Below are positions 1-64,000 of a stretch of DNA of 64,000 nucleotides, one piece after another. The position numbers and the translations under genes were made by a program. The DNA comes from Candidatus Latescibacterota bacterium (GTDB taxonomy: Bacteria > Latescibacterota > UBA2968 > UBA8231), in NCBI GenBank assembly GCA_965221775.1, contig CBDCSU010000006.1, forward strand, positions 1,696,001 to 1,760,000, given 5' to 3'. A model generated the notes under the pieces. That model was not told the DNA's origin, did not search any database, and saw only the letters and a list, made by a program, of their open reading frames with translations. Positions within the stretch are counted from its first letter, which is position 1. Each line of letters begins with the position of its first letter.

Positions 1-1
1 G

Positions 2-664
2 CTGCGCCTGCTGGCGGCCGAAGCGATCGCCCGCCTCTGCCGCGACGCGGCGCCCGCGATCCACGCGGCGCGCGAGGCCCCGCCCGCCGAGTCCGGGATC
101 CCCGGCGCCGCCGACTCCACGTCGGCCGAGGTCCTCCGCACCCATCTGCTCGAGGGCGGTGCCCCCCGCGAGAGGTTCGGGACGCCGCCGGCCCCCCACG
201 CGGGTCTCGGACTGCCGGGCTGCGCCCCGGGCGCCAGCCCCCTGTCGAGCTACGTCGACCTGGCCATGCAGCGGCAGTTGCTGTGGATCGCGGGCCGGCG
301 CTCCGACCCCCTCACGGCGGAGGACCTCGAGCGCATCCTGCTGGAGACGCGCGAGGCCCGGGAGGCGGCGGAGCGCGTGCGCCGCGGCAGCCGCCGCTAC
401 TGGACGCTCAAGTGGCTCGAGGGCTTCGGGGACGAGGCGCGGCTGGAGTGCGTGGTCGCCGAACCGCGCGGCCCCGGGCACCTGGTACTGCTGCCCGAGG
501 GTCCGGTGGCGTGCCATGTCCCGGCCCCCCGGGGGCAGCGGCTGCAGGCGGCGCCGGGCCAGCGCCTGCGGGTGCGGGTGGAGCAGGCCTCCGCCCGGCG
601 CGACCTGTTGCGGCTGGCCGACCCCGAGCCCGCCCGGAGAGCGGACCCGCTCCCACCGGCCTGA
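2..664 (+). CDS. RNB-domain (RNase II/R-like) protein, 5'-truncated by window edge, degenerate motif
   Basis: Frame open from base 2: LRLLAAEAIAR...HAGLGLPGCAPGASPLSSYVDLAMQRQL resembles RNB motifs (MLLANEAVA; HFGLGL..YTHFTSPIRRYxDL..HRQL), followed by an S1-like tail. Confidence 0.7.
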   Translation: MRLLAAEAIARLCRDAAPAIHAAREAPPAESGIPGAADSTSAEVLRTHLLEGGAPRERFGTPPAPHAGLGLPGCAPGASPLSSYVDLAMQRQLLWIAGRRSDPLTAEDLERILLETREAREAAERVRRGSRRYWTLKWLEGFGDEARLECVVAEPRGPGHLVLLPEGPVACHVPAPRGQRLQAAPGQRLRVRVEQASARRDLLRLADPEPARRADPLPPA

Positions 665-666
665 GA

Positions 667-2019
667 ATGGTCCGAGCGGGCCTGTGCGCGGCCCTCGCGG
701 GGGCCTGCTGGCTGCTGGCCGGGGCCGCCGCCGCGGGTGAGCCGGAGACCGAGGCAAGCCGATTCTGGCCCGCCTGGCGCGGCCCCCTGGGCACCGGCGC
801 CTCTCCCCACGCTGAGCCCCCGCTCCAGTGGAGCCAGACCCGCAACCTGCGCTGGAAGGCGTCCCTGCCCGGCGGCGGCCACTCTACGCCGGTGGTCTGG
901 GGCGACCGGGTCTTCATCACCGCCGCAGTCCCGTACGGCGAGCCCCTGCCGCCGACGTACAGCGGGCTGCCGGGCGGCCACGACGAACGGCCGGTCACCC
1001 ATCGCCACCGGTTCGTCGTCCTTGCCCTGAGCCGCACCACGGGGCGGGTCCTCTGGCAGCGGGTCGTGCGCCACGACCTGCCCCGCGCCGGGGGCCACTA
1101 CACCGCCAGCCTGGCCTCCGCCTCGGCGGTGACCGACGGCGAGCACCTGGTCGCCTCCTTCGGCTCCCACGGGATCTACGGCCTCGACCTCGAGGGGGAG
1201 CTGCTGTGGGAGTTGGACCTCGGCCCCATGGAGCCGCTTCACGGCCACGGCGAAGGCAGCTCGCCGGCGCTCGCCGGCGGGACGCTGATCGTCAACTGGG
1301 ACCACGAGGGCGAGTCCTTCCTCGCCGCCTTCGACAAGAGGACGGGCGGCCTGCGCTGGAAGGCTCCGCGCGAGCCGGCCTCGTCCTGGACCACCCCCAT
1401 CGTGACCGACGCCGGCGGCCGCATCCAGGTCGTGGTCAGCGGCTCCGGGGGAGTGCGCGGCTACGACCTGGCCGACGGCCGCAGGATCTGGGAGTGCCCC
1501 GGCCTCTCGGTGGAGAACGTGGTCTCCACGCCGGTGGCCGGCTTCGGCCTCGTCTTCGCGGGCAGCAGCTACGACCGGCAGGCGGTGCTGGCGATTCCGC
1601 TGCAAGCCGCCGCGGACGAGACCGGCGGGCCCCGCCGGGCCGCCTGGAGCCGCACCCGGGGGGCGCCGTACGTCCCCTCCTTCCTGCTCTACGGGGACGC
1701 CCTCTACTTTGTCCGCCACTTCCAGAACATCCTCACCCGCGTCGACGCCCGAACGGGGCGGGACCGGCCGGGGCCGATGCGCCTGAAGGGCCTCGACCGG
1801 GTCTTCGCCTCTCCCGTCGCCGCTGCCGGCCGCGTGTACGTCACCAGCCGCAACGGCGTCACCGTGGTGGTCAGCCACGCCGATTCGCCCGCCCTCCTGG
1901 CCGTCAACCATCTCGACGACAGCTTCAGCGCCTCGGCGGCACTGGCCGGCGGCGAGCTCTACCTGCGAGGACGACACCACCTCTACTGCATCGCGGAGCA
2001 TCCGCCCCCGGCCCGGTGA
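667..2019 (+). CDS. Secreted PQQ-binding-like (BamB-like) beta-propeller protein
   Basis: Signal peptide, WPAWRGP, STPVVWGDRVF and repeated SSP/STP...W propeller blades. Confidence 0.85.
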   Translation: MVRAGLCAALAGACWLLAGAAAAGEPETEASRFWPAWRGPLGTGASPHAEPPLQWSQTRNLRWKASLPGGGHSTPVVWGDRVFITAAVPYGEPLPPTYSGLPGGHDERPVTHRHRFVVLALSRTTGRVLWQRVVRHDLPRAGGHYTASLASASAVTDGEHLVASFGSHGIYGLDLEGELLWELDLGPMEPLHGHGEGSSPALAGGTLIVNWDHEGESFLAAFDKRTGGLRWKAPREPASSWTTPIVTDAGGRIQVVVSGSGGVRGYDLADGRRIWECPGLSVENVVSTPVAGFGLVFAGSSYDRQAVLAIPLQAAADETGGPRRAAWSRTRGAPYVPSFLLYGDALYFVRHFQNILTRVDARTGRDRPGPMRLKGLDRVFASPVAAAGRVYVTSRNGVTVVVSHADSPALLAVNHLDDSFSASAALAGGELYLRGRHHLYCIAEHPPPAR

Positions 2020-2044
2020 ACCCGGCAGGCGCCGGCGGTGTCAA
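2018..2044 (+). promoter_or_regulatory. Candidate ECF-type promoter upstream of the sigma gene
   Basis: GAACCC-N16-GTCAA, then GGAGG RBS and ATG at 2060. Confidence 0.35.
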
Positions 2045-2059
2045 CCGGGTGGAGGCCGG

Positions 2060-2665
2060 ATGGGGAAGAGCGACGAGGAGCTGGTCCGCGGGGTGATCGA
2101 GGGGCGGCAGGAAGACTTCGCCGAGCTCTTCGAGCGCTACCGCGCCGATGTGCAGCGGCACCTGCGGCGGATCCATCGCCATGACGAGGACGCCGCCGAC
2201 GTCGGGCAGGAGGTGTTCCTGCGCCTGTGGCACCGCGCCGGACAGTGGAAGGGCGACGGCCCCCTGCTCGCCTGGCTGCTGCGCATCGCCACCAACCTCG
2301 CCCTCAACCACATCCGCTCGGTCCGGCGCCGCCGCGAGCAGCCGCTGCAGCCGCCCCCCGCCATGGACGGAGAGGAGGAGGACGACACCCGGGTTCCGGA
2401 GTGGATGATCGACGCCTCCACCCTTCCGCCCGACGAGGTCCTGGCCGTGGCCGAGCGCCGGCGGCTGCTGCGCGGCCTGGTGACGCGTCTGCCCGAGGAC
2501 GGGCGCAGGGTCATCCGGCTGATCTACGACGGCCACCTGAACACGCGCCAGGCCGCTACCGAGCTGGGCATACCCGAGGGCACGGTGAAGTCCCGGATCC
2601 ACCACGCCCGCAAACAGATCGCTCGATCCTGGCGCGACCTGGGGATCGACTGGGAGGAGGACTAG
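2060..2665 (+). CDS. ECF sigma-70 family RNA polymerase sigma factor
   Basis: Region 2 DAADVGQEVFLRLW / AWLLRIATNLALN; region 4 ELGIPEGTVKSRIHHARK. Confidence 0.95.
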   Translation: MGKSDEELVRGVIEGRQEDFAELFERYRADVQRHLRRIHRHDEDAADVGQEVFLRLWHRAGQWKGDGPLLAWLLRIATNLALNHIRSVRRRREQPLQPPPAMDGEEEDDTRVPEWMIDASTLPPDEVLAVAERRRLLRGLVTRLPEDGRRVIRLIYDGHLNTRQAATELGIPEGTVKSRIHHARKQIARSWRDLGIDWEED

Positions 2666-2667
2666 GC

Positions 2668-5600
2668 ATGGCGACCGCACCGTCCAACCCGTGGCACAAG
2701 GCGTCCTTCGACGAATTCCTGCACCGCCGCCTTCCCGAGTTGCTGGCCGCACGGCTGGGGGTGACCACCTGCCGCGCCGCAGGGGCCGGCGGTCACGCCT
2801 GCCGGATCGTCCTCGGCGGGCGTTCCGCCGAGGGGGACTTCGAGGTCGAGTACGACGGGCTGCCCGCACCGGACGAGGAGGGCGTCTTCCGGTTGCCGGG
2901 TTCCCCGGACCCGGACGGCGGGCCCCGCCTGCCGCCCCCGAGGACGTACCACGGGGGGGAGCGCGAGCCCTCGGGCGAAGTCGAGCTGGTCGTGCTGCCC
3001 GTGGCCGACCGGGACGACCTGGCCGAGGCCCGAATCGACTGTCTCGGCGACCGGCTCTCGACCTTCATCGAGTCCCGCCTCGGGGAGGTCCCCGGCCACA
3101 CCCCCCTCGACGGGTCCCTCCTGCGGACCCTGGCGCCTCTGAAGGACTGGTTCCACTCCTTCCTGGCCTCCTGCGGCGAGCGGCTCGACGACACCAACTG
3201 GCTGTCCCGGTCCGCGCACCTGCGCCGGATCCTGGTCCCGGACCGCCAGGAGGTATTCACCCCCGGCCACTTCGGCCGCACCTGCCCCTTCGAGACCCCG
3301 GAGGGACCGAACATCGGCCGCGTCCTGACGATCTCCCGGGGCGCGGAGATCCGCGGCCGCCGGCTGGTGATCGTCGACGCGAAGCCCGCGGAGGGACTGG
3401 GCATGTCCAGCGCATGCATCCCCTTCCTCGAGCACGACGACGGCAACCGCGTGCTCATGGGCGCCAACATGATGCGCCAGTGGCTGGCGCCCGCCGAGAG
3501 AGAGCCGGCCTTCGTGCGGACCGGCCTCGAGCCGCGGGCGCCGGACTTCTGGTGCGGCCGGAACCTGCTCACGGCTCTGCTCTCGTGGGACGGGGACGCC
3601 TTCGAGGACGCCGTGCTGCTCAGCCGGTCCGGCGCCCGCAAGCTCGCCTGCCCGGAGCCCCTCGAGCCCGGCGACAAGCTCAGCAACCGCCACGGGATCA
3701 AGGGCGTCGTGTCCCGGGTGGCGCCCGACGAGGAGATGCCGCGGCTGCCCGACGGCACCCCCGTGGAGCTGGTCTTCAGCTTCTCCGGCATTCCGTCCCG
3801 CTGGGTCATGGGGCTGGTCCGGGAGGCCGCCCTCGGACACGCGGCTCACCTGCGGGGGGAGCCCGCCGTCGTGCCCCCCTTCAAGGCGCCTTCCGACGAG
3901 CAGTTGCGGAACCTGCTTCAGGGCAGCGGCCTGCGCGCCGACGGCATGACCACGCTGACCCTCGACGGCACTCCCCTGCGGCGGCCGGCCACGGCCGGAT
4001 CGGTCTACTGGGGCTGCACCGTGCATCGCGCTCGCCCGAAACTGAGGGCCGCCGTCCACCCCGACGACCGGGGCCAGCGCCTGGGGGAGATGGAGGTGCG
4101 GGCCCTGGCCGAGGCCGGGGCGCCCGCGGTGATCCGGGAGCTGACCAACACCTGCTCCAGCCAACGCGGCGACGCCGGTTCCCTGGCCGAGAGGGCCGCC
4201 GCCGGACCGGTCGAGCCGGCGAGCACCCCCTCTCCCGCCTTCTCGGCCCTGGCGGCGGGTCTGGCGCAGGCCGGAATCCGCGCCGAGGCCGGCCCCCGGG
4301 GGGTCGCCTTCCGGTTGGAACCACCCCGGGGGCCGACGCTGTCCCTGGCCGCCGGCGTGCCCCACCCCTGGTTGCCGGGGAAGACCCTGTCCGAGGTCTG
4401 CGCAGCCGAGGGGGCCGCCGGATATCCCGAGGTCCTCGCCGCCAACGGCAGGCTCGCCCGCCTGCCGAAGGACGGGGCTCCCGAGCCCCTGGCAGCCGCG
4501 GCTCTCGACGATCTGGCCGCCGCTGTCTCGGACCTGTACGACGGACTGGCCGCCGCGCCGCGGCTGGGGCGGGATGGGAATGTCCTCTTCAGCGGCCGTG
4601 CGGTGATCGTCCCCGGGGGCGATCTGCCGGCCGACCGGCTCGGCCTCCCGGCGGAGATGGCCTGGAGCCTCTTCGGGCCGCTGGTGGCCCGCGCGCTGGG
4701 GGATCCCGAAGCGGTGGGGCAGCGCTCCACCGAGGCCGAGGCCGCCCTCGCCGCCGCCATGGAGGCCCACTGGGTCATCCTCGGCCACGCTCCATCGGTC
4801 AGTCCCACGGCGATGCTGGCCTTCCGGCCCCTGCCGATCCCGGGCCACGCCATCCGTCTCTGCCCCCTGGCCTGCGGCCTGTTGGACGCCGATTTCGACG
4901 GCGACCAGGCGGCCGTCTTCCTGCCTCTCACGGAGGCGGCTCAGCGCGAGACCCGCGAGCGGCTGTCCATCGCCGGCCACCTGGCCCGTGACCCCGGCCT
5001 CGTGGAGGACCTCTTCCCGCGCATGGACGCCCTCTTCGGGCTGGCCTGCCTCAGCCGCTCGGCAGCGGGCCGGAAGGCGATTACGCAAGCCGCCGGCCGG
5101 GAGCCGAACCTCGAGGGCGGCCTCCTCACCCGCGAGGCGGCGGCGATGCTGCTGCGGGGTGTCCTGACCGACGAGGGGGAGCAGGCGGCCCTGGGCGTGG
5201 CCGCGGAACTGATGCGGTTGGGGTTCGAGACGGCCCGCGCGGAGGGAGGCTCCGTGGGGCCCTTCATCGGCAGCACCCTCGAACTGCCCGTCCCCCCGGG
5301 GGAGGACGACGCGCCGCAGTGGCAGGCCTGCACGGAGGAAGCCCGGGCGATCGTCGCCGGCTTCCGCGACTACGACGACCACGACCTGGGGGCCGCCGCC
5401 CTGCTGTGCCACAGCGGCGCCCGGGCCACGGTCCATCAGCTCACCACCCTGGTGGGGCCGGGCGGACTCGTTCGCGACGTCGAGGGCCGGGTCCTCGGAG
5501 TCGCCCGCTCCTGGCGGGAGGGACTGACCGCGCGGGAGGTGCTGGCCCGGGTCGTCGGCGCCCGCCGCGGCCTGTTCCGCGTCCTGACGGAGTTCGGATC

Positions 5601-5769
5601 CCTCGGCCGGGAGCGGTCCGGGTCCGGGCCGGAGGGGTTCGGCGTCCTGGCCCGGGCCCGCCGGGTCGAGCGCCCGGGCCTCGTCTTCGCGAGGGCTGCC
5701 CTCAGGGGCGAGGTCGATCCCCTGGAAGACGAGCAATCGCGGCTGCTGGTCGGACTGTCCAGGCCGTGA
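2668..5769 (+). CDS. Miniature single-chain RNA polymerase beta/beta' fusion homologue (1033 aa)
   Basis: Collinear RpoB motifs (GRTCPFETPEGPNIG, IPFLEHDDGNRVLMGANMMRQ, FEDAV, GDKLSNRHGIKG, GQRLGEME) then RpoC motifs (SGRAVI, DADFDGDQ, SGAR, REGL..GARRGL) in one open frame. Confidence 0.93.
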   Translation: MATAPSNPWHKASFDEFLHRRLPELLAARLGVTTCRAAGAGGHACRIVLGGRSAEGDFEVEYDGLPAPDEEGVFRLPGSPDPDGGPRLPPPRTYHGGEREPSGEVELVVLPVADRDDLAEARIDCLGDRLSTFIESRLGEVPGHTPLDGSLLRTLAPLKDWFHSFLASCGERLDDTNWLSRSAHLRRILVPDRQEVFTPGHFGRTCPFETPEGPNIGRVLTISRGAEIRGRRLVIVDAKPAEGLGMSSACIPFLEHDDGNRVLMGANMMRQWLAPAEREPAFVRTGLEPRAPDFWCGRNLLTALLSWDGDAFEDAVLLSRSGARKLACPEPLEPGDKLSNRHGIKGVVSRVAPDEEMPRLPDGTPVELVFSFSGIPSRWVMGLVREAALGHAAHLRGEPAVVPPFKAPSDEQLRNLLQGSGLRADGMTTLTLDGTPLRRPATAGSVYWGCTVHRARPKLRAAVHPDDRGQRLGEMEVRALAEAGAPAVIRELTNTCSSQRGDAGSLAERAAAGPVEPASTPSPAFSALAAGLAQAGIRAEAGPRGVAFRLEPPRGPTLSLAAGVPHPWLPGKTLSEVCAAEGAAGYPEVLAANGRLARLPKDGAPEPLAAAALDDLAAAVSDLYDGLAAAPRLGRDGNVLFSGRAVIVPGGDLPADRLGLPAEMAWSLFGPLVARALGDPEAVGQRSTEAEAALAAAMEAHWVILGHAPSVSPTAMLAFRPLPIPGHAIRLCPLACGLLDADFDGDQAAVFLPLTEAAQRETRERLSIAGHLARDPGLVEDLFPRMDALFGLACLSRSAAGRKAITQAAGREPNLEGGLLTREAAAMLLRGVLTDEGEQAALGVAAELMRLGFETARAEGGSVGPFIGSTLELPVPPGEDDAPQWQACTEEARAIVAGFRDYDDHDLGAAALLCHSGARATVHQLTTLVGPGGLVRDVEGRVLGVARSWREGLTAREVLARVVGARRGLFRVLTEFGSLGRERSGSGPEGFGVLARARRVERPGLVFARAALRGEVDPLEDEQSRLLVGLSRP

Positions 5770-5854
5770 CGGCCAGGCCGTGCGGCCTCACCCGCCGACC
5801 GCCTGGGCGTGCCCGCGGGAGTGGTGTCGAGTGTCGGCCCGGCGGCCGGCAGCG

Positions 5855-6784
5855 CTAGCCGTCCGGCCCGCGCAACTCGATGGCGTCCAGCAGTTGCTGA
5901 GGGTTGGCCAGGTCCACGGGCAGGAGCACGTCCGTCTTGCCGTCGGCCAGACCGCGCAACGTCTTGAGATAGCGCTCCGCCAGCTGCAGGTGCACCGACT
6001 GGGCGCCGCCGGCGACGCTGATCGAGGCGGCGATCTTCTCGATCGACTCGGCCGTCGCATGGGCGATGGCCCGGACCTCCTCGGCCTGACCCTGGGCCTC
6101 GTTGATGGTGCGCTGCATCTCGCCCTCCGAGCGGTTGATCAGCTCCAGGCGCCGGCCCTCCGAGGTGTTGATGCGGCTCTGCTTGTCGCCCTCGGACTGG
6201 GCCACGACGGCGCGGCGGTCGCGCTCGGCGGTGACCTGCTTCTCCATGGCGTCCTTCACCGTCGGCGGCGGCGACAGGTTCTTGATCTCGTAGCGGTGGA
6301 CGCGGATCCCCCAGGTCTCCCCCGACCTCTCCAGCACCTCCACCACTTTGGCCGAGATCAGGTCGCGCTCCTCGAAGGTCCGGTCGAGCTCGAGGGTGCC
6401 GATGACCGAACGGGTCGTGGTCTGCGCCAGTTGCATGGCGGCGAAGGAGTAGTTGGTCACCCCGTAACTGGCCTTCACCGGATCGGTGACCGAGATGTAG
6501 AGGACGCCGTCCACCTCGACCTGGACCTCGTCCCGGGTGAAGCACTCCTGGGGCGGCACGTCGACGGTCTCCTCCTTGAGATCGCGGATGAAGGCCACCT
6601 TCTCGATGAAGGGCACGAGGGCGTGGAAACCGGGGTTCAGAGTTCTGGAGTACTTGCCGAGCCGCTCGACGACGTACGCCGACTGGGTCGGCACCAGCCG
6701 GATCGAGCGCAGGAACTTGACGATCAGGACCAGGAACAGGACGGCCCAGACGATGAGGTTGAAGATCTCGAAGACGGTCGACAT
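5855..6784 (-). CDS. SPFH/band 7 (QmcA/paraslipin-like) protein
   Basis: N-terminal TM, VVERLGKY, LAQTTTRSVIG, MEKQVTAER. Confidence 0.92.
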   Translation of the reverse strand: MSTVFEIFNLIVWAVLFLVLIVKFLRSIRLVPTQSAYVVERLGKYSRTLNPGFHALVPFIEKVAFIRDLKEETVDVPPQECFTRDEVQVEVDGVLYISVTDPVKASYGVTNYSFAAMQLAQTTTRSVIGTLELDRTFEERDLISAKVVEVLERSGETWGIRVHRYEIKNLSPPPTVKDAMEKQVTAERDRRAVVAQSEGDKQSRINTSEGRRLELINRSEGEMQRTINEAQGQAEEVRAIAHATAESIEKIAASISVAGGAQSVHLQLAERYLKTLRGLADGKTDVLLPVDLANPQQLLDAIELRGPDG

Positions 6785-6785
6785 G

Positions 6786-7718
6786 TCAGGCCTCCTTCTT
6801 CTGGTTCGGCACGCCGGCGGCGACCTCGCCCAGCCCCTCGAAGAAGCCCTTGATCCGGGCCAGCTCCAGGGGCACGACGGAGACGCTGGACTTGGCGGCG
6901 ATCTCCCGGATCGTCTCGATGTACTCCTCCACCAGCTGCATCTTCAGCGCCGCCGGTCCGCCTTCCTTCTGCACCGCGGCGGCGATCCGCTCGGTGCCCT
7001 CGGCGGTGGCCTCGGCGATGATGGAGATCGCCTCGGCCTGTCCCCTGGCGACGTTGATCCGGCGTTGCTTCTCGCCCTCGGAGATGTTGATCTCCTCCTG
7101 GCGCTCGCCCTCGGAGAGGTTGATGGTGCTCTCCTTCTCCGCCGCGGCGCGGGTGATCTCGGCGCGCTTCTCGCGCTCCGCCTCCATCTGCTTCTCGAGG
7201 GTGTTCACCACGTTCGCCGAGGGCGTGATGTTGCGCAGCTCGTAGCGCAGCACCTTGATCCCCCAGGGATTCGAGGCCTTGTCGATCTCCTGGACGATCG
7301 TCTCGTTCAGGGACTCGCGCTCGTAGAACGACTGGCCCAGGGTCAGCTTGCCGATCTCGGCCCGCATCGTCGTCTGCGCCAGGTTGATGCTGGCGCGGCG
7401 GTAGTCCTCGATGCCGTAGCTGGCGCGCTCGGGATCGAGGACCTGCAGGTAGACCAGGCCGTCCACCTCGACCTGGATGTTGTCGCGCGTGATGCAGGCC
7501 TGGCTGGGGACGTCGATCACCTGCTCGCGCGTCTCGTGGCGATAGGCGATGCGGTCGAAAAAGGGGATGAGGAAGTGGAACCCCGGCTGCAGGACCGCCC
7601 GGAACTTGCCCAGCCGCTCGACGATGACCGCCGCGCGCATGGGCACGACGACAAATGTCTTGAGCACCAGGAACAGGGCGATCAGCACGAGGATCGTGAA
7701 GTACGTCAGAAGGGGCAT
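6786..7718 (-). CDS. SPFH/band 7 (QmcA/paraslipin-like) protein
   Basis: IVERLGKF, CITRDNIQVEVDG, LAQTTMRAEIG, KQMEAEREKRA. Confidence 0.93.
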   Translation of the reverse strand: MPLLTYFTILVLIALFLVLKTFVVVPMRAAVIVERLGKFRAVLQPGFHFLIPFFDRIAYRHETREQVIDVPSQACITRDNIQVEVDGLVYLQVLDPERASYGIEDYRRASINLAQTTMRAEIGKLTLGQSFYERESLNETIVQEIDKASNPWGIKVLRYELRNITPSANVVNTLEKQMEAEREKRAEITRAAAEKESTINLSEGERQEEINISEGEKQRRINVARGQAEAISIIAEATAEGTERIAAAVQKEGGPAALKMQLVEEYIETIREIAAKSSVSVVPLELARIKGFFEGLGEVAAGVPNQKKEA

Positions 7719-7721
7719 CGC

Positions 7722-8186
7722 TCAATTCTCCTGTAAGGGACCGCCGCCGTCGGGCCCGGCGGCCTCGACGACCCACACGAGGTTCTCGCGATAGGCGAGG
7801 ATCGCCTTCTCTCCCGCCTCGATGGTGCCGTCGTAGCAGATCGCCTGCCAGGTGGCGTCCCGGTAGTGGATCCGCCCCGCCTGGTCCGGCGCGATCCTCT
7901 CCACCACGTCCACGACCGTGCCGTAGGCGTCCTCCTCCTCGTCGGTGGACTGTCGCTCGGACCCGCCTCCGACGAAGCGCAGGAAGAGGCCGCGCAGGCT
8001 CAGCAGCAGGACGAGGGAGAGGATGAACCAGGTGGTGAGGGCCGGGATCAGGCCGTCGATCCAGCCCAGCCAGATGAGGGCGGCCACGATCAGGGCGCTC
8101 GACCCGAGAAAGCCGAGCACCATTCCGGGCAGGAACAACTCCAGCAGGATCATGACGGCGCCGGCGACGATCCAGGCTGTGAGCAT
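7722..8186 (-). CDS. NfeD family membrane protein
   Basis: Three hydrophobic helices (LELFLPG) plus C-terminal OB fold (GRIHYRDATWQA); adjacent to SPFH genes. Confidence 0.88.
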   Translation of the reverse strand: MLTAWIVAGAVMILLELFLPGMVLGFLGSSALIVAALIWLGWIDGLIPALTTWFILSLVLLLSLRGLFLRFVGGGSERQSTDEEEDAYGTVVDVVERIAPDQAGRIHYRDATWQAICYDGTIEAGEKAILAYRENLVWVVEAAGPDGGGPLQEN

Positions 8187-8318
8187 AGGGCCTCCGGGGA
8201 TTGGCAGGCGGAGACGGCGTCGGGGAAGGATAGGGCGGATGAGAGGGGGGAGCGAGATTGCGGGGAAGGCCGGGCGCCCGGAGCGCACCGGGGCGGCCTC
8301 CCCCGGCGGTGCAAGGGA

Positions 8319-8792
8319 TCAGCCGATCCACTGCCGCCACTGCTCGGGCAGCTCCTTGCCGAGGGAGCGCAGGTACACGCTCACCTTGGCGCAGAAGATC
8401 AGGATCGACTCGCGGTAGATGTGGAACTGCACCCCCACGGGCACGCTGTAGGCCCCGCGATCGATCTGCTTGCCCTGCACGTCCTCCTCGCCGAGGGCGT
8501 GGAGGGCCGCCTTCAGGGCGGCGTCCGAGCGGGCGTACCACTCCCGCAGGACCGATACCCTCGTCTCCGCTCCCCCGGGGGGCGGCCGCTCCTTCCAGTC
8601 CATGGCGAAAGTCCGGAAGGAGTCGGTATAGATCTCCTCCAGCTGGCCCGCCTCGCGGCACAGCGCGCCGAGAGACGGGTTGCCGGGCAGGGCGTGAGCG
8701 AGATCGGCGTCGCCCAGGACGTCCAGCAACTGTGTGCGCAGCGAGAGGGTCTGCTCCAGCAGAGGGAGCTCCCGTTCCGCGAGACTGTTCAT
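8319..8792 (-). CDS. DinB-like four-helix bundle protein
   Basis: 157 aa with GGAGG RBS; LGDADL..LPGNPSLGALCRE, YRESILIF..K..VYLRSLG. Confidence 0.55.
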   Translation of the reverse strand: MNSLAERELPLLEQTLSLRTQLLDVLGDADLAHALPGNPSLGALCREAGQLEEIYTDSFRTFAMDWKERPPPGGAETRVSVLREWYARSDAALKAALHALGEEDVQGKQIDRGAYSVPVGVQFHIYRESILIFCAKVSVYLRSLGKELPEQWRQWIG

Positions 8793-8840
8793 GGTTCCTC
8801 CCGTTGGGTGAGCCCCCCGCCCCGGCGCGGCCGTTTTCGC

Positions 8841-8869
8841 TTGACTTCTCCCTCCGGAGCGGTTAGGGT
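8841..8869 (+). promoter_or_regulatory. Candidate sigma70 promoter
   Basis: TTGACT-N17-TAGGGT upstream of GGAGG RBS and ATG 8920. Confidence 0.45.
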
Positions 8870-8919
8870 GCTGAACCGGCCTGTCATCAGCGGCCCCGCT
8901 CAACCTCCGGAGGTAACGT

Positions 8920-9678
8920 ATGCTCTCTCTCAGGAAGGGAACCACCGCCGGCCTGTGCGCCGCCATCCTCTGCTTCGGCCCCGTCCGCTCCGACGCCCAG
9001 AGCGGGTTGGTCCGCGCCGTCGACGACATTCCGCCCGCGCCGGTCACCGGCCTCACGGCCGTTCTCATGGAGGACAACATCCTCCTGACCTGGAACGCCT
9101 CGGACGACGACAGCGCCGTGGGATCGACCTTCGGCGGGCAGCACGTCTATCGCAACCTCGTCCACGGATACCGCGTATACCGAAGCATCGACGGCGGCGA
9201 GCCGTCGGAGATCGGCAGCACCCCGCCCGGCATCACGGAATACACCGACACCGACATCCTCACCGGCGGCGGGGTCTACGTCTACGACGTACGCGCCTAC
9301 GACTCCGACAACGAGGCCATGCTGGCCATCGAGCCCGGGTCCGAGGCCGACCGGGCCCGTACCGTCACCCCGGCCCCGCTGCCTCGCGATGCCGATGGCA
9401 ATCTGGTCCTCGGCTGGTTCAGTTACGAGGGCGTGAGAGTCGGCCTGGACGACTTCTTTCTGCTCCACGAGAATCTCGGCCGGAAGGAAGGTGACGAGGA
9501 CTTCGAGCCGGTCTACGACCTGAATGCCGACGGTGTCGTCGGGTTCGACGACTTCTTCATCTTCAACGACCACTTCCGCACCGAAATCGCCAACGCCGAC
9601 GAAGTCCAGGAGTTCATCACCTCGGCTGGAAGCGCCGAGGCGATCAACGCGGCCATCGCTTTCCAGATCAAGGAATAG
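8920..9678 (+). CDS. Secreted protein with Fn3-like and dockerin/EF-hand-like domains
   Basis: Signal peptide; PAPVTGLTA..LTWNAS..YRVYRS..YTD..YDVRAYD (Fn3); VGLDDFF and DLNADGVVGFDDFFIF. Confidence 0.75.
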   Translation: MLSLRKGTTAGLCAAILCFGPVRSDAQSGLVRAVDDIPPAPVTGLTAVLMEDNILLTWNASDDDSAVGSTFGGQHVYRNLVHGYRVYRSIDGGEPSEIGSTPPGITEYTDTDILTGGGVYVYDVRAYDSDNEAMLAIEPGSEADRARTVTPAPLPRDADGNLVLGWFSYEGVRVGLDDFFLLHENLGRKEGDEDFEPVYDLNADGVVGFDDFFIFNDHFRTEIANADEVQEFITSAGSAEAINAAIAFQIKE

Positions 9679-9786
9679 CCTCCTTCCTCGGTCACACGGG
9701 CGGCCCCCGACCCGGGAGCCGCTGACCCGGCCTCACCGCCCGAGCCCGGCCGGATTCGTCTCGCCCCGCCGGCAGCGGCAGTCCTC

Positions 9787-10737
9787 ATGAAGATCGTCGT
9801 TCTCGATGGCTACACCCTGAATCCCGGCGACCTCAGCTGGTCCGGCCTCGAATCCCTGGGCGATGTCACCGTTCACGAACACTCCACCGCCGATCAGGTC
9901 CTGGAGAGAGCCCACGGCGCCGAGATCCTGCTGACCAACAAGACCGTCGTCTCCGGTGAGCACATCGCCCGGCTCCCCGGCCTGCGGTACATCGGCGTGC
10001 TGGCCACGGGCTTCAACATCGTCGACGTGGAAGCCGCCCGTGAGCGCGGCATCCCGGTGTGCAACGTGCCCACCTACGGCACCGCCTCGGTAGCCCAGGC
10101 CGCCATCGCCCACCTCCTCAACCTGACCCAGCGCATCGGCGACCACGCCGCCGCCGTCAACGCCGACCGCTGGGCCGAGTGCCGGGACTTCAGCTTCTGG
10201 GACCACCCTCTCGTCGAGCTCGAGGGACTCCTCTTCGGCGTCGTCGGCATGGGCCGCATCGGCCGCCGCACCGCCGAGCTGGCGAGGGCCTTCGGCATGC
10301 AGGTCCTGGCCCACACGCGCACCCCCGATCCGTCCCTCGACTGGGTGGAGCACGCGGGTGTGGACGACCTCTTCCGCCGCTGTGACGCGGTCTCCCTGCA
10401 CTGCCCGCTGACGCCGGAGACCGAGGGGATCGTCGATCGCAGGCGGCTGTCGCTGATGAAGCCGACGGCCTTCCTCATCAACACGAGCCGCGGGCCGCTG
10501 GTGGACGAGGAGGCCCTGAGAGAGGCTCTCGAGGAGGGGCGCATCGCCGGCGCCGGGCTGGACGTGATGGCCGTGGAGCCTCCGGCCTCCGGGCATCCGC
10601 TCTACGGAGTGCGGAACTGCTACATCACGCCCCACAACGCCTGGGCCACGGGCGCCGCCCGCAAGCGCCTGCTCGACACCGTGGTCGACAACGTGGGGGC
10701 CTTTCTCGACGGGAGTCCTCGGAACGTCGTCAACTGA
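9787..10737 (+). CDS. D-2-hydroxyacid (glycerate) dehydrogenase
   Basis: MKIVVLDGYTLNPGDL, GMGRIG, INTSRG, TPHNAW. Confidence 0.92.
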   Translation: MKIVVLDGYTLNPGDLSWSGLESLGDVTVHEHSTADQVLERAHGAEILLTNKTVVSGEHIARLPGLRYIGVLATGFNIVDVEAARERGIPVCNVPTYGTASVAQAAIAHLLNLTQRIGDHAAAVNADRWAECRDFSFWDHPLVELEGLLFGVVGMGRIGRRTAELARAFGMQVLAHTRTPDPSLDWVEHAGVDDLFRRCDAVSLHCPLTPETEGIVDRRRLSLMKPTAFLINTSRGPLVDEEALREALEEGRIAGAGLDVMAVEPPASGHPLYGVRNCYITPHNAWATGAARKRLLDTVVDNVGAFLDGSPRNVVN

Positions 10738-10755
10738 GGACCCGCCCGACCCCGC

Positions 10756-11913
10756 TCACCAGTTCGTGTAGGACCCGTCCCGCCGCCGCAGGTGGGGCGC
10801 CTCCCAGAATTCGAAGCGCTGCGCCGCCGCGGCTTCCTCGTTGAACTCCACCCCGAGGCCGGGCCCCTCCGGAACCGGGAACCGGTCCCCCTCCAGCTCC
10901 AGCTGCACGGGGAACAGGCCGCGGTCGTCGAACCCCAGGTCCTCCGTGGGCGAGACCCGCGCCTCCAGCCAGGCGAAGTTCGGCACCGCCGCCCCGAGGT
11001 GGACGCTGGCGGCCGTGCAGATCGGCCCCAGGGGGTTGTGGGGCATCAGGTCGATGTAGTGGGCCTCGCACATGGCGGCGACCTTCAGCGCCTCGGTGAA
11101 ACCGCCGACGTTGCAGATGTCGAGGCGGGCGAACTGCGTGATGCCGCGCTCCACGTAGGGCAGGAACTGCCACTTGCTCGGGAACTCCTCGCCGATGGCG
11201 AAGGGCACGTCCGTCATCGTGCGCAGGGACTCGTAGGCCTCGGGGGACTCGTCGCGGATCGGCTCCTCGAGGAAGTCGAGGGTTCCCGGCGGCATGCGCT
11301 GGCAGAAGGAGGCGGCCTCGGCCACCGACAGCCGGTGGTGGTAGTCGATGCCGAGGACGGGGTCCGTGCCGATCTCGGCGCGCAGGGCGGTGAGCCATTC
11401 GGCGGTGACGCCGATCGACTCCCGGGGCTCGAACCGCCCCGCGCCGCTCTCCGGGCGGGAGGCGATGCCCGTGCGGATCACGCTCCAGCCGTTGTCGAGG
11501 AGCAGCCTGGCGTTGGCGACGAGCTGCTCCAGGGAGCCGGCGCCGGTGGTGGCGAAGCAGGGCACGAAGTCGCGCTGCCTGCCGCCGAGCAGCTGGTGCA
11601 CCGGCACGTCCAGGGACCGGGCGGTGACGTCGTAGAGGGCGATGTCGATGGCGGAAATCGCCCCGGTCAGGATCCGTCCGCCCTCGAAGTACTGACTGCG
11701 GTACATCTCCTGCCACAGAGCCCCGGGCCGGCGCGGGTCCCGCCCGATCAGGAACTCCCGGTAGTGGCGCACCGCTCCCTGCACCGCCAGCTCGCGGCCG
11801 GAGACGCCGGACTCGCCCCAGCCGTGGATTCCCTCGTCGGTCTCCACCTTGACGATCAGCTGGTTCCGGTGGCCGACCCGGGCGGGATAGACCTTGATGT
11901 CGGAGATGCGCAA
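10756..11913 (-). CDS. Mandelate racemase/galactonate dehydratase-like enolase-superfamily enzyme
   Basis: TTG start with AAGGAG RBS; ISAIDIALYD, DYHHR, FLEEP, IGEE, PHNPLGP. Confidence 0.88.
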   Translation of the reverse strand: MRISDIKVYPARVGHRNQLIVKVETDEGIHGWGESGVSGRELAVQGAVRHYREFLIGRDPRRPGALWQEMYRSQYFEGGRILTGAISAIDIALYDVTARSLDVPVHQLLGGRQRDFVPCFATTGAGSLEQLVANARLLLDNGWSVIRTGIASRPESGAGRFEPRESIGVTAEWLTALRAEIGTDPVLGIDYHHRLSVAEAASFCQRMPPGTLDFLEEPIRDESPEAYESLRTMTDVPFAIGEEFPSKWQFLPYVERGITQFARLDICNVGGFTEALKVAAMCEAHYIDLMPHNPLGPICTAASVHLGAAVPNFAWLEARVSPTEDLGFDDRGLFPVQLELEGDRFPVPEGPGLGVEFNEEAAAAQRFEFWEAPHLRRRDGSYTNW

Positions 11914-12082
11914 CGCCCCTGCTCCTTTCCCGGCCCTCGGAGGGGCCGGCGATGGGATCGACGGGCCCTCCCCGGGGCCCGCTCCGGGCAATCAGGGCGA
12001 TTCCCCGGCCGCGGGCAATCCGGCCGGCCGGGTGGCTGCGTCCATTGACTCGCCGAAGGCGCCCGCCGGTTCTTTGGCGCCC

Positions 12083-13261
12083 ATGATCATCGACGAGGTC
12101 CGCGCCTTCCCCATCCATGCCGCCCCCCACCCGGCGACCCCTCCGCGCATCCCGCGGCGGGAGGACGCGCCTCCACTCGTCAGTCCCATGCGCCGCTACC
12201 CGGAGTTCCTGCCCGCCTGGCAGGGCCGCTGGACGGATCTGGCCTGCGTGGTCACCGCCCGGGACGGGACCTGGGGGTTCGGCTTCGGCTCGTTCTCGCC
12301 GCCGGCGGCCAGCATCATCAACGACCATCTCGGCCCGCTGATCACGGGGCAGAGCTGCATGGCCACGGAGAAGCTCTTCGACGTCATGCAGCGCGCCACC
12401 GCTCACTACGGGACCTCCGGCCTGGCCAGCTACGCCATCAGCGCCGTCGACATGGCCCTGTGGGACCTCAAGGGCAAGGTGCTGCAGCGGCCGGTCTACG
12501 AGCTGCTGGGAGGCCCGCAGAAGAGCTCGATCCCCTGCTACGCCAGCGCCACCGGCCACGACTACGGCCTGGAGAGCACCATCGAGTGGTTCCTCGAGCT
12601 CGGCTTCAAGGCGGTCAAGGTCTTCTTCCGCCACGGGCCGTCCGACGACATGGAGGGGCTGCGCCGCAACGAGGAGCTGGTGGCCACGGCCCGGGAGCTG
12701 ATCGGCGACGAGCGCGAGCTGATGGTCGACGCCTGGATGTCCTTCGACGTGGAGTACGTGGTGCGCCTCTCCGAGGCCCTTAAGCCGTACCGCATCAAGT
12801 GGTTCGAGGACTCCCTGCGTCCGGAGGACCTGGGCAGCTACTCCCGCCTGCGGCAGCGCATCCCCCACCAGATCCTGGCCACCGGCGAGCACTGGTACTC
12901 CATCCCGCCCTTCGCCTTCGCCGCGGCCAACGGGCTGATCGACATCTTCCAGCCCGACATCCGCTGGGTGGGCGGGATCAGCGCCGTTCTGCGCATCTGC
13001 CATCTCGCCGAAGGGCATGGCCAGAGCGTGCTCCCCCACGGAGGCATGAACTACCCGTACGGACAGCACCTCTCCTTCGCCATGCCCGCCGTCGCCTGGG
13101 GCGAGCGCTCGGAGGGGGTCTCGCCGCCGGGGGTGCCGCTGGCGGAGATGGTGAAGCTGCCGGGGACCGCCGTCATCGAGAACGGCGAGCTCGTGCCGAG
13201 CGACGCTCCCGGCTTCGGTCTGGAGATCACCAGGGACTGGCTGGAGGAACGGGCGGCCTGA
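12083..13261 (+). CDS. Mandelate racemase family enzyme (L-rhamnonate dehydratase-like)
   Basis: AISAVDMALWDLKGK, LMVDAWMS, WFED, TGEH, QPD, PGFG. Confidence 0.85.
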   Translation: MIIDEVRAFPIHAAPHPATPPRIPRREDAPPLVSPMRRYPEFLPAWQGRWTDLACVVTARDGTWGFGFGSFSPPAASIINDHLGPLITGQSCMATEKLFDVMQRATAHYGTSGLASYAISAVDMALWDLKGKVLQRPVYELLGGPQKSSIPCYASATGHDYGLESTIEWFLELGFKAVKVFFRHGPSDDMEGLRRNEELVATARELIGDERELMVDAWMSFDVEYVVRLSEALKPYRIKWFEDSLRPEDLGSYSRLRQRIPHQILATGEHWYSIPPFAFAAANGLIDIFQPDIRWVGGISAVLRICHLAEGHGQSVLPHGGMNYPYGQHLSFAMPAVAWGERSEGVSPPGVPLAEMVKLPGTAVIENGELVPSDAPGFGLEITRDWLEERAA

Positions 13262-13278
13262 AGGCCGCGGAGGGCACC

Positions 13279-14211
13279 ATGCTGATACTGACGGAAGAGG
13301 CCGTGTACCGCGCCGACGCGACGGCGCCGCAGCCTGTGCGCGTGCTCGACGCGGCCGCCCGGGCTGTCGACGCATCCACGGGCGCAGGTGTGGCGACGCT
13401 GGAGGACGGCGAGATCGCCCTCATCCGGGCGGAGGGCGCCGATCGGCTGGACAGCGGCATCGGCGACGAGATCCACTGCATCCACGTGCTGCGGGAGGAC
13501 CCGCTGAGCCTGCTCATCGGCACCGAGCCGGCCCACCTCTACCGCCTGGAGGACGGCCAGCCGGCGGCGCGGGTCGAGTCCTTCGACCGCCTGGAGGTCC
13601 GCGGCGACTGGTACACGCCCTGGGGAGGTCCGCCGGCGGTGCGCAGCCTGGCCCGCTCCGGCGGCGACGTGTACGCCGATATCCACGTGGGCAGCATCGT
13701 GCGCTCCGCCGACTCGGGGCAGTCCTGGGCGCCGGTGAAGCCCGGCCTGCACCCGGACGTGCACCAGGTTGCCGTCTGCCCCGCCGCCCCGGAGCGGGTC
13801 TACGTCAACACCGCCGACGCCGTCTTCGTCAGCCAGGACCGCGGCGAGTCCTGGCGCCACCGCGCCGACGGCCTGCCGTGCCGGTACGGCCGGGCCATCG
13901 CCGTCCATCCCGAGGACCCGGACTGCCTGCTTGCCTCGGTGAGCCGCGGGCCCCGCGCCGAGGGCACGGGGCGGCTCTTCCGCAGCGACGACGGAGGGCG
14001 CGCGTGGGCGCCGCCGGACGGCGGCTTTCCGGAGACCACCCGGGACAACGTCGACACCTTCCAGGTGGCCTTCGACGCCGGCGGCGCGGCCTGGGCCTCC
14101 GTCGAGGACCGGCTGTACCGCAGCGGCGACCGCGGCCGGAACTGGAGGGTCGAGTGGCAGGCCCCCGCACCGATCGTCGCCATCTCCTGCCCTCCATCGG
14201 GAACCTCATGA
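13279..14211 (+). CDS. BNR/Asp-box repeat beta-propeller protein
   Basis: Repeated RSxDxGxxW Asp-boxes; IGTEPAHLY; DVHQV. Confidence 0.8.
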   Translation: MLILTEEAVYRADATAPQPVRVLDAAARAVDASTGAGVATLEDGEIALIRAEGADRLDSGIGDEIHCIHVLREDPLSLLIGTEPAHLYRLEDGQPAARVESFDRLEVRGDWYTPWGGPPAVRSLARSGGDVYADIHVGSIVRSADSGQSWAPVKPGLHPDVHQVAVCPAAPERVYVNTADAVFVSQDRGESWRHRADGLPCRYGRAIAVHPEDPDCLLASVSRGPRAEGTGRLFRSDDGGRAWAPPDGGFPETTRDNVDTFQVAFDAGGAAWASVEDRLYRSGDRGRNWRVEWQAPAPIVAISCPPSGTS

Positions 14212-15356
14212 CCGGCGCCGTCGAGTACGATCTGCTGATCATCGCCGGCCGCGTGTTCTGCGCCGAGACGGGCCTCGACGGCCCGGGCGCGGTCGCGGTG
14301 CGCGGGGGCCGCATCGCCGCCTCGGGCGCGGCCGTGGAGGGCACCGCCGCCAAGACCCTGGCCTACCCCGACGCCCTGCTGCTGCCCGGACTCGTGGACA
14401 TGCACGCCCATCCGGCCCTCGGAGGCTCCCGCTATGGCGTCGACCCGGACGAGCAGTTCCTGCCTCGGGGGGTCACCACCTGCATGTCCCAGGGCGACGC
14501 CGGGGCCCTCGACTGGCCGGCCTACCGCGACGAGGTGATCGGCGGCTGCCGCACCCGGGTGCGGCTGGCCCTGCACCTGTCCAAGCACGGCGAGTCGCGC
14601 GGGGCCCACTGCTTCGAGCGGTTGGACGACGCCGACGTCGATCTGTGCGCCGCCACCGCCGCCGCGGCCGGCGAGGAGATCTGGGGAATCGCCTTCAACA
14701 CCATGCGGAGCCCGGTGATCTCCCACGATCCGAGGGAGATCATGCGCCGCGGCATCGAGGCCGCCGACCGCTGCGGGCGCCCCATCCTCTACGGGCCGCG
14801 GTTCAAGAGGGACTTCCCCCTGGAGGAGCAGCTGCCCTGGCTGCGGGCGGGAGACCTGGTGACCTACACCTTCTGCTTCCTCGAGGACAACATCATCGCC
14901 GGCGGCAGGCTGCGACCGGAGGTTTGGGAGGCCAGGGAGCGGGGGGTCCTGTTCGACGGCTGCCACGGCATGCAGTCCTTCAGCTTCGAACACGCCGAGG
15001 CCGCCATGGCCGAGGGTTTCTACCCCGACACCGTCTCCACCGATCAGTACAACCGCCACCTCGGCAGCGACCCGCCCCACGACCTGCCGCGGACGATGTC
15101 GAAGTTCATCGCCGCCGGCATGCCCGAGACCGAGGTCCTGGCGCGGGCCACGGCGCGGCCGGCGGAACTTCTCGGCCTGAAGGGAGAGGCCGGAACCCTG
15201 GCCCCTGGGGCCTGCGCCGACCTGGCGCTGCTGCAATGGAACGAGGAGGGAAGGCTGAGGGACTGCCGGGACGTGGAACGCGCCGGTGGCTGCTGGGAGC
15301 CGCTGGCCACGTTCCGGGCGGGACAGTTGGTGCGGCCGGGCCCCGATGGGGCATAG
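14208..15356 (+). CDS. Amidohydrolase (dihydroorotase/deacetylase-like)
   Basis: PGLVDMHAH, GVTT..GDAG, DGCHG..SFSF, PDTVSTD, GACADL. Confidence 0.85.
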   Translation: MTGAVEYDLLIIAGRVFCAETGLDGPGAVAVRGGRIAASGAAVEGTAAKTLAYPDALLLPGLVDMHAHPALGGSRYGVDPDEQFLPRGVTTCMSQGDAGALDWPAYRDEVIGGCRTRVRLALHLSKHGESRGAHCFERLDDADVDLCAATAAAAGEEIWGIAFNTMRSPVISHDPREIMRRGIEAADRCGRPILYGPRFKRDFPLEEQLPWLRAGDLVTYTFCFLEDNIIAGGRLRPEVWEARERGVLFDGCHGMQSFSFEHAEAAMAEGFYPDTVSTDQYNRHLGSDPPHDLPRTMSKFIAAGMPETEVLARATARPAELLGLKGEAGTLAPGACADLALLQWNEEGRLRDCRDVERAGGCWEPLATFRAGQLVRPGPDGA

Positions 15357-15387
15357 AAAAAGCCCCGGGAGGATCCCCCGGAGCTTT
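15356..15387. terminator. Intrinsic terminator between convergent amidohydrolase and tRNA
   Basis: AAAGC-CCCGGG...CCCGG-AGCTTT hairpin with an A-run on the left (U-tract for the minus-strand tRNA transcript). Confidence 0.6.
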
Positions 15388-15392
15388 GGTAG

Positions 15393-15469
15393 TGGTGGGC
15401 GATGCTGGAATTGAACCAGCGACCTCCTGCATGTCAAGCAGGCACTCTAACCAGCTGAGCTAATCGCCC
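15393..15469 (-). tRNA. tRNA-Val (GAC)
   Basis: Reverse complement GGGCGATTAGCTCAGCTGGTTAGAG...TT-GAC-AT...GGTTCAATTCC...ATCGCCCACCA; full cloverleaf with encoded CCA. Confidence 0.96.
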
Positions 15470-15480
15470 GACGAGGCAAG

Positions 15481-15509
15481 AGCGTACGGCCCCCCCGAAA
15501 TACGGTCAA
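15481..15509 (-). promoter_or_regulatory. sigma70 promoter of tRNA-Val
   Basis: TTGACC-N17-TACGCT on the minus strand, 11 nt upstream of the tRNA 5' end. Confidence 0.6.
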
Positions 15510-15536
15510 GGCCGGCTCCGGCCCCCGAAAGAGAGG

Positions 15537-16592
15537 ATGGAAATGGCTTCGATCTATCGCGCGGGCCTCGTGGGATGCGGGCGGATGGGCGCCACCATCG
15601 ACGACGAGGTGAAGGGCCGTCCCGACAGCGAGCTGTTCCTGCCGTACTCGCATGCAGCGGCGGTCAGCGCCTGCGCCCGGACGGACCTTGCGGCGGTCTG
15701 CGACCCTGTGGCGACCAAGGCGGAGGAGGCTGCAGCCCGGTACGGAGCGGCCGCGGTGTACACCGACCCCGAGGAGATGATCCGGCGGGAGGGACTCGAC
15801 ATCGTCTGCATCGCCACCCGGCCTTCGCCGCATGCGCCGGTGACGATCCTCGCCGCCGAGAACGGCGTGCGCGCCGTCTACTGCGAGAAGCCGCTCTGCA
15901 ACTCGATGGCCGAGGCCGACGCCATGGCGGCGGCGGTCGCCGCCAACGGCGTCAAGTTCAACTACGGGACCCAGCGGCGCTACGTGCGCCTCTACCGCAA
16001 CGCCCGGGAGATGATCGACGCCGGCCGCATCGGCCAGTTGCAGGCGGTGATCGCCCACTGCGGCACGGGCGCCGCCCAGTGGGGGCACACGCACGCCGCC
16101 GACATGGTGCTGATGCTGGCCGGCGACGGGGAGGCGGAGTTCGTGCAGGCCACCTGCCGGTTCGCGGAGGACCAGTGGCAGGCGGGGCGCCTGACCGTCG
16201 ATCCGCCGATCGAGATGGGCTACGTACGCTTCGCCAACGGTGTGCACGCCTACTTCGTCGCCTCGGGGGGATACGAATTCGAGGCCTGCGGCAGCGAGGG
16301 CAAGCTGCGCACCCTGTCCAACGGCGGCGGCTACACCTGGCGCCGGGAGGGCGAGCATGGTCTCGAGGAAGCCGCCGGACCGGAGGTGCGGATCGAGAGC
16401 GGCACCCTGCGAGCGATCGAGGATCTCGTGAGAGCCCTCGACGAAGACAGCGATACCCAGGGCGGCATCGAGCTGGCCTGTCGCAGCCAGGAGATCGTCC
16501 TCGGCCTGGTCGCCTCGAGCCGGGAGGACGGCCGGCGCATCGCCCTGCCGCTGGAGGACCGTTCGCTGTCCGTCAGGCCGGACGCCTACTGA
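15537..16592 (+). CDS. Gfo/Idh/MocA oxidoreductase
   Basis: GLVGCGRMG, DIVCIAT, YCEKP. Confidence 0.9.
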   Translation: MEMASIYRAGLVGCGRMGATIDDEVKGRPDSELFLPYSHAAAVSACARTDLAAVCDPVATKAEEAAARYGAAAVYTDPEEMIRREGLDIVCIATRPSPHAPVTILAAENGVRAVYCEKPLCNSMAEADAMAAAVAANGVKFNYGTQRRYVRLYRNAREMIDAGRIGQLQAVIAHCGTGAAQWGHTHAADMVLMLAGDGEAEFVQATCRFAEDQWQAGRLTVDPPIEMGYVRFANGVHAYFVASGGYEFEACGSEGKLRTLSNGGGYTWRREGEHGLEEAAGPEVRIESGTLRAIEDLVRALDEDSDTQGGIELACRSQEIVLGLVASSREDGRRIALPLEDRSLSVRPDAY

Positions 16593-16617
16593 GGGGGCCG
16601 GGGGCCCCGCGCCGCCC

Positions 16618-17760
16618 CTAGAAGTAGCTGAGCAGCTTCTCCCAGACGCTCATGCGGGCCACGGTATCGGCGGCCACAAGGTCGACCCGGGCGAGGACGG
16701 CGTCGTCCAGGCGCAGGTGAAGCACACCGAGGCTGTCGCCCGCCGCCACCGGCGCCGGCTGCTCCTCCGGCAGCTCCACTCGGCGCTCCACGCGCCGGCG
16801 CTGCTCCGGGGTGAGGACGGCGACGAAGGTGTCGGAGGTCACCGCCGCCACCTCCGGCTCCAGCCCCCAGTCAAGGGAGACCTTCCCTATCGGCTCACCC
16901 GCCAGCGTCAGCGGCCCCTTGACGAAGTGAGCGAAGCCCCACTCCAACAGGCGGGCCGTCTCCCGGTCCCGCAACCGCTCCCTGCGTGCTCCCAGGATGA
17001 TCGAGATGAGGCGCATGTCGCGGCGCTGGGCGGTGGCCACCAGGCACGACCCCGCCCGTCTCGTGTATCCGGTCTTCAACCCGTCGAGCCCCGGGAAGCG
17101 GCGGAGGAGCTTGTTCGTCGTGTAGAGGGTGAAGGCGCCGTTGCGGAAAGGGCGCATGCGGATCGAGGACCACTCGAAGATCTGGCGGTACGGAAGCAGG
17201 GCCCGTGCGACGGCGCCGAGATCCCTCGCAGTGGTTACGTTGCCCTTGTCCCAAGGGGTGTCATCGAGTCCATGGACGTTCACGCATCGCGAGGACGCCA
17301 TGCCGAGCTCCCGGGCCTTGGCGTTCATCATTGCGACGAACCCCTCCACCGAGCCGCCGATGTGCTCCGCCACCGCCACGCAGGCGTCGTTGGCGGAGGA
17401 GATGACGATGGCCGCCATCATCTCCGAGAGGGGAAAGACCTCCCCCTGCTGCAGGTAGACCTGCGACCCACCCGTACGACTCGCCCGCGCGGAGGTGTGG
17501 ACGGGGTCGGTCAGGGCGACACGGCCGTCCCTCAGGGCTTCCATGACCACGAGTTGGAGCAGCAGCTTCTGGGTGCTGGCTGGAGATCTCGGCGCATCGG
17601 CCCGGTATTCGAACAGGACGGATCCGGTGGAGGCCTCCAGCAGCAGGGCGGAGGCGAAGGGCGGGTTGCTGCCGACGTCGTACGCGGCGGCGCTGATGGG
17701 GGTGATGGACAGCCCCGCCAGGCACAGAGGGGGCACAAGGATCCGGAGCAGAGAGCGCAT
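16618..17760 (-). CDS. dacA: D-alanyl-D-alanine carboxypeptidase (peptidase S11)
   Basis: PASTQK (SxxK), SAND (SxN), KTG; signal peptide. Confidence 0.9.
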   Translation of the reverse strand: MRSLLRILVPPLCLAGLSITPISAAAYDVGSNPPFASALLLEASTGSVLFEYRADAPRSPASTQKLLLQLVVMEALRDGRVALTDPVHTSARASRTGGSQVYLQQGEVFPLSEMMAAIVISSANDACVAVAEHIGGSVEGFVAMMNAKARELGMASSRCVNVHGLDDTPWDKGNVTTARDLGAVARALLPYRQIFEWSSIRMRPFRNGAFTLYTTNKLLRRFPGLDGLKTGYTRRAGSCLVATAQRRDMRLISIILGARRERLRDRETARLLEWGFAHFVKGPLTLAGEPIGKVSLDWGLEPEVAAVTSDTFVAVLTPEQRRRVERRVELPEEQPAPVAAGDSLGVLHLRLDDAVLARVDLVAADTVARMSVWEKLLSYF

Positions 17761-17876
17761 GGAGGCTCCGTCTTCGGGACAGGCGGGAGTGTTGATGAAG
17801 CTGATTGGGCGAGGGGAGTGCCAAAGATAGCGAGAGGTGTGGACGGAGGGCAATCAGGCTTTTTCCTTTGGCAACC

Positions 17877-18845
17877 ATGAGAGACGTGACCGAACCGGGA
17901 CCGACCTACAACGGCGAAGCCATGGATGCCGGGGCGGACGCCTTCGGCGAGCTCCGGCGCTCCGACGACATCGCCGGCGACACCGAGGCCCAGCGGCAGC
18001 GGCTGGCCGAGGACGGATACCTGTTCCTGCCCGGACTGCTGCACCGGGAGGAGGTGCTCGAGGCGCGGCGGGAGGTGCTGCGGCGGCTGGCGCTGGCGGG
18101 AGTCGTGGACGACACCGATCACCCCCTCCTCGACGGTGTCGTGCTCCCCGGGGCCGACCTGGCCAACGCCCACGACCTGGCCAGGAACAACGCCCCCCTG
18201 GAGCGGGTGTTGTACGCCGGCCCCATGATCGCCTTCTACGAGGCCCTCCTCGGCGGCCCCGTGCGTCACTTCGACTACACCTGGTTCCGCGCCAAGATGC
18301 CGGGACCGTCGGTTACCCAGCCCCACTACGACGTGGTCTTCATGGGCCGGGGGACGAAGGACCTGTGGACCTCCTGGACGCCCCTCGGCGATGTTCCGCG
18401 CGAGCACGGCGGCCTCCTCGTCCTCGAGGGGTCGCATCGCCTGGAGGAGCTGCGCCGCACCTACGGCGCCGCCGACGTCGACATGTACTGCGAGAACCGC
18501 GGCGACGGGGCCCGCATCGTCCCGGCTGCGCAGTCCGAAGGCCGGGACCTGACCGCCGAGGAACAGCAGCGGATCGAGTGGCAGGGGCGCGGACACTATT
18601 CCCCCGACGCCATCGCCGCCCGTCGCGAGCTGGGCGGGCGCTGGCTGACCGCCGACTACCGCGCCGGCGACCTGCTGGTGCTGAGCATGTACACCATGCA
18701 CGCCAGCTTCGACAACCGCTCGGACCGCATCCGGTTGTCCTCCGACTCCCGCTACCAGCTGGCCTCGGAGCCGGTGGACGAACGCTGGATCGGCGACGAC
18801 CCCATGCTGCACGGGATCCGCGCCAAGCGCGGTCTGATCTGCTAG
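17877..18845 (+). CDS. Phytanoyl-CoA dioxygenase family protein
   Basis: HYDVVFMGRG (HxD), WTPLGD..GGL, MHAS, RLSSDSRY. Confidence 0.88.
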   Translation: MRDVTEPGPTYNGEAMDAGADAFGELRRSDDIAGDTEAQRQRLAEDGYLFLPGLLHREEVLEARREVLRRLALAGVVDDTDHPLLDGVVLPGADLANAHDLARNNAPLERVLYAGPMIAFYEALLGGPVRHFDYTWFRAKMPGPSVTQPHYDVVFMGRGTKDLWTSWTPLGDVPREHGGLLVLEGSHRLEELRRTYGAADVDMYCENRGDGARIVPAAQSEGRDLTAEEQQRIEWQGRGHYSPDAIAARRELGGRWLTADYRAGDLLVLSMYTMHASFDNRSDRIRLSSDSRYQLASEPVDERWIGDDPMLHGIRAKRGLIC

Positions 18846-19432
18846 TTGAGAGTCGGGTCCTCGGGGATGAAGGACATGGGGACGTACTTGCCGCCCAGGG
18901 AGATCAGGGCCTGCTGCCACATGGCCCCGGGATCGTCGCTGAAGATCAGGTCGAGGTCGCCGGGGGCCAGGATCCAGGCGCCGAGGGCGATCTCCGACTC
19001 CAGCTGACCCGGCTGCCACTCCGAATAACCCAGAAAGAAGCGCAGGAAGGGGGACTCCCCGGCCCCGGCCCGGTACTCGCGCAGGGAGTCGAGATCGCCG
19101 CCGGCGAACAGACCGGGGCGGATCGGCGTGGCCTCTCCCCGGAGGTGCTCCACCCGGTGCAGGAAGATCAGGGAACCGGGCTCCACCGGACCTCCCTGGT
19201 AGAACATCTCGCCGCGGGCGGCGGACTCCCGTCCCATCCCCAACGTCAGGCGGTCGAGCTCTTCCCGCGGGTAGAGCTTGGCCCGCTCCCCGAGGGGGCG
19301 GTTGATGACCACCCCGAGGGTGACCTCGTCCGGCATGTGCTGCAGAATGAGGACGATGGTCCTGGAGAAGGCGGGATCCTCCAGGCCGAGAGAGGCGATG
19401 AGGAAGGTCCCTGGTTCGAGGGCCGCGGGCAT
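18842..19432 (-). CDS. YqgE/AlgH family protein
   Basis: DPAFSRTIV, GVVINRP, GGPV, FLGYSEWQPGQLESE. Confidence 0.92.
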   Translation of the reverse strand: MPAALEPGTFLIASLGLEDPAFSRTIVLILQHMPDEVTLGVVINRPLGERAKLYPREELDRLTLGMGRESAARGEMFYQGGPVEPGSLIFLHRVEHLRGEATPIRPGLFAGGDLDSLREYRAGAGESPFLRFFLGYSEWQPGQLESEIALGAWILAPGDLDLIFSDDPGAMWQQALISLGGKYVPMSFIPEDPTLN

Positions 19433-19476
19433 GGGAAGAGAATCAAGCCGGCCTTCGAAACCCGGTCAACGCGGCC

Positions 19477-20643
19477 TCACCCACCGTAGCGCAGATACCG
19501 CCGCCGGTACTCCTCGAAGGGACGCCGGTCCCGCGCCCACCGCTCGATCAGGTCTTCCACCTCGGCGCCGGCGTCCAGCGCTTCGCGGACCGTGTCGGTG
19601 CCGGCGAGCTTGTCGAAGTTGTGGATGCCCTCGGGGTTCGTGCGCCACTCGAACTCCTCCGGCCAGCCGCGGCGCACCGCGGCGAGCAGGTGGAAGCCGG
19701 TGCGCACGGGGGAGAAGCCCTCGTCTCCCGTGACGTGCAGCTGGACCCCCGCGCAGGAGAGGCCCTCGTGCTTGCCGAAGGACGGCCGGAAGAAGACCGG
19801 CCTGACGGCGGCGGCCGGCAGCCCCAGGGCCTCGACGCGGCCGGCGAGGAGGAAACCGTCGATGTACGGCGCGCCGATCTGCTCGAAGGGGCTCGCCGTC
19901 CCCCGCCCCTCCGAGACGTTGGTCCCCTCGAAGAAGCACATACCCGGGTACACGGCCACGGTCCCCGGGGTCGGCATGTTCGGCGACGGCGGCACCCAGG
20001 GAAGGGCGGTGTGGCGCCAGCGCATGCTCCGCCGCCAGCCCCTCATCTCGACCACGTGCAGCTCGGCGCCGATCCCGTACTCCTCGTTGAACAGCCCCGC
20101 CAGCTCGCCGATGGTCAGGCCGTAGCGCACCGGGATCGGGTAACGGCCCACGAAGGAGGCGAAGGCCGGCGCGTCGAGCACGTTCCCCTCCACCACGAGG
20201 CCGCCCAGCGGGTTCGGCCGGTCGAGAACCACGAAAGGAACACCCGCCTCGGCGCAAGCCTCCATGGCCAGGCTCATGGTGTACAGGTAGGTGTAGAACC
20301 GCACGCCCACGTCCTGGATGTCGAAGAGCAGCACGTCGAGCTGATCGAGCTCTTCGGGAGTGGGATGGCGGCGCTCTCCGTAGAGACTCACCGCCGGCGC
20401 GCCGGTGCGAAGGTCGACGGCGGTCTCCACCGCGACGCCGTCCTCGGCGTCTCCCCGGATCCCGTGCTCGGGGCCGAAGAGCATGGCCAGATCGACGCCG
20501 GCGCGCGCGTGCAGCACGTCGGCGGTGGCCCGCAGTCGCCGGTCGACGCCGGAGGGGTTGGTCACCAGCCCGACGCGGCGCCCCTCCACCAGGCGGAAGG
20601 CCAGCGGGTCGGTGAAGAGCCGTTCGCAGCCGAGCTCGACCAT
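19477..20643 (-). CDS. DUF1343 exo-beta-N-acetylmuramidase (NamZ-like)
   Basis: FGPEHGIRG, FDIQDVGVRFYTY, LDRPNP, SPNMP, SEGRGT. Confidence 0.92.
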   Translation of the reverse strand: MVELGCERLFTDPLAFRLVEGRRVGLVTNPSGVDRRLRATADVLHARAGVDLAMLFGPEHGIRGDAEDGVAVETAVDLRTGAPAVSLYGERRHPTPEELDQLDVLLFDIQDVGVRFYTYLYTMSLAMEACAEAGVPFVVLDRPNPLGGLVVEGNVLDAPAFASFVGRYPIPVRYGLTIGELAGLFNEEYGIGAELHVVEMRGWRRSMRWRHTALPWVPPSPNMPTPGTVAVYPGMCFFEGTNVSEGRGTASPFEQIGAPYIDGFLLAGRVEALGLPAAAVRPVFFRPSFGKHEGLSCAGVQLHVTGDEGFSPVRTGFHLLAAVRRGWPEEFEWRTNPEGIHNFDKLAGTDTVREALDAGAEVEDLIERWARDRRPFEEYRRRYLRYGG

Positions 20644-21659
20644 CAGGCGGCCCTGGGCTCGCTCCGCGGCCCGGTACGGCGCAGCACGAAGGCGATGCCC
20701 CCGAGAGCGCTGGCGCAGATGCCGGCGGCGTAGCCCAGCAGGGAGGCGGCGAAGGCGAGGCTCTCCTCGACCCCCACGCTCCCGAAGAGCTCGACCAGCA
20801 CGCCCTCGCGCACCCCGAGTCCGCCCACCGAGATGGGCAGCGCCGCGACGATCGCCGCCGCCGGCTGGAATCCCATGAAGTAGCGCAGCCCGACATCGAG
20901 GCCGACGGCCAGTCCCGCCGCCCAGTAGACGAGGATGCGGCTGAACTGCACGCCGAGGGAGACGGCCCAGGCGGCGGCCAGCAGGCCCGTCTGCTCGCGG
21001 TAGACGGCGATCGCGGCCCTCAACCTCTCGACGCCTGCCCCGAGGCGGCGCGGCAGCAGCAGGCCGAGGAAGCCCCGGACCCGGCCGAGGCGCCGGCTCA
21101 TCCCCATGGCCAGCAACCCCGCCAGGGTCAGCCAGACGGTGGCGAGGAGGGTGACCAGACCCGGGCGCCGCACCTCGGCCACCAGGGCACAGGCCCCCAG
21201 CGCCAGGCAGCAGGTGGAGAACAGGCCGATGAAGCGATCCATGAAAGTCGCCGCCGCGGCGCGGCGGGTGGCCCCCGTAAGGCGGCGCACGTCGTAGATG
21301 CGAACAGCGTCGCCGCCGATGTTGCCGGGGAGCAGGTTGTTGAAGAACACCCCCACCCAGTAGACGACCGCCGTCTGCCCCGGAGAGACGGCGAGGGACT
21401 GGCCGCGCAGCAGCAGGTACCACTGTCCGGCGCCGAGAGCATTGCTCAGAACGAAGAAACAGGCGGCCACGGCGAAGAGGGCGGCGTCGGTGCGGCCCAG
21501 GACCCCGGCAAAAGCCTCCAGGTCGGACTGGGACAGCAGCCAGTAGAGGAGCCCCCCGCTCACCACCAGCTTGAGGAGGGGATCGCCGAAGCGGCGCCAG
21601 ACCGGGCGGCCGGGCGAGCCGTCGCCGCCGGAGTTCTGCCGCCGTCCGGAGGCTGCCAT
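20643..21659 (-). CDS. Lysylphosphatidylglycerol synthase TM-domain / flippase-like protein
   Basis: FFNNLLPGNIGGD, DRFIG, PISVGGLGVRE; multi-TM. Confidence 0.88.
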   Translation of the reverse strand: MAASGRRQNSGGDGSPGRPVWRRFGDPLLKLVVSGGLLYWLLSQSDLEAFAGVLGRTDAALFAVAACFFVLSNALGAGQWYLLLRGQSLAVSPGQTAVVYWVGVFFNNLLPGNIGGDAVRIYDVRRLTGATRRAAAATFMDRFIGLFSTCCLALGACALVAEVRRPGLVTLLATVWLTLAGLLAMGMSRRLGRVRGFLGLLLPRRLGAGVERLRAAIAVYREQTGLLAAAWAVSLGVQFSRILVYWAAGLAVGLDVGLRYFMGFQPAAAIVAALPISVGGLGVREGVLVELFGSVGVEESLAFAASLLGYAAGICASALGGIAFVLRRTGPRSEPRAA

Positions 21660-22702
21660 CAGCGCTCCCCCATAAGCGCCGACGCCGTGCGCCGCCGCAG
21701 CAGGTAGTAGTGGATCAGAGCGCTCCCGGGGAACACGCCTTCCTCCCCCGTCTCGCGGCTGGCGGCGGCGAGTCGGCGGCTGTCACCGCGGCGGCGCCTC
21801 AGGTTGCCCGGATGGGCGGCGATCCAGGCCAGGCCCGCCAGGGGCGCCGCGGCGCAAAGGGGCCGCCGCGCCGCGTAGCGCAGGCAGGAGAGCAGCTCCA
21901 GGAGCACCCGCACGGGCAGGAGCCACAGCAGGCGGCGGGCGGGCAGGTTCTTGATCAGCGCCACCAGGTTGTTGCGGTGGTTGAGATAGGCCTTGCGGAA
22001 GCTGTCGGCCGGGAGGGACTGCCCCGCGTGGTGGAAGACCCTGGACTCCGGCACGGCGAGGATCCGCCAGCCCGCCAGGCGCAGGCGCCAGCACAGATCG
22101 ATCTCCTCGAAGTGCATGAAGTAGTCCAGGTCGAGGGGGCCGACCTCGCGCAACGCCTCGAGACGGAGGAACATCGCCGTGCCGCAGGCCCAGAACAGCT
22201 CCCGGCGGCCGTCGTACTGCCCCTCGTCGCGCTCCACCGTGTCGAAGACCCGGCCCCGGCAGAAGGTGTATCCGAGCCGGTCGATGTAGCCGCCGGCGGC
22301 GCCGCTAGGATCGAAGTACCCCGGCCGGGTCTCCCACAGCAGCTTGGGCTGGCACACGGCCACTTCCGGAGCCTCCGAGGCCGCGTCCTCCAGAGGGGCG
22401 AGCCAGCCCGGCGTCACGCGGGTGTCGTCGTTGAGCAGCAGGGCGAAGGGGGTCTCCGCCGCCTCCAGCCCCCGGTTGCACGAGCCCGTGAAACCCAGGC
22501 GCCGGTCATTGCTCAAAACCTCCATCCGGGGGAACCGGCCGCGGGCGGACTCCAGGGCCGGACCGCCGCCGCCGTCGTCGACGACCAGGACGCGCACCGG
22601 CCGGTCGCTGTGCCGATAGAGGGAATCCAGGCAGTCGCTGAGGGTGTCGGCCCGGTAGTGGGGGATGACGACCGTCGTGGCCGGCTCCGGCCCGGAGGTC
22701 AT
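21659..22702 (-). CDS. Family 2 glycosyltransferase
   Basis: VVDDG, LLNDD, WACGT, FMHFEEIDLCWR. Confidence 0.9.
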   Translation of the reverse strand: MTSGPEPATTVVIPHYRADTLSDCLDSLYRHSDRPVRVLVVDDGGGGPALESARGRFPRMEVLSNDRRLGFTGSCNRGLEAAETPFALLLNDDTRVTPGWLAPLEDAASEAPEVAVCQPKLLWETRPGYFDPSGAAGGYIDRLGYTFCRGRVFDTVERDEGQYDGRRELFWACGTAMFLRLEALREVGPLDLDYFMHFEEIDLCWRLRLAGWRILAVPESRVFHHAGQSLPADSFRKAYLNHRNNLVALIKNLPARRLLWLLPVRVLLELLSCLRYAARRPLCAAAPLAGLAWIAAHPGNLRRRRGDSRRLAAASRETGEEGVFPGSALIHYYLLRRRTASALMGER

Positions 22703-25494
22703 TCGGCCGGGGCGCCGGACCCGGTGGCCGACGTCTCGGCGTCGGCCGTCTCGAGGCGCTCCAGGGCCTTGATCAGGATCTCCCGGTCCAGACTGGCCGA
22801 GTCGAGCTCCCCGTACTCCTCGACGTAGCCCTCGATCACGCCGAGGGCCTCCCGCGCGCGGCCCCCCGCCTGCAGCGTGGCGGCCAGCTCGTGGTAGGCG
22901 GCATAGCCGCGGGGGCGCAGGGCGATGGTCCGGCGGTAGACCTCCTCGGCCCGGTCCAAGGCCCCGTAGTCGTTGTAGAGGATGCTGGCCAGGGCCAGGG
23001 CGTTGTCGTACGTGGCGGACGGGTCGGCGCCATAGCGCTCGACGAGCCCGTGGGCCGCCTTCTCGACGAACTCGGCGGCCAGATCGAACCGCCCCGCCTG
23101 CCGGTAGTTCTCGCTGGCCGCGTAGAGGCCCTCCCATCCCATGGGGACGTTCTCCTCCGCCCACCGGAGCAGCGTCGCCATCTCGTCGACGCGCCCCTCG
23201 GTCTGGTAGATGTCGGCCAGGGTGAGGACGCAGGCCCGGTAGTTCTGCAGCAGCCGGCTGGTGTTCTCGTCCTTGTAGATCGACTCGTCCCGAATGCCCC
23301 GGAAGCGGTAGACCTCCATCAGGTTGCGGGCCAGGGCCTCGGCGTTGCCGCCGCCCCGCACCTTCTCGCGCTTCAGCTTCAGGGTCATGCCCTCCATCTC
23401 GAGATAGGGATCGAGACCGACGCGGTTGGAGCCGGCCACGGTGATGGCGAAGTGGACGGGCCGCCTGAAGTCGTTCCAGTAGACGATGCCGATGACCATG
23501 ATGTCCTGCACCCGCAGCAGATTGTGGCCCGGCGGCGCCGAGACCTCCACGTCGAGTCCGAGGTCCCTGAATTCCCGCGGCCTCTTCGGCGTCAGCCACA
23601 GCCGCTTCTCGAGATCGACCATCTGCGTGTCGGTGAGGGTGGAGTCGATGAAGACGTCGCCCAGCGGCGCCCCGCCGTCCCTGGACATGGCCACCCGGGG
23701 ATCGCGGTCGCGCAGCTGCTTGATGTACCACCCCGTGTTGAGCAGGCTCAGATTGATGATGCTCACGTCCCGGCGGATGCCCTCCACGTGCTGCAGGTAC
23801 CACAGGGGGAAGGTGTCGTTGTCGCCGTTGGTGAAGAGCAGCGAGTTCGGATCGCAGGACTGCAGCAGGTTGTGGGCGTAGTCCCAGGCGATGTAGTCGC
23901 CCCGGCGGTCCTCGATGTGATGCAGCCTCGCGCCGACACCGGCCGGCAGCAGCAGACCGATGCAGGAAACGGCGGCGACCCATCCCGTCCGCAGCGAGAG
24001 CCTCCGGCGCAGGGCCTCGAGGACGGCGGTCCAGCCGAGGCCCATCCACACGGCCCAGGCCAGGAACATGCCCCCGAAGACGTAGTGGCGCTCGCGCGGC
24101 TGCGGGTCGGGCATGTTCAGGTAGAAGGACAGCCCGAAGCCCATGACCAGGAACATCAGGAAGAGGGCCAGGAACCGGCGCCAGTCCCGCCGCAACTGCC
24201 ACCCCAGGCCGAGGAGACCGGCCAGCAGCGGCACGGCGGAGACCGAGATCACGTGGGGCGTCCTCTCGGTGGCCCAGCGGAACACCATGTCCCGCTCGAG
24301 GAAGGGGAAGGGCCACTGCTGCAGGAAGTACTTGAACTGCTGGTGCCACAACTGGTAGACGCGGTCGGCGCGGGGCGTGAGCATGCCCAGCAGCTGGCTC
24401 TCCGTGCCGTACTGCTCGCGGCGGAGGAAGGAGAGGAAGTTGCCCAGGTTCTCCGGGTCGTTCATGTCGATGGCCGGGTCCAGCCCCGAGCGCAGGAACA
24501 GGGCCAGGTAGGTCGAGTACCCGAGCAGGAAGAGGACGCCCACTCCGACCATCAGCCCCAGGGCCCGGCGGTCTTCCCGGTAGAGGTGCACCACCAGGCC
24601 GATACCGCCCGCCAGGAGCACGAGGGCCAGAAGGGGCGCCGAGTCGAGGGCCTTGGCCACGACCACGGCGGCGCCGATGCCGACCGTCACCGCCAGGCTG
24701 TTGCGGTACTCCGGGTGCGTCGAGCCGACGTAGAGGCACAGGGCGACAGCGGCGAGTCCGGCCAGCACGCCGAGGAGTCTCGCCGATGGCGGGTACGGGG
24801 CGAAGGCGCTCATGGACACGGCGGCGGCGAGTCCGGCGACGAGCAGGATCAGGATGGAGCGCCGCAACTGCTGGTCGCCGAACCAGGCCAGCAGCACGAG
24901 GCTGGGGATGGTCAGGAGACAGAGGAGGTGGAGACCGCCCCCGAGCCCGAAGAAGTAGGCGATGAAGAACAGCCAGCGGTCGTTGCCGGCCCCGTGCCGC
25001 GTGCCTTCCCAGTAGAGGATCAGCCACAGGCCGCCGCAGACGAAGAACAGCGAGTAGGCGTAGACCTCGGCCTCGGTGCCGTTGAACCAGAAGGTGTAGG
25101 AGGTGGCCAGGCACAGGGCGGCGACGGCCGAGCCCAGGGTGGCCGTCCAGTCGCGGGCGTCCCCGAAGAAGCGCAGCGCCTCGCCCCCCATGGCGCGGCG
25201 GCAGAGGGCCACGGCGCTCTGGTAGGTGAACCAGACAGCCGCGGCCGATGCCAGGACGGACATGAAGACGACCCGGTTGGCCACGGTCCCTGCGGGGAAA
25301 AGGCTGAAGACCCGGCCGAGGAGGACGTACAGGGGCGACCCGGGCGGATGGGGGATCCCCAGGACGTGGGAGCAGGTGATGAACTCGCCCGTGTCCCAGA
25401 ACGATGTGGAGGGCGCCATGGTCTGCGTGTACAGACCGAGGGTGATCAGGAAGACAGCCCCGCCGGCCAGACGATGCAGTTGTAGTGGGGTCAT
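22699..25494 (-). CDS. DUF2723 (TMEM260-like GT-C) membrane protein with C-terminal TPR-like repeats
   Basis: SFWDTGEF, HPPGSP, EAEVY, REQYG, RERHY, FTNGDNDTFPLWY. Confidence 0.9.
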   Translation of the reverse strand: MTPLQLHRLAGGAVFLITLGLYTQTMAPSTSFWDTGEFITCSHVLGIPHPPGSPLYVLLGRVFSLFPAGTVANRVVFMSVLASAAAVWFTYQSAVALCRRAMGGEALRFFGDARDWTATLGSAVAALCLATSYTFWFNGTEAEVYAYSLFFVCGGLWLILYWEGTRHGAGNDRWLFFIAYFFGLGGGLHLLCLLTIPSLVLLAWFGDQQLRRSILILLVAGLAAAVSMSAFAPYPPSARLLGVLAGLAAVALCLYVGSTHPEYRNSLAVTVGIGAAVVVAKALDSAPLLALVLLAGGIGLVVHLYREDRRALGLMVGVGVLFLLGYSTYLALFLRSGLDPAIDMNDPENLGNFLSFLRREQYGTESQLLGMLTPRADRVYQLWHQQFKYFLQQWPFPFLERDMVFRWATERTPHVISVSAVPLLAGLLGLGWQLRRDWRRFLALFLMFLVMGFGLSFYLNMPDPQPRERHYVFGGMFLAWAVWMGLGWTAVLEALRRRLSLRTGWVAAVSCIGLLLPAGVGARLHHIEDRRGDYIAWDYAHNLLQSCDPNSLLFTNGDNDTFPLWYLQHVEGIRRDVSIINLSLLNTGWYIKQLRDRDPRVAMSRDGGAPLGDVFIDSTLTDTQMVDLEKRLWLTPKRPREFRDLGLDVEVSAPPGHNLLRVQDIMVIGIVYWNDFRRPVHFAITVAGSNRVGLDPYLEMEGMTLKLKREKVRGGGNAEALARNLMEVYRFRGIRDESIYKDENTSRLLQNYRACVLTLADIYQTEGRVDEMATLLRWAEENVPMGWEGLYAASENYRQAGRFDLAAEFVEKAAHGLVERYGADPSATYDNALALASILYNDYGALDRAEEVYRRTIALRPRGYAAYHELAATLQAGGRAREALGVIEGYVEEYGELDSASLDREILIKALERLETADAETSATGSGAPAE

Positions 25495-25549
25495 GGGAAC
25501 GGCCTAAGGTACGAGGGGCGCCCAGGCGCCGAAAGCAAGGGGCGGCGTG

Positions 25550-26203
25550 TCAGCGCAACTCCGCCGTGCCCCAGCGACTCGGGTCCGAGTAGAAGGGCGG
25601 CGAGCGGTCGACCGACCAGGACTGGGACCCGCGATCGACGTCGTTGAGGACGTAGTTGAAGCCGATCCGGTCGAACTCCCGGGGACGGTAGCCGTTGAGC
25701 CCTTCCGCCGGCACGAAGACCTCCATCTGGTAGCTCCGCTTCAGTCGCCGCAGACCGACCTGAAGGGCGTCCTCGGGGCACGGCGGCGCCTGCTCCCGGG
25801 CCCGGTCGATCGACGTCTGGCGGCCTATCGGCTCCGTGCCGTGCCGGCCCCTGCCCCCGGGCAGGAAGAGGAAGTGGTGGCAATAGCGGTTGGCCCGGTG
25901 GCTGTCCTTCACGTCGCGGGTGTCGATCCACACCTCGAAGGAGTCGGCCTGCCAGTGGTTGCGGGGATCGATCCGGAAGCTCTGCTTGCCCTTCACCTGC
26001 ACCGCGAACCACAGCCCGGCGTCGCTCCAGGCCATGTACAGATCGGCGAAGCTGGAGCCCCCATCGACCTCCAGCAGGGGTGGAACCCGGTAAGACGAGT
26101 CCCAGTCTCGCAGGTTCCCGTCGACTACGGGCGGATCCTCCCGGTAGCGGCAAGGGAAGGCGAAGCGGAAGAACGCCCGCCCCGGGGCGGCGATCATGCT
26201 CAT
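25550..26203 (-). CDS. CBM9/DOMON-like sugar-binding domain protein
   Basis: VDGNLRDW, AWSDAGLWFAVQV, DSFEVWIDTR, IGFNYVLNDVD. Confidence 0.7.
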   Translation of the reverse strand: MSMIAAPGRAFFRFAFPCRYREDPPVVDGNLRDWDSSYRVPPLLEVDGGSSFADLYMAWSDAGLWFAVQVKGKQSFRIDPRNHWQADSFEVWIDTRDVKDSHRANRYCHHFLFLPGGRGRHGTEPIGRQTSIDRAREQAPPCPEDALQVGLRRLKRSYQMEVFVPAEGLNGYRPREFDRIGFNYVLNDVDRGSQSWSVDRSPPFYSDPSRWGTAELR

Positions 26204-26231
26204 GGGTAGAGCCCGCGCGGTCCGTTCACGG

Positions 26232-31946
<5,715 letters not shown>

Positions 31947-32114
31947 GGACCTCCGGGTGGGGCTGCAAGGGAGGAAGAAGGCAAACGTGACAATTTACGG
32001 GAGGCGGACGAACCCGCAACCGTCCGGCCCATTCCTTCCCGGGGAGGTGGCCGGTCCCGGGTGAAGACCTTACCGTAGCAGCCGCCACCCGCCACCTGCA
32101 ACGAACCGGGACCG

Positions 32115-32936
32115 ATGATCAAGCTGGGCGTCAACACCGTTCTCTTCGCCGGATACGACCTCGAGACCGCCCTGCGGCACATCGCCCTGGCCGGGTACGA
32201 ATCCGCCGAGTTGTCCGCCATTCGGGGGATGTGCGAGCACCTCGTCCTCGACGACTGGCGGTCCCAAGCCGACAGCATCCGCCAGCTCGCCGAGGACCAC
32301 GGCCTCGAGCTGACGGCCATGGAGGTGGCGAGCCTCGACGAGGCCAGGCTGCTGAAGGCCTTTGAAGCGGCGGCCCAACTCGAGATCGGAGTGGTCAACG
32401 TCGGCCCCGGCGGACGGGCCGGCAGCGACGAGGACCTGGCTCGGCAGATCGACCTGCTCGCCGGCCTGGCGGCCAAGGCCCACGACCACGGCGTGGTGCT
32501 GTGCGTGAAGGCCCACGTGGGCCAGTCGATCCACGACACGCCGACCACTCTGAAGGCCATGGCCGCCATCGACTCCCCCGGCTTCGGGATCGACGTCGAC
32601 CCCAGCCACATCTTTCGCGCCGGCGGCGGCGAGGACGTGGTCGAGGCCCTGGAGGCGGTGATCTCCCGGGTGCGCCACGTCCACATCCGCGACTGCCCCG
32701 CCGCCGCCAGGGCCACCGAAGGACCGCCCGGCCCCCCGGAGGAGCAGGCCTGCGGCCGCGGCGCCATCGACCTGGCGGGTCTCCTGCGTGTCCTGCACCA
32801 GGCCGGATTGGACGCCGCCGTCAACCTGGAGGTCATCGGCGCAAAGGAGTACGAGCTCTCCCGGGTGGTCACCATCGCCGCCGAGAGCCGCGGCTACCTC
32901 AACGCCTGCAGGCGGGCTGCCGAAGGCGGGTCCTGA
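32115..32936 (+). CDS. Sugar phosphate isomerase/epimerase (xylose isomerase-like TIM barrel)
   Basis: DPSH, HVHIRD, G.G.ID, LE. Confidence 0.82.
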   Translation: MIKLGVNTVLFAGYDLETALRHIALAGYESAELSAIRGMCEHLVLDDWRSQADSIRQLAEDHGLELTAMEVASLDEARLLKAFEAAAQLEIGVVNVGPGGRAGSDEDLARQIDLLAGLAAKAHDHGVVLCVKAHVGQSIHDTPTTLKAMAAIDSPGFGIDVDPSHIFRAGGGEDVVEALEAVISRVRHVHIRDCPAAARATEGPPGPPEEQACGRGAIDLAGLLRVLHQAGLDAAVNLEVIGAKEYELSRVVTIAAESRGYLNACRRAAEGGS

Positions 32937-32953
32937 CCGGCCCGGGGACCGGC

Positions 32954-33595
32954 GTGATCCGCACCTTCATCGCCGTCGAGACATCCCCGGAGGTCCGTGC
33001 CGCCGCCGCAGGGCTGACGGACCGCCTCCGGCGGGGCTGGCGCGCCTCGGAGGTGCGCTGGGTACCGCCGGAGAATCTGCATCTCACCCTCCGCTTTCTC
33101 GGGGAGACCGAGGAGAGTGGGGTGGCGCCACTGACCGCGGCCCTGGACGGTGTGACCGCCGGCACGCCGCCCTGCCAGCTCACCCTGGGCCCCCTCGGCG
33201 CCTTCCCGGACGTCCGGCGCCCGCGCGTGCTCTGGCTCGGCCTGAAGGGGACGGGGACGGCTGCCCTGCGCTCTCTGCAGAGGCGGATCGAGGAGCGCGT
33301 GACCGGGCTCGGCTGGGCGCGCGAGGGCCGGCCCTTCAGCCCCCACCTCACCCTCGGCCGGGTGCGCCCCGGAAGGGCGGCCGATCCGGGCGAGGGCTGG
33401 ACCCGGGCCGCCGTACCGGAACTCGCCTTCCGGGTCGAGGAGGTGGTGCTCATGCGCAGCGACCTGCGGCCCGACGGGGCGCGCTACTCGGTGCTCCACC
33501 GGTCGCGGCTGAGAGGAGCTGGCGGGCGGGCGGAGGCTCACGACGACGCCGGGCCGGCGATCCCGCGGCGGAGCGCGGCCGGCGGTCCCGCCTAG
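32954..33595 (+). CDS. thpR: RNA 2',3'-cyclic phosphodiesterase
   Basis: RTFIAV, two HxT motifs (NLHLTLRFLG, FSPHLTLGR). Confidence 0.92.
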   Translation: MIRTFIAVETSPEVRAAAAGLTDRLRRGWRASEVRWVPPENLHLTLRFLGETEESGVAPLTAALDGVTAGTPPCQLTLGPLGAFPDVRRPRVLWLGLKGTGTAALRSLQRRIEERVTGLGWAREGRPFSPHLTLGRVRPGRAADPGEGWTRAAVPELAFRVEEVVLMRSDLRPDGARYSVLHRSRLRGAGGRAEAHDDAGPAIPRRSAAGGPA

Positions 33596-34770
33596 GACGG
33601 CGGCCGGAACAGGGCGAAGGAGCTGGTGTAACCGTGGAGGTAGGTCGTATCGCCGACCGGGCCGATCTCTCCGCCGCAGAAGAACCCGCCCAGGGGGATC
33701 TGTCCGAGGGACTCCTCGAGGCGGCCGCTGTCGTGGCCGGGCCGCCCGAAGAAGCGGTGGCCGCGGCCCGTGCAGGTGAACAGCAGCCCGCCGGCGGGGG
33801 CGGCCTCCGGCTGCCGGCGGCGGTAGCGCGCCAGGAGCTGGTCCAGGTCTTGGGTGGCCGCTGCCGCGTCGCGCACGTGGAACTGCACCGTCTGCCCACT
33901 GCTGAGCCGGTCGCCGACGGCGATCACGCCCTTCTCGTGGTCGAGCTGGAGGACGTTGCGGATCAGGAAGTCACCGGCCCCCAGCTCCTGCTTCAGGCCG
34001 GTGGAGGCCACGCCGATGTGCAGGGAGGTCTGCATCCGCTCCTGGTCCTCGGCGCCGGCCTCGTGGTAGATCTCGACGAGGCGCTCCACCGCGGGCCGGC
34101 CGTCGAGGGCTTCCAGGAAGTAGCCGCTGCAGCCGGTCACCGTCATCGGCGGACCGATGGCGCGGCACCCCTGGGCGACGATGGTGTCCACCTCGACCCC
34201 GCCCTGGAGAGCGACGCCGACACAGCCCCCGGTGACGATGCGGCCGTCGAGGATCAACCGGTTCTCCTGAAGGACGGAGGCGAGCCCGCCGATCTTCGCC
34301 GACCCCGGATAGGCGAAGTCGAGGCCCATGAGCAGCGGTCTCGGGTCGAGAGGAGAGGGGCCGGTGGGATCGGCGAGCAGCAGGAACTGGGGCGGCGGCT
34401 CCGGGGCGACACCGAGGGCCTCGTGCCAGCGGTCCGGCCCGGCGTCCGGGTCCGGGAGATCACCGGCCTCCAGGTGGAAGGGGGTCATCGCGGTGCCGGG
34501 CAGGACGGCGGCGGTGGCCGCCAGACAGGCTCGGTCCTCGACCTCACGGCCGCCACCGATCACCCCCGTGGCCGTGCAGCCGAGCATCCTCGCCGGCCCC
34601 GGGTCCTCCACCAGGCCCGGGAGATCCTCGATCTGGTCCTGGTAGTGGGGGGTGAGGAACAGCAGCAGCAGGTCGGGAGGCCATCCGAGGCCGGAGGCGA
34701 GGTCGCCCCGGACCTGGGCGAAGGCCTCGGCCAGGTCCGCCTCGAAGGAGGCGCTCGTTGCCCACTTCAT
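33592..34770 (-). CDS. FIST signal-sensing domain protein
   Basis: LLADP, GGLAS, VAQGCRAIG, FTCTGRG, GFFCGGEIGP, LHGYT; start uncertain. Confidence 0.9.
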   Translation of the reverse strand: MKWATSASFEADLAEAFAQVRGDLASGLGWPPDLLLLFLTPHYQDQIEDLPGLVEDPGPARMLGCTATGVIGGGREVEDRACLAATAAVLPGTAMTPFHLEAGDLPDPDAGPDRWHEALGVAPEPPPQFLLLADPTGPSPLDPRPLLMGLDFAYPGSAKIGGLASVLQENRLILDGRIVTGGCVGVALQGGVEVDTIVAQGCRAIGPPMTVTGCSGYFLEALDGRPAVERLVEIYHEAGAEDQERMQTSLHIGVASTGLKQELGAGDFLIRNVLQLDHEKGVIAVGDRLSSGQTVQFHVRDAAAATQDLDQLLARYRRRQPEAAPAGGLLFTCTGRGHRFFGRPGHDSGRLEESLGQIPLGGFFCGGEIGPVGDTTYLHGYTSSFALFRPPS

Positions 34771-34820
34771 GAGCCACAAGCTCGACATCGCCCCGGCGGG
34801 GCACAAGAAAGGAGCTGACC

Positions 34821-35582
34821 ATGACCGGCCGACCGTACGTGCTGGCGGAGACGAACTGGAAGGAGGTGGAGACGACCGACTACGAGGTCGTCGTCCTGCC
34901 CTGGGGGGCCACCGAGGCCCACAACTACCACCTGCCCTACGCCACCGACGTGATCCAGTGCGACCACATCGCCGCCGAAGCGGCGAGGCTCGCCTGGGAG
35001 AGGGACGCCAAGGTCGTGGTGCTGCCCACGGTGCCCTTCGGGGTCAACACCGGACAGATCGACGTCAAGCTCGACATCAACATGAACCCCTCCACCCAGC
35101 TGGCGGTGCTGACCGACGTCTGCGACGTCCTCGAGCATCAGGGCATCCCCAAGCTGGTGATCCTCAACGGGCACGGGGCCAACGACTTCCGGCAGATGGT
35201 CCGGGAGCTGTGGCCGCGCTACGAGATGTTCCTGTGCACCCTCGACTGGTACCGCTGGATCGACGCCGACCTCTTCGAGGAGCCCGGGGACCACGCCGGC
35301 GAGATGGAGACGAGCCTGATCCAGCACCTGGCTCCCGACCTTATGCGGCCACTGTCCGAGGCCGGCGACGGCCACGAGCGGGTCTTCAGGGTCGAGGCCC
35401 TGCGCCGCGGCCTGGCCTGGACCCAGCGCGACTGGATCGAGGCCACCGCCGACACCGGGGTGGGGGATCCGGCTCCAGCGACGCCGGAGAAGGGGCGGCG
35501 CTGCTTCGAGCAGTTGACGGGCCGCATCGCCGACTTCCTCGTGGAGCTGGCCGCCGCGGACCCGGCCGACCTCTACGAGTAG
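34821..35582 (+). CDS. Creatininase family protein
   Basis: PWGATEAHNYHLPYATD, NGHG, DHAGEMETS. Confidence 0.92.
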   Translation: MTGRPYVLAETNWKEVETTDYEVVVLPWGATEAHNYHLPYATDVIQCDHIAAEAARLAWERDAKVVVLPTVPFGVNTGQIDVKLDINMNPSTQLAVLTDVCDVLEHQGIPKLVILNGHGANDFRQMVRELWPRYEMFLCTLDWYRWIDADLFEEPGDHAGEMETSLIQHLAPDLMRPLSEAGDGHERVFRVEALRRGLAWTQRDWIEATADTGVGDPAPATPEKGRRCFEQLTGRIADFLVELAAADPADLYE

Positions 35583-35614
35583 ACGCCACCGGACCCTCAC
35601 AAGGAGAATCGAGC

Positions 35615-36400
35615 ATGCCTGCATTCGACGGCCGCAGCGTCATCGTCACGGGGGGAGCCAAGGGGATCGGCCGCGCCATCTGCGCCGCCTTTGCGCGCGA
35701 CGGGGCGCGGGTCCTGTGCGCCGACGTGGACGCCGACGCCGGGCAGGCGCTGGAGGCGGACCCGGCCGGCGCCGGGCGGATCCACTTTCGGGAAGCCGAC
35801 GTGGCCCTGGCTGATGCCTGTGAAGGCCTGGCCCGCTTCGCGGTGGAGGAGTGGGGGGGCATCGACGTGGTCTGCAACAACGTCGGCATCCAGCCCATCG
35901 CCAGCTACCGCCCCGCCCACGAGCTGAGCGAGGAGCAGTGGGACCGCATCCTCGACGTGAATCTCAAGTCCTGCTTCCTGATGACGCGGGTCTGCGTGCC
36001 GCCCATGATCGCCGCTGGCGGCGGCGTCATCATCAACACCGCCAGCGTCCAGGGGCTGCAGTCGGCCAGGGGGGTCTCCGCCTACGCCGCCAGCAAGGGC
36101 GGCATCCTCTCCCTCACGCGGCAGCTGGCGCTGGACTACGCCGAGCACGGGATCCGCGTCCTCGCCGTCAACCCGGGCACCATCGACACGCCCCTCGTGG
36201 ACGAGGCCGTGGCCGCGGCCGGCGGCGACGAGGCGGAGATGCGGGCCTCCATGGCCGCCGCCCACCCCCTGGGCCGCACCGGCCGCCCGGAGGAGATCGC
36301 CGAGGCGGTCCTCTTCCTGGCCAGCGACCGGGCCTCCTTCATGACCGGCGAGAGCGTCTGCGTCGACGGCGGCCTGATGGCGTTGGGCGCCTGGGCCTGA
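35615..36400 (+). CDS. SDR family oxidoreductase
   Basis: TGGAKGIG, YAASK, PGTIDT, VDGG. Confidence 0.93.
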   Translation: MPAFDGRSVIVTGGAKGIGRAICAAFARDGARVLCADVDADAGQALEADPAGAGRIHFREADVALADACEGLARFAVEEWGGIDVVCNNVGIQPIASYRPAHELSEEQWDRILDVNLKSCFLMTRVCVPPMIAAGGGVIINTASVQGLQSARGVSAYAASKGGILSLTRQLALDYAEHGIRVLAVNPGTIDTPLVDEAVAAAGGDEAEMRASMAAAHPLGRTGRPEEIAEAVLFLASDRASFMTGESVCVDGGLMALGAWA

Positions 36401-36404
36401 AGCT

Positions 36405-37016
36405 TCAGGACGAGGACGCGCCCAGGATCCTGGCGCGCAGCTCGTCGAGGGGGAAGGCGGGGCCGGGGTCGTCCTTGCGGTCCGGCGCGATCTCCTCGTG
36501 GCCGAGGATCCAGCGCAGGCCGTACTCGGCGACGAGCAGGGCGCTCAGGGCCTCCACCACCTCCAGTTGCTGGCGCGGATAGCGCAGCCACCAGGCCGGC
36601 TCCGACTCGTTGCGATGCACGGCGCGCACCGCCTCCTCGGGACTGAAGAGCCGGCCGAGGCGGCTGACCAGCACCCCCTCTCCGCGCTCTTCCAGCCGGC
36701 CGGAGTTGTCGATCTCGACACCGAGACTCATGCGGTTGAAGGCCTCGCGCCCTCCCCAGGCCGACCGGCCGGCGTGCCAGCCGATGGTGTCGAAGGGCAG
36801 CAGTTGCGTCACCTCGCCGTCGCGGCCCACCACCAGATGCGCGGAGACGCGGCGGCCGGCGGTGGGGTCGCTGAGCACGCGGACAGCGTGGTCGGCGTCG
36901 TCGCAGGCCGTGAAGTGGAGAATCAGGGTGTCGGGCGCGCCGGGTCCGAAGCGGCCCCCCTGGTTCGGGGACGGCACCTGACGGACGCCGGCGAGACGGT
37001 GGTTCTCGATTCGCAT
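36405..37016 (-). CDS. N-acetylmuramoyl-L-alanine amidase (Amidase_2/AmpD-like)
   Basis: SPN, ILHFT, VSAH, WHAGRS, SLGVEI, GHEEIAP.RK.DPG. Confidence 0.9.
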   Translation of the reverse strand: MRIENHRLAGVRQVPSPNQGGRFGPGAPDTLILHFTACDDADHAVRVLSDPTAGRRVSAHLVVGRDGEVTQLLPFDTIGWHAGRSAWGGREAFNRMSLGVEIDNSGRLEERGEGVLVSRLGRLFSPEEAVRAVHRNESEPAWWLRYPRQQLEVVEALSALLVAEYGLRWILGHEEIAPDRKDDPGPAFPLDELRARILGASSS

Positions 37017-37041
37017 TCCACGGCTCATATTACGGAGCCCC

Positions 37042-37629
37042 ATGGCCGCCACAAGCCTCGCCCCTGAAGACCACGAGCTCCGCTTCGAGGCCGAACTGCG
37101 CGGTCACCGTCTCCGTTTCGTGACCACCTGGGGGCTCTTCCACCCTCGCGGCATCGACGCCGGCACCGCCCTGCTCATCGACCGGATCGAGGTGGCTGCC
37201 GACGCTGTATGCTTGGATCTCGGGTGCGGCTGGGGGCCCGTCGGCTGCGCTCTCTCGAAGCTGGCCCCCGAGGGCCGCGTCGACCTCGTGGACAAGGACT
37301 TCGTCGCCGTCGGCTATGCCGGCCGCAACGCCGCGGCCAACGGCTGCGGCAACGCCCGCGTCTATCTGTCCAACGGCTTTCACCACGTCGACGAAGACGC
37401 CCGCTTCGACCTGATCGCCTCCAACCTGCCGGCCAAGGCCGGCTCCGAGCTGCTCGACCACTGGATGGCCGAGGCCTGCCGCCGGCTGCGGCCGGGAGGG
37501 GCCCTGTGGGTGGTCACGGTGGCGGGGCTGAAGGCCTACGTGAAGCGCCTCTTCGGCGAGCGCTTCGGCAACTACCGAAAGGTCGCCCAGGGACGCTCGC
37601 ACGTGGTCGCCGCGGCGGTGCGGGAGTAG
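37042..37629 (+). CDS. Class I SAM methyltransferase (RsmC/MTS-like)
   Basis: GLF..IDAGT, LDLGCGWG, SNLP. Confidence 0.85.
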   Translation: MAATSLAPEDHELRFEAELRGHRLRFVTTWGLFHPRGIDAGTALLIDRIEVAADAVCLDLGCGWGPVGCALSKLAPEGRVDLVDKDFVAVGYAGRNAAANGCGNARVYLSNGFHHVDEDARFDLIASNLPAKAGSELLDHWMAEACRRLRPGGALWVVTVAGLKAYVKRLFGERFGNYRKVAQGRSHVVAAAVRE

Positions 37630-37636
37630 CGGTCCC

Positions 37637-39022
37637 TCAGAGCACCGTCTCGTCCGGGGGCAGGTAGTCGCTGCGCAGGGGGTCCCAGGGCTCTCCGCAG
37701 ATCTCGCTCATCACCCGCCACTCGCCCGAGGTCAGGGTCCCGTGGTGGTGGTAGAGGAAGCGCTCGAGCCCGGAGGCGCCCGCGGCCTCCAGCAGGCGCC
37801 GAAGATCGGCGGCCGACATGGGATCGCCGTCGTGGGGGGCGCGGCCGGAGTCCACCCACGGGCACAGCCGCTGAGCGTCTCCACCGAGAGCGGCCAGGGC
37901 CCGCTCCGTCTCCTGCGTGACCACGAGGTCGTAGAAGTCCGGCGTGAGGGCGCTCTCCATGTCCCCCAACCCCTCGACGCCGGGGAGCACGAGACCGAAG
38001 AGGGCCTCGACGACGGCCAGCCCGTCGCCCTCGCTCAGGCCCGGGTTCCACAGGCACAGGGTCTCCACCCAGCGCGCCACCGTGCCCACGAGCCCGTCGA
38101 AGCCGCGGTGCCAGAAGTAGTGCTTGGGCAGCAGCAGGTCGAGGATGCCGGCGAGGGCGGCGAAGTCGTAGCCGCACAGGGGCGCGAAGGCCGCCGAGCG
38201 CGGACCGACGCCGATCTTCACCGGGCGGGATGCCCCCTGGCGGACGCCGTCGGCGATGCGCCGGAAGTAGCGGGTGAGGGAGTCGCTGCGGAAGCTCATC
38301 CAGGCGGCCAGGTCGGGATCGGCGCCGAGCAGGTGGTAGCCCCCGAGGAACCCCCCCGGCCCGTGGAGGGCCACCTGGCGGGGGTCGAGGTTGTGCAGCC
38401 GCTCGTACAGCCGGTCCCGGGCGGCGCACAGGGCCCCGTAGTCGTAGCCCAGGTCCGTGCACATGGGCTCGGCGCCGGCGGCCAGATCGGTGAAGATCGA
38501 CGAGCGCCCGCCCATGTGGTGGGGGGCGATCTCGTAGCCCCACTCGGGGCCGTCCATGATGGCGCCGTCGGCCTCCGGATAGTGCTCCAGGGTGTCGACG
38601 ATGCGGGCGCTGATGGCGGCCGCGCCGGTCTCGTCGTGGAGGTGGTGCCCCCCGCCTCCGCCCCCGGCGCCGGTCTGGGCCTGGAAGATCCAGACCGAGA
38701 GGCCGCGCTCCTTGGCGGCGCGGAAGGTGTGGGCCAGGCGGGCGCGCGCCTCGGGCATGTCCTCGGGGGCGGCCGGCGCCGGCACGCCGAAGCGCGCGTA
38801 CACCGCCGGGTCGGGATCGTAGGTCAGAGTGGGGGGAGGAGTGCCCGGGGCCGGCTCGATCGAGCGGCCGCGGTCGTGGCCGATGGCCAGCTTGCCGGCG
38901 TGGAACACCAGGGGGCCGATGACGAGCCCTTCCACGCCCCCCGCCTTCCAGGCGTCGAGGATCGGCTCCGGAGCCTCGATCAGGTGCTCCAGGTCCCGCA
39001 TCACGTCCATCCAGATTCTCAT
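37637..39022 (-). CDS. Hypothetical protein (461 aa, possible TIM-barrel enzyme)
   Basis: Long ORF with typical codon usage; DGAIMDGPEWGYE, PKHYFWHRGFDG; ATGA overlap with the upstream gene. Confidence 0.7.
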   Translation of the reverse strand: MRIWMDVMRDLEHLIEAPEPILDAWKAGGVEGLVIGPLVFHAGKLAIGHDRGRSIEPAPGTPPPTLTYDPDPAVYARFGVPAPAAPEDMPEARARLAHTFRAAKERGLSVWIFQAQTGAGGGGGGHHLHDETGAAAISARIVDTLEHYPEADGAIMDGPEWGYEIAPHHMGGRSSIFTDLAAGAEPMCTDLGYDYGALCAARDRLYERLHNLDPRQVALHGPGGFLGGYHLLGADPDLAAWMSFRSDSLTRYFRRIADGVRQGASRPVKIGVGPRSAAFAPLCGYDFAALAGILDLLLPKHYFWHRGFDGLVGTVARWVETLCLWNPGLSEGDGLAVVEALFGLVLPGVEGLGDMESALTPDFYDLVVTQETERALAALGGDAQRLCPWVDSGRAPHDGDPMSAADLRRLLEAAGASGLERFLYHHHGTLTSGEWRVMSEICGEPWDPLRSDYLPPDETVL

Positions 39023-39456
39023 TCCGGGTTCCTCTCTCCTTTGGCCAGCAGGTCGGCGATGGTGACTTCGTCCTTGAGGTCGATCGGCGGCCGGATGCCG
39101 GTGACCTGCTCGATGCGTTCGGCCCAGCTCTGCTCCAGGCGCTGCAGGTAGCGGCCGACGGCCGTCATCTCCTGCCCCTTCTGACTCACCAGGCGCTCGT
39201 AGAGCTGCTCGCCGATCAGCCCCTCGGCGCGGGCCTGCCGGAGCTTCTCCGCGTCCTGCTTCAACTCGTTCAGCCGCCGCACGAGATCCATGACCTCCTG
39301 CTCCAGCTTGTTCAGCATACCGTCGACGTGGATGCCGGCGGCCACGCTCCGGGCCTTCTCGAGGGGATACTCGTGCTCGAAGCGCAAGTGCCCGTTGAGG
39401 CCCCGCAGCGAGACCTGCTTGCCGCATTCCGGGCAGGTTACCTTGATCTCGGCCAT
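39019..39456 (-). CDS. Small protein with C2H2 zinc finger and coiled coil
   Basis: CPECGKQVSLRGLNGHLRFEH followed by a heptad-rich helix. Confidence 0.7.
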   Translation of the reverse strand: MAEIKVTCPECGKQVSLRGLNGHLRFEHEYPLEKARSVAAGIHVDGMLNKLEQEVMDLVRRLNELKQDAEKLRQARAEGLIGEQLYERLVSQKGQEMTAVGRYLQRLEQSWAERIEQVTGIRPPIDLKDEVTIADLLAKGERNPE

Positions 39457-39533
39457 TGGAGGATCTCCCGATCGTTCAGGAATATAGATCGCCTTGACCG
39501 GCGGCGAGATCGCCGGTTAGGTTGCGCCCCGCC

Positions 39534-40559
39534 ATGCGGATCGAACCCCCCTATCTGCTCTTCCTCGGCGATGCCGCCGACCAGCTGGCCGCCAAGACCG
39601 CCGACGGCGTGGCGCGCTGGCGCCCGGACCTGTGCGTTGGCCAGTTGCGCCTGCCGGGGTGCAACGCCGACGTGGGCCAGCCCGACCTGACCCTCGAGCA
39701 GGGACGGCGCGCCGGCGCCCGCACCCTCATCGTGGGCGTGGCCAACCGGGGCGGCGAGATCTCCGACCAGTGGATGGAGACGCTGCTCGCCGCCCTCGAC
39801 CTCGGCTACGACATCGCCAGCGGCCTGCACGACCGGCTGCGCCGGATCCCCCGGCTGGCCGAACGGGCCGACGCCCTCGGGCGCAGCCTCTTCGACGTCC
39901 GCTATCCCGAGGTGGAACTGGAGGTCGGCCACGGGAAGCCGCGCAGCGGGCGCCGCCTGCTCACGGTGGGCACCGACTGCTCCTGCGGCAAGATGTTCAC
40001 GGCCCTGGCCATCGAGCGGGAGCTTTCGAAGCGGGGGCGCAAGGCGACCTTCCGGGCCACCGGGCAGACCGGGATCTTCATCGCCGGCGGCGGCATCGCC
40101 GTGGACGCCGTCATCTCCGACTTCATCGCCGGCGCCACCGAGTCCCTGACCCCGGCCAACGACGACGACCACTGGGACCTGGTGGAGGGCCAGGGGTCGC
40201 TCTTCCACCCTTCCTACGCCGGCGTCTCCCTCGGCCTGCTGCACGGCTCGATGGCGGACGCCCTCGTCCTCTGTCACGAGCCGACACGCCGGCACATGCG
40301 CGGCCTGCCCCACGCACCCCTGCCGACACTACGGGAGTGCATCGCCCTCAACGAGAGCTGCGGCCGCCTCACCAACCCCGCCTGCCGGGTCATCGGCCTG
40401 TCGCTGAACACCTCCTCCCTCGACGGTGCGGCCGCCGAGCGCGCCCTGCGCGCCGCCGAGGACGAGACCGGCCTGCCCGCCGCCGACTCCTGCCGCGGCG
40501 GCGGCGCCGAGAAGCTCGCCGACGCCGTGGATTCGGTGGAGCCCGCCCTTCCGCAATAG
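39534..40559 (+). CDS. dgcN: DUF1611 N-acetyltransferase DgcN
   Basis: PYLLFLGD, AAKTA, VGTDCSCGKM, ATGQTGI, EGQGSLFHPS. Confidence 0.88.
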   Translation: MRIEPPYLLFLGDAADQLAAKTADGVARWRPDLCVGQLRLPGCNADVGQPDLTLEQGRRAGARTLIVGVANRGGEISDQWMETLLAALDLGYDIASGLHDRLRRIPRLAERADALGRSLFDVRYPEVELEVGHGKPRSGRRLLTVGTDCSCGKMFTALAIERELSKRGRKATFRATGQTGIFIAGGGIAVDAVISDFIAGATESLTPANDDDHWDLVEGQGSLFHPSYAGVSLGLLHGSMADALVLCHEPTRRHMRGLPHAPLPTLRECIALNESCGRLTNPACRVIGLSLNTSSLDGAAAERALRAAEDETGLPAADSCRGGGAEKLADAVDSVEPALPQ

Positions 40560-40568
40560 AGGCAGGCC

Positions 40569-41585
40569 GTGCCCGAGTTGACAGTTGTCTCCGAGACCTG
40601 GCCCATGGCCGGGACCTTCACCATCTCCCGCGGCTCGCGGACCCATGTCCAGGTCGTGCTCGTCGAGCTTCGGGACGGCCGCTCGGTGGGGCGCGCGGAG
40701 TGCGTGCCGTACCCCCGCTACGGGGAATCGGTCGATGGTGTGATGGAGCAGGTGCGAGCGGCCGCCGCCGGGATCGAGGGCGGCTGGACGCGCGCCGACC
40801 TGGCGCGGGAGATGCCGCCCGGGGCCGCGCGCAACGCCCTCGACTGCGCCCTGTGGGACCTGGAGGCGGGCCGGCAGGGGACGACCGTTCACGAGCTGGC
40901 CGGCCGCCCGGCACCGGGTCCCCTCACCACCGCCTACACCCTCAGCCTGGCGACGCCGGAGACGATGGGCGCCGCCGCCAGGGCGGAGTCCGGGCGGCCT
41001 CTGCTCAAGCTCAAGCTGGCCGGCGACGGGGGAGACGTGGAGCGGGTTCGGGCGGTCCGGGAGGGGGCGCCGGACTCCCGGCTGATCGTCGACGCCAACG
41101 AGGGATGCTCCGCCGATGGGCTGGCATCCCTGATGAGCGCCCTGGCCGAACTCGGCGTCGACCTGATCGAGCAGCCCCTTCCCGCGGGCGAGGACGCGGC
41201 CCTGGCCGACCTGGAGCACCCGGTGCCGCTGTGCGCCGACGAGTCCTGCCACACCGCCGACGACCTCGGCCGCCTGGCAGACCGCTACGAGGCGGTCAAC
41301 ATCAAGCTCGACAAGACCGGGGGACTGACGGCCGCCCTCGAGCTCGAGGACCGCGCCCGGGCCGAGGACCTGCGGGTCATGGTCGGCTGCATGGTGGGCA
41401 CCTCCCTGGCCATGGCGCCGGCGGTGCTCGCCGCCCAGGGCGCCGACTGGGTCGATCTCGACGGCCCGCTGCTGCTGGCGAGGGACCGCGAGCCGGGCCT
41501 GCGCTACGAGGGCAGCACCGTCGAGCCGGCCGGGCCGGAGCTGTGGGGGTCGGGAGGCCCGCCCATGAGGGGCCCGAGGCGGTGA
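40569..41585 (+). CDS. dgcA: N-acetyl-D-Glu racemase DgcA / L-Ala-D/L-Glu epimerase
   Basis: FTISRGSR, GAARNALDCALWD, KLK, DANE, EQP, ADES, KLDK, DLDG. Confidence 0.88.
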   Translation: MPELTVVSETWPMAGTFTISRGSRTHVQVVLVELRDGRSVGRAECVPYPRYGESVDGVMEQVRAAAAGIEGGWTRADLAREMPPGAARNALDCALWDLEAGRQGTTVHELAGRPAPGPLTTAYTLSLATPETMGAAARAESGRPLLKLKLAGDGGDVERVRAVREGAPDSRLIVDANEGCSADGLASLMSALAELGVDLIEQPLPAGEDAALADLEHPVPLCADESCHTADDLGRLADRYEAVNIKLDKTGGLTAALELEDRARAEDLRVMVGCMVGTSLAMAPAVLAAQGADWVDLDGPLLLARDREPGLRYEGSTVEPAGPELWGSGGPPMRGPRR

Positions 41586-41628
41586 TCCAGCCTCAGGGGC
41601 CAGCTGTCGGCCCCCGGGGACGCCGCCC

Positions 41629-42612
41629 TCACTCCACCCACAAGGCGTTGAGGTAGTCGCCGCTCTCGGCGATGACGGCCGTCGACCGCTCGCCGCCGAG
41701 GCCGTACACGTCGGCCAGATAGTCACCGCCCCTGCCCCGGTGCGTCTTGACCACCACCCGCGCCGGTGCAGTGGCCAGGACCTTCGCCAGCTCCCCCCTG
41801 GGCAAGCTTCCCGCGGGGCCTCGCAGGGAGAGACTGCGGACCATGGAGACGCCCAGACCCAGGTCGATGTGGGTCTCCACCACGCCGGCGGCGGGGGCGC
41901 CCAGCAGCCGCGCGCCGTAGGTGAACAGCCGCGACTCCGCCTGACCCCACTGGCGGCGCAGGGACGGACGGTCCCTGGCGTCCCGGCTCAGTTCGACCAC
42001 CTCCCCGGCGGCCAGCTCCGCGATCAGGCGGCGGCTGCGCTTGCCCACCTTGCCCATCCCGTCGAGGCGGCGCCGCACGCCGAAGCCCAGGTCGAGGGCC
42101 AGCTTCCCCTTCCTGCCGGGGAGGTCGACGATGCGGTAGACCCCCGGGCGTCCGCGCACGGCCACCTGCGACCCCTCTTCCCGTGTCCGCAGTTCCTCCT
42201 GCAGACGGCGCACGCTCCAGCCTCCCTCGGCGGCGCGCTCCATAAGCCGGCGCAACTCGCCGTCGTCGGGCACCGTCACCAGCAGCCGGCAGTGGCTCCA
42301 GGACAGCCGGTCGAGGTGGCAGGTGTCGGAGGGCAGTCTCTGGTACAGCCTGCGGGCCCGGTAGAGCGTCCGCGGCAGGATTCCCAGCTCCCCGGCCAGC
42401 CGCTCCACGGACCGCCCCCCGTATTCGGCACGGCCGGAGATGTGCTCGTTGAGCAGGCGGCCGATCTCCCAGTAGACGCGCGTCGCCTCGCGCGGGGAGG
42501 GGCGCCGGCGCCCGCGGGTGTCGGCGGGAAGCAGGCGGGCGATCGCCGCCTTCAGGTCGCCGAAGGGATCGGGGCGGGCGGCCTCGGTCTCAGCCACGGT
42601 CGATCCCTCCAC
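41629..42612 (-). CDS. DUF1016 N-terminal-like domain fused to a degenerate thermonuclease-like domain
   Basis: YWEIGR..RAEYG..LSWSH..WSVRRL; C-terminal FTYGA...IDLG...LRG...YLADVY...YLN. Confidence 0.65.
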   Translation of the reverse strand: MEGSTVAETEAARPDPFGDLKAAIARLLPADTRGRRRPSPREATRVYWEIGRLLNEHISGRAEYGGRSVERLAGELGILPRTLYRARRLYQRLPSDTCHLDRLSWSHCRLLVTVPDDGELRRLMERAAEGGWSVRRLQEELRTREEGSQVAVRGRPGVYRIVDLPGRKGKLALDLGFGVRRRLDGMGKVGKRSRRLIAELAAGEVVELSRDARDRPSLRRQWGQAESRLFTYGARLLGAPAAGVVETHIDLGLGVSMVRSLSLRGPAGSLPRGELAKVLATAPARVVVKTHRGRGGDYLADVYGLGGERSTAVIAESGDYLNALWVE

Positions 42613-42669
42613 GGCTGATGCACGGCTCGGTGGTAGTCGGTATGCCCGGAGGGTGCTCCACGGCCTGGC

Positions 42670-44205
42670 CTAACCGGTCTGACTCGCGAAGATCCTGCGC
42701 ACGGTCTCGATGTCGTCGGCCTGGCCGGCCGACTTGTCCGGGCGGTAGCGCTTGACCCGGGCGAAGCGCAGGGCCAGGCCGCCAGGGTAGTGGGGGCTGG
42801 CCTGCAGGCCGTCGAAGGCGATCTCCGCCACCAGCTCCGGGCGGACGTGGACCACGTGGCCTTCGCGGCCGGTCTCCAGGCCGAGGAGCCTCTCCGTCTG
42901 CCAGGCCAGCATCTCGTCGGTCATGCCCTTGAAGGTCTTGCCCAGCATCACGAACCCGCCGGCCGGGTCCCTCGCCCCGAGGTGCAGGTTGGACAGCCAT
43001 CCCCGGCGGCGGCCGCTGCCCCACTCCACCGCCAGGACTACCAGGTCGAGGGTGTGGGCGGGCTTGAGCTTGAGCCACCCCGCCCCCCGTCTGCCGGCCT
43101 CGTAGGGCGCCTCCAGGTCCTTGGCCACGACCCCTTCGTGGCCGGCGGACAGGGCCCGGTCGATGAACTCCCGCGCCGGCTCCACGGCCTCGGCCACCGT
43201 GTGCGGCACCTGGGCCGACTGGGGGACGACGCCGTGCAGGGCCCGCAGCCGGTCGCTGGTATCCGCGTCGATCAGGTCCTGGCCGTCCAGGTGCAGACAG
43301 TCGAAGTAGAAGGCGGAGAGGGGCAGGTCGGCGCGCATGCGCTCCACGTCGAGGCGGCGGCCGAAGCGGCGCATCGTCTGCTGGAAGGGGGCCGGCCGGC
43401 CGTCGCCGCGCAGCACGATCGCCTCGCCGTCGAGGACGAGCTGCCGCGCCGGCAGGGCCCGAACCGCCTCCACCAGCTCGGGCGCCGCCGCGGTCACGTC
43501 GTTGAGCCGCCGCGTGAACAGGCGGACCTCGTCATCCTGCCGGTGCACCTGGATCCGCGCCCCGTCGAGCTTGTAGTCCAGGGCCACCCGGCCGTGGCGT
43601 TCGAGCACATCCTCCACGCCCTCGGCGCTCTGGGCGAGCATGGGCAGCACGGGCGACATCAGCCGCAGGCGGAACTCGGCGAGGGCCGGCTCGCCGCCGT
43701 CGAGGGCGGCCACGGCCACGCGCACCAGGTCGCCGGCCAGCATCACCGCCCGGCGCACGGCCGGCGCCGGCACGCCGGATGCCCGGGCGACCGCCTCGAT
43801 CAGCACCCCCTCCTGGGCTCCCTGGCGCAACTCGCCGAAGACCAGCCGCGCCAGCCAGTCCTGTTCCGGCTTCGTGGCTCTTTCCAGCAGGCCGGCCAGC
43901 GCCTGCACGCGGGCACCGGCCGAGCCCGGTCCGCTGAGCCGGGAGATCTCCTCGAAGGCGGTGTCGACGCCGGCCACGGTCAGGCGCGGCGACGACGCCG
44001 GTCCGGGCGGCATGGCCTGCCGGATCGCCGCCCCGCCGAGGCCGATCCGCCCCTGGCGCAGCTGTCCGGTGAGGAAGGCCGCGCCGGCCTCGCGCTCGGG
44101 GGGTGACAGCCGCCCCAGACAGTCGGCCAGCAGGCCGATCTTCTCGCTGCGGGCCCTGGTGCCGGCCACGCGGGCCGAGGTTTCGACGAGATCGCTGAGG
44201 TTCAT
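42670..44205 (-). CDS. ATP-dependent DNA ligase (LigB-type)
   Basis: PMLAQ, KLDGARIQVH, LDGE, FD, EGVVAK, WLKLK, LRFAR. Confidence 0.93.
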   Translation of the reverse strand: MNLSDLVETSARVAGTRARSEKIGLLADCLGRLSPPEREAGAAFLTGQLRQGRIGLGGAAIRQAMPPGPASSPRLTVAGVDTAFEEISRLSGPGSAGARVQALAGLLERATKPEQDWLARLVFGELRQGAQEGVLIEAVARASGVPAPAVRRAVMLAGDLVRVAVAALDGGEPALAEFRLRLMSPVLPMLAQSAEGVEDVLERHGRVALDYKLDGARIQVHRQDDEVRLFTRRLNDVTAAAPELVEAVRALPARQLVLDGEAIVLRGDGRPAPFQQTMRRFGRRLDVERMRADLPLSAFYFDCLHLDGQDLIDADTSDRLRALHGVVPQSAQVPHTVAEAVEPAREFIDRALSAGHEGVVAKDLEAPYEAGRRGAGWLKLKPAHTLDLVVLAVEWGSGRRRGWLSNLHLGARDPAGGFVMLGKTFKGMTDEMLAWQTERLLGLETGREGHVVHVRPELVAEIAFDGLQASPHYPGGLALRFARVKRYRPDKSAGQADDIETVRRIFASQTG

Positions 44206-44349
44206 CGGCGCTGTTTTCCGCCGTGAAAAGTCACCCTCTCCGCCGCCACCGACAACCCGCGCCCGGCCGGAGACCCCGGTTGTCTCGAAAGGGCCGCGGG
44301 GCCGAGGCAGCCTATCTTCCAGCTCCCACCCCAGCCAGGAAGAGACCAC

Positions 44350-44802
44350 ATGAATCGCCGTATCCTCCTCGCTCTCGGCCTCGCCGTCTCGCCGGTCATC
44401 GCCCAGGAGGCCGTGCCGCTCAAGACCCTGCCCTTCAGCCCCGCCCGCCAGGCCGGCGGCTTCCTCTTCATCAGCGGCCAGATCGCCCGCACCGCCGACG
44501 GCGCCGACGTCAAGGAGTCGGTAGCGGCCGAGACCCGTCAGGTGATGGAGAACATCGGCCGCATCCTCGAAGAACACGGCTATGCGTACGACGACCTCGT
44601 CAACGTCACCGTCTGGCTCGCCGACATCGAGGACTACCACGAGATGAACGAGGCCTACGCCTCGTACTTCGACGAGCGGTTCCCGGCGCGGGCCTGCACC
44701 GGGGGGGCGCAGATCGTCTTCGACTTCCGCGTCGAGATCGCCGCCGTCGCCTATCGAGAGATCGATGACGACGGCGACCACGACAGGGCCGAGGAGCACT
44801 GA
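44350..44802 (+). CDS. RidA family protein with predicted signal peptide
   Basis: PFSPA, FISGQ, MNEAY..F..FPAR, VEI; N-terminal MNRRILLALGLAVSPVIA. Confidence 0.85.
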   Translation: MNRRILLALGLAVSPVIAQEAVPLKTLPFSPARQAGGFLFISGQIARTADGADVKESVAAETRQVMENIGRILEEHGYAYDDLVNVTVWLADIEDYHEMNEAYASYFDERFPARACTGGAQIVFDFRVEIAAVAYREIDDDGDHDRAEEH

Positions 44803-44822
44803 TCGGCGCGGCTGGCACGGCC

Positions 44823-45686
44823 ATGGCAAAGCTCAGGAAGTCCGCGCCGTTCACGCCGACGCACGTCGCCGTCAGGTTCGGTCCGGACGAACGGGACCTG
44901 ATGGCCGTCTGGCTGGCCGACTCCGCCGATCCCGCTCCCGCGGTGCTCTGCTTCCACCCCGGCCGCTTCAGGAAGCTCGCCAGGCCGGGCCCCGTCCGCA
45001 CCGCGCCGCCCGTCGTCAGGCGCGACCTTCTCGCCCTCGTGGACGCGGGCATCTCCATCGTGGCCCCGAGCCATCACGGGGCCGGCCGGACGCCCTTCGA
45101 GGGCGCCGCCCGGGCCCTCCAGTTCGTGCGCGGCCAGGCGCGCGAGTGGAACCTGGACAAGGAGCGGATCGCCGCCATGGGGACCTCGTCGGGCGCCTGC
45201 CTCTCGCTCTGGCTCGCGTCCCACGCCGACCTGGCGGACCCCGCCAGCGAGGACCCCGTCGCCCGCGAGTCCACGGGGCTGGCCTGCGCCGCCGTGAACC
45301 AGGCGGTGACCTCGGTGGACCCGCGGTTCATGCGGGACCTGATGCCGGGCTCGGCCGTCCCCGGCCGGTTCCTGAAGCAGTTCTACGGACTGGAAGAGGC
45401 CGCTCTGGACCGGTTGCCGCCGGAGACCTGCCGGCTGATGGAGGAACTTTCCCCCATCAACCACGTGCGCCGCGGCGTTCCTCCGACCCTGCTGACCTAC
45501 GACGACCCCCTGGATGCCCCGTACGGGATCCACCACCCGAGCTTCGGCGTGGCGTGGAGGGAGAGAGTCGAGGCCGTCGGGGGCCGCTGCGACCTGGTAG
45601 CCCGCCGGCGGCCGTTGGGGGACAGCCGGGCGAGGTCGATCCCCGCCTTCCTCCTGGACGAGCTGAAGGGTCCCGGCCCCGGCTGA
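44823..45686 (+). CDS. Alpha/beta hydrolase fold protein
   Basis: ARALQFVR..A.EWNLDKERIAAMGTSSG (GxSxG), SPI.HV, IHHP.FG. Confidence 0.8.
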   Translation: MAKLRKSAPFTPTHVAVRFGPDERDLMAVWLADSADPAPAVLCFHPGRFRKLARPGPVRTAPPVVRRDLLALVDAGISIVAPSHHGAGRTPFEGAARALQFVRGQAREWNLDKERIAAMGTSSGACLSLWLASHADLADPASEDPVARESTGLACAAVNQAVTSVDPRFMRDLMPGSAVPGRFLKQFYGLEEAALDRLPPETCRLMEELSPINHVRRGVPPTLLTYDDPLDAPYGIHHPSFGVAWRERVEAVGGRCDLVARRRPLGDSRARSIPAFLLDELKGPGPG

Positions 45687-45857
45687 AGGAGGGTCCCGCT
45701 TTCTTGTGCCAGGAAGCGGCCATCCGGACCTGTCCGACAACCATTGCGGGGCCGGCCCGGCGAGCTACTGCGCCGCTTGGTGGGACGGCCGCAACTCGCG
45801 CGGCAGGGGATCGCCGGCGGCGAGTCCTTCGCCCAAGGCAGCGACCGATAGGTACAC

Positions 45858-45997
45858 CGGGACGGCAGACGAAGTCCGATTCGTGCGATTCACGTACATC
45901 GTGTGCTTTCCACCTTCCCGGAGGAGTTCACAACCGATTCCTCGGCCAGGATGCGATTGGCCTCAACGAATCCGATGTAGCCTTCCGGGACCTTTCT
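45858..45997 (-). pseudogene. Telescoped hicB-hicA toxin-antitoxin remnant
   Basis: RKVPEGYIGFVE|ANRILAEES (HicB N and C ends joined) immediately followed in another frame by GCELLREGGKHTMYVNRTNRTSSAVP (HicA core); locally lower GC. Confidence 0.65.
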
Positions 45998-46064
45998 GCC
46001 CTGAACTCGACGATCGATTCGCGCAACTCCGGCTCGCCGGATACTCGCTGATGGTAAGTGTTGC

Positions 46065-47225
46065 TCACGATCCGGCCGTCTTTTTCGCGTCAAGGCGGGT
46101 GTCCGGACCCGTCGGCGCGGTCCCGTCCTGCCCCAGGAGCCGCTGCATGTTGCCGCCCAGAACCGCCGCCATCCCGGCCTCGTCGAGGAAGGGGCAGTAG
46201 CGCCTCACGTAGTCCAGGCTCTGGCGGTAGGTCCAGTGCAGGAGCACGATGGGGATGTCCGTCCCCCAGATGATGCGGTCGGCGCCGATGCGCTCCACCA
46301 TCGTCTCCAGGACGGGCCGCATCTGCGGCATGGGGTAGTCCCAGCGCGACTGCAGGAAGACGGCGAAGAGGATCTGGATATGGAAGCGCGGGTGGCCGAT
46401 GGGCGCCGCCTCGTAGACCTCGTCCGGCACGTGGAGCCGGTCCTCGTCGGCGAACAGCCGCCAGGGGAAGCCGTGGGTCATGACCACGTCCACGTCGGGG
46501 AAGCGGTCCATCCAGCCGCGCAGAGCGCGCAGCTCGTCGAGGTAGGCGGCGGGCGTTCCGGCGGCGCCGATGGTGAAGAACACGGGAATCCCCAGCTCGG
46601 CCACGGCGCGCCACAAGGGGTCGAAGTCGGGCCCCGTCCACTCGGGGGAGAGGTCGTAGAGGGACCGATGGAAGGGCGCGAACTGCAGGCCTGACAGGCC
46701 GTGGTCGCGGATTCCGCGTTCCAGCTTGCCGAGGGCGTCATTCGTCCTGGCGGGGAACCACCATTCGGGAACCTGGACCAGCCCCTGGATCCGCCCCGGA
46801 TGGCGCCGGCAGCAGTCGGCGATCCAGCCGTCGCTCAGGCCCATGTAGGGGGTGCGGTGCAGGAGGGCCCGGTCGACGCCGGCGTAGTCCATCTCCGCCA
46901 CCAGGCTGTCGGCGGGGAAGGCGAAGTCCACCGTCCACGGCGGCAGGGCCTGCTTCACGTAGTCCTCGCCGTCCACCGTCCACTCCACGAGGCCGTGGTC
47001 CCCGGTGCGGAAGGCGGCGTTCCGCAGACCGTCGAACTGCCAGGGGCGGCCGGGGTCGGCCAGGCCGGCGGCGTCGGCCGCTGCCCGGTCGGAGCGCCGC
47101 CAGCAGGGCTGCTGCCGGGCATGGGCCATGAACAGCTGCAGGTGCCGCCAGAACTCGGCGGGGTCCGCGAAGCCGCCGTTGCGGGCCGGCGGGGCAAAGC
47201 AGTAGGCGTGTCCGTCGTAGATCAT
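46065..47225 (-). CDS. Amidohydrolase_2 family protein
   Basis: MIYDGHAY, EMDYAGVDRA, GADRIIWGTD.P, LGGN. Confidence 0.82.
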   Translation of the reverse strand: MIYDGHAYCFAPPARNGGFADPAEFWRHLQLFMAHARQQPCWRRSDRAAADAAGLADPGRPWQFDGLRNAAFRTGDHGLVEWTVDGEDYVKQALPPWTVDFAFPADSLVAEMDYAGVDRALLHRTPYMGLSDGWIADCCRRHPGRIQGLVQVPEWWFPARTNDALGKLERGIRDHGLSGLQFAPFHRSLYDLSPEWTGPDFDPLWRAVAELGIPVFFTIGAAGTPAAYLDELRALRGWMDRFPDVDVVMTHGFPWRLFADEDRLHVPDEVYEAAPIGHPRFHIQILFAVFLQSRWDYPMPQMRPVLETMVERIGADRIIWGTDIPIVLLHWTYRQSLDYVRRYCPFLDEAGMAAVLGGNMQRLLGQDGTAPTGPDTRLDAKKTAGS

Positions 47226-47407
47226 GGCCCCCATCCTTCGGATGAGCGACTCCGGCGCCGCGCCGGGACGCGGGCGCAAGCATCGCCCGCCGGGGCGGCC
47301 TTCCGCAAGCGGAGCGCTGCACCGCGGCTCCACGGCCACCCTCTTGCACGCAACCCCGCCATGCCCCTTGTTCCCGGCCTTCATTCCGGCCTCACCAAAG
47401 GACCGTC

Positions 47408-49177
47408 ATGCCCTCACGACACGAACCCCTGCTCAGCCTCGACGAGCCCCTGCCGCCGCCGCGGTGGGCGCTGCTCCAGCGTCACATCCTCGACGCCCAG
47501 TCGTCGGCCTGCCGCGACTTCTTCGCCAAGTACTTCGATCCTCACTCCGGCTATCTCCTCGCGGTGCCCCGCTGGGGCGGGGACGACGGCCCCGACGACG
47601 CCGCCGAGAATCAGCTCAACTGGACCACCCTGTACGCTCTCGGCGGAGCCGGCGACCTGCTCGACATGTTCCGCACCGGCTTCGAGGGCCACCTGCGCCA
47701 GTACACGGAAGCCCGGACCGTCGAGGTCCCCATGGCCCGCGACGGCATGTACTACAAGGAGTTCCCCGTCTCCCTCGACTGGTTCCACCACGGCGAGGGC
47801 TACTCCGCCTACTTCCTTTACGGCTTGTGCGACCCCTGGGACCCGGCCTACGAACGCCGCCTCCGACGCTGGGCCGCCATGTACGACGGCACCGACGAAA
47901 CCGCGCCGAACTACGACCCCGATCACCGCATCGTGCGCTCCATGTTCAACGGCAGCCGCGGGCCTCTCCTGCGCAAGGCCACGGCCCTCGACTGGGCCGG
48001 CGATCCGATCGAGATCGAGGGCCGCTTCCGCCTCGGCCACGGCGAGCGCAACTTCGCCGAGATGCTCGCCCACTTCGAGGAGTACACCGACGTGGTCGGC
48101 GACAATCCGCTGAACCTGGAGGCCACGCACCCGGGGCTGGTGGCCTACCTGATCACCGGCGACGACCGCTACCGCGGCCACGTCGTCGACTACGTCGACG
48201 CCTGGGTGCAGCGCACCGAAGACAACGGCGGCATCATCCCTTCGAACATCGGCCTCGACGGCACCATCGGAGGCGCCGCGGGGGGCCGCTGGTGGGGCGG
48301 ATGCTACGGCTGGGGGTTTACCGTCACCGTGCCCCAGACGGGGGCCGCGGCCCACCGCCCGGCCTGCTACTCGCGCCCCCACTTCGGCTTCGCCCACGGC
48401 CTGCTGCTCACCGGGCAGCAGACATACGTCGACACCTGGCGCGGCGTCCTCGACAAGGTCAACGAGAATGCGAAGGAGGAGGACGGGCAGACCGTGTATC
48501 CCCACATGCACGGCGACGACGGCTGGTACGACTTCCGGCCGCAGCCGTTCTCGCCCGGGGCGCAGGAGATCTGGTTCTGGTCGCAGAGGGAGGACGACCG
48601 CCAGCGCGTGGCCGGCGACGGCTGGGTGCGCTACCTGGCGGGGGAGGAGCCCGGCTACCCGGAGGCGGCCCTGGAGTCGGTGCTGGACCAGGTCCGCAAC
48701 TGCATGCGCGGCGTGGCCGAGGACGAGTCCAGCATCGACACGCGGCTGTCGGACGACATGAACCACCTCAACCCGGCGGTCACCGACACCCTGGTTGAGC
48801 TGCTGCTCGGGGGGTTGCCCGTGGGCCGCTCGTGCCACACCCTGCACTGCCGCTTGCGCTACTTCGACCCCGATGCGCGCCGGGCCGGGCTGCCGCCGCA
48901 GGTGGCGGCCCTGGTGGACGGCATGGGCGACGGCGAGGTCAGCGTGCAGTTGGTCAATCTCGATCCCGTCCGCCAGCGCCACGTGGTCGTGCAGGGCGGC
49001 GCCTACGGGGAGCACCGGATCGAGAGTGTCACCGCCGGCGACGGCACGCCGATCGATGTTACGGGGGAGGGATCGTCCTTCATCGTGCGGCTGGCGCCCG
49101 GCGCCGGCGGCCGGCTGCGCATCTCCCAGCACAGGTACTCGCGGCAGCCGACCTTCGCCTTTCCCTGGGAGCGATAG
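47408..49177 (+). CDS. Hypothetical protein (589 aa, possible alpha/alpha-barrel lyase or hydrolase)
   Basis: Long ORF; RWGGDDGPDDAAE, DWFHHGEG, IPSNIG.DG, LRYFD...GLP..VAALV. Confidence 0.75.
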   Translation: MPSRHEPLLSLDEPLPPPRWALLQRHILDAQSSACRDFFAKYFDPHSGYLLAVPRWGGDDGPDDAAENQLNWTTLYALGGAGDLLDMFRTGFEGHLRQYTEARTVEVPMARDGMYYKEFPVSLDWFHHGEGYSAYFLYGLCDPWDPAYERRLRRWAAMYDGTDETAPNYDPDHRIVRSMFNGSRGPLLRKATALDWAGDPIEIEGRFRLGHGERNFAEMLAHFEEYTDVVGDNPLNLEATHPGLVAYLITGDDRYRGHVVDYVDAWVQRTEDNGGIIPSNIGLDGTIGGAAGGRWWGGCYGWGFTVTVPQTGAAAHRPACYSRPHFGFAHGLLLTGQQTYVDTWRGVLDKVNENAKEEDGQTVYPHMHGDDGWYDFRPQPFSPGAQEIWFWSQREDDRQRVAGDGWVRYLAGEEPGYPEAALESVLDQVRNCMRGVAEDESSIDTRLSDDMNHLNPAVTDTLVELLLGGLPVGRSCHTLHCRLRYFDPDARRAGLPPQVAALVDGMGDGEVSVQLVNLDPVRQRHVVVQGGAYGEHRIESVTAGDGTPIDVTGEGSSFIVRLAPGAGGRLRISQHRYSRQPTFAFPWER

Positions 49178-49181
49178 CCCC

Positions 49182-50207
49182 ATGCACACCATTCCCCTCA
49201 CCGACGATCTCTTCCAAGGCCACGTCGAGCTGGAGCGCGGCGAGGGCTGGGTCAAGCCGTGGCGGCTGCCCCACGCCCGTCGGGCCCTGTTCCCGTCCCC
49301 GGGCGAGGATCTGATGGCCCGCGCCGAGTCCGCCAGCGGCGTGCGCCTGCGCTTCGCCACCGCCGCGAGCCGCCTGCGCCTGAGCTTCCTGCCCCTGCCC
49401 ATGTCGGCTCCCGCCGAGGGCCGCGAGGCCTTCCACTTCGACGCGGCCATCGACGGCGAGCTGATCGCCACCGCCGCGGCTCCGCCCGGTTCCGGGGAGG
49501 CGGTGTTCGCAGGACTGCCGGCGGGCGAGAAGATGGTCGAGCTGTGGCTGTCGCAGGAGATCCCCGTCCACCTCACCGGCCTCGAGGCGGACGCTCCCTG
49601 CGCGGCGGCGGCGGACGACCGGCCGCGCTGGGTGACCTACGGCAGCTCCCTCACCCATTGCGTGCGAGCCCACAGCCCGGCGCGCACCTGGCCGGCCATC
49701 GTCGCCCGGCGCCGGAATCTCCATCTCACCAGCCTCGGCTTCGGCGGCCAGTGCCACCTCGACGCCATGGTGGGCATGGTGATCGCCGATCGGCCCGCCG
49801 ACTACATCAGCCTCAAGCTCGGGATCAACACCATCAACGCGCCGACCCTGGCGGGGCGCACCTACCCGGGGGCGATCGTGGCGCTGGTGCAGATCATCCG
49901 CCAGAAGCACCCGGACACGCCGCTGGCGCTGGTCTCTCCCATCGGCTACCCGCCGCGCGAGACCGACCCCAACGCCGCCGGCTACACGATCTCGGCGATG
50001 CGCCGCGACATGGAGGATGTCCATCGCCGGCTCACCGGCTTGGGCGACACCAACCTGATCTACGTCGATGGTCTGGAGGTCTTCGACCTCGACCTGATCG
50101 CCCGCTACGCCGAGGACCAGTGCCACCCGGACGGCGACGGCATCGAGGTGCAGGCCGACAACTTCGACCGCGCCGTGATGGAGCGGCTGATCTCCCAAGG
50201 GAGCTGA
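49182..50207 (+). CDS. SGNH/GDSL hydrolase
   Basis: YGSSLTH, LGFGG, GIN, D.CHP. Confidence 0.85.
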   Translation: MHTIPLTDDLFQGHVELERGEGWVKPWRLPHARRALFPSPGEDLMARAESASGVRLRFATAASRLRLSFLPLPMSAPAEGREAFHFDAAIDGELIATAAAPPGSGEAVFAGLPAGEKMVELWLSQEIPVHLTGLEADAPCAAAADDRPRWVTYGSSLTHCVRAHSPARTWPAIVARRRNLHLTSLGFGGQCHLDAMVGMVIADRPADYISLKLGINTINAPTLAGRTYPGAIVALVQIIRQKHPDTPLALVSPIGYPPRETDPNAAGYTISAMRRDMEDVHRRLTGLGDTNLIYVDGLEVFDLDLIARYAEDQCHPDGDGIEVQADNFDRAVMERLISQGS

Positions 50208-50350
50208 AGGACGGGAGCCGCGGGCAGCGGCACTCCAGGCGGCGGAAACGAGGCCAGAGGCCGCAGCTGTCCGAGCAGATCCGGACGGTCCCACGGTTGG
50301 ATTGTCCCCGTCGCGAACCCTCCTTACCTTCGCCGCGACCGGAGACGATC

Positions 50351-50590
50351 ATGGCCGAGTCCCTGCCCGACAGCTCCATGGCTCGTGACGCCGCCCTCGA
50401 GTTCATTCGCCATCACCGCCACGGGTCCCTCTGGTTTGTCAGGGATGGCCACGAACCCGCCAGCACGGATGAGTTGATCCGTGCTATCCGGCGGATCGAG
50501 CGGACAGGCTCCCGAGAGGCGTACGTGGAGGCGAGGAGGCTGCGCGAGTGGCTCTCACGGGATTCCAACGCCGCGTCTGCCGGCTCCTAG
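50351..50590 (+). CDS. Small protein, putative partner/antitoxin of the downstream nucleotidyltransferase
   Basis: 79 aa, LWFVR...IRRIERTG; overlaps the next gene by 43 nt. Confidence 0.6.
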   Translation: MAESLPDSSMARDAALEFIRHHRHGSLWFVRDGHEPASTDELIRAIRRIERTGSREAYVEARRLREWLSRDSNAASAGS

Positions 50591-51363
50591 CTCACAGCCG
50601 GAAGAGCCGCGGCGACAGCTATGTCGCCGGCGGGGCCGCTCTCAACGAGGTGATCGAGGCGCCCCGCCTGTCCGACGACCTCGACCTGTTTCACGACAGT
50701 GACGAGGCACTGCTTGTCACTTGGGACAGGGACCGGCGCCTTCTGCAGGATGAAGGGTTCCATCTGGAGATCCTGCGCGACCGGCCGGCCTTCATCGAGG
50801 CCGTCGTGGGCAGCGGCGAGGCCCGCCTGCGCCTGCAGTGGGCGCGCGACAGCGCCTACCGGTTCTTTCCCCTCGTCGAGCATGAAGACTTCGGCCTGAC
50901 CCTCCACCCGTACGACCTGGCCACCAACAAGGTCCTGGCCATGGTCGGGAGACTCGAGGCGCGCGACTGGGTCGACGTCATCTCCGCCCACGAGCGCGTG
51001 CAGCACCTCGGACTCCTGCTTTGGGGCGCCTGCGGCAAGGACCCGGGCTTCGGACCCGGCGCCATTCTGAACCACGCCCGCCGCTCGGCCCGCTACACCG
51101 GGGACGAGCTGTCGGAGTTGTCCTTCGAGGGAGACCCGCCCGACGCGGCGCTGCTGGCCCGCAAGTGGCGCGCCGCGGCCGACGAAGCCGAACTGGTGAT
51201 GGATGCCTTGCCCGCCGAGCGCGCCGGCACGTGCGTGCTCGACCACTGCCTGCGCCTGTTCCGGGGCACGCTGGAGGACCTGCGGAGAGCCGTCGCGGCT
51301 GGTGGCCTGTGCTACCACCGCGGGCGCGTCCAGGGAGCGTATCCGCGTGTCCTTCCGGAGTAG
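50548..51363 (+). CDS. AbiEii/AbiGii-like nucleotidyltransferase
   Basis: YVAGGAALN..RLSDDLDLF, DLATNK..A..GR.E.RD..D. Confidence 0.75.
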   Translation: MALTGFQRRVCRLLAHSRKSRGDSYVAGGAALNEVIEAPRLSDDLDLFHDSDEALLVTWDRDRRLLQDEGFHLEILRDRPAFIEAVVGSGEARLRLQWARDSAYRFFPLVEHEDFGLTLHPYDLATNKVLAMVGRLEARDWVDVISAHERVQHLGLLLWGACGKDPGFGPGAILNHARRSARYTGDELSELSFEGDPPDAALLARKWRAAADEAELVMDALPAERAGTCVLDHCLRLFRGTLEDLRRAVAAGGLCYHRGRVQGAYPRVLPE

Positions 51364-51546
51364 ACTCGCCACGCCTCAGGGTCCGGGGGACCCGGGCCAG
51401 GACGCTCCGCACGAGGCCGCCGATGCGGCGCCGGGTCCTCTTTCACGTCCCTAAATCCATTATTAGTTTACGGATACGCAAGAGAGCCACGCCGGAGTTC
51501 CCCGACCCGGCGCTCTTTCCCAAACCCCGCCGGCTTTCCCCTCCCC

Positions 51547-53289
51547 ATGTCGCGCAACCTCATCGCCCTGCAGAACAAGTTTCTCGGTGAGGGCCGGACC
51601 GTCTACGACGAGCTGGCCCGGATCCACGAGAGCCAGGGGGCGGTCACCGACGACGACATCCTGCGGCTGGCCCGGGACCACAACCTGCCGCCGTCCCACG
51701 TGCGCGCCACGGCCAAGTTCTACGACGAGCTCGGCCAGGACCGGCCGGCCGAGCATTCCCTGAAGATCTGTATCGGCGAAGCCTGCCGCGCCGCCGGCTG
51801 CGACGCCCTCCTCTCCCGCTGCGAGGACGCACTCGGCGTAGAGGCCGGAGAGGTTTCACCCGAGGGGGCCCGCCTCGAGCACGTGGCCTGTCTCGGCTAC
51901 TGCGGACTGGGGCCCAACGCCATGGTCGATGGCGAGCCCCTTTCTCTCGCTGGCAACGGTTCCGTGGAAGATGTCCTCGACCACGTCCGCGGCGCCGGGG
52001 TGCACCGCCTCCAGGAACCGGTCAACACCATCTACGCGCCCGCCGCGGGCGAGCCCTGCGTGCTGTTGCGCCACGCCGGGCACGAGGTCCTCGGCCTGGA
52101 GCAGGCGAAGGCCCGCGGCATCTACTCGGGACTGGAGAAGGCCCTCGCCTCCATGACGCCCCAACAGGTGATCGACGAGGTCAAGGCCAGCCAGTTGAGG
52201 GGGCGCGGCGGCGCCGGGTTCCCGGCCGGGGTCAAGCTGCAGACGGTGGCCGACAGCGAAGCCCCGGACGGCTCGGGGCGCCGCTTCGTGGTCGTCAACT
52301 TCGACGAGGGCGACGCCGGGGCCTACATCGACAAGGAGCTGATCGAGCGCGACCCACATACCCAGATCGAGGGTGTGCTGCTGGCCGCCTACGCCACCGG
52401 CGCCCAACACGCCTGGATCTACGCTCGTTTCGAGTACCCCCGGGCGCGGGCCATCCTCGAGGGGGCCGTCGCCGAGGCCCGCGCCGCCGGTCTCCTGGAC
52501 AGTTGCGAGATCACCGTGGTGCGAGGCCAGGGGGCCTACATCTGCGGCGAGGAGACGAGCCTCCTGCGCTCGCTGGAGGGCCTGCCGGCGCTGGTCGGCA
52601 CGCGGCCGCCCTTCCCGGCCCAGGAGGGCCTCTGGCGCTGCCCGACGGCGGTCAACAACGTGGAGACGATCCACAACCTCCCCTGGATCGTCGAGCACGG
52701 CGGCGCGGCCTACGCGGCCCTCGGCAGCGAGAGCTCGCGCGGAACCAAGCTCCTGAGCCTCAACTCCCGCGTGCAGCGGCCCGGGCTCTACGAGGTCGAG
52801 CTGGGCACCACCCTGCGCGAGGTCATCTTCGACAAGGCCGGGGGCATGGCCGGCGGGCAGGTATTCAAGGCCGTGCAGGTGGGCGGCCCCCTCGGCGGCC
52901 TGCTGCCGGAGCCGCTCCTCGACACGCCCCTGGAGTTCGAGGCCATGGCCGCCGCCGGCGCCCTGCTGGGCCACGGCGGCATCGTCGTCTACTCGCAGGA
53001 GGACGACCTCGTGAAGATCGGCCGCGGCCTGTTCCACTTCTGCGCCGTGGAGAGCTGCGGCAAGTGCTTTCCCTGCCGCATCGGCGCCGTGCGCGGCACC
53101 GAGCTGTTCGACCAGATGATGGCGGACGGCGTCACCGACCGGCGGCTCGAGCTGCTCGGCGACCTCTGCGAGACCATGAAGTACGGCAGCCTGTGCGCCA
53201 TGGGAGGCCTGACGCCGGCGCCGATCGAGTCCCTCGTGGAGCACTTCCCCGCGGAGCTGAACCGCTACCGCCGCGAGCCGGCGGGCTGA
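51547..53289 (+). CDS. Formate dehydrogenase diaphorase subunit (NuoE-NuoF / FdsG-FdsB fusion)
   Basis: 2Fe-2S C-x4-C...CLGYC, LRGRGGAGFP, GAYICGEET, ESCGKCFPCRIG, SLC. Confidence 0.9.
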   Translation: MSRNLIALQNKFLGEGRTVYDELARIHESQGAVTDDDILRLARDHNLPPSHVRATAKFYDELGQDRPAEHSLKICIGEACRAAGCDALLSRCEDALGVEAGEVSPEGARLEHVACLGYCGLGPNAMVDGEPLSLAGNGSVEDVLDHVRGAGVHRLQEPVNTIYAPAAGEPCVLLRHAGHEVLGLEQAKARGIYSGLEKALASMTPQQVIDEVKASQLRGRGGAGFPAGVKLQTVADSEAPDGSGRRFVVVNFDEGDAGAYIDKELIERDPHTQIEGVLLAAYATGAQHAWIYARFEYPRARAILEGAVAEARAAGLLDSCEITVVRGQGAYICGEETSLLRSLEGLPALVGTRPPFPAQEGLWRCPTAVNNVETIHNLPWIVEHGGAAYAALGSESSRGTKLLSLNSRVQRPGLYEVELGTTLREVIFDKAGGMAGGQVFKAVQVGGPLGGLLPEPLLDTPLEFEAMAAAGALLGHGGIVVYSQEDDLVKIGRGLFHFCAVESCGKCFPCRIGAVRGTELFDQMMADGVTDRRLELLGDLCETMKYGSLCAMGGLTPAPIESLVEHFPAELNRYRREPAG

Positions 53290-53308
53290 CAGCAGAGGCA
53301 GACAAGCC

Positions 53309-56164
53309 ATGTCGACAGTTGTGCTGGAGCAGGACACGAGGAGCGCCGTCGAGGTCGGCCAGGCGATCCCGGCGGAGCGGGCCAAGGCGGTGGAGCCGAG
53401 GCCGGCGCAGCTCTCCGTCACCATCGACGGACAGCCGCTGCGCGTCGACGAGGGCAGTACCGTCCTCGAGGCGATCCAGGCCCTGGGCAAGTCGGTCCCC
53501 ACCCTGTGCTACTCCGACCGCATGAAGCCGTACGGCGCCTGCCGCACCTGCCTCGTGGAGCACGAGGGCCGCAAGCCCGTGGCCGCCTGCCACACGCCGG
53601 TCGCCGACGGCGCCCGCTACCGGACCTCCTCGCCGCTGATCACCCGTCTGCGCCGCAACATCACCGAGCTCATCGTCTCCGACCACCCCTTGGAGTGCCT
53701 CGACTGCACGGCCAACGGCCGCTGCGAGCTTCAGAGCCTGGCGCAGCAGGTCGGCCTGCGCACGCCGCGCTACGAGAGCCCCCGCACTCACGACCCGGAG
53801 CCGGACGACTCCCACCCCTTCATCAAGCTCGAGATGGACAAGTGCATCGGCTGCGCCCGGTGCGTGCGCGCCTGCGACGAGGTGCAGGGCTCCTTCATCC
53901 TGCAGATGTCCGGCCGGGGCTACGACACCAAGGTGATCGCCGGCAACGACACCGGCTTCGAGGAGGCCGACTGCGTCAGCTGCGGCCAGTGCGTCTTCGA
54001 GTGTCCCGTGGCCGCCCTCGAGGAGCCGGGCACCCGCGGCTTCGGCCTGCCCGACGAGACGACGACCACCACCTGCTCCTACTGCGGCGTCGGCTGCGCC
54101 CTGGACGTGCACACCAAGGACGGCCAGGTGGTCAACATCACGCCCTCGAAATCGGGATCGGCCAACCTCGGCCACACCTGCGTGAAGGGCCGCTTCGCCC
54201 ACCAGTTCGCCCACTCCGACGACCGCCTGCGCACGCCCCTGATCCGGGAGAACGGCAACTTCCGGGAAGCCGGCTGGGAGGAGGCCCTCGACCTGGTCGC
54301 TTCCAGGCTCGGCGGCATCGCCCGCGAGCACGGCCCCGACGCGGTGGCCCTCATCTCCTCGTCGCGCTGCACCAACGAGGAAAACTACCTGATGCAGAAG
54401 CTGGCCCGCGTCGGGTTGGGGACCAACTCCATCGACAACTGCTCCCGCGTCTGCCACTCGCCGTCGTCCTATGCCCTCGGCCAGGCCCTCGGCACCGGCG
54501 CCGGCACCAACAGCTTCCAGGACGTGGCCGACTCCGACGTGCTGGTCATCGTCGGCGCCAACCCGACCGAGGCGCACCCGGTCTTCGGCGCCCGCATCAA
54601 GCAGGCCGTCCTCGCCGGCTGCAGGCTCATCGTCCTCGATCCCCGCAACACCGAGATCGCGCGCCTAGCCGACCTGCACCTGCCGGTGCGCCCGGGATCG
54701 AACGTGGCCGTCATCAACGCCTTGCAGCACGTCCTGATCGAGGAGGACCTCACCGACCCCGACTTCATCGGCCGCTGCGCCGAGGGGCTCGAGGATGTGC
54801 GGTCCACGGTGGCCGAATGCACCCCCGAGTGGGCGGCGGAGATCGCCGCCATCGACCCGGACCTGATCCGCCGGGCGGCCCGTCTCTACGCCTCGGGCCA
54901 GGCCTCGCAGATCCTGTGGGGGCTGGGGGTCACCGAGGCGGGGCACGGCTCCAACGCCGTCTTCGGCATGATCAACATGGCGGTCATGACCGGCAACATC
55001 GGCCGCCCGGGCACCGGCGCCTGCCCGATCCGAGGGCAGAACAACGTGCAGGGGGCCTCGGACTCCGGCGCCTTGCCGAATGTGTTCTCGGATTACCGCC
55101 CCGTCACTGATCCCGTGGCGCGTGCCGAGCACGCCGAGACCTGGGGAGTGGAGCCGCCCGACAACGCCGGCCTGCGCATACCCGACATGTTCGACGCCGC
55201 CCACGCGGGCACCCTCAAGGCGATGTACATCCTGGCCGAAGACGTGGCCCAGTCCGACCCCGACACGAACCACGTGGTCGGCGCCATGGAGAGTCTCGAC
55301 TTCCTGGTGGTGCAGGAGATCTTCATGACCCCCACCGCCGAGCTGGCCGACGTGGTGCTGCCGGGCACGACCTTCCTCGAGAAATCGGGCACCTTCGTCA
55401 ACTCCGACCGCCGCATCCAGCGCGTCCGCCCCGCCATCGAGCCCCTGCAGGGGGCGCGCGTCGACGGCGAGGTCGTCCACGAAATCGCCCGGCGCATGGG
55501 GACCGACCTCGGCTTCGCCGACGGCGATGGCGGCGTCGATCCATCCAAGGTGATGGACGAGCTGGCCAGCCTGAGCCCGATGTGGCGGGGCGTCAGCTAC
55601 GACCGGCTGGAGGAGAAGGGATTCCTGCAGTGGCCCTGCGTCGACGCCGACGACCCGGGCAGCGACATCGTCCATCGAGACGGCGCCTTCCTGCGCGGGA
55701 AGGCGCGGCTCACGGCCACGCCCTGGCAGCCGCCGGCCGAGTTGCCCGACGACGAATACCCGTGGATGCTGACCACGGGGCGCCAGCTCTTCCACTACAA
55801 CGTGGGGACGATGACGCGCCGCACCGACCTGTCGAAGCTGAACAAGGCCGCCGAGGAGACCCTGCGCATCCACCCCGGCGACGCCCGGCGGGTCGGTTTG
55901 CGCAACGGCGATCTGGTGGAGGTGGAGTCGCGCCGCGGGGCGGTGACCGTGCGCGCCGAGGTCACCCGGGCCTCGAACAGGGGAACGGTCTTCATGACCT
56001 TCCACTTCCCCGAGTCGAGGACCAACCTCCTCACCGGCGACGGCAAGGACGAGTTCACGGGCTGCCCGGAGTACAAGGTCTGCGCCGTGCGGCTGAAGAA
56101 GGTGGCCGGCGAAGGGCCCGTCGCGACGAACGGACGCAACGGCGAGCCGGCCGCCGCCGGCTGA
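53309..56164 (+). CDS. fdhF: Formate dehydrogenase alpha subunit (Mo/W-bisPGD)
   Basis: N-terminal Fe-S clusters, CSYCGVGC, RVCHSPS (Cys ligand), RGQNNVQG, LTTGR, PEYK. Confidence 0.93.
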   Translation: MSTVVLEQDTRSAVEVGQAIPAERAKAVEPRPAQLSVTIDGQPLRVDEGSTVLEAIQALGKSVPTLCYSDRMKPYGACRTCLVEHEGRKPVAACHTPVADGARYRTSSPLITRLRRNITELIVSDHPLECLDCTANGRCELQSLAQQVGLRTPRYESPRTHDPEPDDSHPFIKLEMDKCIGCARCVRACDEVQGSFILQMSGRGYDTKVIAGNDTGFEEADCVSCGQCVFECPVAALEEPGTRGFGLPDETTTTTCSYCGVGCALDVHTKDGQVVNITPSKSGSANLGHTCVKGRFAHQFAHSDDRLRTPLIRENGNFREAGWEEALDLVASRLGGIAREHGPDAVALISSSRCTNEENYLMQKLARVGLGTNSIDNCSRVCHSPSSYALGQALGTGAGTNSFQDVADSDVLVIVGANPTEAHPVFGARIKQAVLAGCRLIVLDPRNTEIARLADLHLPVRPGSNVAVINALQHVLIEEDLTDPDFIGRCAEGLEDVRSTVAECTPEWAAEIAAIDPDLIRRAARLYASGQASQILWGLGVTEAGHGSNAVFGMINMAVMTGNIGRPGTGACPIRGQNNVQGASDSGALPNVFSDYRPVTDPVARAEHAETWGVEPPDNAGLRIPDMFDAAHAGTLKAMYILAEDVAQSDPDTNHVVGAMESLDFLVVQEIFMTPTAELADVVLPGTTFLEKSGTFVNSDRRIQRVRPAIEPLQGARVDGEVVHEIARRMGTDLGFADGDGGVDPSKVMDELASLSPMWRGVSYDRLEEKGFLQWPCVDADDPGSDIVHRDGAFLRGKARLTATPWQPPAELPDDEYPWMLTTGRQLFHYNVGTMTRRTDLSKLNKAAEETLRIHPGDARRVGLRNGDLVEVESRRGAVTVRAEVTRASNRGTVFMTFHFPESRTNLLTGDGKDEFTGCPEYKVCAVRLKKVAGEGPVATNGRNGEPAAAG

Positions 56165-56179
56165 CGCCTCAGCCGGCGC

Positions 56180-58162
56180 TCACCTCACCAAGACCATCTT
56201 CCTCACCTGCGAGACCTGTCCCTCCGCCTCCAGGCGGCACAGGTACACCCCCGAAGCCCGCCCGAAAGCGTCCCACCGGAGGGAGTGGCTGCCGGCGCCC
56301 CGGCGCTCATTCAGCAGGACCTCGGCGAGCTGCCCGTTGAGGGCGTGGACCGACAGGGTCACGTGCCGCGGTTCCGCGAGGGTGAAGCGGATGGTGGCCG
56401 CCGGGTTGAACGGATTGGGGTAGACCTCGTCCAGCGTTGCCCGCGCGGGTGCCGCCCCGTGAGCGGCTCCGGGGCCGGCGACCGATGTCGCGAAGCCTTC
56501 CTCCACTCCCTCCACCTCGATGGGCCAGCCCTCGAGTTGCTCGTGCCAGGCAGGGATCGGCAGGTTGCCGTCCTGGTCGCGGGCGTACCCGAAGATCCGC
56601 CAGCTGCCGCCGACGGCCTGCTCCGAGAGCCGGAACCTGGCCCGGAGGCGAACCCGGTGGAGGCCGCGGCCCGACCACTTGCTCGAGGCGCCGTCGACGA
56701 AGGATCCCTCGACTCCGGTGACATCGCTCCAGTCGGGGGAGCCCTCGGTCGCCCGCGAGCCGAGGGAGTCCCTGGTGCCCCGGATGAAGTAGCTCTCGGC
56801 GGCGGAGAAGTCCTGTTGCTGGAGGCGGTCCTCCCGATTCGGGGGCAGGCTCCGGGTGCGGGCGATGTGCACGCCGATCTCGGCGATGTCCCTCCAGCCC
56901 TGGGGATCGACGGCGAAGGCGTGAAGGTCGTACCAGGGGCCGGCCTCGATGCGGCGGACCCGCTCGTCCGAGTCGGGCGGGGTGACGTAGATCTGTCCGA
57001 CAAAGGGTCTGGGGCTTTCGCCGGGGTAGGGGTGCCAGGGCGCGTTGTCCATGGCGCTGTTGTGCTTGAAGAGGCGGCCGTCGACGAAGACGTTGTAAGC
57101 CACGAACCGGGTCTCGCCCTCGTACTCCCAGTCGTAGACCCACAGCAGCCGGCGCCAGGGATCGGTGTCGTTGACGTTGTCGGCGATGTAGATGTCGTGG
57201 AGGATCGCCTGGGGGATGAAGTTGCCGTTGTGCGTGGGCGGGCCGAAGTCGAGCATGCGCGAGTACCCGCCTACCTCGTAGTCGCCGCAGCCGGGGTCGA
57301 TGTAGTTGCCCGTGATCTCGATGCTGCCGCTCTTGAAGCCCATGGGCGTGGTGCGCTCGAAGATGTTGTCGCGCACCACGGCGCGTATCGTGTAGCCGCC
57401 CTGGGGGTGGATGTCGACACACGCCTGCCCCTGCACCAGGTCGTTGTCGTGGAAGTAGTTGTCCTCCACCGTGAAGCGCGTCTCGGGGCTGTTGGAGGCG
57501 ATGCCGTGACGGTTGAGGGTGAACTCGTTGCGGTAGATCGACACCTCGGAACCGCCGGACTCCATGCTCGGCCCGGAGATGGCGACCCCGTAGCCGTAGC
57601 CGTTGCGGTAGTTCTCGTGCAGGTAGCTCCCGGTGACAATGCTCCGGAGCGAGTTCCTGATGTCGACTCCCCTGAGAAAGCGGGTGATCTCGCAGTTGCG
57701 CACCACGAGCCGGTCGTGCCCGAAGACCGAGATTCCCTCGCAGGTCCCCGTCTCGTGGGTGACCACTCCCACGAGCTTCAGGCGCTCGAAGGTCACGCCG
57801 TCGCTCTCCACCTGGAAGAGGCGCAGGTCCGGGTCTTCCGTCAGGCACACGGAGGCCGCGCCGCTCCAGTACGGCGGGTCGTTCGGCTCGCCCGGCTCGA
57901 CCACGCCCACGTCCAGGAGCTCGGCAGCTCCGCGGAGGGTCAGGCTCCGGTCGATGACGACCGTCCCGGTGAAGACGTACTCGCCCGCCGGAAAGAACAG
58001 GGTGTCCCCGGCGGCGGCCGCGTACACGGCCTCCTGGACCGCCTCGCTGGTGAAACCATCGACCTGCAGGCCCGGGGCGGGACCCGCGAGCAGGAGCAGG
58101 AGGGGCAGCACGCGCACCGCCGGAACCCCGGCCTTCGAGTCGATTCTCTCCTTCGGGGTCAT
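56180..58162 (-). CDS. Secreted right-handed beta-helix protein with YPNPFN C-terminal domain (copy 1)
   Basis: Signal peptide, GDTLFFPAGEY, PbH1-like N/H repeats, C-terminal YPNPFNP...ASGVYLCRL. Confidence 0.82.
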   Translation of the reverse strand: MTPKERIDSKAGVPAVRVLPLLLLLAGPAPGLQVDGFTSEAVQEAVYAAAAGDTLFFPAGEYVFTGTVVIDRSLTLRGAAELLDVGVVEPGEPNDPPYWSGAASVCLTEDPDLRLFQVESDGVTFERLKLVGVVTHETGTCEGISVFGHDRLVVRNCEITRFLRGVDIRNSLRSIVTGSYLHENYRNGYGYGVAISGPSMESGGSEVSIYRNEFTLNRHGIASNSPETRFTVEDNYFHDNDLVQGQACVDIHPQGGYTIRAVVRDNIFERTTPMGFKSGSIEITGNYIDPGCGDYEVGGYSRMLDFGPPTHNGNFIPQAILHDIYIADNVNDTDPWRRLLWVYDWEYEGETRFVAYNVFVDGRLFKHNSAMDNAPWHPYPGESPRPFVGQIYVTPPDSDERVRRIEAGPWYDLHAFAVDPQGWRDIAEIGVHIARTRSLPPNREDRLQQQDFSAAESYFIRGTRDSLGSRATEGSPDWSDVTGVEGSFVDGASSKWSGRGLHRVRLRARFRLSEQAVGGSWRIFGYARDQDGNLPIPAWHEQLEGWPIEVEGVEEGFATSVAGPGAAHGAAPARATLDEVYPNPFNPAATIRFTLAEPRHVTLSVHALNGQLAEVLLNERRGAGSHSLRWDAFGRASGVYLCRLEAEGQVSQVRKMVLVR

Positions 58163-60150
58163 GACTCTCTCTCCTCGCTGAAGGCCCGACAGCCCTTGCG
58201 GCACCTCGGCCCCTGCGTCAACGCGGGGCATGCTGACCGGGCTCACCTGACCAGGACCATCCTCCGCACCCGCGAGACTCCGACCTCCGCCTCCAGCCGG
58301 CAGAGGTAGACCCCCGAAGCCCGCCCTGAAGCGTCCCACCTGACGGTGTGGCTCCCGGCACTCCTGGGCCCACTGAGCACGGTCTCCACAAGTTGGCCGT
58401 TGAGCGCGTGGATGGACAGGGTGACGGGCTGCGGTTCCGGGAGGGTGAAGCGGATGGTGGCCGACGGGTTGAAGGGATTGGGGTAGATCTCGTCCAGCTT
58501 CGCCCCCGCGGGTGCCGCCCCCAGACCGGCACCGGGCCCGGCGACCGACGTCGCGGCCCCTTCCTCCACGCCCTCCACCTCGATGGGCCAGCCCTCCAGC
58601 TGCTCGTGCCATGGCGGGACCGGCAGATGGCCGTCCTGGTCGCGGGCGTAGCCGAAGATCCGCCAGCTTCCGCCGACGGCCTGGTCCGACAGCCGGAACC
58701 GCGCCCTCAGTCGGACGCGGTGGCGGCCGCGGCCGGACCACTTGCTCGAGGCGCCGTCGACGTAGGATCCCTCGACTCCCGTGACGTCGCTCCAGTCGGG
58801 GGAACCCTCGGTTTCCCGCGAGTGCAGGGAGGTCCCGGTGCCGCGGATGAAGTAGCTCTCCACGGCCGAGAAGTCCTGGTGCCGGAGACGGTCCTCCGGG
58901 TCGGGAGGGAGGCTCCGGACACTTGCGATCTGCACGCCGATCTCGGCGATGTCCTCGTATCCCTGGGGGTCGACGGCGAAGGCGTGCAGGTCGTACCAGG
59001 GGCCGGCATCGATGTTGTGAACGCGTTCCTCGGAGTCGGGAAGGGTGACGTACACATGTCCCACGAAGGGGCTGGCGCTCGAGTCGGGGAAGGGGTGCCA
59101 GGGCGCCGAGGTCAGGGCGCTGTTGTGCCTGAACAGCCGGCCGTCGACGAAGACGTTGTAGGCCACGAACTTCGTCTCCCCCTCGTAGTCCCAGTCGTCG
59201 ACCCAGAGCAGCCGGCGCCAGGGATCGGTGGCGTTCACGTTGTCGGCGATGTAGATGTCGTGGAGGATCGCCTGGGGGATGAACTCCCCGTTGTGGGTTG
59301 GGATGCTGAGATCGACCATGCGGGAGTAACCGCCCACCGAGTAGTCGCCGCAGCCGGGGTCGAAGTAGTTGCCCGTGATCTCCAGGCTGCCGCTCTTGAA
59401 GCCCATGGGCCGGGTACGCTCGAAGATGTTGTCGCGCACGACCGCGCGAATGGTGTGGCCGCCCTGGGCGTGGGTATCGACGCACGCCTGCCACTCCTCC
59501 AGATCGTTGTCGTGGAAGTAGTTGTTCTCCACCGTGAAACGCGTCTCGGGGCTGTTGGAGGCGATGGAGTGGCGGTTGAAGGTGAACTCGTTGCGGTAGA
59601 TGGAGACTTCGGATCCTCCCGTGGCCATCACCGGCCCGGTGATGCTGACCCCGTAGCCGAAGCCGTTGCGGTAGTTCTCGTGCAGGTAGCTGCCGGTGAC
59701 CACGCTCCGGCGGGAGTTCATGAGATCGACCCCCTTGCGAAAACGGGTAATCTCGCAGTTGCGCACCACGAGCCGGTCGTGATCCAGGACGGCGATTCCG
59801 TCTCCACTGCCGGCCTCATGGGTGATCGCTCCCACGAGCTTGAGGTCCTCGAAGGTCACGGCCTCGCTCTCCACCCGGAAGAGCAGGAGATCGGGATCTG
59901 CGGTGATGCACACGGAGGCAGGGCCGGCCCAGTACGGCGGGTCGTTCGGCTCTCCCGGCTCGACCACGCCCACGTCCATGAGCTGCGCCGCTCCGCGAAG
60001 GGTCAGGCTCCGGTCGATGACGACGGTCCCCGTGAAGGCGTACTCCCCCGCCGGGAAGAGCAGCGTGTCCCCATCGGCAGCCGCGAACACGGCCTCCTGA
60101 ACCGCATCGCTGGTGAAGCCGTCGACCTGCAGGCCCGGGGCCGGACCCGC
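56180..60150. repeat. Diverged tandem gene duplication, about 2.06 kb unit
   Basis: Many identical nucleotide blocks offset by about 2040-2060 nt, e.g. GGCGATGTAGATGTCGTGGAGGATCGCCTGGGGGATGAA at about 57182 and 59245. Confidence 0.9.
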
Positions 60151-60222
60151 CAACAGGGAAAGGAGAGGCAGTGACCGCATCGCGCCGGCCCACGGCCGCA
60201 TCTTCTGGTTCGCCGTTGTCAT
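58243..60222 (-). CDS. Secreted right-handed beta-helix protein with YPNPFN C-terminal domain (copy 2)
   Basis: Full-length collinear paralog of 56180-58162. Confidence 0.82.
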   Translation of the reverse strand: MTTANQKMRPWAGAMRSLPLLSLLAGPAPGLQVDGFTSDAVQEAVFAAADGDTLLFPAGEYAFTGTVVIDRSLTLRGAAQLMDVGVVEPGEPNDPPYWAGPASVCITADPDLLLFRVESEAVTFEDLKLVGAITHEAGSGDGIAVLDHDRLVVRNCEITRFRKGVDLMNSRRSVVTGSYLHENYRNGFGYGVSITGPVMATGGSEVSIYRNEFTFNRHSIASNSPETRFTVENNYFHDNDLEEWQACVDTHAQGGHTIRAVVRDNIFERTRPMGFKSGSLEITGNYFDPGCGDYSVGGYSRMVDLSIPTHNGEFIPQAILHDIYIADNVNATDPWRRLLWVDDWDYEGETKFVAYNVFVDGRLFRHNSALTSAPWHPFPDSSASPFVGHVYVTLPDSEERVHNIDAGPWYDLHAFAVDPQGYEDIAEIGVQIASVRSLPPDPEDRLRHQDFSAVESYFIRGTGTSLHSRETEGSPDWSDVTGVEGSYVDGASSKWSGRGRHRVRLRARFRLSDQAVGGSWRIFGYARDQDGHLPVPPWHEQLEGWPIEVEGVEEGAATSVAGPGAGLGAAPAGAKLDEIYPNPFNPSATIRFTLPEPQPVTLSIHALNGQLVETVLSGPRSAGSHTVRWDASGRASGVYLCRLEAEVGVSRVRRMVLVR

Positions 60223-61049
60223 TCTCTCCCCCCTTCTCGGCTCGACTGGATTCCGTTGTGCCGGATCAGCAGCCGGGCCAGTTCGGGCATCGGCAGACCG
60301 ACCGCCTTCTGCCAGGCCCTGGCCCGGTGCTCCAGTGTCCCGGCAGCGGGCACGCGCCCCCCCGGCAGTCCATGGGCGACGTGGTTGCTGCGGCCGGGCA
60401 CCGGCAGGCCGAGGACGCGCTCGAAGGAGGCATGCAGGAGCTTCTGGACCCGGCCCTTCAGGTCCGTGTCGAATCCGTACCACAGGTTCGCGGAGAACAC
60501 GCCGCCGTCGGCCGTGGCCCGGCGGCAGGCGGGCAGGAAGTCGTCCTCCCGGACCACCGGCGCCATGCCCTGGCCCGTGTGCAGGTCCAGAAGGACAAGG
60601 TCGTAAGGCTCCCCGGTGTGCTCGAGGAGGAAGCGACGGCCGTCGGTGACGTGGATTTGCAGCCGGTCGTGGGACCGGGGGAGGGCGAAGAACCGCTGCG
60701 CCACCTCCACGATCCGCGGGCGCAGCTCCACCACCTCGACCCGGCAGCCGGGCAGGTGGCGCAGCAGGAACTTCACCAGGGAGCCGCCTCCCAGGCCCAG
60801 CATCAGGGCCCGCCCGGGCGGGGCTTCGCCCAGGATCAGGGCCGACATGAGGCAGCGCGTGTACTCCAGCGTCAGCTCCTCGGGGCGGTCCACGAACATC
60901 GTGCTCTGCCGCGCAGTGCTCCCGAACTGAAGGGAGAGCAGGCCCCCTTCCTCCTCCTCCACCACGTCGATGGGGCCGTGCTCGTCCTCATCGTGGAACA
61001 GAACCCGGCCGAGGTAGGGGAGCCGGCTCGAGGACCGCCAGAAGCGCAT
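60219..61049 (-). CDS. Spermidine synthase-like SAM-binding protein
   Basis: RQSTM..L.LEYTR.LM, LGLGGGSL, VVEL, DG, YDLVLLD. Confidence 0.85.
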   Translation of the reverse strand: MRFWRSSSRLPYLGRVLFHDEDEHGPIDVVEEEEGGLLSLQFGSTARQSTMFVDRPEELTLEYTRCLMSALILGEAPPGRALMLGLGGGSLVKFLLRHLPGCRVEVVELRPRIVEVAQRFFALPRSHDRLQIHVTDGRRFLLEHTGEPYDLVLLDLHTGQGMAPVVREDDFLPACRRATADGGVFSANLWYGFDTDLKGRVQKLLHASFERVLGLPVPGRSNHVAHGLPGGRVPAAGTLEHRARAWQKAVGLPMPELARLLIRHNGIQSSREGGRE

Positions 61050-61058
61050 GGTGCCCCG

Positions 61059-62030
61059 TCACTCCCGGAGGCGGCCCCACCGGGTGGCGATGAAGGCGTC
61101 GACGAAGATCTGACCGAGGTGGGAGGTGATGCAGGGGATGGCGAGCAGGCCCTTGAGCCCCGGAGCGATGGCCTCGTCCGGGATCAGGGCGAGGACGGTG
61201 AGGGCCACGGGCAGGGTCTTCTGGCTCGCCATCAGCACCACCGCCTTGCGCGTCGGCCCGTCGAACCGCAGCAGTCGCGCCGCGGCGTCGTTCATCGCCA
61301 GGTAGACGCCGTGAATGACCAGGCCCGCGAGAACCAGCATGAGGAGGCCGGCCAGGGCCACCGCCGCCAGGCGCTCGGAGGAGTCGGAGAACTTCATCCA
61401 CGGGATGCTGATCAGGGCCAGATTGCTCAGGGCGGTGATTCGCGCCCGGTTGGCGTCGGCCCACGACCCCAGGGGCCGGCGCAGCCAGCGGCCGACGGCC
61501 AGTGGCAGCAGGATCGAGAGGCACAGCTTCCCGAGCAGGTCCGTCGCCGACAGCTCCACCTCGCCCATGGCGCCGAGAACGGCGACGAGGACGAAGGGGA
61601 TGGTGAAGACGCCGACGAGGTTCGTGGTCACTGTCAGGAGCAGGGCCAGGGCCACGTTGCCGCGCGCCTGACTGGTCAGGGCGACCCCCGAGGAGAGGGT
61701 CGTCGGCATGCAGACGAAGAGGGCCAGGCCGATCTGGTAGGCGGGCTCCAGGGGCGTGCGGAAGGCGATCAGGGCGCCCACGGCGGGGGTCAGGAGAAGG
61801 ATGGAGAGGGAGCCCCAGGCGGTGGCCTTCCAGGCGCTCAGGGCGGCGCGGATCTCGTCGGTGCGCAGCAGCAGCCCGGCGCAGGCGAAGATGATGCTGA
61901 CCGCCACGTACTGGGTCGGCAGCCGGCCCATGGCCCTCCCCGGCTCGGGCCAGGCGAGGCCGACGACGGCGGCCAGCACCAGGCCGACGGGCAGCATCTG
62001 GCGCTGCAGAAACCCCGCGATATGGGTCAA
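61059..62030 (-). CDS. Bile acid:sodium symporter family transporter
   Basis: MPTTLSSGVALT..A.GN, SQKTLP, H..Q; multi-TM; start uncertain. Confidence 0.85.
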   Translation of the reverse strand: MTHIAGFLQRQMLPVGLVLAAVVGLAWPEPGRAMGRLPTQYVAVSIIFACAGLLLRTDEIRAALSAWKATAWGSLSILLLTPAVGALIAFRTPLEPAYQIGLALFVCMPTTLSSGVALTSQARGNVALALLLTVTTNLVGVFTIPFVLVAVLGAMGEVELSATDLLGKLCLSILLPLAVGRWLRRPLGSWADANRARITALSNLALISIPWMKFSDSSERLAAVALAGLLMLVLAGLVIHGVYLAMNDAAARLLRFDGPTRKAVVLMASQKTLPVALTVLALIPDEAIAPGLKGLLAIPCITSHLGQIFVDAFIATRWGRLRE

Positions 62031-62088
62031 GAGCGGGGGCTGCCGGGACCGCAGGGTGGCACCGCCCGCCGAGGGTGGGCGGAGGACA

Positions 62089-62643
62089 TCAGTTGCCCCG
62101 CAGGACGGACAGCTCCGGCTGCATGAAGCAGACCTCGTCGCACAGCAGGCAGCTGGCGACGTCCTTCTTGCACTCCAGGTGGTGCGCGGAGAGGGCGCCT
62201 CGGAAGACGGCCAGGAACTCGGTGGCGATGGGATCCTCGGAGAACAGGAAGCGGAGGAACCCAACCAGGTGCCCCCTGGCCTCGGAGCTGATCAGGTGCT
62301 CGACCTTGCAGGCGTCGATCTCGGCGTCGTCCTCGTCCATGCCGAGGGCGTCGGAGAGGAACTTCTTCACCACCATGCGCGTGGCTTCGGTCTCCCAGAC
62401 GACCCGCAGACCCTTGTCGGTCAGCTCGAGGAAGCGGTTGTGGTCTTCCTTGATATAGCCCCGTTCCTTCAGGTGCTTCATCGCCGAGGAGACGCTGCCC
62501 TTGGTGATCTTCAGGTGCTTGGCGATATCGGAGACGCGGGCGTAACCGTGCATCTGGCGCAGCTCGTGCACCGACATAAGGTGGTGAGCGGCCGAGTGGG
62601 TGAGCTCGTTCTCGTCGTAGTGCTTCCAGACGTCCTCGAACAT
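62089..62643 (-). CDS. DtxR/MntR family metal-dependent regulator
   Basis: ARVSDIAKHL..KGSVS HTH, DACKVEH. Confidence 0.9.
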   Translation of the reverse strand: MFEDVWKHYDENELTHSAAHHLMSVHELRQMHGYARVSDIAKHLKITKGSVSSAMKHLKERGYIKEDHNRFLELTDKGLRVVWETEATRMVVKKFLSDALGMDEDDAEIDACKVEHLISSEARGHLVGFLRFLFSEDPIATEFLAVFRGALSAHHLECKKDVASCLLCDEVCFMQPELSVLRGN

Positions 62644-62689
62644 GGGTCTTACTCCTCGCCTGCTGGCTTCGCCGGTGACCGGGCCGGGT

Positions 62690-63685
62690 TCAAGCCGCCA
62701 TCCGCGGTATGAGATCCACGCAGCGGTTGGCGTAGCCCCACTCGTTGTCGTACCACCCGAGCACCTTTACCAATGTAGCGCCGACGACGTTCGTCGACCC
62801 GGCGTCGAAGACGCAGGAGGCCGGGTTGCCGATGATGTCGGAGAGCACGAGGGGCTCCTCCGAGTACTCCAGAATGCCCCTGAGGTCGGTCTCGGCGGCC
62901 CGGGCGAAGGCCTGATTGACCTGCTCGCGCGTCACCTCAGCGGAGAGGTGGGCGGTGAAGTCCACGAGCGACCCGTCCGGCGTGGGCACGCGGATCGACA
63001 GGCCGTCGAGCTTTCCCTGCAGCTCGGGCAATACCTTGCCGACGGCCGCCGCAGCCCCCGTGGTCGTCGGGATCATATTCACAGCCGCCGAGCGAGCCCG
63101 CCTCAAATCCTCGTGCGGCAGGTCGAGGATGCGCTGGTCGTTGGTGTAGGAGTGGATGGTGTTCATCATCCCGTGCACGACGCCGAAGCTCTCGTGGAGG
63201 ACCTTGACCATGGGCGCCAGGCAGTTGGTCGTGCACGACGCGTTGGAGACGATGGCGTGTCCAGGCTGCAGGTCGTCCTCGTTGACGCCGATCACCACGG
63301 TCAGGTCCTCTTCCTTGGCCGGGGCCGAGATCAGCACCTTCCGGGCACCGGCGGACAGGTGGGCGGCGGCGGACCCGCGGCGGGTGAACAACCCCGTCGA
63401 CTCGACGACGATCTCCACGCCCACCCTCCCCCAGGGGAGGCTTGCCGGATCGCGCTCGGCGTAGACCGGGATCCGCTTCCCGCCGACCACCAGGTGCTGT
63501 CCATCGGTCGCCACCTCGCTGTCGAAGCGGCCGTGGGTGGAATCGTATTTGAGCAGGTGGGCCAGCGTGGCCGCGTCGGTCAGGTCGTTGATGCCACGCA
63601 CGTCGAGACCTGCCTTGCAGGCGGCGCGGAACACGAGTCTGCCGATCCGGCCGAAACCATTGATGCCGACCCGAATCTCTGCCAT
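62690..63685 (-). CDS. gap: Type I glyceraldehyde-3-phosphate dehydrogenase
   Basis: [30 protein letters not shown]. Confidence 0.98.
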
Positions 63686-64000
63686 GGATTCCTTCTCGTC
63701 CCGGGAACGGTTTTCGCCGGTAGACCGCCAACGCTCCACCCTCGACCCTCGGGGCGTCTTTTCCAGGTCGAGAAGATTGGTGCTGGCGAGGCGGAAGACC
63801 GCCCGGGGAGAAGCGTCTTGGGCGGACGCCGGTGAATGGAGTGCGGCGGGAGCCGCGGGTCTTCCGTTTGCCGTCAATTCGCGGCGTCAATTAGGGTAAG
63901 CAACCATCTCCGTACCGGCAAGGCAGCCCGAGGCCAACTTGCCGTTCAGTACCCGGCCCACTATCGTAAGTCGTTTCCCTCGTGACCGACCTTCTCACGC

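Follow-up and report, generated by a model that had tools for sequence, protein, structure and literature searches.

A β′-type clamp hairpin in a reduced single-chain RNA polymerase-like protein encoded beside an ECF sigma factor

The ECF sigma factor gene and the polymerase gene

The window (the whole 64-kb stretch of DNA that was analysed) carries a gene for an ECF sigma factor and, beginning 3 nt past its end, an ORF for an RNA-polymerase-like protein in which β and β′ form one chain. The coordinates of both and of the features discussed below are given in Table 1. A longer ORF (2227–5769, GTG start) was discarded as the gene: the homologues have ~1033 residues, with 100% coverage from the ATG at 2668.

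Table 1. Features of the locus (positions in the window; residue numbers refer to the polymerase)
Feature	Position	Strand	Basis or remark
ECF-type promoter-like motif TGAACC, 12 nt, GCGGTGTC	2017–2042	+	Ends 17 nt before ECF start codon
ECF sigma factor, 201 aa, regions 2 and 4 only	2060–2665	+	Pfam, TIGR02937
RNA-polymerase-like single-chain β–β′ fusion, 1033 aa	2668–5769	+	Pfam Rpb2_3, Rpb2_6, Rpb1_2
Family-specific N-terminal domain in place of β lobes, residues 1 to ~125	2668–3042	+	No Pfam match
Helix 523–534, β C-terminal helix equivalent, just ahead of β/β′ junction	4234–4269	+	AlphaFold2 helix
Strand LSLAAGVPHPW, residues 558–568, matching β′ ...ELAAPVAHIW site after zinc domain	4339–4371	+	AlphaFold2 strand 557–565
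17-residue connector 569–585, replacing ~150 β′ residues	4372–4422	+	AlphaFold2; HMM jump from β′ ~128 to ~266 at locus L035
Clamp helices (coiled-coil hairpin): helix 586–601, turn 602–605, helix 606–627	4423–4548	+	AlphaFold2, profile alignment
FSGRAVIV, residues 641–648, matching β′ YSGRSVI motif	4588–4611	+	NCBIfam rpoC alignment begins at 638–639
Catalytic metal-binding motif DADFDGD, residues 740–746	4885–4905	+	Pfam Rpb1_2 matches 701–765
Long helix 955–981, bridge-helix equivalent; ~50 residues after	5530–5610	+	AlphaFold2

The sigma factor matched Sigma70_r2, Sigma70_r4_2 and Sigma70_ECF in Pfam (1.8e-14, 2.2e-12 and 8.4e-5, respectively) and scored 89.9 with TIGR02937, above the cutoff of 42.9. 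Mean column identity was 61% in the family of its orthologues (104 sequences) versus 47% in that of the polymerase (n = 115). Region 2.1–2.2 is acidic, with a mean net charge of −2.6, and region 2.2 retains the ordinary D47/Q50/E51 motif; because this motif is generic, the sigma factor would seem able to work with the host core enzyme too. The promoter-like motif, which can be read as a −35 element TGAACC, a 16-nt spacer and a −10 element ending in GTC, has a single match in the window. It was found once per locus, 17–23 nt upstream of the ECF start, at five of five loci, the same five from which it had been defined; in shuffled sequence the matches totalled 0.13 on average.

Eighty loci were returned for comparison. 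Four belonged to the polymerase family and came from three phyla (Poribacteria, Chloroflexota and, twice, Latescibacterota), and the other 76, with ordinary rpoB–rpoC, served as the β′ comparison set. An ECF ORF lies directly upstream of the polymerase on the same strand at all four related loci and in the window, and, beyond these five locus-verified pairs, 15 more were inferred from sigma and polymerase entries whose contigs have identical lengths. No other neighbouring gene is common to the five loci, no recognisable anti-sigma gene lies near the pair in them and no phage genes were seen beside the polymerase in the loci examined. With the ECF gene first, its partner immediately downstream and ECF-type −35/−10 elements in front, the arrangement resembles autoregulated ECF/anti-sigma operons, from which it differs in that the downstream partner is a polymerase and not an anti-sigma factor. 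No ECF neighbour with an Rpb domain was found in the main text and one supplement of Casas-Pastor et al. (2021).

For the polymerase, 307 homologues of ~1000–1090 aa were retrieved, every one of them named 'hypothetical'; they are conserved over the full length, at 43–98% identity, across several phyla. The family alignment and profile were built from 115 members. An AlphaFold2 model of the polymerase had a pLDDT of 92.2 and a pTM of 0.90, and its top Foldseek matches in the PDB were bacterial β and β′ chains (E from 1e-21 to 1e-23). Viral models were matched more weakly than bacterial chains (best 2.2e-18 versus 5.5e-23), a result that does not favour a viral origin. The family profile found PDB β chains with E 4e-74, and its positions 560–811 were aligned to β′ 279–570 with E 1.6e-54; a bacterial rpoB model scored the polymerase at 5e-48, compared with 1e-18 and 9e-27 for archaeal rpoB models. 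The whole protein nevertheless fell below the cutoffs for rpoB (TIGR02013, 163.5 bits versus 801) and rpoC (TIGR02386, 100.4 bits versus 963.5). PADLOC returned 0 matches for either protein, and PHROGs matched the two solely to β/β′-like and sigma families. On sequence grounds the polymerase family is of bacterial-type rpoB plus rpoC descent, stripped to the catalytic core. The literature searched yielded no paper on an ECF-linked fused β–β′ family; work by Iyer and Aravind that appeared in J. Struct. Biol. in 2012 may bear on its novelty.

Core modules retained and lost

When residues 1–130 were searched against 1.84 billion representatives, 102 clusters were obtained, in 101 of which the match lay at or within ~40 residues of the N-terminus. 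The motifs of the β catalytic centre (fork ...PEGPNIG, ...NM.RQ and RHG.KG) are present, with GRTCPFETPEGPNIG at 203 and NRHGIKGV at 340, and E212, G213, N267, M268, R270, Q271, R341, G343 and K345 are invariant in the family (n = 115). Through position 520 the profile aligns to the C-terminal end of PDB β chains. In the β′ half, the family consensus of the catalytic motif is NADFDGD, with D744, G745 and D746 invariant and A741, D742 and F743 conserved in at least 90% of members (n = 115), and profile positions 858–960 align to β′ residues ~714–794 of locus L035.

Several modules have no detectable counterpart in the polymerase, namely the rudder, flap, lobes and trigger loop. The flap, with its flap-tip helix, corresponds to 831–1075 of the rpoB ORF at locus L035, a stretch for which the profile has no equivalent between its positions 295 and 300. 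About 25 β′ residues between the hairpin and the YSGR motif, the rudder region, are absent (a 25-column alignment gap on the family side). The trigger loop falls past profile position ~960, beyond which no significant β′ alignment was obtained, and a very divergent remnant is possible; the connector strand 573–578 may be a remnant of the lid.

No counterpart of the β′ N-terminus, which holds the zinc domain, was found in the family. The initial annotation had reported the lack of a CxC..CxxC motif, and this held throughout: two or more C-x(1–4)-C pairs were present anywhere in 0 of 115 members, whereas at least two Cys pairs preceded H[IV]W within 70 residues in 50 of 50 β′ ORFs, these being the ones with an H[IV]W match (the other 8 of 58 were left unscored). 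A single pair occurs in the zinc-motif region of seven of the 115 members; the protein in the window has C732/C736 beside the active site.

The polymerase can be compared with other single-chain enzymes. YonO of the Bacillus SPbeta prophage is likewise one chain of ~100 kDa with both barrels, no detectable trigger loop and many peripheral β/β′ modules missing, according to the available text (PMC5467207), where it is described as having almost no sequence homology to multisubunit enzymes beyond the catalytic residues. The strong similarity of the present family to β/β′ (E 4e-74 and 1.6e-54) sets it apart from YonO as so described, and it differs also in its retained clamp helices, its pairing with a sigma gene and the absence of phage genes seen adjacent. 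Natural β::β′ fusions (NCBIfam NF011417 and NF007172) share the order β then β′ in one chain, but these models span 2839–2890 positions and contain all modules; the 1033-residue polymerase scored 155 bits with the first (cutoff 4632) and 145 bits with the second (cutoff 5372). In the Rpb2::Rpb1 fusion of yeast killer plasmids (Orf6), two large subunits are also fused and about half of the coding sequence is deleted, but Orf6, in the part of the source available (PMC2919709), is of eukaryotic Rpb descent, resides on linear plasmids in the cytoplasm and has no sigma factor, in contrast to the bacterial lineage of the present family.

The clamp hairpin and its surface

Positions 4339–4545 (+), for which an alignment by eye to the β′ clamp helices had been proposed in the initial annotation, translate exactly to the strings given there, lie in frame with 2668–5769 and encode residues 558–626. 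The proposal was tested with 58 canonical β′ ORFs from the fetched rpoBC loci. In 57 of them the family profile aligned residues 584–627 to the clamp helices, the significant domain starting at profile position 553–561 (position 560 is residue 584 in the window), and the register, on the β′ stretch ending in DNG, was residue by residue that of the alignment made by eye. A profile of the hairpin only (44 columns) was run against 5,836 six-frame ORF segments (952,613 residues) from 76 loci; it gave 28 matches at E ≤ 1e-3 (best 5.7e-6), and 28 of 28 fell on the β′ clamp helices (26 full ORFs and two truncated). The segment is a helical hairpin in the AlphaFold2 model (586–627) and is conserved, P605 being invariant and N593, R595, L608, L616 and L627 conserved in at least 90% of the family (n = 115).

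The hairpin shares with its β′ equivalent the position between the ...PV.H.W strand and YSGR, the A-P turn and the core residues Y, N-x-R-L-x-R, L, L, V and D. The match proposed for the strand LSLAAGVPHPW stood in part. It is collinear with β′ residues ~75–128, and L560, H566, P567 and W568 are invariant in the family, but on its own it was not significant against the β′ site (best E 0.03; iE 0.02–6 as an extra HMM domain). As judged by these alignments, the segment is a homologue of the β′ clamp coiled coil together with the preceding core strand.

The surface of the hairpin has diverged. As had been noted at the outset, basic residues of β′ are replaced: at seven such positions the protein in the window has P, E, A, A, A, L and D, while R595 and R598 are retained. 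Polar or basic residues conserved at 96–100% in β′ are lost at 587, 588, 592, 594, 611–615, 617, 618 and 621. The mean net charge of the hairpin is −0.43 in the family and −4 in the window, compared with +3.25 in β′, about four of nine basic residues having been lost; besides this near-zero charge, the family hairpin differs from that of β′ in lacking the flanking zinc domain and rudder and in lying within a fused single chain. The exposed position 592 is A in 73% and V in 20% of the family, and 612 is A in 74% and T in 22%. The idea that this surface has been re-tuned for the neighbouring ECF factor, orthogonally to host sigma factors, is borne out as far as the replacement of the basic, β′-invariant surface is concerned and lacks its other half, a compensating change in the ECF factor: since the latter keeps D47/Q50/E51 and an acidic region 2.1–2.2, the loss of positive charge has no visible sigma counterpart. 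With its conserved Ala at 592 and 612, such a near-neutral docking surface would be ill suited to the usual electrostatic docking of sigma factors.

Docking of the sigma factor and alternative explanations

In ECF holoenzyme structures, according to the available text of two reports, sigma region 2 on the β′ coiled coil is the common anchor, through a contact described as electrostatic or polar (PMC6411747, PMC6648896); the β C-terminal helix is a second anchor, for sigma region 4 (Li et al., 2019; PMC6411747), and the lid/rudder channel is used by the ECF linker (PMC6648896). The lid/rudder channel is altered in the polymerase, the flap tip, usual anchor of region 4, is missing and the hairpin has lost basic charge while ECF region 2.1–2.2 stays acidic, all of which speak against docking.

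The best explanation, which we consider somewhat probable, is that the retained clamp hairpin of the reduced single-chain polymerase docks region 2 of the adjacent ECF factor. The hairpin would have been spared in the reduction because the co-transcribed ECF factor still docks on it with its region 2, and the ECF factor and the single chain would form a two-protein holoenzyme reading TGAACC-N16-GTC promoters, their own included. Region 4 could no longer use the flap tip and may use the retained β C-terminal helix 523–534 instead. A more far-reaching proposal, possible but rather doubtful, is a self-contained two-protein machine present in several phyla, in which a recharged hairpin on a 115-kDa polymerase binds only its own ECF factor, serves a private class of TGAACC-N16-GTC promoters, is self-amplifying and works orthogonally beside the host enzyme.

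Complex modelling, one of the checks suggested in the initial annotation, gave weak support to docking. The ECF factor (alignment of 104 rows) was modelled with polymerase residues 536–1033 (alignment of 115 rows), which excludes the β C-terminal helix 523–534, and ipSAE values of 0.42, 0.40 and 0.50 were obtained (median 0.42; best of three controls 0.01), on a scale calibrated only roughly here because custom alignments were used. Of 157 solved complexes, 116 reach the mark, as do two of 215 mismatched pairs, and just 18 of the 157, plus both passing mismatches, lie at or below 0.60. Contacts agreed by at least 92% between runs, the pLDDT of the partner was 67–68, and the output named no interface. 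As sigma/β′ complexes have already been solved, any pass may reflect likeness to them. Co-evolution of the ECF factor and the hairpin, another of those checks, showed nothing beyond clade structure: in 20 pairs (five verified and 15 inferred, one of which, P0122/P0174, looks mismatched), a set too small for coupling analysis, differences followed clades only. A search for ECF–polymerase fusions returned seven longer matches, none with Rpb domains, a negative that is weak evidence.

The hairpin might instead be retained for a reason unrelated to sigma, as a clamp structure holding the DNA/RNA hybrid or as the seat of a NusG-like factor; the ECF factor would then serve the host core only, switching the operon on, and the single chain would be sigma-free. 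The β′ coiled coil is also a binding site of NusG-family factors, and the residues that the hairpin shares with β′ are mainly buried heptad and turn positions, the exposed polar ones being lost; the charge of the hairpin no longer complements the acidic sigma region 2.2; the ECF factor and its promoter are wholly ordinary in appearance. We regard this explanation as unlikely. It leaves unexplained both the constant upstream position of an unusually conserved ECF gene without an anti-sigma gene and the conserved Ala at the exposed positions 592 and 612, and the β lobe bearing the gate loop, the second contact of NusG, is absent from the polymerase. For YonO, promoter recognition alone versus with factors is still open in the available part of the report (PMC5467207), which leaves room for a sigma-free enzyme.

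The polymerase-like protein also occupies the place of an anti-sigma gene and could serve chiefly as a sink or regulator that binds the ECF factor by its hairpin, with transcription not its main task. The gene downstream of an ECF gene is usually that of an anti-sigma factor, and here sigma gene and partner stand in the corresponding order, 3 nt apart, with no recognisable anti-sigma gene nearby. Such a role is improbable: D744/G745/D746 and the β-type R341/G343/K345 are invariant, the bridge-helix equivalent and the fork and switch regions are conserved (n = 115), and a scaffold of 1033 residues would be costly for a mere sigma sink. That the likeness to the clamp helices is a coincidence between helices rich in Ala and Leu, encoded in a genome of high GC content, or marks a decaying rpoBC remnant, might be argued from the 66–76% GC of the window, the Ala-rich segment and the single-sequence NCBIfam rpoC alignments, which start only at residue 638, but is refuted to the point of being most improbable by the hairpin-only matches (28 of 28 at the β′ site), the identical register in 57 of 58 ORFs, the AlphaFold2 pLDDT of 92 and full-length conservation across several phyla at 43–98% identity.

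Even if the hairpin does not serve sigma, the family would be a minimal polymerase of bacterial lineage, of which no description was found in the literature searched. To our knowledge, all sigma-dependent transcription uses a five-subunit core enzyme of ~400 kDa. If the present polymerase, which has no zinc domain, rudder, flap, lobes or trigger loop, does use a sigma factor through the retained hairpin, the family would allow an experimental definition of the minimum needed for sigma-directed promoter recognition and would reveal which parts of the core can be dispensed with. Synthetic biology would also gain a compact polymerase/sigma pair that may be orthogonal, and the family raises the question of how bacteria benefit from a second, private polymerase.

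A single-chain beta-beta' polymerase-like protein

Translation of 4339–4545 (+) gave LSLAAGVPHPW...YPEVLAANGRLARLPKDGAPEPLAAAALDDLAAAVSDLYDG, in agreement with the strings read in the initial annotation, and placed the segment in an ORF whose ATG (2668) lies 3 nt past the stop codon of the upstream ECF sigma factor gene. Homologues cover 100% of the protein as started at 2668. A longer GTG-started ORF from 2227 was rejected as a high-GC artefact (GC 0.66–0.76), the homologues being about 1033 aa long. The 1033-aa protein contains the Pfam domains Rpb2_3, Rpb2_6 and Rpb1_2 and scored 163.5 against the rpoB model (cutoff 801) and 100.4 against the rpoC model (cutoff 963.5); it is thus a fusion of beta to beta' that does not reach half the size the two normally have together, and a member of neither rpoC, rpoB nor the full-length beta/beta' fusions.

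A word-indexed search gave 307 family matches, every named one 'hypothetical', from (source-given names) Gemmatimonadota (the closest, 84–98% identity), Hydrogenedentes, Armatimonadota and Poribacteria. The window protein and 114 homologues were aligned (A1), and the catalytic residues do not vary among them. At the first position of the catalytic motif the window has D (DADFDGD), whereas the family consensus and beta' have N. AlphaFold2 run on A1 produced a model with mean pLDDT 92.2 and pTM 0.90. Foldseek matched it in the PDB to bacterial beta and beta' chains (E 1e-21 to 5.5e-23), with poorer scores for viral models.

Features of the ECF–polymerase locus and its neighbours (window positions unless a related locus is named)
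Feature	Position	Strand	Residues	Remark
PQQ_2 beta-propeller protein	1–2019	+		upstream neighbour
ECF-type promoter-like motif	2017–2042			
Same motif, four related family loci	L001 5243–5268; L002 2668–2693; L003 5293–5318; L004 5338–5363			
ECF sigma factor gene	2060–2665	+	201 aa	
Sigma 2/4 linker head	2324–2341		ECF 89–94	SVRRRREQPL
Family-specific N-terminal domain	2668–3042			no Pfam match
Beta-like part	3043–4302			
Beta C-terminal helix	4234–4269		523–534	retained
Hairpin segment	4339–4545	+	558–626	
Strands			557–565 and 573–578	AlphaFold2
Helix			586–601	AlphaFold2
Turn			602–605	AlphaFold2
Helix			606–627	AlphaFold2
Catalytic motif, first residue	4885–4887			
Two SPFH/Band-7 genes and NfeD	5855–8288	-		downstream, opposite strand
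2-Hydroxyacid dehydrogenase	9787–10737	+		

Homology and surface of the hairpin

A profile built from A1 was compared with 58 beta' ORFs out of 76 ordinary rpoB–rpoC loci, among 80 related loci returned. The significant domain opened at profile position 553–561 (position 560 being window residue 584) in 57 of the 58, the exception (L030) having a split domain. The by-eye register to beta' was reproduced exactly (beta' text ending DNG; high posterior marks). Against PDB beta' chains, the profile matched from position 560 onward (E 1.6e-54). When a hairpin-only profile of 44 columns was run against 5,836 six-frame ORF segments from the 76 loci, 28 matches were obtained at E<=1e-3 (best 5.7e-6), all to beta' clamp helices (26 full and two truncated beta' ORFs). 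Judged by sequence, the hairpin is a clamp-helix homologue. The accompanying match of LSLAAGVPHPW to beta' is collinear, with L560, H566, P567 and W568 invariant, but does not reach significance on its own (best E 0.03). Lack of a helical hairpin and lack of conservation, either of which would have spoken against the initial annotation, were both contradicted: the model contains the hairpin, P605 is invariant, and conservation is 90% or higher at N593, R595, L608, L616 and L627.

The surface was compared column by column (family, n = 115; beta', n = 57). Common positions are Y586, V/L589, N593, R595, L596, R598, L599, A604-P605-E606, L608, L616, V620, L623/Y624 and D625, largely the heptad core and turn. 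Polar or basic residues 96–100% conserved in beta' are dropped in the family at window residues 587, 588, 592, 594, 611–615, 617, 618 and 621. The family has its own small residues at 592 (A 73%, V 20%) and 612 (A 74%, T 22%). We take the Escherichia coli equivalents of 592, 612 and 619 to be classical sigma-70-binding determinants. Mean hairpin net charge is -0.43 in the family (-4 in the window) versus +3.25 in beta', with 5.0 (window, 3) versus 9.0 basic residues. Two studies (PMC6648896, PMC6411747) describe the contact of sigma region 2 with the coiled coil in ECF holoenzymes as polar or electrostatic and as common to different sigmas by conservation; a docking surface of the beta' type has therefore been lost.

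Modules lost around the hairpin

The proposed loss of the zinc domain was borne out: none of the 115 family members has at least two C-x(1-4)-C pairs, which lie just upstream of the H[IV]W landmark in all 50 beta' ORFs where it was found (the remaining eight of 58 were unscored). As the beta part runs to about position 520 of the profile and the beta'-like part starts about ten residues on, the first ~75 beta' residues, the zinc domain among them, are without counterpart. From the HIW site to the hairpin, a connector of 17 residues stands for ~150 in beta', and ~25 residues are absent directly after the hairpin, presumably the rudder region. Residues 831–1075 of a gammaproteobacterial reference rpoB ORF (L035), the flap region, have no counterpart in the beta-like part, so that sigma region 4 lacks its customary anchor.

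The beta lobes are replaced by the N-terminal domain, for which a search of 1.84 billion representatives gave 102 clusters, 101 matching at or near the N-terminus; ~40 are full length, one is a 4641-aa outlier with an internal match, and the remainder look like contig-end fragments. In window 5530–5769, only about 50 residues are left past the bridge-helix equivalent 955–981, and no trigger loop was detectable there in the profile alignment to beta' or in the AlphaFold2 model. With these losses, the hairpin is among the few peripheral beta' elements kept.

The ECF partner and a possible minimal holoenzyme

Four family loci (Poribacteria, two Latescibacterota and one Caldilineaceae) were fetched. 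An ECF ORF of ~200 aa lies directly upstream of the polymerase on the same strand in all four; no other neighbour is common to them, and they share none of the window's neighbouring PQQ, SPFH/NfeD and dehydrogenase genes. Same-sized contigs suggest 15 further co-located pairs. One of these (P0122/P0174, both contigs 10,636) looks mismatched, its polymerase hairpin being Poribacteria-like and its ECF Gemmatimonadota-like; the agreement in size is probably a coincidence.

The motif TGAAC(C/T)-N12-G(A/C/G)(C/G)(C/G)(C/G/T)GTC (in the window TGAACC, 12 nt, GCGGTGTC) precedes the ECF gene once in each of the five loci, 17–23 nt from the start codon, and occurs only once in the 64-kb window. The total number of matches in shuffled sequences averaged 0.13, a post hoc statistic since the motif was defined from the same five sequences. 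The motif has the form of an ordinary ECF promoter and suggests autoregulation. The window copy shares its first bases with the PQQ ORF's stop codon.

The ECF orthologues (104 sequences) have 61% mean column identity, versus 47% for the polymerase; D47 and Q50 never vary, conservation of E51 is 90% or higher, and residues 41–62 stay acidic (-2.6). No change complementary to the hairpin charge loss was seen in the region-2.2 motif or the charge of 41–62, so the suggested re-tuning holds on the polymerase side only. The linker head is nearly invariant across phyla (R90 invariant; R91, R92, E93 and P95 at least 90%); ECF linkers are generally poorly conserved, according to PMC6648896. The uniformity of the head may be a constraint imposed by the remodelled lid/rudder channel.

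We lean, by a small margin over even chances, towards the hairpin being kept as the region-2 seat of a dedicated ECF. ECF region 2 would dock on it, and the ECF and single chain would form a minimal holoenzyme using ECF-type promoters, including their own; the first transcripts would presumably be made by the host enzyme carrying that ECF. Region 4 would have no flap tip to use, and the beta C-terminal helix, reported by Li et al. (PMC6411747) as a second region-4 anchor, is a possible alternative. A modelled ECF/polymerase complex weakly favours the pairing. It is unlikely, if still a serious competitor, that the ECF serves the host enzyme only, with the hairpin playing a structural part or binding an elongation factor. 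An anti-sigma-like sink is improbable, given the invariant catalytic residues. Chance similarity to clamp helices is refuted by the profile matches.

Full-text literature searches, in which Iyer & Aravind (2012) did not come up, yielded no account of a fused polymerase linked to an ECF, nor did the main text and one supplement of Casas-Pastor et al. (2021). YonO is reported (PMC5467207) to be likewise a single chain without a detectable trigger loop; unlike YonO, the family has strong beta/beta' similarity and a sigma partner. The yeast killer-plasmid Rpb2::Rpb1 fusion (PMC2919709) is parallel in concept, but the present family is of bacterial lineage. The ESM Atlas holds more clusters of single proteins with Rpb2_6 and Rpb1_2 (1221–1787 aa, no recorded taxa); fused forms are therefore more diverse than this family alone, and fused beta-beta' polymerases appear to span several size classes.
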